Part shown: one piece after another, positions 1 to 30,967 of the stretch | Layout of the letters: each line of letters opens with the position of its first letter | How positions within the stretch are numbered: the first letter of the stretch is position 1 | Assembly (NCBI RefSeq): GCF_006345805.1 | Contig: NW_021832455.1 | Span: forward strand, 1 to 30,967 | DNA from: Octopus sinensis | Taxonomy: Eukaryota | Direction of reading: 5' to 3' | DNA length: 30,967 nucleotides | Program-made: the position numbers and the translations under genes | Notes under the pieces: model-generated | What the model was told of the DNA's origin: nothing | The model's input: the letters and a program-made list of their open reading frames with translations, nothing else | The model's database searches: none

Positions 1-30
1 TATGCGTTTGTGTTTATATATGCATATATA

Positions 31-108
31 GATACATAGACATACATACATACATACATACATACATACATACATACATACATACATACATACATACATA
101 CATACATG
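31..108. repeat. (CATA)n microsatellite
   Basis: Direct tetranucleotide repeat visible in the sequence. Confidence 0.95.
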
Positions 109-313
109 CATGGTAAAGAATTACTAATTTAATAATTAATAACTTTTACCAAGTAGTAAAAACTTATACAAAAGTTTATATATATATATAATATATATAT
201 ATAATATATTTTGTATATTATATTAATTAATTTATTTATTTCTATGTTTTGGTTTATGTTTTTCACTGTTTGATTTGCCTAATAGTGGTTTTATCTCTAA
301 TTTAAATGGTAAA

Positions 314-633
314 GGACCCCTTCGGTCATGAGTGACCATGGGTTTACACCTAGAGAGTTACCCTCTGAGGCACAAGTCTGGGCAAGGTTGTTCTATGGAA
401 GACCATACCGGCCTCCCCTCTCCACGCCACCAGTGTTATCCAAGGGAAAGACAAAGGTCGATACAGCTTGGCACCTGTGACGTCGCAACTCATTTCTACA
501 GCTGAGTGAACTGGAGCAACGTGAAATAAAGTGTCTTGCTCAAGAACACAACACGCAGCCCGGTTCGGGATTCGAGCTCACAACCTCATGATCGTAAGCT
601 CGACGCTCTAACCACTGAGCCATGCGCCTTCAC
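314..633 (-). mobile_element. tRNA-derived SINE, CORE-like (family A)
   Basis: The minus strand begins GGCGCATGGCTCAGTGGTTAGAGCG (A box) ... GAGCTCGAATCC (B-box-like). It then reads CTTGAGCAAGACACTTTATTTCAC...CAGCTGTAGAAATGAG, resembling the CORE domain. A second copy lies at 20028-20359. Confidence 0.85.
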
Positions 634-737
634 TAATTTAATATATAATTTAATATATATATATTTATACTATAAAATTAGATTTAATCCTAAATCTAAT
701 TTTTCCCTGTAAGTTTGGTTTTACTCCTTAATATTAT

Positions 738-740
<3 letters not shown>

Positions 741-781
<41 letters not shown>

Positions 782-793
782 TATATATTATAT

Positions 794-831
<38 letters not shown>

Positions 832-832
832 A
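741..832. repeat. (TA)n microsatellite, left flank of the 495-bp array
   Basis: Direct dinucleotide repeat. Confidence 0.95.
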
Positions 833-1116
833 TGCAACCGTAACGGTTTTTTTTAAATATACTGCCCACGCTTCCTGATGAATTCCTTTGCTGTAGAGTA
901 AGGGACTTCATCCTATATTGCTTAGTAGTAACTCGATGCTTGCTGCAGGAGGACTGGTAACCATTACAATTTGTAGCGGCGAAAGGTCTGGACGTTGTTT
1001 TCTGAGGCTGACCAAAGAATTTTTATTTTTAGATATAAGTGATGTACTCAAGTGTAGTTATGTTTTTAGCTTGTGCTTTTTCCATGATCATACGTGAGTA
1101 TTTTATTTATATCCCA

Positions 1117-1194
1117 TCGAAAGTTCTACTGAAGAAGGAATATATCTTTTTTTATAAGATTAAGTCCGAAATTGATTCAATATAGAGATAACGA
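1117..1194 (+). ncRNA. Type I hammerhead ribozyme, copy 1 (predicted cleavage 1182/1183)
   Basis: Core: CTGAAGA 1129-1135 plus an extra A. Stem II: GGA/TCC with inner ATCTT/AAGAT. GAAA 1168-1171. Stem III: ATTG/CAAT. AUA triplet 1180-1182. Stem I: TTCTA/TAGAG, then an internal loop, then TCG/CGA. Confidence 0.85.
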
Positions 1195-1611
1195 AATTTA
1201 AATTTTCTAAAGGTTAGTTGCCCGTTTTCAGTTTCAATTTTCCTGTAACAAGCGGATTATAAGTGGATAAAACAGTGTATTTGGCTTTAGAATAACCCTC
1301 TTTAGCCCTTAATTATATGATGTATATTGCAACCGTAACGGTTTTTTTTAAATATACTGCCCACGCTTCCTGATGAATTCCTTTGCTGTAGAGTAAGGGA
1401 CTTCATCCTATATTGCTTAGTAGTAACTCGATGCTTGCTGCAGGAGGACTGGTAACCATTACAATTTGTAGCGGCGAAAGGTCTGGACGTTGTTTTCTGA
1501 GGCTGACCAAAGAATTTTTATTTTTAGATATAAGTGATGTACTCAAGTGTAGTTATGTTTTTAGCTTGTGCTTTTTCCATGATCATACGTGAGTATTTTA
1601 TTTATATCCCA

Positions 1612-1688
1612 TCGAAAGTTCTACTGAAGAAGGAATATATCTTTTTTTATAAGATTAAGTCCGAATTGATTCAATATAGAGATAACGA
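1612..1688 (+). ncRNA. Type I hammerhead ribozyme, copy 2 (GAAA reduced to GAA; inactive or a sequencing indel)
   Basis: Same fold as copy 1, with CTGAAGA at 1624-1630, but it reads CCGAATTG instead of CCGAAATTG. Confidence 0.7.
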
Positions 1689-2106
1689 AATTTAAATTTT
1701 CTAAAGGTTAGTTGCCCGTTTTCAGTTTCAATTTTCCTGTAACAAGCGGATTATAAGTGGATAAAACAGTGTATTTGGCTTTAGAATAACCCTCTTTAGC
1801 CCTTAATTATATGATGTATATTGCAACCGTAACGGTTTTTTTTAAATATACTGCCCACGCTTCCTGATGAATTCCTTTGCTGTAGAGTAAGGGACTTCAT
1901 CCTATATTGCTTAGTAGTAAACTCGATGCTTGCTGCAGGAGGACTGGTAACCATTACAATTTGTAGCGGCGAAAGGTCTGGACGTTGTTTTCTGAGGCTG
2001 ACCAAAGAATTTTTATTTTTAGATATAAGTGATGTACTCAAGTGTAGTTATGTTTTTAGCTTGTGCTTTTTCCATGATCATACGTGAGTATTTTATTTAT
2101 ATCCCA

Positions 2107-2184
2107 TCGAAAGTTCTACTGAAGAAGGAATATATCTTTTTTTATAAGATTAAGTCCGAAATTGATTCAATATAGAGATAACGA
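2107..2184 (+). ncRNA. Type I hammerhead ribozyme, copy 3 (predicted cleavage 2172/2173)
   Basis: Identical to copy 1; CTGAAGA at 2119-2125. Confidence 0.85.
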
Positions 2185-2601
2185 AATTTAAATTTTCTAA
2201 AGGTTAGTTGCCCGTTTTCAGTTTCAATTTTCCTGTAACAAGCGGATTATAAGTGGATAAAACAGTGTATTTGGCTTTAGAATAACCCTCTTTAGCCCTA
2301 ATTATATGATGTATATTGCAACCGTAACGGTTTTTTTTAAATATACTGCCCACGCTTCCTGATGAATTCCTTTGCTGTAGAGTAAGGGACTTCATCCTAT
2401 ATTGCTTAGTAGTAAACTCGATGCTTGCTGCAGGAGGACTGGTAACCATTACAATTTGTAGCGGCGAAAGGTCTGGACGTTGTTTTCTGAGGCTGACCAA
2501 AGAATTTTTATTTTTAGATATAAGTGATGTACTCAAGTGTAGTTATGTTTTTAGCTTGTGCTTTTTCCATGATCATACGTGAGTATTTTATTTATATCCC
2601 A

Positions 2602-2679
2602 TCGAAAGTTCTACTGAAGAAGGAATATATCTTTTTTTATAAGATTAAGTCCGAAATTGATTCAATATAGAGATAACGA
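2602..2679 (+). ncRNA. Type I hammerhead ribozyme, copy 4 (predicted cleavage 2667/2668)
   Basis: Identical to copy 1; CTGAAGA at 2614-2620. Confidence 0.85.
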
Positions 2680-3095
2680 AATTTAAATTTTCTAAAGGTT
2701 AGTTGCCCGTTTTCAGTTTCAATTTTCCTGTAACAAGCGGATTATAAGTGGATAAAACAGTGTATTTGGCTTAGAATAACCCTCTTTAGCCCTTAATATA
2801 TGATGTATATTGCAACCGTAACGGTTTTTTTTAAATATACTGCCCACGCTTCCTGATGAATTCCTTTGCTGTAGAGTAAGGGACTTCATCCTATATTGCT
2901 TAGTAGTAAACTCGATGCTTGCTGCAGGAGGACTGGTAACCATTACAATTTGTAGCGGCGAAAGGTCTGGACGTTGTTTTCTGAGGCTGACCAAAGAATT
3001 TTTATTTTTAGATATAAGTGATGTACTCAAGTGTAGTTATGTTTTTAGCTTGTGCTTTTTCCATGATCATACGTGAGTATTTTATTTATATCCCA

Positions 3096-3173
3096 TCGAA
3101 AGTTCTACTGAAGAAGGAATATATCTTTTTTTATAAGATTAAGTCCGAAATTGATTCAATATAGAGATAACGA
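3096..3173 (+). ncRNA. Type I hammerhead ribozyme, copy 5 (predicted cleavage 3161/3162)
   Basis: Identical to copy 1; CTGAAGA at 3108-3114. Confidence 0.85.
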
Positions 3174-3515
3174 AATTTAAATTTTCTAAAGGTTAGTTGC
3201 CCGTTTTCAGTTTCAATTTTCCTGTAACAAGCGGATTATAAGTGGATAAAACAGTGTATTTGGCTTTAGAATAACCCTCTTTAGCCCTTAATTATATGAT
3301 ATATATATATATATATATATATTGTTAATTTATATTTTTCACCGGAATAGTTCAATACTGAATTTTTATTCCGACTAGGCAATTTGTTACCGAAATGCAT
3401 TGCGAATAAGCCCGCCATTTTCATAGATATGTAAAGATAAACATTCGTACATGCTACGACGAATTCTACGGTTGGCTATCGAGCTTGTAATGTTATGTTT
3501 TCTCTTATATTTCTT

Positions 3516-3592
3516 GAGTTTGTTGCACTGATGAACATGAAATGCATATTCTGCATTAAATGCGAAATCACATGTGATATGTAACTGAATTC
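3516..3592 (+). ncRNA. Type I hammerhead ribozyme of a different family (predicted cleavage 3579/3580)
   Basis: CTGATGA 3528-3534. Stem II: CAT/ATG with inner AATGCA/TGCATT. GAAA 3564-3567. Palindromic stem III ATCACATGTGAT. AUA triplet. Stem I: GTTGCA/TGTAAC extended by GAGTT/AATTC. The 10.1:11.1 pair is A-C, which is non-canonical. Confidence 0.75.
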
Positions 3593-3712
3593 TCTTTTTT
3601 AAAATGATGTGTTTTGAAGTTTTGCATTCGGTAAAATTTTGTTTATTTTTAGTAGTTTTGACCGCATTGGTCCCTCTTAGCGTGTGGTATCTACGAATCG
3701 TAGTACCCTCAA

Positions 3713-3773
3713 TATAATAATAATAATAATAATAATAATATATATATATATATATATAATATATATATATATA
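3713..3773. repeat. (TAA)n/(TA)n microsatellite
   Basis: Direct repeats. Confidence 0.9.
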
Positions 3774-3779
3774 CTTAAA

Positions 3780-4030
3780 GCGTGAATGGATTTGATGGAC
3801 GGAATCTGAAAGGAACCCATTATATATTTGTGTATGTGTGTTAAGTTCTTGACCCCTCACCACAGCTTGACAACCGGTGTCGGTGTGTTTACACATCCGT
3901 AACTTTGTGGTTTGGGATAAGAGACCGATACAATGATACCAGGCTTAACAAATAAAATAACAAATACTGGATTCGATAAACTTGATTAAAATTCTCCAAA
4001 GTGGTGTCCAGCATGGCTGAAAAATAAAAG
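3780..4030 (+). mobile_element. Diverged partial SINE (family B, 3' portion)
   Basis: Recognisable blocks CTTGACAACCGGTGTCGGTGTGTTTAC, GAGACCGATA and CCAGCATGGC, which match the family B copies. Confidence 0.6.
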
Positions 4031-4035
4031 ATGAC

Positions 4036-4036
<1 letters not shown>

Positions 4037-4122
<86 letters not shown>
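4037..4122. repeat. (TA)n microsatellite
   Basis: Direct repeat. Confidence 0.95.
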
Positions 4123-4126
<4 letters not shown>

Positions 4127-5360
4127 AAACAAGTCAAGATAGAAAAGGCTGAAATAATTTTATAAAGAACATTTCGGAACCGGTTTCGGTCATTTGAGAT
4201 TATTTCAACTGTAACAATTAAATAATTAAATTTAGAAAAATTGAAAGAAAAGTTGTTTTAAAACAATATTTGTATAGTGTTCAAATACAAGTGGCATTTT
4301 TCTTCTTTCTGCCTTTCTTTGTCTTTCTTGTTTACTCTTGTGGATTCAAGGTTCATGTGAATTCTTGGTAGGGAAGAAGAAGAAGAAGAATATATATATA
4401 TATGTTTGGTGGGGGCGTGGAGTTATTGTGCTCGTAGGTTTGCTCCCTGCCATGAAATCGACATTGCCCGTACATGTCCAGAAGTGTGCCACACGTCAGA
4501 TGTCGAAATGATAACAGAACAACTCGTGAAATGTATTGTTTTACTGAGTGTAACACCCTAACCATTAGGCCATGGTGTGTTTACACCTATGTATTTACAG
4601 CGAAAATTTCCCCCCAATACAACAATATACTGTGAACGGCTTTTTTACGGATTCGAGTAGGCCTCAAGCATATTTGAACTGGTAACAAGCTGGTAATTAT
4701 ACACATTGTTTAGCGCTTTCTTACCCTATGTATGCATACACACACACTCAAGCACGTACACATATCGTAACACGCTATTTTGTTGTTTTGTTTTTGTTCC
4801 TTTTTGCTTGTTCTACTGTTTTATTTGTTGCTCTGTTCGATCCATGGAAATTATTTATTAATTACTGTGATAATCCCATCACCGTTATTGTTATTAGAAT
4901 ACACTCAACATTTCTAGCTTCTAATGTCAACCTGTTGGCCTGTTTAATTCATTTAATATCATAATATCTTCTATAGACACACTCCTTCTCAGCTCGTTTC
5001 ATTATGCAAATGATAATTTTGCTAATGATTCCCACCGAGACTTGTTGCTGCTGTTGTTGTTGTAGGTGTTGTTAATGGTGGTGAGGAATTTTCCTGGTTC
5101 TAATCTTACTGCCATATACAGAGTGTTCGGACTTACTTTCATAGTTTGCATAAATGGAAAAGAGAACACAGAATCCCATCCAAAACTAAAACTGTTTAGA
5201 AAAGAAATATTAACTCGATTATGGCTGAATTTTCGTATTTTATATTTATTTTACGTTCTTTCCGTTTCGTGGTGTCCTGTGCCGATATACGCATGTATAT
5301 ACAAATATATGTATGTACGTATATACTTGCATGTATGCATATATATTTATATATTATTTC

Positions 5361-5697
5361 AGGAGTGGCTGTGTGGTAAGTAGCTTGCTTATGAACCATA
5401 AGGTTCCGGGTTCAGTCCCACTGTGTGGCACCTTGGGCAAGTATCTTCTACTATAACCTCGGGCCGACCAAAGCCTTGGAAACTGAAAAGAAGCCCGTCG
5501 TATATATGTATATATATATATGCATGTGTGTGTTTGTGTGTCTGTGTTTGTCCCCGTAGAATTGCTTGACAACCGATGCTGGTGTGTTTATGTCCCCGTT
5601 ACTTAGCGGTTCGGCAAATAAGTACTGGGTCGTGTTGCTCGATTTAAGGCGATGCACCAGCATGGCCGCAGTCAAATGACTGAAAAGGTAAAAGAGA
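5361..5697 (+). mobile_element. tRNA-derived SINE family B (internally deleted copy)
   Basis: Head GGAGTGGCTGTGTGGTAAG...GGTTCAGTCCC, CORE-like CTTGGGCAAG block, internal TA/TG microsatellite and tail GTCAAATGACTGAAA. Homologous to 13559-13951 and 20767-21172. Confidence 0.85.
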
Positions 5698-5874
5698 GAG
5701 TGTATGCATGTATGTGTATGTGTGTGTATGTGTGTGTATGTGTATGTGTACCTGCGTGTGTATATGCGTTTATACTCGTACCTTCAAATGGTATTTTAAA
5801 CAAACACTTACTAGCTTAAACTAGTAAAACACGCAAAGAAAAAGAATATTAAAAATGTTTCATAAAAGTATTTA

Positions 5875-6108
5875 TTGTGCACAAATTTTCCTTAAATTAT
5901 TCATGCTTGCTCCCTCTCGCCGTATGCTGTTTGCTAGTATCAAGTATACGTTGTCCACAAATATTCCTTAAATTATTCATGTTTGCTCCCTCTCGTTGTA
6001 TGCTGTTTGCTAGTATCAAGTATACGTTGTCCTTAAATTTTCCTTGAATTATTCATGTTTGCTCCCTCTCGTTGCATGCTGTTTGCTAGTATCAAGTATA
6101 TGTTGTCC
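5875..6108. repeat. 76-bp minisatellite, about 3 copies
   Basis: Unit starts at 5875, 5951, 6027 and 6103. Confidence 0.9.
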
Positions 6109-6509
6109 TCGTGTAGCATCTTGTAAGGTTTCGCTTTCATTCTGACTTGCTTTGTGCTTCTTTTTGGGGATCTTTTCCTTTTGAACGGCACATGTCAACA
6201 GAATTTTTAGTTAACTAAACACTTTTAAACTTCGTATCCTGGTAGAATGTGTTTATAAAACATCATTTTTTCTTGGCTTTATTGAGAAAATTCTATAGTT
6301 TGTAACATATTTCCACTTTAAAATCGAGCATTTCGGCAATTTTAACCAATCGCTCACCTCCATTTTGGGTGAAAAGATTCCGTGCTGTATGAATATGTCC
6401 CTTGTTTAAGAAACAGATTGGGTTTATTTACATTTGCGAAGAAAAAAACATGGTGAAAGAAAGAGTTTAGTGGAATAGTCCAAATATATTTCGTGGCAAT
6501 CAGAGCAAT

Positions 6510-6800
6510 AACTTAACCACCGACATACTACAACCTCTGTTGTCCTCTGTCTCCTGCCTAGTCCTCTGCTACCACAGCATCCTTTACTTCACTAAACTAA
6601 CGAGTTACATAGCAACTCCATGCAGATCCTCTCGGCAACTGTCTTCACACTCGTTTCACCACCAAGACTCCGCACAAACCATTTTATCCAATCTTTCATT
6701 TCCAGAAAAATCAAGACCCCTCTACAGTTCCTTCGGTACCCTCGTTATCCTTGCAGACATTGACTTACATAAAGTCAAGTTGAAAAAAAATCATCGTCTT
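6510..6800 (+). mobile_element. Degenerate CR1/L2-type LINE ORF2 3' fragment
   Basis: Broken-frame peptides RSSRQLSSHSF, RTNHFIQSFISR and DIDLHKVK resemble the C-terminus of CR1-like ORF2. Recognised by eye only. Confidence 0.45.
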
Positions 6801-7355
6801 TGTTAAGAATGTTGGAGGAGCTGTAAATGTCATGTCACCGTCACATCTCATGACTAAGTTATATACGATCAGAATGACTATTTGACGACATCATTGAACA
6901 ACCAACTCCACTCACTGAGTACAGATCAGACGATAAATGAGAGAAGCCCCAATAATTTCACGGAGGTAAAAGTCGGTGGTTACGGCTTGACACATTTTTT
7001 GCCAGGGGTGGTGATTGGGTATCCGTTTGGTCCCTTTTGGCAGTATCTGGTTTTACAGACAAGTAAATATGTGTCACAATTGATAACGGAGGTCAGTTCC
7101 ACCATAATAAAACTCTGAGTGATGCCAATCACCAACCGTCTGCCTCCCTCCGATCCTTAAATGCCAACACCTAGCAGGATGGCAAGGAGTACCATTGTTT
7201 AACAGTCGCGGTTACGACTCGGCGGTTAACGCCTACCGCCCTCCCCAGGTGGGTGTTTGCTTGATCCCAGAGGCGATTATTAATTGACAGATGGTGATGC
7301 ATTGGCAAAAATGGAACCCTCGCGATCTTTTAGGTTTTATTTCTATCACGAAAAA

Positions 7356-7659
7356 TCTTTATATATAAAATTGAAGTTGTGTGTGAGACTCTGTCTCCTC
7401 CGAATTAGATTCCTAACTACTCCCACATTTTGCGGTGCAGTTTAACCAAAAGCGGGTATTTTGTAGTCGTCATTCATATCGAGCCCTTCTGGGTATTAGC
7501 GCGCGTCTACAATGAGTCTACGATTTTAAAAAAATTTACCATCATTTTTCCGCATTTTTTATGATTTTTGCTCGGGTTATATAATGGAAGTAACTCTCTA
7601 AAAATGCTTATATAGTTATTTCCCTTACAAACACGAGCAATGCCGGGCGATACTGCTAG
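7356..7659 (+). mobile_element. Non-autonomous Helitron, copy 1 (304 bp)
   Basis: Starts A|TCTTTATATATAAAA and ends with a GC-rich hairpin (CACGAGCAATGCCGGG) followed by CTAG|T. No TSD; inserted at an A|T site. Confidence 0.85.
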
Positions 7660-8825
7660 TGAAATATATTAGGAACAACTCAACCTAATCAATCCTCCCC
7701 GTCTCGGCGAAAAGCTTGATAGTCCAGCATGTTGAACATATAAATCATCGGTCGTATCCCTAGTATGAAATGTCTAGTTCTTGGGATATTATATATTAAG
7801 TGCCACTTTCGTACTTGTCGGCTTATCACCATGTCTCTGTCTATTAGAGTCGATGTAATTGTCTCTGTCTAATTCTATAGAGAAAAGGAGGGCAATGAGA
7901 GAAAATATACGGGCGATAATGCCAGTTATACGTGGTTTTACGCAGTTTAGGGAGACAAAGATGAAAGGAAATGGTTTAGAGCGAGTCATGGGGATGAGAG
8001 GAGGAGAGATAGTTATATAGAATGTGTCCTGTTGGGGATGGGACATAACCTGCTAGTTCAGTGAGACAGAAGCTTTTGCAGTAACAGGAGAATTGACAAA
8101 AGGAGGCAACACAGTTTTGTGTGAGAAGTTTATCTGACAACAACAGAAATACATTATGGACGCTAATAATGTCCCATAACCGGCATACAAAAATATCAAG
8201 ATGAATCTGTATGGCAAAGTGTATCGTCTGCTTAAAAGATGTCGACCGTTAAAACATCCAATTTCTTTATTAGCCACGAGGACCCAAACATTGAGGGGGG
8301 CAATACAGCCTGATTGGGATCAGACACACAATGATTATATGACTTTTAAAATTTTACAAAATATAATGAAATCGAATGAGATACAACAAGGACGAAATAC
8401 AAACATGAGATGAAGCAGAGAGATGGCTTACGCTCCGACCCCACGAGCCCATTCTCCTACTGAAACTTTTGTATGCAGACTTCTGACATGTTCACGAGGG
8501 ATCTTTCATTCCCAGCACCCTCGCAACATGCAACCATCTTTCTTTGAACATTTTCTTTGAATGGCATCTTCGCCCTCATTAGGTGGGTATTTTGCTTGAT
8601 TCAATGTGTGGTAATATTAATTAATAGAGGGTAATAATTTATTAGCCAGAGGAAAATCACACCGACTTATTAGTCCCGTATGTCTAACAAAAAGTTAATT
8701 AACAACTTATGGCAATTAATTCCCACCAGCAGCAGCTTCTTAGTGGGGTCTTATGCTGCCCTGCATCTCCAACATACAAAAAGAGATGTCGTTAGTAAAG
8801 TCGACTATGTCTACCTGAGAGGACA

Positions 8826-9129
8826 TCTTTATATATAAAACTGAAGTTGTATGTGTGTCTGTCTCCTCCGATTTAGATTCCTAACTACTCCCACATTTTG
8901 CGGTGCAGTTTAACCAAAAGCGGGTATCTTATAGTCATCATTCATATCGAGCCCTTCTGGGCATTAGCGCGCGTCTACGATGAGTCTACGATTTAAAAAA
9001 AAATTACCATCATTTTTTCGTTTTTTTAATACATTTTTTGCTCGGTTTATATAAGGGAAGTAACTCTCTAAAAATGCTTACATAGTTATGTCCCTTACAA
9101 ACCCGAGCAACACCGGGCAATACTGCTGG
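8826..9129 (+). mobile_element. Non-autonomous Helitron, copy 2 (304 bp)
   Basis: Starts A|TCTTTATATATAAAA, has the hairpin CCCGAGCAACACCGGG at 9102-9117, and ends CTGG|T (CTRR). Homologous along its length to copy 1. Confidence 0.85.
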
Positions 9130-9287
9130 TTAAATGTGTTAGGTGAGATGTTTCAGAGCGAGGATCATTCCCAGCATTCATTACGAACAGGTCTCGTGAC
9201 AGCCACTAACTGTATTGTGCTACAGAGGACAAATTCTTTTATACCTTTTATTTTAGTATATCATCATCATCTCATCATCATCACTAT

Positions 9288-9440
9288 CAGAGTTCAGATC
9301 CTGCCGAGGTCAACTTAGCGCCCTTCATCCTCTCGGGCTCGATGAAAGAATGTACCAGTCATGTACTGGTGTCAGTATTATCGAATACACCATCTTACTC
9401 TTCAGAATTGCTGGCCTTGTGCCTAACTCAGAAATCCTTA
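9288..9440 (+). mobile_element. Degenerate family C SINE fragment
   Basis: GTTCAGATCCTGCCGAGGTCAAC...TTCATCCTCTCGGGCTCGAT...GTACCAG resembles the family C body. The tail GGCCTTGTGCCTA resembles that of 25636-25846. Confidence 0.55.
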
Positions 9441-9441
9441 T

Positions 9442-9458
9442 ATCATCACCATCATCAT

Positions 9459-9520
<62 letters not shown>

Positions 9521-9545
9521 TCACCACCACCACCATCATCATCAT

Positions 9546-9577
<32 letters not shown>

Positions 9578-9905
9578 CCACCACCACATCATCATCATCA
9601 TCATCTCATCATCATCACCATCATCACCATCATCATCATTATCATCATCATCACTATCATCATCACTATCATCATCACTATCATCATCACTATCACCATC
9701 ATCATCATCATCATCATATCATCATCACCACCACCACATCATCATCATCATCATCACCACCACCATCCATCATCATCATCATCATCACCACATCATCATC
9801 ATCATCATCATCACCATCACCATTATCATCATCATCATCATCAATCATCATCATCATCATCACCACCATCATCATCATCACCACCATCATCATCATCATC
9901 ATCAT

Positions 9906-9937
<32 letters not shown>

Positions 9938-9940
9938 TCA

Positions 9941-9972
<32 letters not shown>

Positions 9973-10001
9973 CCACATCATCATCATCATCATCATCATC
10001 A

Positions 10002-10033
<32 letters not shown>

Positions 10034-10120
10034 CCATCATAATCATCAACATCATCATCATCATCATCAATCATCATCATCATCACTATCACCATCATCA
10101 TCGTCATCATCATCATCATC
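9442..10120. repeat. Long compound (CAT/CAC)n trinucleotide tract
   Basis: About 680 bp of CAT triplets with interspersed CAC, CAA and TAT. Confidence 0.95.
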
Positions 10121-10597
10121 GACAGTTGCTTATCTCTTGGAAATTATTGTATAGAGAGGGAAAAGAGCGGCTGTAGTGGGGAAAATTGTAGGAAAAGTGT
10201 GGGGAAAGTGTGGGGAAAGTGAAGAAACGTATGAGAATATCAAGTAAAAGTCTGAAGAAAGTTTGAAGGAAAACACGAGAAGGAAAAGAAAAAGTTAAGA
10301 GACAGGAAAAAGCAGTCGGCAGAGAATAAGAAAAACGTGGATAATGTTGAGAAAAGGTTAGGTAGGGTGGGGAAAAGTCAAGGCTACTTGAACTTCTCAA
10401 AGGATAACCATTGATTGTTAATTACTATATCTGGTTGTTGCACAGTCTTCCCCAATCAAGATTCAAGGCCTGAATGACCCTCTTCCAGCATCTCTAGCAT
10501 AGAACATTCATGGGTAGGATGCTGGTCTACTTAACATCTGGTACACCTTTTATTATCAATATCCATATTCAGCAAGACTGGAGAATGAAGATGAGTT

Positions 10598-11199
10598 ATA
10601 CCTATTTCTTTACTACCCACAAGGGGCTAAACACAGAGGGGACAAACAAGGACAGACAAACGGATTAAGTCGATTATATCGACCCCAGTGCGTAACTGGT
10701 ACTTATTTAATCGACCCCGAAAGGATGAAAGGCAAAGTCGACCTCGGCAGAATTTGAACTCAGAACATATCAGCAGACGAAATACCTATTTCTTTACTAC
10801 CCACAAGGGGCTAAACACAGAGGGGACAAACAAGGACAGACAAACGGATTAAGTCGATTATATCGACCCCAGTGCGTAACTGGTACATATTTAATCGACC
10901 CCGAAAGGATGAAAGGCAAAGTCGACCTCGGCAGAATTTGAACTCAGAACATATCAGCAGACGAAATACCTATTTCTTTACTGCCCACAAGGGGCTAAAC
11001 ACAGAGGGAACAAATAAGGACAAACAAACGGATTAAGTCGATTACAACGACCCCAGTGTGTAACTGGTACTTATTTAATCGACCCCGAAAGGATGAAAGG
11101 CAAAGTCGACCTCGGCAGAATTTGAACTCAGAACATAGCAGCAGACGAAATACCTATTTCTTTACTGCCCACAAGAGGCTACACACAGAGGGAACAAAC
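10598..11199 (-). repeat. Head-to-tail tandem array of a 184-bp headless family C SINE unit (3 copies plus a partial)
   Basis: ATACCTATTTCTTTACT recurs at 10598, 10782, 10966 and 11150. The unit is the reverse complement of the family C body without the A-box head. Confidence 0.9.
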
Positions 11200-11375
11200 G
11201 TCTGCCGTTATGTTCTGAGTTCAAATTCCGCCAAGGTCGACTTTGCCTTTCATCCTTTCGGTGTCGATAAATTAAGTACCAGTTGCGTACTGGGGTCGAT
11301 GTAATCGACTTAATCCACTCGTCTGTCCTTGTTTGTCCCCTCTATGTTTAGTCCCTTGTGGGTAATGAAGAAATA
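11200..11375 (+). mobile_element. Headless family C SINE copy, inverted relative to the array
   Basis: Runs GTCTGCCGTTATGTTCTGAGTTCAAATTCCGCC...CCCTTGTGGGTAATGAAGAAAT. Confidence 0.85.
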
Positions 11376-11544
11376 TATATGTGTGTATGTGAGTGCGAGT
11401 ATGTGTTTATGTGCATGTGTGCGTGTGTTGTGTATGTTTCAAACATTAATAGACATTTCTACAAGTGTATACGTAAGACCAAACCAATAAAACCACTTTG
11501 AAATTCTCAATGTAAACTTAAACTATTTTTACATATTTTCTTCT

Positions 11545-12081
11545 TTAAAAGTAAAGCTGTCCACTCTTCCAACTCTCTATGTACTTCCTCGTCTCCTCTT
11601 CTAGATCCTCCTCCATCTCAGGTATATCACCTTCTTCCAATTGCATCAACTCATGTACGTCCATATCTTCCAGTTTATCCTTCATCCATAAATCCAACTC
11701 CTGGTCCAGCTGCTCCTCCAGTGCCTCAGATTTCTTCACCTCTTCCACTTCCTGCTCCAACACTTCTTCATCTTTCCTAAATACATATATCGCCTTTACA
11801 AATGTTTTATTCTTTGCCAACTCATTCTTATCACAACCTTTGGTAGTTTCCTCTGCCACGGGGTTTTCGACAATATCCTTTGGTTGTTCGGTAATAAATA
11901 AATTTATGTTGCAAGGATAACGCTGAATAGGTGTATCTTTTGTAGAGATGGGATCCGACCCCACAACGTTTGGTCTGGCACTACGGAATAAGAATCTAGC
12001 AAAAGAACGTCTGACCCGAGAAATAAAGCGACCCAAGGGTCCTCTGCGAACTGGTGTGTCTGCCGGCGGCAATGGTGACAT
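11545..12081 (-). CDS. Orphan ORF, 178 aa from MSPLPPADTP; basic amphipathic N-region and acidic C-terminus; function unknown
   Basis: Long stop-free, non-microsatellite frame in AT-rich DNA. The ATG at 12081 has A at -3. Composition is protein-like. The upstream extension to 12222 is pyrimidine-rich and probably non-coding. No family recognised. Confidence 0.55.
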   Translation of the reverse strand: MSPLPPADTPVRRGPLGRFISRVRRSFARFLFRSARPNVVGSDPISTKDTPIQRYPCNINLFITEQPKDIVENPVAEETTKGCDKNELAKNKTFVKAIYVFRKDEEVLEQEVEEVKKSEALEEQLDQELDLWMKDKLEDMDVHELMQLEEGDIPEMEEDLEEETRKYIESWKSGQLYF

Positions 12082-12800
12082 TTCGGTTTGTTTAGATATA
12101 CAAAGACCAAAAAAGGTAAGAAAAACATAAACAAACACAAATGACAAGCAAATAAAGAAGAATGTAGGAAGGATGTGATAAACGATAAAAGGAAAGGAAC
12201 TATAGAATGATGAAGTTGTCAATTAATTAGTTCTGTTAATTAAAATGAGAGAAATATATGAATGAATACCAAACAAGAGATGAGAACAATTAAAAAGACA
12301 GGTAAACACAGAAAGAAAATAAGCAATTAGGAAGGAAGGAATAGAAAGATGTAACTGAGGGATACAAATTAAATGAAACAATTTTATGAATGAATGGAAG
12401 AAAGGGATTGGTAATCAAAAATTAATTATAGTTGTAAATATGCAAAGGAGGAAAGTAGGAAGGAAAAGATAGAAAGGGAAAGAGAAAATAGGAAGAAAGA
12501 GAGAGGAAGAAGGATAAATTGGCTTCAATGAAATAATTATATGAATGAATACAGAAGATGAAAGGGGAAATCAGCAATTAACGAAATTAAAAAAAGAAAG
12601 AAATCAGGAAGAAAGGTGGAAAGGGAGAAAAAAAGCGAACGAGTAAAATGAAGGAATTATCCGTAAAATTTATCAGTAAATTAATTAAAATGAGACAAAT
12701 TTAGATTTGAATCAGCAGATGAGTAAGTAAGGGATCAATCAAAGACACAAAGATAGGAAAGAAATATGAAAAAGGATGATAAACCGATAGATGAACGAAC

Positions 12801-13152
<352 letters not shown>

Positions 13153-13466
13153 GTATATTTCACTGGTTATGTTATCAGAATATTAAAATGAAATAAATAA
13201 TTCCAAATCAATAGATCAATAGATTATCAATCAATCAAACAGACGAAGATGAAAAGAGAGAAAAGAAGAAATGTAGGAAAAGAATAAAAGAAATAAAAAG
13301 AGGAAAGATAGAAAAGAAACAAATGAATGAGAGAAGAAATCAATAGACTGATTAAAGTTATCAGTTCTAATCAATAAATATTAACCTGTAATCGATTTGA
13401 CGCGCTAATTCTGAACAAAGTCGAATTGAAGTGAGCAAATTTTTCAAATCGCAGCTTTTAGGATTG

Positions 13467-13474
13467 TGACGTCA
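13467..13474. promoter_or_regulatory. Perfect CRE palindrome TGACGTCA (function unproven)
   Basis: Exact motif match in unique DNA about 1.4 kb upstream of the orphan ORF. An 8-mer can occur by chance. Confidence 0.2.
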
Positions 13475-13558
13475 TAATATCTCTTGTAGACCTTTTTGAC
13501 TTAATTACTGACAATTCTTAATGAATGAGTTTAATGGCGATTTCATACAACCTGACAT

Positions 13559-13951
13559 ACTCTTTTACTTGTTTCAGTCATTTGACTGCAGCAATGCTGG
13601 AGCACCGCCTTTAGTCGAGCAACTCGACCCCGGGACTTATTCTTTGTAAGCCCAGTACTTATTCTATCGGTCTCTTTTGCCGAACCGCTAAGTGACGGGG
13701 ACGTTAACACACCAGCATCGGTTGTCAAGCAATGCTAGGGGGACAAACACAGACACACAAAAACACACATACATATATATATATACATATATACTACAGT
13801 CTTCTTTCAGTTTCCGTCTACCAAATCCACTCAAAAAGCACTGGTCGGCCCGGGGCTATAGCAGAAGACACTTGCCCAAGATGCCACGCAGTGGGACTAA
13901 ACCCGGAACCATGTAGTTGGAAAGCAAGCTACTTACCACACAGCCACTCCT
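13559..13951 (-). mobile_element. tRNA-derived SINE family B, full length
   Basis: Reverse complement of the 20767-21172 copy, with head, internal microsatellite and tail. Confidence 0.9.
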
Positions 13952-16900
13952 GCGCCTATATTCAAAAGAATTCGATTTCGATGTTCTTTCCATATTTAAA
14001 TTAGATTCAATTTTTCTTAAATAGATACACACACAAAATATAATTCTTTAGTTCAGTTCCCGGGCTGTGGCCATGCTGGGGCATCGCCTTGAAGGTTTTA
14101 CTCATTCACATCGACCCTCAGTAATTAATTTGTTAAAGTCTGGTACTTATTCTAAAAGTTTCTTTTGCTAAATTCTCCGGGTCAAGGGAATGTAAACAAA
14201 CTAACATCGCTTTAGTAAAACTGTCAGTGTATCTCTGTAAATACTGATGATACATCCGAAGTAAAACAATTCTTTACTGACAATGTCATGTGATATCCTG
14301 AAATGATAGAGGAACAATATAAGCTGTAGAGGATACTTAAACAATTGAGATTCAGCTGAGGCAATTTTATAATATTTCTATATTGGTCAGCTGTAGTTAT
14401 AAACGTTTAACTGAACAACAGAAGTTTAGTTTTAAATTTCCTATCAAAACTACATAACACAACATTGTGTGATGTCTACGTATATATATACAAACAACAG
14501 ATACACCTCCGTAATGTGTGTTATACTACAGAGAAATCGGATGTAACATTTTTACAAATGCCTAATTTGAGGTAATTATGGGAACTAATTATAGCGGATA
14601 GAGTAACTTTGTAGAGGTTTCCTCGGGGTCTTCACAATGTTGTTTAGCCACAGGTCAGCCCTGTCTGAGTAGATAAACAATCAAATATAGGTTGTGTTTG
14701 GTGGTTAGTATTTATTTTATGACAGGTGAAAGAAAGAGAAAAACATTATATTAGATGGAAAAAAAACAAAGGTAGAATGAAAAACATAAAGACGCAATTT
14801 CATATTAGCAGCACCAGCGAGAAGGCCATGGATGGATGACAGAGAAATATAGAAAAGTGTACATTGGAGAGGGAAGCAACAATTGTTTTGATATGAAATA
14901 ACTGGGTTCTCATGACAAACACGAAGTAAATATTACGCTACACACATTTGAGAAGATTTATTTGATAAAAGAAAGGCTCCAACGAGGAAAAAATGACATT
15001 TGATCATTTCTGACAGTTTTGTCGCTTATTTCGACAAAATATTTTATCGGTGCAAATGATTATTCCGCAGCAAATATATCTCACGCGACGGCAAGATTTA
15101 AATGAGGATTTAAATTAAGTTGAAAAAATAGATCAATAGAAGGTGAAATTTATTGATTTCTACGCTAATACGAAACATAAATATGTCTTTTGTTATATAT
15201 TTTATATAATGTGGTCAAAGTTACAGAGTGACTCAAAGACTGGAAGTTTCGCTTATTGCCATTAACAGTCTAAGCAAATGTACTAAGCGTATTTCGTTAT
15301 TTGTGCTTGCGAATATTTTAAATACTTTTCAAAATATTTCTGTTGTCAATTCTTAGTCATTCGTAACATTGCCAACATTTCATAAAAGACATCGACATAA
15401 ATGGTTTTCATACGGAATAATATTTCCAAACTTGTTTTGATCGCTTATGAAGAAGAAAAAATTATTAACGAACAACAAACACAGCAAATGCGTATGCGGC
15501 CAGGGTGTTTGGTAACGAATAGTCACTCTTATTACATCCCTTTACAAAATTATTTACCGTTATTATTCAGGTTTGTAGAAATATGCGTTCTTTTTTTACG
15601 AAAACCTTTGAACAAATTTAATTTTTTGTATTTTCTCATTTCAGTTTCATAGAAAGAACAATTTTTTTCGTAAAACATAAATTTATTCGCCAATTTTTTT
15701 CAGATTTCCCCCTTATTTTTGCTTCCATTTGGATATTATCTTTTGATAAACAAACCTTGTTTTCATTTTGAGTTTCTTGCAATTTTTGGCAAATTCCCAG
15801 TTGCAGAATTTCTTTAGAAATTTGTTGTGCAATATCATATTTATATAATTTCCATCCTATATGTGCTTGGAATAACCTGATGGAAACGCAAATAAAACAA
15901 TCTAAAACTATTTTCAATAAAATATTATCGAACTTTCAACATGTCCCCTGATATTCTGTAAAGAAGCCACAATATTGAGATGATACTCACGTACATTTTA
16001 AAGTTGATTGTTTGAGATATATCCTGCTACAAAAGTACTATTTGTTTTGTATTAGTTTCTTATTTTGATATGCATTTAATTGCAAAACTGAAAAGCTTTG
16101 TTAAAATTCCTCTTTAGCGAAAATCTTGACATGCTAAAAAATTTCTGAGGGCATTTCTGAACCCAAAACCATCAAATTAAAGTAGGACTAATTGTGAAAA
16201 CTATGACAAATAAAATGTTTTCCATTGTTATGAGTAAAGATACAAGAGTACTTATCCAGAGAGTAAGCTCTAGAAGAAGCATTTTGGGAGAGGAAACCTA
16301 ACTATAGTTTTGAAAAATCAGTATACCAAATTTTAGTGTAGACCAAATGAAAATTATGTTCTAAATTGTCCTCCTGTGTGATCTAACATTTGCACAGAGA
16401 CTTAAGAACTGCAGGTTGTTTGGTCTGTTGTAACACCACTGAGATCTGTCCCTTTTTCAGCTTTGCTTACCCTTTTGCTACCTTATTTCTGTTGAAATAT
16501 ACTACCTTTATATCCATTTATTTTGAAAATAAGGAAGAATTTAGGAAAATAACATTGTCATTTTTAAGCTGATGTTTGAAACATGAATTAACATAAAATA
16601 AGGTTTTAATTTAGATATCTTTAAAACAGGGAGTTCGTACGATAGAACCAGGACGGTTTTGTACAGTTTGGTAGGATGTCTCTGGGAGAGGAAACTTCTG
16701 TGTCTAGTCACACTGGCGATAAAACTGGGAGGCCAATGTGGGTTTAACAGCCACAGATGAAGAGGGATGTCTAGGAACATAAACCCACAATATTTGTGTG
16801 TGGTTGTGAAAAGGGACTCAAATCTGGCAATAAATTGAGTCAGAAGAAAACTCAGGTCTCACTGATTATGCATCCTTAGGGGAGCATAAAGGCACAACAA

Positions 16901-17104
16901 ATGGTAGAATGTTGGCTGTATTTGAGGATACCAGTTCTCAGACATGATGACAGGAATAGTCATTCATTTAGAAGTTACAATGTCTACTTTCTTTACTGCC
17001 AGGAATGTAGTAAGTTGTTTGTTACTCATATATTTTGAAAATTACCTTTAACCCAATAATAACAGAAATTTCATAAAAACAGCAGACAAAATTTACGATT
17101 CAGG

Positions 17105-17300
17105 ACATGGCTGAGATCATGCAAAGTTAATACTGCTCTGTTTTCAGTGACCCTGATTCAGTTGACTCAAGCAGCTTTGCTCCTTTGAATCCTCAACATG
17201 TCCTTCCCGACAAAACCTTCGACGCTACTGATATCTTAGCAGCAATAAGAGAAATCAAAACTGATTCAGCAGTGGGTCCGGACAGGCTCCCCGCTATACT
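17105..17300 (+). mobile_element. LINE ORF2 fragment (EN-RT linker, CR1/L2-like)
   Basis: Peptides MAEIMQS..CSVFSDP and DILAAIREIKTDSAVGPDRLPAILL match the conserved pre-RT motif (SAxGPDGxPAxLL). Confidence 0.7.
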
Positions 17301-17302
17301 CT

Positions 17303-17486
17303 TACTCTCTTTTTACTCTTTTACTTGTTTCAGTCATTTGACTGCGGTCATGCTGGAGCACCGCCTTTAGTCGAGCAAATCGACCCTAGGACTTATTCTT
17401 TGTAAGCCTAGCACTTATTCTATCGGTCTCTTTTTCCGAACCGCTAAGTTACGGAGACGTAAACACACCAGCATCTGTTGTCAAGC
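17303..17486 (-). mobile_element. SINE family B, 3' half
   Basis: Matches 13559-13735. Confidence 0.85.
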
Positions 17487-17844
17487 CTAAGCTTTAACTT
17501 GAACAGCAACTAAAATAACCGGTATGTTATAACTGCTTGATAAAGATTAGCTTAAGGCAGTGATTCAAGTGAGCAGCAGCGTGTATAACAGAAGAAAGGC
17601 AGAATAGGGAAATAATCGGTATCAGGTGAGATCAGATGCGGTTAAACAACTGAAACTAGTTGTTCCCTGCTTACACCACTATTTCAGTATACACGTCCAC
17701 ACTGACGCACGCGCCCATGTGTACGTCCACCGTGGATGACCACAAAGAGGTCGAAACCGTTCAGGGACTGGGGGTTAGAACAGCTATGTTTGAGTGCCGA
17801 CAAACATTACATTTCTATTTCTTTTTCCTTCTTTCTTTCTTTCT

Positions 17845-17884
<40 letters not shown>

Positions 17885-17902
17885 GTATATATATGTATGT
17901 GC

Positions 17903-18134
17903 AAGGCGGCGAGCTGGCAAAAACGTTAGCGCGCCAGGTGAAATGCGTAGCCGTATTTCGTCTGCCGTTACGTTCTGAGTTCAAATTCCGTCGATGTCGA
18001 CTTTGCCTTTCATCCTTTCGGGGTCGATAAATAAAGTACCCGTTTCGCACTGGGGTCGATGTAATAAACTTAAACCCTTTGTCTATTCTTGTTTGTCCCC
18101 TCTGTGTTTAACCCCTTGTGGGCAATAAAGAAAT
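17903..18134 (+). mobile_element. tRNA-derived SINE family C, full length
   Basis: Head GGCGGCGAGCTGGCA, B-box-like GAGTTCAAATTCC, central TTTGCCTTTCATCCTTTCGGGGTCGATAAAT..GTACC (reminiscent of the Meta domain) and tail AAAGAAAT. Confidence 0.85.
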
Positions 18135-18706
18135 ATATATATGTGGGTGTGCGTGTGTATGTCTCTGTCTGTGTCTGTTTGTACATATACAGTGAGTAGA
18201 TGAAAGCCACATAATCTTAGTGTATATATCTTAGTGTAGTACTCAAATGGATGAGAACTTGACTATATCCTCTTTATCCACGACCAGCTCTTCAGCATAG
18301 AGAGTTACCTGGAAGTGTAATCGTTATCGAACTGTTATGGAGATAGCAAGGTAGATAAATACATTTAAGCTTGGAACACACAAAATACAGAATACAAAAT
18401 GAAGTGGAACGAAACAAACTAAATAGAAGAATTATATAAAGCCTTCTCTCGACAGTTGTTTCAAGACAGCCATAACTTGAATAATATCCAGGGCACACAA
18501 ATGAAACGAACTCTCGTCTGCTACCTCTGGAGGTATGAAGATCATGAGTGAGTTTGCGGTGAAGGTCAATATATATTTTATTATTTGTATTTTGGAATCC
18601 AAGTAAACACAATGTCTCAAGTCTAACCGTGTATACCTAGCTTACTACCTACCTACCTATCTACCTACCGACACACATACCTACCTCCCTGCCAACCTAC
18701 CATATG

Positions 18707-18725
18707 TCTATCTATCTATCAATCA

Positions 18726-18762
<37 letters not shown>

Positions 18763-18766
18763 GATC

Positions 18767-18840
<74 letters not shown>

Positions 18841-18850
18841 CAGATAGATA
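18707..18850. repeat. (TCTA)n abutting (TAGA)n, an inverted microsatellite
   Basis: Reverse-complementary tracts meeting at 18761/18762. Confidence 0.9.
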
Positions 18851-18941
18851 AGTAGAGTAGGAGAGAAGACACATAAAAAAGGTAGGTTGTTACACTTTTA
18901 TATTTGAAATATAGACATGCCTGTGTGTGTATTGTGTGTGG

Positions 18942-18972
<31 letters not shown>

Positions 18973-19223
18973 TAATAATGACAATAATGATTGTTTACCA
19001 CCAAATACGAACGTTTAATCACTGCTTTTGTACTAAAATTTCAAGGCGTTGCAGGAGAGAAAAACTTGAAAAACTGGTCGTCGTCACACTATTATGTTCC
19101 AAATGTTTTTTCAAGTGAAACAACAAAAGGCCTTCTTACTTGAGGCATTCAATGATTCTTTTCTATAAATTTTTCACGCTGCAGTTTTATGGAATTAGCA
19201 TTATTTGGACTGGCTCACAAACA

Positions 19224-19317
19224 CATACATACAAAATACATACATACATACATACATACATACATACATACATACATACATACATACATACATACATACA
19301 TACATACATACATACAT
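19224..19317. repeat. (CATA)n microsatellite
   Basis: Direct repeat. Confidence 0.95.
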
Positions 19318-19627
19318 GTGGAGGCACATGGCCTAGTGGTTAGAGCAGCGGACTCGCGGTCGAGGGTTCGCGGGTTCGAATCTCAGACCGGGCGATGTGT
19401 GTGTTTATGAGCGAAACACCTAAGCTCCACGCGGCTCCGGCAGAAGGTAATGGCGAACTTCTGCTGACTCTTTCACCACAACTTTCACTCACTCTTTCCT
19501 CCTGCATCTTGCAGCTCACCTGTGACGGACCGGCGTCCCGTCCAGGTGGGAAACCTTTACGCCAAGGAAACCGGGAAACCGGCCCTTCTGAGCCAGGCAT
19601 GGCTCGAGAAGGAACAAACAAAAACAA
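19318..19627 (+). mobile_element. tRNA-derived SINE family D
   Basis: A box TGGCCTAGTGG, B box GGTTCGAATC, GC-rich body and an AAAC-type tail. A related tail fragment lies on the minus strand at ~24295-24360. Confidence 0.85.
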
Positions 19628-20027
19628 ATTACCTCAATATTATGGGTTCAAACTCTTTCCCTTCATTCAGTTCATGTAAAACACTACATTTCGCGTAAAA
19701 TACCCCTTTCTTTGATCCTTGTAGTAAATACAGAATGATTACAATACGATTTTTAGTTTTGTCTCTTTATGTTGTAAGTTCAAATCCTACCAGAATCTAT
19801 TGTCACTCTGGGATCAGTAAGATGTGCACCAGTAATGTCCCAGGACCAATGTTGTCTGTCATAGCCTCGGATTAACCCAAAACATTTAAAGTGAAATTGT
19901 GGAGAAGCATATTAGATGGATTGCACTCGAAAGGGACAGATTCGTCACATATTGCATCAGGATATAGATGTCTGTGAAATACTCAACCATTTACATAATA
20001 ATACATTAAGGAACCATTCCGAGATAC

Positions 20028-20359
20028 GAGACCCCCTTTGATCACGACACTGACCATGGGATTGCACCTAGAAAGTTACCCTCCTAGTCACAAGTCTGGG
20101 CATGGTTGTTTATGGAAGACCAGCAGTCGCCCATGCATACCGGCCTCCCATCTCCACGCCACCAATGTTATCCAAGGGAAAGGTAAAAGGTGATACAGCT
20201 TGGCACCAGTGACATCGCAACTCATTTCTACAGCTGAGTGAACTGGAGCAACGTGAAATAAAGTGTCTTGCTCAAGAACACAACACGCAGCCCGGTCCGG
20301 GATTCGAGCTCACAACCTCACGATCGTAAGCTCAACGCTCTAACCACTGAGCCATGCGC
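20028..20359 (-). mobile_element. tRNA-derived SINE family A
   Basis: Homologous to 314-633. Confidence 0.85.
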
Positions 20360-20766
20360 AACCATTACATCAAATTAATTAATTATGTACACGTAAACAT
20401 TTATTGTTTACAAATATAGTTTTTATATGAAAATGTTAGTTATTGATTTATGGACGAGTCCATTTCTGTAGATATTACTGAACACTTTGATAATTAATGA
20501 GTTGTTAATTAAAGGATTAATGAGGTAATAAAATGTGAATCTAACCATGATAAATATTCTGAAATGTTGACATTTAAAAAATTTACTGTAGATACAGTGA
20601 GATATATTTGAATATCTTAGACAGAAATCTATATTTAAGAGGAAAAGCGGTCCCCAACATATATGTGTAAGTAAAGTTAATACATGATCACACACACACA
20701 CTTCTATTTAAACCATTTTAACCATTTCGTAACATTTTACTAGTTTTAAAAAATACCTCTGTATGT

Positions 20767-21172
20767 AGGAGTGGCTGTGTGGTAAGTAGCTTGCTTACCA
20801 ACCACATGGTTCCGGGTTCAGTCCCACTGCGTGGCATCTTGGGCAAGTGTCTTCTACTATAGCCTCGGGCCGACCAAAGCCTTGTGAGTGGATTTGGTAG
20901 ACGAAAACTGAAAGAAGCCCGTCGTATATATGTATATATATATATGCGTGTGTGTGTTTGTGTGTCTGTGTTTGTGTGTCTGTGTTTGTCCCCCTAGCAT
21001 TGCTTGACAACCGATGCTGGTGTGTTTACGTCCACGTCACTGAGCGGTTCGGCAAAAGAGACCGATAGAATAAGTACTGGGCTTACAAAGAATAAGTCCC
21101 GGGGCCGATTTGCTCGACTAAAGGCAGTGCTCCAGCATGGCCGCAGTCAAATGACTGAAACAAGTAAAAGAG
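20767..21172 (+). mobile_element. tRNA-derived SINE family B, full length
   Basis: Complete head, CORE-like block, internal microsatellite and AAGTAAAAGAG tail. Confidence 0.9.
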
Positions 21173-21376
21173 ATTTTCTGTCATGTCAAGTTTTTTGTTA
21201 AACAGAAATTAATCTTCTCGCAGAAAATTTCAATTTTGCTTTTAAATTGGTATTGAAATAAGAAACTAATACAAAATAAATAGTGTCTCTTTTTTCAGAA
21301 AAGTATATTACACATAATGCTTAATTACATAATTTAGGATAGCTATGTCTGTGGAAGTAGAGTTTGGGCTATTTAA

Positions 21377-21596
21377 CCCTTTCATTACCAACCCGGCCAA
21401 AACCAGCTCTGGCTCTGTAGTACAAATGTCTTGTTTTCATAAGTTTTGCATTAAAATATACCACCAAACCTTAGTCGCAATTTATGTTCTTAACACTAGC
21501 TTAATGATAACTAAATTATTTTCTAAATTCTTTGTTATATTTAAAATAATTGAATGAAACGTGGAGCATCTCAAAATAAATACAGTAATGAAAGGG
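21377..21596. mobile_element. piggyBac-type MITE (220 bp)
   Basis: 12-bp perfect TIRs CCCTTTCATTAC/GTAATGAAAGGG, with TTAA on both sides (21373-21376 and 21597-21600). Confidence 0.9.
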
Positions 21597-21664
21597 TTAA
21601 GGAGTGAATTTTCTCTTTGCTGCTTTGCATAAATAACATGCATCACGATAATCTCTTTGCACAG

Positions 21665-22300
21665 ACCAGAGGTAGTCGTCAGCGATCATGTTTGAGATCT
21701 AGTCTCCATGGTCTCCATCTCTTCATCGAGCCTTTCAACTTGTTCACTTATTGCTCTATGATTTCAGGTTAACAGCTTCTACACAAGTTCTTCATAATTT
21801 GATGAGTTTTTGCTTCCAATGAATTCCGACAGCTTCAGCAAAAGTATTTCATGCTTCTTTTCCGGTTCCAGATCTGATCTCTCAAACGTCCACCCAATCT
21901 ATGGCCCATGAAATACACCAGACTTAATTTTCTCTCTAGACCAGTGCTTTTCAATCTTTTTGCTGGAGCGGAACCCCAAGGAAACATTCCACTGGCTCGG
22001 GAAACCCCTGTGCAATAATTTAATAGTCTTCTGCACAGGAGAATTAAAAATTACTGCCGATTTTAGCAGTTTTGTAACTTCTTGCGGAACCCCTGGACTG
22101 TACTGGCGGAACCCTAAGGTTCCGCGGAACCCTGGTTGAAAACCACTGCTCTAGACAAAGTGGGAGATTTTCTGTTTGAGTATTTGAATGAATAACTTCC
22201 TCAGTTTTTCAACACATTTTATACACAATATGGAGCGCCTAGGTTTTGTCTTGATCACCCAGTTTCATGCCAAAGTAATTAAGGTAAGCTTTCTTCACAA
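21665..22300 (-). pseudogene. Heavily deleted DNA-transposase relic (superfamily not assigned), split by an hAT MITE
   Basis: Collinear peptides on the minus strand: YFGMKLGDQDKT*ALHIVYKMC, EKIKSGVFHGP*I, NYEELV*KLL, AISEQVERLDEEMETMETRSQ and ADDYLW. They resemble the widespread GDQDKxWAPH...GPQIR...GERFHQD...ADYCW transposase family. Confidence 0.7.
21942..22148. mobile_element. hAT (Charlie-like) MITE, 207 bp
   Basis: TIRs CAGTGCTTTTCAA/TTGAAAACCACTG (1 mismatch). Exact 8-bp TSD CTCTAGAC at 21934-21941 and 22149-22156. Confidence 0.9.
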
Positions 22301-22545
22301 TATCTGTGAGTTTGTTTGGGACCTAGGTAAAGAGTAACATCCACAAATATAAGGGAGGCATAGGGGCTGTTTTTGCATTTTCTTCTCTCACAGCTTGCCA
22401 TATTTCTGAAATACAAAATATATATTTAAGCCAGTTGCAACCTGGGAAAAGCATTTGTAGAACTTTTAACAGTTTTAAAGTAAACAGGCGAAGAACTGTG
22501 ATTGCAAAATTCCGTAACGAACATACATACCTTGAAGTTCTGCGC

Positions 22546-22711
22546 AGGAGTGGCTGTGTGGTAAGTAGCTTGCTAACCAACCACATGGTTCCGGGTTCAG
22601 TCCCACTGCGTGGCATCTTGGGCAAGTGTCTTCTGCTATAGCCCCGAGTCGACCAAAGCCTTGTGAGTGGATTTGGTAAACGGAAATTGAAAGAAGCCTG
22701 TCGTATATATG

Positions 22712-22744
<33 letters not shown>

Positions 22745-22876
22745 ATGTGTGTTTGTGTGTCTGTGTTTGTCCCCCTAGCATTGCATGACAACCGATGCTG
22801 GTGTGTTTACGACCCCGTCACTTAGCGGTTCGGCAAAAGAGACCGATAGAATAAGTACTGGGCTTACAAAGAATAA
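22546..22876 (+). mobile_element. SINE family B, 3'-truncated, followed by an inverted 23-bp head fragment (22877-22899)
   Basis: Matches 20767 onward until CAAAGAATAA, then continues CTACTTACCACACAGCCACTCCT. Confidence 0.85.
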
Positions 22877-23399
22877 CTACTTACCACACAGCCACTCCTA
22901 CACCTGATTTGATGACATTCTTTCCACTTTTGTAGTTGCATTTACTTGAAATGTTATTTAAAACTGTTTTCAAAGTTATATCAAGCTCCTTACACGGAGC
23001 TTAATATAGGTACCTGGTTCAAGGTCCAGGGTCACATCAAAGAAATTTACTATTTTCAGGCCTTTTCTTTCTTAAATCTTCCTGCTTTCCCTCCTCGTTT
23101 ATCTCCTTGTACCTTATGTTCTTTTGATTTCCTCTTTCTTCCCCTAATTCTTTTATCCCTCCACCCCTTATCTCTCTCCTCTCCTTTCACGTAACCAGTG
23201 TTTGTTCAAGCATGTTCTTACATTTAATTTTGTGGCTGTGGGACCACTGGTCACTCTATGACTGGACATTAACCTAATGTTGGGATGCCCCTGGGAGCCC
23301 CACTATGTTGATTGCCTTCTTGTTTTAGCTGAATAAATAATGGCATGAGAAAAGAAATTTCAGGTATGGAAGCAAGAACTGCTATTTGTGGAACTTATA

Positions 23400-23680
23400 T
23401 TTCATGGAACAAAGACTATAGTCTTAATAAGTTTGAAAGCAAACAAATCCTTTCAGGGAAATGGCCATGCTTGACATGTGGAAGAGGCATAAGTAGAAAC
23501 TACATCAGGTGTAGGTACATGCAAGCTATGTACACATAAGAGGTGCTGCAATGTTAGAGGAATGTCAACATGGAAAATAGTCTTTGTGTGTGGTAGATGT
23601 ACATGTGCAATAAACACAAGAGATGTACCGAAAATAGATGAGATCAAATGCATTTTACTTAGAAGAAGGTGATGAGAACA
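23400..23680 (+). mobile_element. RTE-type LINE ORF fragment with a Cys-rich insertion
   Basis: Broken-frame peptides TKTIVLIS, SGKWPCLTCGRGISRNYIRC, CKLCTHKRCCNVRG and VFVCGRC. Confidence 0.65.
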
Positions 23681-23737
23681 GAATTCAGGAATCTGGAGCA
23701 CACAGACTCAAGATTCAGTAAATGTTGGGCAATACTT

Positions 23738-24290
<553 letters not shown>

Positions 24291-24449
24291 CTTGATTTCC
24301 TTCTCAAGCGATGCCAGGCTCATAAGGGCCAGTTTTCTGGTTTCAGTGGCATAGAAATTTCTGTACAACTTGATTAACTTTATGGGTGACAAGGGTGTAT
24401 CTTACTCTGCACAATATTAGTAAACAAAAGGTTCGTTTATATGGGGTCG

Positions 24450-24920
24450 TTTGTTGTCGTTGTTTCAGCATCTTTTGTTGTCGTTGTTTCTGTTTTTTCA
24501 CCTGCAAAAGATGAACAGTAAAACATATACTTTTTAAGCAGTAATAAATCTCAGAGCGAGTTATAAACAGTAGCTACAACACATCGTGACGTATATTTGC
24601 CATTTAAATATGGCTAACCCCTAAGGGTGGATGCTACTGTAGTTTGTAGCCCCAGGAGGACACCTCCTCCAGCTGGCTATAGACACACTGGCTACAGCTG
24701 GAGAAGGTGTCCTCCTGGGGCTACAAACTACAGTAGCATCCACTTTTAGGGGTTAGCCATATTTAAATGGCAAATATACGTCACAGTGTGTTGTAGCTAC
24801 TGTTTATAACTCGCTCTGAGATTTATTATTGCTTAAAAAGTATATGTTTTACTGTTCATCTTTTGCAGGTGAAAAAACAGAAACAACGACAACAAAAGAT
24901 GCTGAAACAACGACAACAAA
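24450..24920. repeat. Long near-perfect inverted repeat (226-bp arms, 19-nt spacer)
   Basis: 24450-24675 pairs with 24695-24920, with no indels and 6 mismatches by manual comparison. Confidence 0.95.
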
Positions 24921-24956
24921 AGATGCTGAAACAACGACAACAAAAGATGCTGAAAC
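24880..24956 (+). repeat. 24-bp tandem repeat GAAACAACGACAACAAAAGATGCT, 3 copies
   Basis: Exact repeats overlapping the outer end of the right palindrome arm; about 1.5 copies are inverted in the left arm. Confidence 0.9.
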
Positions 24957-25575
24957 TAATGGATCAGAAGACAGCTTACCAACCTATGCCTATGTCTAAA
25001 TTTTCATATCTGTATTTGTAGTCATCATTATCATTAAGAAAGGCCAGGAATGATATTGGCCAACCTTATTACTGACTTTCACTGATCCGGGTAGAATAGT
25101 TGGTTTTTGCATAAACTATCTCCATATCTTATGTAACATCGTCATTATCATCATCGTTGGTTTGGCATCACCTTTTCCAAAACTCTGCTCCATCTTACTC
25201 TTGCCTGTCCAATACAAGCATGGAAAAGTGGACGTTAGAATGTTGTTGTTGATGATGAAAACGATAATATGCGTTTGATGATGATTGAAGATAATGATGA
25301 TTGATGGTGATGTCTGATGATTGATGATGATGATTGGTGATGATTGATGATGATGATGATGATGCGATTGATGATGACTTCAACTGAAAAACTGTACTTT
25401 TTTTCAATCAGTTTTGAAAATGGTGAAGAATTTCGTAAAATAGCTTTGCCATTATCAATCTGGTGTTTGGAACATAAATTAACATATATTAAACATAAAT
25501 TAACATAAAATTTTGAATGGAAGGTTTTAATTTTGATCACTTTAACCCTTTTGTTACCATAAACTTGTCCTTTAC

Positions 25576-25975
25576 GGGTGCCGGTGGCACGTAAAAAGCA
25601 CACAGCATATTCTGTAGAGTGGTTGGTGCTAGGAAAAGGCGGCGAGCTGGCAGAATTGGTAGCATGCCGGATGAAATGCTTAGCAGTATTTCGTCTGCCT
25701 CTATGTTCTGAGTTCAAATTCCGCCGTAGTCGACTTTGCCTTTCATCCTTTTGGGGTCGATGAAATAAGTACCAGTTATGCACTGGGGTCGATGTAATTG
25801 ACTATCCTCCTCCCCCAAATGTCAGGCCTTGTACCTATAGTAGGAAGGTTGGTGCCAGGAAGGGCATCCTGTTGTAGAAACCATGTGACAACAGGCAATT
25901 GGAGTCGGGACAGTTGCCCGGATGACCAGATTCTGTCAAACCGTCCAATCCATGCCAGCATGGAAAACGAACTTT
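25576..25975 (+). mobile_element. Retroposon 3'-tail module (GGCACGTAAAAAGCAC...AGGAAGGGCATCC...CATGCCAGCATGGAAA + GAT tail) interrupted by a family C SINE
   Basis: The module is split at a duplicated 15-mer. Related fragments lie at ~25205-25240 and ~27110-27170. RTE affiliation is an inference. Confidence 0.55.
25636..25846 (+). mobile_element. SINE family C (alternative-tail subfamily) with a 15-bp TSD
   Basis: TSD GGTTGGTGCTAGGAA (25621-25635) and GGTTGGTGCCAGGAA (25847-25861), 1 mismatch. Confidence 0.85.
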
Positions 25976-26281
25976 GAGTGATGATAATGATGATGATGAT
26001 AATGATGGTGATGATGATGATGATGCTGATAATGATGACGATGACCTCTGTTGAAGTACACTGCCTTTATTTCAAATGACCTTGTAAAAACCAACCAGTA
26101 TCAGTTGTCAAGTGATGGTAGGGACAAACACATAGACATGTATATTTAAACCAGGGGCTTCGACACAGTTTCCATCTTCCAAATCCACTCACAAGCCATA
26201 TAAACAAGTAGTCAGTTTGATTCTTGCTGTTCCTCATGCATAGAACGATGTGTTTCATATCTTAGCAGAAAGATCACCCTC

Positions 26282-26519
26282 CAGAAGGTGGCGAGCTGGC
26301 AGAATCGGTAGCACGCCGGGCGAAATGCTTAGCGGTATTTCATCTGCCGTTACGTTCTGAGTTCAAATTCTGCCGAGGTTGACTTTGCCTTTCATCCTTT
26401 TAGGGTTGATAAAAATTAAGTACCAGTTATGCACTGGGGTCGATATAATCGACTTAACCCCTTTGCCTGTCCTTGTTTGTCCCCTCTGTGTTTAGCTCTT
26501 TGTAGGCAATAAAGAAATA
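26282..26519 (+). mobile_element. SINE family C, full length, 15-bp TSD
   Basis: Exact TSD AGAAAGATCACCCTC at 26267-26281 and 26520-26534. Confidence 0.9.
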
Positions 26520-26728
26520 AGAAAGATCACCCTCTACGCAGATTCCTGCTTATTGCTAATTTTTATTTACACATTTCATGTTATCTTCTATCTCTTACTT
26601 GCCCCAGCATCACTGTGGCCATGCTGGAGCATAGCCTTGAGGAATTTTTTGTCAAACAAATCAACCCCAGTTTGGATGAGGTACTGAAGGTTGATCTCAC
26701 AACGCTGAGGTTTCGGAAGGAGATAATA

Positions 26729-26965
26729 TATATTTCTTTACTGCCCACAAGGGGCTAAACACAGAGAGTACAAACAAGGACAGACAAACGGATTAAGTCG
26801 TTTATATCAACCGCAGTGCATAACTGGTACATATTTAATCGACCCTGAAAGGATGAAAGGCAACGTCGACCTCGGCGGAATTTGAACTCACAACGTAACG
26901 GCAGACGAATATACCGCTAAGCATTTCGCCCAGCGTGCTAACGATTCTGCCAGCTCGCCGCCTTC
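26729..26965 (-). mobile_element. SINE family C, full length, 15-bp TSD
   Basis: Exact TSD CGGAAGGAGATAATA at 26714-26728 and 26966-26980. Confidence 0.9.
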
Positions 26966-27311
26966 CGGAAGGAGATAATAAAAGAATGAAATATGTGGTA
27001 CATTGCTGTAGTCAAGATGACCTGCCCACCACCATAGAATTTATATCCTAAAACCTTGGTACCTCATAAAAAACCATTGGTGTTGGTACCAGGTAAAAAT
27101 CACTGGTGCTGGTGCTACGTAAAAAGCACCCAGTACACTGTAAAGTGGTTGACATTAGGAAGGGCATCCAGAAGGTTAAGAGGCATGTATGTGTATGTGT
27201 GTATATGTATACACCCACACACATACACACATATATATGTGTGTGTGTATGTATGTGGATGTGGTATGTGTATGTGTGTACACCATACAACCTGTGAGAA
27301 CTGACACCTAT

Positions 27312-27445
27312 GTTGGCATGTTTACGTCTCCATAACTTAGCGGTTCGGCAAAAGAATAAGTCCTGGGTCGATTTGTTCGAATAAAGGTGAAGCTTCAGCA
27401 TGGCCGCAATTAAAGGACTGAAACAAATAAAAGAATAAAAGAATA
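27312..27445 (+). mobile_element. SINE family B, 3' fragment
   Basis: Contains CTTAGCGGTTCGGCAAAAG, CAGCATGGCCGCA and ACTGAAACA plus the tail. Confidence 0.7.
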
Positions 27446-27520
27446 TACATACATACATACATACATACATACATACATACATACATACATACATACATAC
27501 ATACATACATACATACATAC
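27446..27520. repeat. (CATA)n microsatellite at the 5' junction of the LINE
   Basis: Direct repeat. Confidence 0.95.
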
Positions 27521-30418
27521 TGAAGATGAGAAAACAGATGGGAGAGAAGGGTTTACGCATCCAAGATGGACAAATAATCAAGTCCTACCTCTGGTCGCAT
27601 GCTGTAGTGCTGACAGGGAAAGTGAATTGAGGGCAAATCGAAGTAAAGTAGATACCCCCGTCAACGATGCTATCTCTGATACCCCTTATTCTGCTGGTTC
27701 CCCAACTCCTGCTCCTCAAACTTCACAGCTCAGCATCGTCTATACTAACTCGTGCTCCTTATTTCCAAAGTTCAGCGAACTATTTACACTGGCCATGCGT
27801 GACTCCCCTGATGTGATAGCTATCACCGAGACTTGGCTGACTCCAGCAGTAAAGGACTCAGAAATCCACCTACAGGGCTACGTCCTCTTCAGATGTGACA
27901 GAGAAAAAAGGCGAGGTGGAGGTGTTGTTGTATATGTTAAATCTGATCTCAAACCGTCCAGCGGTATTCTACCCACTAATGCTCAACCTACAACAAAATT
28001 CGATGCCGTCTATTGCAAGCTGAGCCTATCCGAGTTTTGCCTGCCCGTGTTAGCTGTCTACAGGCCGCCTCTTGCCGACCCCCAGGACGATGCTCATTTA
28101 CTCAAAGCGATAAGATTCGTTTCAGCTTCTCATGACTGTTTGATATTAGGAGACTTCAACGCTCCCACGATTGATTGGCCCGCATCAATTTGTACATCGT
28201 CTTCCCGGTTCGGCCAGGCCTTTCTTGACGTGGCTGAAAATTGTTTTCTATCGCAACATGTTGAATATCCGACAAGGCATCGGTCTGGGCATCAGCCATC
28301 TATGCTGGATCTGTTATTCTCCCGCTATCCAAGATCAGTGTCAGACGTATCTCTGTGCGCCCCTCTTGCCAAGACTGATCATGCGGTCCTGAAGTTCGTC
28401 ATGCACACAACTTTTTCTGCGCCCACGACTACTTCGCTGCCACGTAGAGTCTTCTCTGCAATTAATCTTGAAATTCTAACCGAGGCTTCCGCGCTTCTGG
28501 ACTGGCGATCCCTGATGACGTTGTCCTCAGTTGACGAACTATGGTCATCCCTCAAAGCATATGTAATCTGGTTGACTGACCAGGCAGTTCCTGTTGGGCT
28601 TCCCAAGAAGAAGAAACACAAGCCCTGGGTGACGAAGAAGGTTAAACGAGAACTTCGACTCAGAGATATTGCTTGGGCTGAATTCAAAAATCTGGATTCG
28701 ACTGCAGCTTTTGAGGTGTACAAAACTCAACGAGGTCGAGCCGTGAAAATTGAACAGGAAGAACGCTTCAGTTATGAATACAAAATCGCGGCAAACGCCA
28801 GTAGCAATCCAAAAACCTTCTTTGCCCATGTCCAACGGAATTCCCGCTTGAACAACCAAATTGCAACGTTGGTAGACTCAATAGGCGTATCGATTGAGGA
28901 CCCTTATCAACAGAGTCAATTATTTGCTGAGGCTTTTTCAACTATTTTCAAACAAGATGATGGTCGTGAACCCCCTCCATTTGATAGATCGGTACCTCCA
29001 ATGCTTCGATTGGTCATCACGCGGGATGAAGTCAAACGTGTTATTCAAGGCCTCGATGTCAAGAAGGGTCACGGCCCTGACGGCATACACCCACGGGTTA
29101 TCAAAGCGTTGGCTCCGGTCATCTGCGAGCCCTTAACATGTCTATTCAATATGTCATTGGCGACGGGTGTTATACCTGCGGACTGGAGAACAGCGATAAT
29201 CTGCTCAATTTTCAAGAAAGGGAGCCGCGAAGACCCGCTTAACTACCGACCGGTTTCCCTTACATCAATAATCAGCAAGATGTTCGAAACCATCCTTAAG
29301 AAAAGTATGATGCTCCACCTCCAAAACACAGCCTCTATCTCTGATTACCAACACGGCTTCGTGCCGAAGAGATCATGCTTGACCAACTTACTGGTAATGG
29401 AAGAATTGGTGATGCGCATCCTCGATGAGAGTGATGCTGTTGACATCGTTTTATTGGACTTTGCCAAAGCTTTTGACTCAGTAAACCACCGCCTATTACT
29501 TGTCAAGCTTCAAGCATATAGTTTTCATCCGGATATTGTACGATGGGTTGGTGCCTTCCTCTCAGATCGCTCCTTCCAAGTCAAGTTAATGGTTCGCGGT
29601 CCGACATATCCAGTGCGAGCAGTGGCGTGCCTCAAGGTTCAGAGCATGGGCCCTTATTGTTCTTAGTCTTCATAAATGACTTGCCCGACGACCTTACGCA
29701 ACACACCCTTCTATTTGCCGACGATGTCAAACTGGTCGCTCCTCGCGGTGATATAGAGGATCTTCGTCGATGCCTCCACCAAATTTGGAGGTGGTCTGAC
29801 GAATGGGACCTGTGTCTGAACGTGTCAAAGTGCTGTCATCTGCCTGTTGGCTCTCCTCCTGCAACTCAACTTGATTTTGAGCCGGGTCGTCTGCTGCTGG
29901 AGAGGACCGATCAGGTAAAGGACCTGGGTATCTTCGTGGATTCCTCCTTTTCGCCTTCGGCCCAGTGCGTCCGTGCTGCCAACAAAGCACGCGGAATTCT
30001 GTTCTTGATTCGACGGTCATTCGGAATGCTCACAGCAGCCATATTCCTACCGCTCTATGTCACGCTGGTGAGACCCATATTGGAGTACGGGATTCAAGCC
30101 TCTTCTCCTTATCTCCTCAAAGATATACAGCATCTCGAAAGAGTCCAGAAGCTGGCTACCCGCATGGTTCATGGTCTCAAGCATTTGTCTTATGAAGAAA
30201 GGCTGAAGACGCTCGACCTTTATTCTCTAGAAAAACGATGACGCCGTGGTGATCTCATTCTTGCTCACAACATCATAAGCGGAAAGTGTAACCTCTCGAA
30301 AGAGCTGTTCTTCACTCCTGCTCCAGAGCATCGGCTGCGGGGTCACTCCAAAAAGCTCTACCTGCGACGATTTCATCTCAATCGAAGGAGAGGAGCTTTC
30401 TCCGTCCGGGTTGCGGAT
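27520..30418 (+). mobile_element. CR1-clade LINE segment (end of ORF1 plus nearly all of ORF2), lacking both natural ends
   Basis: ORF1-like C-terminus LKMRKQMGEKGLRIQDGQII ending at TGA 27628-27630. APE endonuclease motifs ITETWL, GDFNAP and TDH. RT motifs NYRPVSLTS, QHGF, LDFAKAFD, GVPQGS and LFADD. Confidence 0.95.
27627..30418 (+). pseudogene. LINE ORF2 (endonuclease + reverse transcriptase) with one frameshift and one premature stop
   Basis: There is a -1 frameshift at 29583-29584 (AA where VKVNGS needs AAA) and a TGA at 30239-30241 within KR*RRGDLI. The frame continues to ...GAFSVRVAD at 30418. Confidence 0.9.
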
Positions 30419-30722
30419 ACATACATATATACACACATACATACATACATACATACTACGTACATACATACATATATACACACGTATATATACATACATA
30501 TATGCATACAAACATACATACATACACACACACATACATACATACATACATACATACATACATACATACATACACACATACATACATACATACATACATA
30601 CATACATACATACATACACATACATACATACATGCATACAAACATACATACATACATACACACACATACGCACGCAAACACACATACATACATACATACA
30701 TACACACACACACAAACATACA

Positions 30723-30754
<32 letters not shown>

Positions 30755-30848
30755 CATACATACATACATACATACATACATACATACATACATACATACA
30801 TACATACATACATACATACATACACACATACATACATACATATATATT
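30417..30848. repeat. Compound (CATA)n/(CA)n microsatellite
   Basis: Direct repeats with variant units. Confidence 0.95.
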
Positions 30849-30967
30849 TAGCAAAAGAGGGAGTGGTGTTTCCAAGCTGGAAAAGAAATATATAGGAAAA
30901 TGTGTTGCTGAAAATGCACTTAATTTCGAGAACTCTACCATAACAAATGCTTGTGTGTGTTACCAAT

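Follow-up and report, generated by a model that had tools for sequence, protein, structure and literature searches.

A candidate non-LTR retrozyme with a Penelope-like hammerhead, present as a lineage-specific pentamer in a (TA)n microsatellite of Octopus sinensis

Comparative sequence evidence supports placing a 495-bp element of Octopus sinensis in the known retrozyme class, as a member that has been mobile recently. We call it recently mobile because the corresponding site of Octopus vulgaris lacks it, and it is the first member described in cephalopods as far as we could find, since our literature search returned no report of the class in these animals. The window analyzed is the 30,967-nt stretch from position 1 to 30,967 of contig NW_021832455.1 (RefSeq assembly GCF_006345805.1), in which a pentameric head-to-tail array of the non-coding element occupies positions 833 to 3305 of the plus strand. 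We judge it probable, at about three chances in four, that the unit is a non-autonomous, non-coding element of the metazoan non-LTR retrozyme kind, carrying a type I hammerhead ribozyme (HHR) with the architecture found in Penelope-like elements (PLEs).

Tandem Repeats Finder (TRF) reported 5.0 copies of period 495 at 820 to 3306 (99% matches, score 4904), bearing out the five 495-bp tandem units described in the initial annotation. Alignment placed the units at 833 to 1327, 1328 to 1821, 1822 to 2316, 2317 to 2810, and 2811 to 3305, with lengths of 495, 494, 495, 494, and 495 bp from unit 1 to unit 5. They are ~99% identical to one another, differing by six 1-nt indels (five within homopolymers and one in TA-rich sequence) and by a single substitution at the array end; one length variant, at alignment column 98, is common to the adjacent units 1 and 2, with the other state in units 3 to 5. 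Both ends of the array lie in TA-rich sequence, and its borders fall ~146 nt 3' of the predicted cleavage site, in the unit's own TA-rich segment, rather than at the cleavage site. No internal direct repeats were found within the 495-bp unit, and blastn and nhmmer searches of the rest of the window with the unit returned no match. Exact patterns taken from both HHR and non-HHR stretches of the unit had 0 matches in DNA collections of viruses, metagenomes, and prokaryote genomes.

The array interrupts a (TA)n microsatellite, whose upstream part, the insertion target, spans 741 to 832 (TRF 741 to 831, (TA)47) and whose downstream part spans 3306 to 3322 (TRF and sequence). At the orthologous site of O. 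vulgaris, where the flanks are 3 to 6% different, the (TA)n tract is uninterrupted and holds no array; the equivalent of the upstream tract runs directly into that of the downstream tract. Because this site is empty, we conclude that the pentamer is a lineage-specific insertion into the microsatellite, and because no unit is present there, that the array is not duplicated resident sequence. Directly downstream of the array tract, in the same orientation (plus strand), a related HHR element is present as an older solo monomer (3323 to 3711), at whose 3' end is an (ATA)n(AT)n microsatellite (3712 to 3773; TRF; (ATA)9 followed by (AT)n). This monomer is shared with the O. vulgaris orthologue, but an older paralogue of the locus in that species lacks both the solo monomer and the array and is thus doubly empty. 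Sequence comparison shows that the older relative had itself split the same (TA)n tract. Occurrence at different loci and insertion polymorphism, which together define mobility, are seen in the empty orthologous site, the paralogue without solo monomer, and a third locus (O. vulgaris L001). The empty orthologous site also backs the earlier reading of a mobile element. The family is not confined to the extent first given, 833 to 3300, as the older solo relative at 3323 to 3711 shows.

A different history would retain the HHR and dispense with reverse transcription of circular RNA. The array could have been built or moved at the DNA level, either by insertion of a monomer followed by unequal crossing-over or slippage, or from an extrachromosomal 495-bp DNA circle that was amplified by rolling-circle replication and reintegrated via TA microhomology. 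The TA-rich sequence at both array ends could support microhomology-mediated joining, the array shows neither a poly(A) tail nor a discernible target-site duplication, solo monomers of the family exist, and the length variant that separates units 1 and 2 from units 3 to 5 is not predicted by a single pass round one circle. Against such a history, the array comprises a whole number of units (5.0) and ends sharply, and its flanks contain no degenerate partial units above shuffle level. Any in situ amplification must also have been very recent, because the units are ~99% identical while the flanks have diverged by 3 to 6% from O. vulgaris. Moreover, retrozymes and PLEs usually insert as head-to-tail multimers (PMC7229834; PMC8557442; PMC4209133). 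We regard a purely DNA-level origin as unlikely and favor insertion of a retrozyme multimer.

In unit 1 (1117 to 1194, plus strand), where the motif is identified by a descriptor match and by covariation with relatives, the 5' strand of helix I (TTCTA, 1124 to 1128) is followed by CTGAAGA (1129 to 1135), an extra A after A9 (A1136), helix II (1137 to 1167, composed of GGA/TCC, a 4x4 internal loop, ATCTT/AAGAT, and the loop TTTTTAT), GAAA (1168 to 1171), helix III (ATTG-ATT-CAAT, 1171 to 1181), H17 (A1182), and the 3' strand of helix I (TAGAG, 1183 to 1187); a distal pairing joins TCG (1117 to 1119) to CGA (1192 to 1194). The three helices are in register, with helix I open-ended, helices II and III loop-closed, and lengths of 5/3(+5)/4 bp. 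G1137-C1167 is the G10.1-C11.1 pair, helix II has 12 stacked positions, and the helix III/loop sequence ATTGATTCAAT matches its own reverse complement at 10 of 11 positions. The invariant type I core (C3 U4 G5 A6 N7 G8 A9, G12 A13 A14, A15.1-U16.1, and an H17 that is not G) is present, and in its octopus form (CUGAAGA, GAAA, A1171-U1181, and A1182) is complete in units 1, 3, 4, and 5.

A type I HHR descriptor applied to both strands of the whole window matched only in these four units. Cleavage is predicted after A1182 in unit 1, after A2172 in unit 3 (HHR at 2107 to 2184), after A2667 in unit 4 (2602 to 2679), and after A3161 in unit 5 (3096 to 3173), the last three HHRs, all on the plus strand, being recognized both by the descriptor and by covariance model R2, described below. 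Unit 2 (1612 to 1688, plus strand) was missed by the descriptor; a 1-nt deletion at alignment column 338 leaves GAA in place of GAAA, and the equivalent site follows position 1676. We predict that this HHR is inactive or, alternatively, that the GAA is a homopolymer assembly error. The motif had been described exactly from the sequence; the cuts proposed at 1182, 2172, 2667, and 3161 were all recovered, 1676 is the site in the GAA-bearing unit, and the spacing agrees with the predicted monomers of 494 to 496 nt.

Searches with covariance models were less successful. The Infernal search of Rfam suggested in the initial annotation came back negative: no hammerhead family of Rfam 15 matched in the whole window at gathering score, or in 801 nt and even 101 nt at E<=10, and the sole Rfam matches were weak and spurious (snoR24, a plastid intron, and the 5' part of U6, whose 14.8 bits fell short of its gathering score of 44). 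Covariance model R1, based on four retrozyme HHRs that had been validated by experiment (coral, mussel, and two axolotl HHRs from the NAR 2020 supplement), scored the array motif at only 2.5 bits and so did not recognize it. The 31-nt helix II together with the extra nucleotide is the probable cause of both failures. Folding of unit 1 recovered helices I and II in minimum free energy (MFE) and ensemble predictions, at a predicted probability of 0.65 to 0.74; helix III has a probability of ~3% in the thermodynamic ensemble, since its 3' strand can pair with the CUGA box instead. The helices are AU-rich, the MFE of the HHR is -8.5 to -11.5 kcal/mol, and shuffled sequences fold as well as the local 116-nt segment.

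A trivial explanation for the motif could be that an ordinary minisatellite or segmental tandem duplication carries a hammerhead-like sequence by chance. The absence of a match with Rfam or R1, the weak AU-rich helices, and the unremarkable local fold would all be compatible with this, as would the near identity of the five units, which leaves the array alone without comparative information. Chance matches are nevertheless rare. In first-order Markov sequence, a relaxed descriptor matched 7 to 9 times per 30 Mb, corresponding on both strands to ~0.015 to 0.019 matches per window and 2-3e-4 per unit, and random matches at the observed helix lengths numbered 0 in 60 Mb. The tandem-duplication explanation is further opposed by the orthologous site, which lacks any unit, and by the strand specificity of the predicted RNA structure. 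On the plus strand, the monomer fold has z scores of -4.38 (linear) and -4.86 (circular), versus -0.91 and -1.17 on the minus strand; the circular plus-strand monomer reaches -126.3 kcal/mol with 63% of positions paired, and none of 100 shuffles was as stable. The excess structure of the monomer is thus predicted to be confined to the plus strand.

Further evidence against chance comes from diverged relatives. Covariance model R2, built from the array alone, matched O. vulgaris L001 at 57591 to 57508 (31.8 bits, E = 8e-5), followed by positions 3512 to 3598 of the window and their orthologue. The HHR of the solo monomer scored 18.5 bits with R2 (20.1 bits for its O. vulgaris orthologue) and was also the top match of the independent model R1 (16.3 bits, E of about 0.01), in a parse that wrongly used the first GAAA. 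The solo-monomer HHR (3522 to 3585, plus strand; R2, R1, and descriptor), with a predicted cut after A3579, consists of helix I (GTTGCA/TGTAAC), CTGATGA (3528 to 3534), an A3535.C3563 mismatch, a long, interrupted helix II, GAAA (3564 to 3567), and a helix III plus loop that form a perfect 12-nt palindrome, ATCACATGTGAT (12/12). A descriptor with its helix lengths of 6/3/4 gave 0 chance matches in 40 Mb. The relative at O. vulgaris L001 (57.4 to 57.96 kb) comprises a direct copy and an inverted, 5'-truncated copy, and the catalytic core is intact both in L001-B and in the solo monomer. In total, a generalized descriptor found three independent loci in 95 kb of octopus DNA, versus 0.08 expected (190 kb on both strands).

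Because the cores fell out of register when the relatives were aligned globally with MAFFT, a model-based alignment was used. Across the array and its two relatives, 99% of cells were paired and 14 of 20 pairs had changed on both sides, figures that describe only three lineages, aligned with a model that was itself based on the proposed structure. The covariation score was 0.81, versus 0.32 in shuffles, and 0 of 500 shuffles reached 0.81; in a control in which the pairing was slid by 1 to 3 columns, 24 to 46% of cells were paired and 0 to 2 double changes remained. RNAalifold, for its part, recovered helices I and II de novo. These comparisons indicate that helices I and II have been kept by compensatory change, with the core fixed, across two diverged relatives. 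We conclude that the array HHR motif is credible on the basis of its relatives and their covariation, which likewise support the original identification of a type I hammerhead, and that a chance motif in a tandem duplication is very improbable and strongly disfavored.

The unit has the coding capacity expected from its first description, in which no convincing frame was recognized. The longest open reading frames (ORFs) of the array encode 59 amino acids on the plus strand and 110 on the minus strand; the latter spans unit borders, and ORFs inside a unit are at most 59 codons long. The 110-amino-acid ORF had 0 homologues among 5.8 billion proteins, and no exact contig is on record. Other identities were considered and rejected. 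The ends of the unit (TGCAACC... and ...TTATATGAT) are not the TC...CTRR of Helitrons, and inspection revealed no terminal inverted repeat at the ends or within the unit. A tRNA-like or Pol III element is contradicted by 11 runs of T4 or longer on the sense strand, and no tRNA was found. Elsewhere in the window, an ORF at 11545 to 12222 is 96% identical to a predicted protein of O. vulgaris.

By structure, the element resembles metazoan non-LTR retrozymes (Cervera and de la Pena 2020, PMC7229834; Li, Clavereau, and Pollet 2026). Like them, it is non-coding and lacks a long terminal repeat, primer-binding site, and polypurine tract; its GC content is below 50% (34%); a high degree of self-pairing is predicted for its monomer RNA; it occurs as both multimers and solo monomers; PLEs accompany it, to judge from those reported for O. 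vulgaris; and five units are in the usual range. These are the structural features by which such retrozymes are recognized (PMC7229834; bioRxiv 10.64898/2026.07.22.740005). Operationally, a retrozyme has been defined as head-to-tail repeats of ~50 to 1000 bp in which two or more consecutive units carry a complete type I HHR with an MFE below -5 kcal/mol (bioRxiv 10.64898/2026.07.22.740005). Units 3 to 5 of the array are consecutive and complete, on the assumption that the published rnabob descriptors accept the extra A. Reported consensus lengths range from 51 to 972 bp, and 75% of families have no more than seven units (bioRxiv 10.64898/2026.07.22.740005); at 495 bp the octopus unit is within this range and not unusual in length, although the initial annotation had taken it to be longer than most described animal retrozyme monomers. 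The HHRs of coral and mussel retrozymes differ from it in being canonical, with a 6-bp helix I and a 4-bp helix II that make loop-loop contacts.

In the details of its ribozyme, the element is closer to PLEs. As the initial annotation correctly stated, type I hammerheads with an extra nucleotide occur in these elements (PMC4209133). Shared with PLE hammerheads (Cervera and de la Pena 2014, PMC4209133) are the unpaired nucleotide between A9 and G10.1, the G10.1-C11.1 pair, a short helix I (5 to 6 bp), a long helix II, and a palindromic helix III/loop 3. The direct copy beside an inverted, 5'-truncated copy in the O. vulgaris relative is also PLE-like, as is insertion into (TA)n, for which PLEs have a reported bias (PMC8557442). 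Unlike PLE minimal HHRs, in which helix III has 0 to 1 bp, the octopus HHR has a real 4-bp stem, and its helix II is broken by an internal loop (3 bp, loop, and 5 to 6 bp). PLEs also differ in that no reverse transcriptase (RT) or GIY-YIG ORF lies between or beside the octopus copies, which form a pure tandem of a short unit. In PLEs, HHRs of this type are located in pseudo-LTRs on either side of an ORF for RT and GIY-YIG; neither the window nor the surroundings of the relatives, including that at L001, contains such an ORF, so the element is not an autonomous PLE.

The individual departures from canonical hammerheads have precedents, since naturally active HHRs with an extra A10, an AUA triplet, or a long, interrupted helix II exist (PMC3705267, PMC1636495). 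Among viroid and satellite RNAs, these features are found in CChMVd(+), ELVd(+), and sCYDV-RPV(+), respectively; unlike the octopus repeats, which are animal genomic DNA, these HHRs are type III and belong to replicating plant RNAs. The validated HHR of the axolotl Ax353 retrozyme has a U.U mismatch at 10.1/11.1 (NAR 2020 supplement). Tandem repeats of another kind invite comparison as well. Classical HHR satellites are by description tandem genomic repeats that give rise to self-cleaving monomer RNAs, and the octopus unit is close in size to that of one of them, the ~500-bp unit of cave-cricket pDo500. Newt satellite 2 and Schistosoma Sm-alpha are further examples (PMC4209133); such satellites form long arrays, whereas the octopus array is short, dispersed, and inside a microsatellite.

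If the element is non-autonomous, its mobilizing enzyme could also have been supplied by a LINE, either a Dong/R4 element specific for TA/TAA repeats or another type, instead of by a PLE. Dong-R4 elements are the most numerous recently active LINEs of O. vulgaris (1129 insertions; PMC13282606), Bombyx Dong sits in TAA repeats (PMC3774820), and the solo monomer ends 3' in (ATA)9 followed by (AT)n. In addition, the only RT of the window belongs to a CR1-like LINE with APE and RT domains at 27627 to 30241. The best protein match of this LINE ORF is 48% identical and of non-octopus origin. The ribozymes point elsewhere: Dong, R4, and R2 carry HDV-like ribozymes at their 5' ends, not hammerheads (PMC3774820), while the nucleotide between 9 and 10.1, the long helix II, and the palindromic helix III of the octopus HHR are specifically PLE-like. 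An inverted truncated copy beside a direct copy is again typical of PLEs, which have a (TA)n bias of their own. Mobilization by a LINE therefore seems quite improbable, and a recently active octopus PLE is the most likely source of the enzyme; in O. vulgaris, 31 PLE families have been active recently (PMC13282606).

By analogy with retrozymes and PLEs in the literature, the plus strand of the octopus element would be transcribed as a multimer, likely by Pol II, since its T7 and T8 runs would terminate Pol III. Each HHR would cut between A17 and U1.1, releasing monomers of 494 to 496 nt with 5'-OH and 2',3'-cyclic phosphate ends, which a host enzyme of the tRNA-ligase type would circularize. 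An RT/endonuclease acting in trans would then nick (TA)n and copy the circular or multimeric RNA for more than one round, generating the head-to-tail array. A circular or multimeric template joined via TA microhomology fits the position of the array borders, ~146 nt from the cleavage site; a linear, HHR-cut monomer does not. Transcription, self-cleavage, circular RNA, rolling-circle reverse transcription, and the mobilizing enzyme are all inferred by such analogy.

What is known of animal retrozymes comes mainly from their abundance and their circular RNAs, and direct evidence of a multimer moving as a unit is scarce. The filled and empty sites in two closely related Octopus species, together with an older relative in the same microsatellite, show a recent insertion and targeting of (TA)n. 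It is tempting, but as yet tentative, to go further and propose a currently or very recently active cephalopod retrozyme family, with an HHR variant invisible to standard covariance models, whose members home to the (TA)n at each other's ends and so build microsatellite nests of successive insertions. If this is true, the filled/empty pair would represent a dated, natural, one-event multimer insertion, and the model of rolling-circle retrotransposition would become directly testable. HHRs with PLE-like architecture escape Rfam-based annotation, and a detailed repeat annotation of O. vulgaris (PMC13282606) makes no mention of ribozymes or retrozymes. Judging from three loci in 95 kb, such elements may be numerous in octopus genomes, now filed as unknown or tandem repeats or as unclassified SINEs. 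If expressed, the element would supply cephalopod tissues with abundant circular RNAs of ~495 nt.

The array of five head-to-tail 495-bp units at 833-3305 was recovered by Tandem Repeats Finder as a single array at 820-3306 (period 495, 5.0 copies, 99% matches). Units start at 833, 1328, 1822, 2317, and 2811, and their alignment shows, besides a single terminal substitution, only six 1-nt indels, of which five fall in homopolymer runs and the sixth in a TA-rich stretch. Credible coding capacity is absent: the longest open reading frame (ORF), of 110 amino acids, had no homologue in a protein database search. The sense-strand monomer RNA is strongly self-paired relative to shuffles (z = -4.4 linear, -4.9 circular), while the antisense strand gives z of about -1; strong self-pairing is thus confined to the sense strand. 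In these respects the initial annotation, which described a noncoding five-unit array, was borne out.

Each unit had also been read as carrying a type I hammerhead ribozyme motif (HHR), and every element of that layout was found in unit 1 on the + strand. Helix I pairs TTCTA (1124-1128) with TAGAG (1183-1187) and extends, past an AAAG/ATAA internal loop, into a distal TCG/CGA; the core box CTGAAGA (1129-1135) is followed by an extra A (1136); helix II (1137-1167) comprises GGA/TCC, a 4x4 internal loop, ATCTT/AAGAT, and a 7-nt loop; and GAAA (1168-1171), helix III (ATTG-ATT-CAAT, 1171-1181), and A1182 as H17 complete the motif. A type I descriptor run over the whole window on both strands matched units 1, 3, 4, and 5 only, with predicted cuts after 1182, 2172, 2667, and 3161. 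The fifth cut originally proposed, in unit 2, went unmatched, since its aligned core reads GAA in place of GAAA, which reflects either a homopolymer error or a true deletion that would inactivate the motif. In Markov sequence of matching composition, a relaxed descriptor gave 7-9 chance hits per 30 Mb (2-3e-4 per unit, both strands counted), and with the observed helix lengths the descriptor gave none in 60 Mb.

The Infernal check proposed in the initial annotation was negative, with no match to the Rfam hammerhead families even when 101 nt were searched at E<=10. A covariance model, R1, was built from four retrozyme HHRs whose cleavage in vitro Cervera & de la Pena had confirmed (coral, mussel, and two axolotl sequences from their supplement); it misaligned the array motif and gave it 2.5 bits. 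Thermodynamic prediction assigned helices I and II of the array HHR a probability of 0.65-0.74 and helix III about 0.03, since the 3' strand of helix III is able to pair with the CUGA box instead; a similar competition involving the CUGAU box, with the trinucleotide preceding the cleavage site as its partner, is described for natural viroid hammerheads (PMC1636495). Judged by these tests alone, the motif would still be an attractive match to a pattern. The stretch from helix II to helix III (1144-1188, +) also bears a weak likeness to the 5' part of U6 snRNA, with AUAGAGA aligned to the ACAGAGA box; it scores 14.8 bits where the gathering score is 44 (E = 0.11, 101-nt search) and was judged to be chance.

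Related elements were found in an Octopus vulgaris locus, L001 (GCA_951406725.2, OX597842.1:21701175-21765489), with which the window is collinear at 94-97% nucleotide identity; the window's source is accordingly an Octopus very closely related to that assembly and probably distinct from it. An nhmmer search with the unit returned one diverged match (about 65% identity; L001 57688-57538, - strand) spanning the HHR, with the core CTGATGA...GAAA...T-C. Its helices differ from those of the array: TATCG/CGATA versus TTCTA/TAGAG in helix I, GAG/CTC versus GGA/TCC in proximal helix II, and AATTC/GAATT versus ATCTT/AAGAT in distal helix II. A second covariance model, R2, built from the array alone, scored this relative at 31.8 bits (E 8e-5). 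The next-best R2 matches were L001 18283-18195 and its orthologous window site, 3512-3598, which the unrelated model R1 also ranked first. That site lies in a solo monomer of a related HHR element directly downstream of the array and in the same orientation (3323-3711, +). The solo HHR (3522-3585, +) is complete when parsed with the second GAAA (3564-3567): helix I is GTTGCA/TGTAAC, the core box is CTGATGA (3528-3534), an A3535.C3563 mismatch follows, helix II comprises CAT/ATG, a 2x2 loop, AATGCA/TGCATT, and a 5-nt loop, and helix III plus its loop is the perfect palindrome ATCACATGTGAT. The predicted cut falls after A3579, where read-through transcripts would also be cut.

A generalized descriptor, which tolerates a bulged or mismatched 10.1/11.1 and accepts helix III from 2 bp upward, found exactly the array, solo, and L001 relative sites in 95 kb of octopus DNA, where about 0.08 hits are expected by chance; with helix lengths of 6/3/4 it gave no chance hits in 40 Mb. 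In an alignment of only three independent lineages, fitted by a model that itself contains the proposed structure, 99% of cells hold standard pairs, 14 of 20 pairs have changed on both sides, and the covariation score is 0.81 versus 0.32 in shuffles, none of 500 reaching 0.81. Sliding the 3' partners by 1-3 columns left 24-46% paired and 0-2 double changes, and RNAalifold recovered helices I and II de novo from the same alignment. The initial annotation had counted a lack of core and helix conservation among other copies against the ribozyme; across the three lineages the core is invariant and the helices covary. Even with these limits, diverged yet complementary helices around an invariant core are what classically marks a functional hammerhead.

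The joined flanks of the array point to a recent origin. Window 528-814 aligns to L001 18761-18473 and window 3293-4071 to L001 18501-17693, the two L001 blocks overlapping within one unbroken (TA)n tract. Joined, the window flanks match the L001 site base for base except in TA-tract length; the orthologous site therefore lacks the entire 2.47-kb pentamer. An older paralogue in L001 (about 38.9-38.6 kb, roughly 93% identical) likewise has only (TA)n there, so that parsimony favors insertion in the window's lineage, in agreement with units about 99% identical to one another inside flanks 3-6% diverged from O. vulgaris. Had a resident sequence between two TA tracts been amplified, the orthologue should hold at least one unit; it has none, and this rival was rejected. 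A less likely alternative is that the array itself formed at the DNA level; a length variant common to units 1-2 and different in units 3-5 mildly favors some post-insertion events, or a multimeric template. The solo monomer, flanked by the array-receiving (TA)n on one side and an (ATA)n(AT)n tract on the other, is present in the O. vulgaris orthologue and absent from the paralogue, which reads left flank-(TA)n-right flank. It is a second filled/empty comparison, and both insertions used the same microsatellite.

The paralogue reflects a segmental duplication around the insertion site in O. vulgaris (L001 ~15.7-19.2 kb versus ~36.3-39.3 kb; about 97% identity to the window for the orthologue and 93% for the paralogue), and it serves as outgroup for both insertions. 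A tRNA-derived SINE at window ~311-635 (- strand; reverse complement beginning GTGAAGGCGCATGGCTCAGTGGTTAGAGCG), in which ARAGORN called no tRNA, is present in the orthologue and absent from the paralogue, whose flanks join at CTAATTTAA, apparently a target-site duplication. A 76-bp minisatellite (5875-6108) has 3.1 copies in the window, about 3 in the orthologous segment, and about 60 in the paralogous segment (L001 ~31.6-36.6 kb). An apparently SINE-type 184-bp unit in 3.3 tandem copies (10598-11199, 96% matches) has relatives at L001 3.9-4.1 kb and 10.7-11.1 kb, where they occur in both orientations, and others at window 17953-18135, 26290-26519, and 26731-26915. A very long (ATC)n microsatellite (9442-10120; 228 repeats, 87% purity) yields spurious His/Ser/Ile-rich ORFs of 230-270 amino acids. 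The exon-like ORF at 11545-12222 (- strand) shares 96% identity with a 180-amino-acid O. vulgaris "hypothetical predicted protein" that has no Pfam domain and whose locus is L001.

All three elements share one layout: the HHR, a conserved CCCT 124-133 nt past the cleavage site, a short AT-rich stretch, and a TA-type microsatellite. The L001 relative lies about 39 kb past the start of the window and is made up of two copies: a direct one, whose core is intact and which ends at a (TA)41 tract, and an inverted, 5'-truncated one in which G5 is changed to A (arms 57365-57581 and 57743-57961, 85-92% complementary). This arrangement is typical of insertions of Penelope-like elements (PLEs), which are also (TA)n-biased (PMC8557442); the relative has PLE-like insertion architecture without any ORF. 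No reverse transcriptase (RT) or endonuclease ORF lies beside the array, solo monomer, or L001 relative. Elsewhere, window 27627-30241 (+) holds a CR1-like non-LTR retrotransposon with APE endonuclease and RT, in which a frameshift near 29.5-29.7 kb interrupts the ORF; its best database relative is only 48% identical, and it is not a PLE.

The octopus HHR shares several features that Cervera & de la Pena saw emerge in PLE hammerheads outside the terms of their descriptor: an unpaired nucleotide between 9 and 10.1, a G10.1-C11.1 pair, a helix I that is short and a helix II that is long, and a palindromic helix III/loop 3 (PMC4209133). Every deviation from the textbook motif is also found in a naturally active hammerhead: CChMVd(+) has the extra A10, ELVd(+) the AUA triplet, and sCYDV-RPV(+) a helix II that is likewise long and interrupted (PMC3705267, PMC1636495), while the validated axolotl Ax353 retrozyme carries a U.U mismatch at 10.1/11.1. 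The unit has the structure of metazoan non-LTR retrozymes, namely tandem units with a type I HHR in consecutive units, noncoding sequence of 34% GC, and self-paired sense RNA. It had been considered longer than most animal retrozyme monomers; 495 bp and 5 copies are ordinary in a class now spanning 51-972 bp, with at most 7 units in 75% of families (bioRxiv 10.64898/2026.07.22.740005).

Following the published retrozyme and PLE model, the + strand would be transcribed as a multimer. Pol III is disfavored because that strand carries T7 and T8 runs; AATAAA was not found in it. The array lies within a predicted 44-kb intron of the low-confidence gene model for the protein that matches the ORF at 11545-12222 (L001 10001-54315, spanning 44 kb and apparently weak), antisense to it, so host-gene transcripts would lack the ribozyme sense strand. 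HHR cleavage would release 494-496-nt monomers and, should unit 2 really be inactive, also a dimer of 990 nt; cuts at the last HHR of the array and at the solo HHR would free a chimeric fragment of 418 nt. Monomers would be circularized by a tRNA-ligase-type enzyme, and a PLE RT/endonuclease would act at nicked (TA)n. The array borders do not coincide with the cleavage site; they fall within the TATATGATGTATAT segment of the unit, 146 nt further 3', which argues against a linear HHR-cut monomer as template. A circle or multimer, joined via TA microhomology, probably served instead. O. vulgaris is reported to have 31 recently active PLE families, in a paper silent on ribozymes and retrozymes (PMC13282606). 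A Dong/R4-type LINE is a less likely mobilizer, this clade being TAA-repeat-specific (PMC3774820) and very active in octopus (PMC13282606), although it uses HDV-like ribozymes (PMC3774820).

We conclude that the feature is real and was correctly read initially. The sequence evidence describes a young array of five copies of a non-autonomous, HHR-bearing retroelement in (TA)n, adjoining an older relative, with putative catalysis and a putative mobilizer. It belongs to the known non-LTR retrozyme/PLE-HHR kind and is not a new kind of system; since literature searches turned up no account of hammerhead retrozymes from cephalopods, we regard it as the first cephalopod member that we could find. 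Its value lies in a clean, dated insertion polymorphism and in showing that such HHRs escape standard models.
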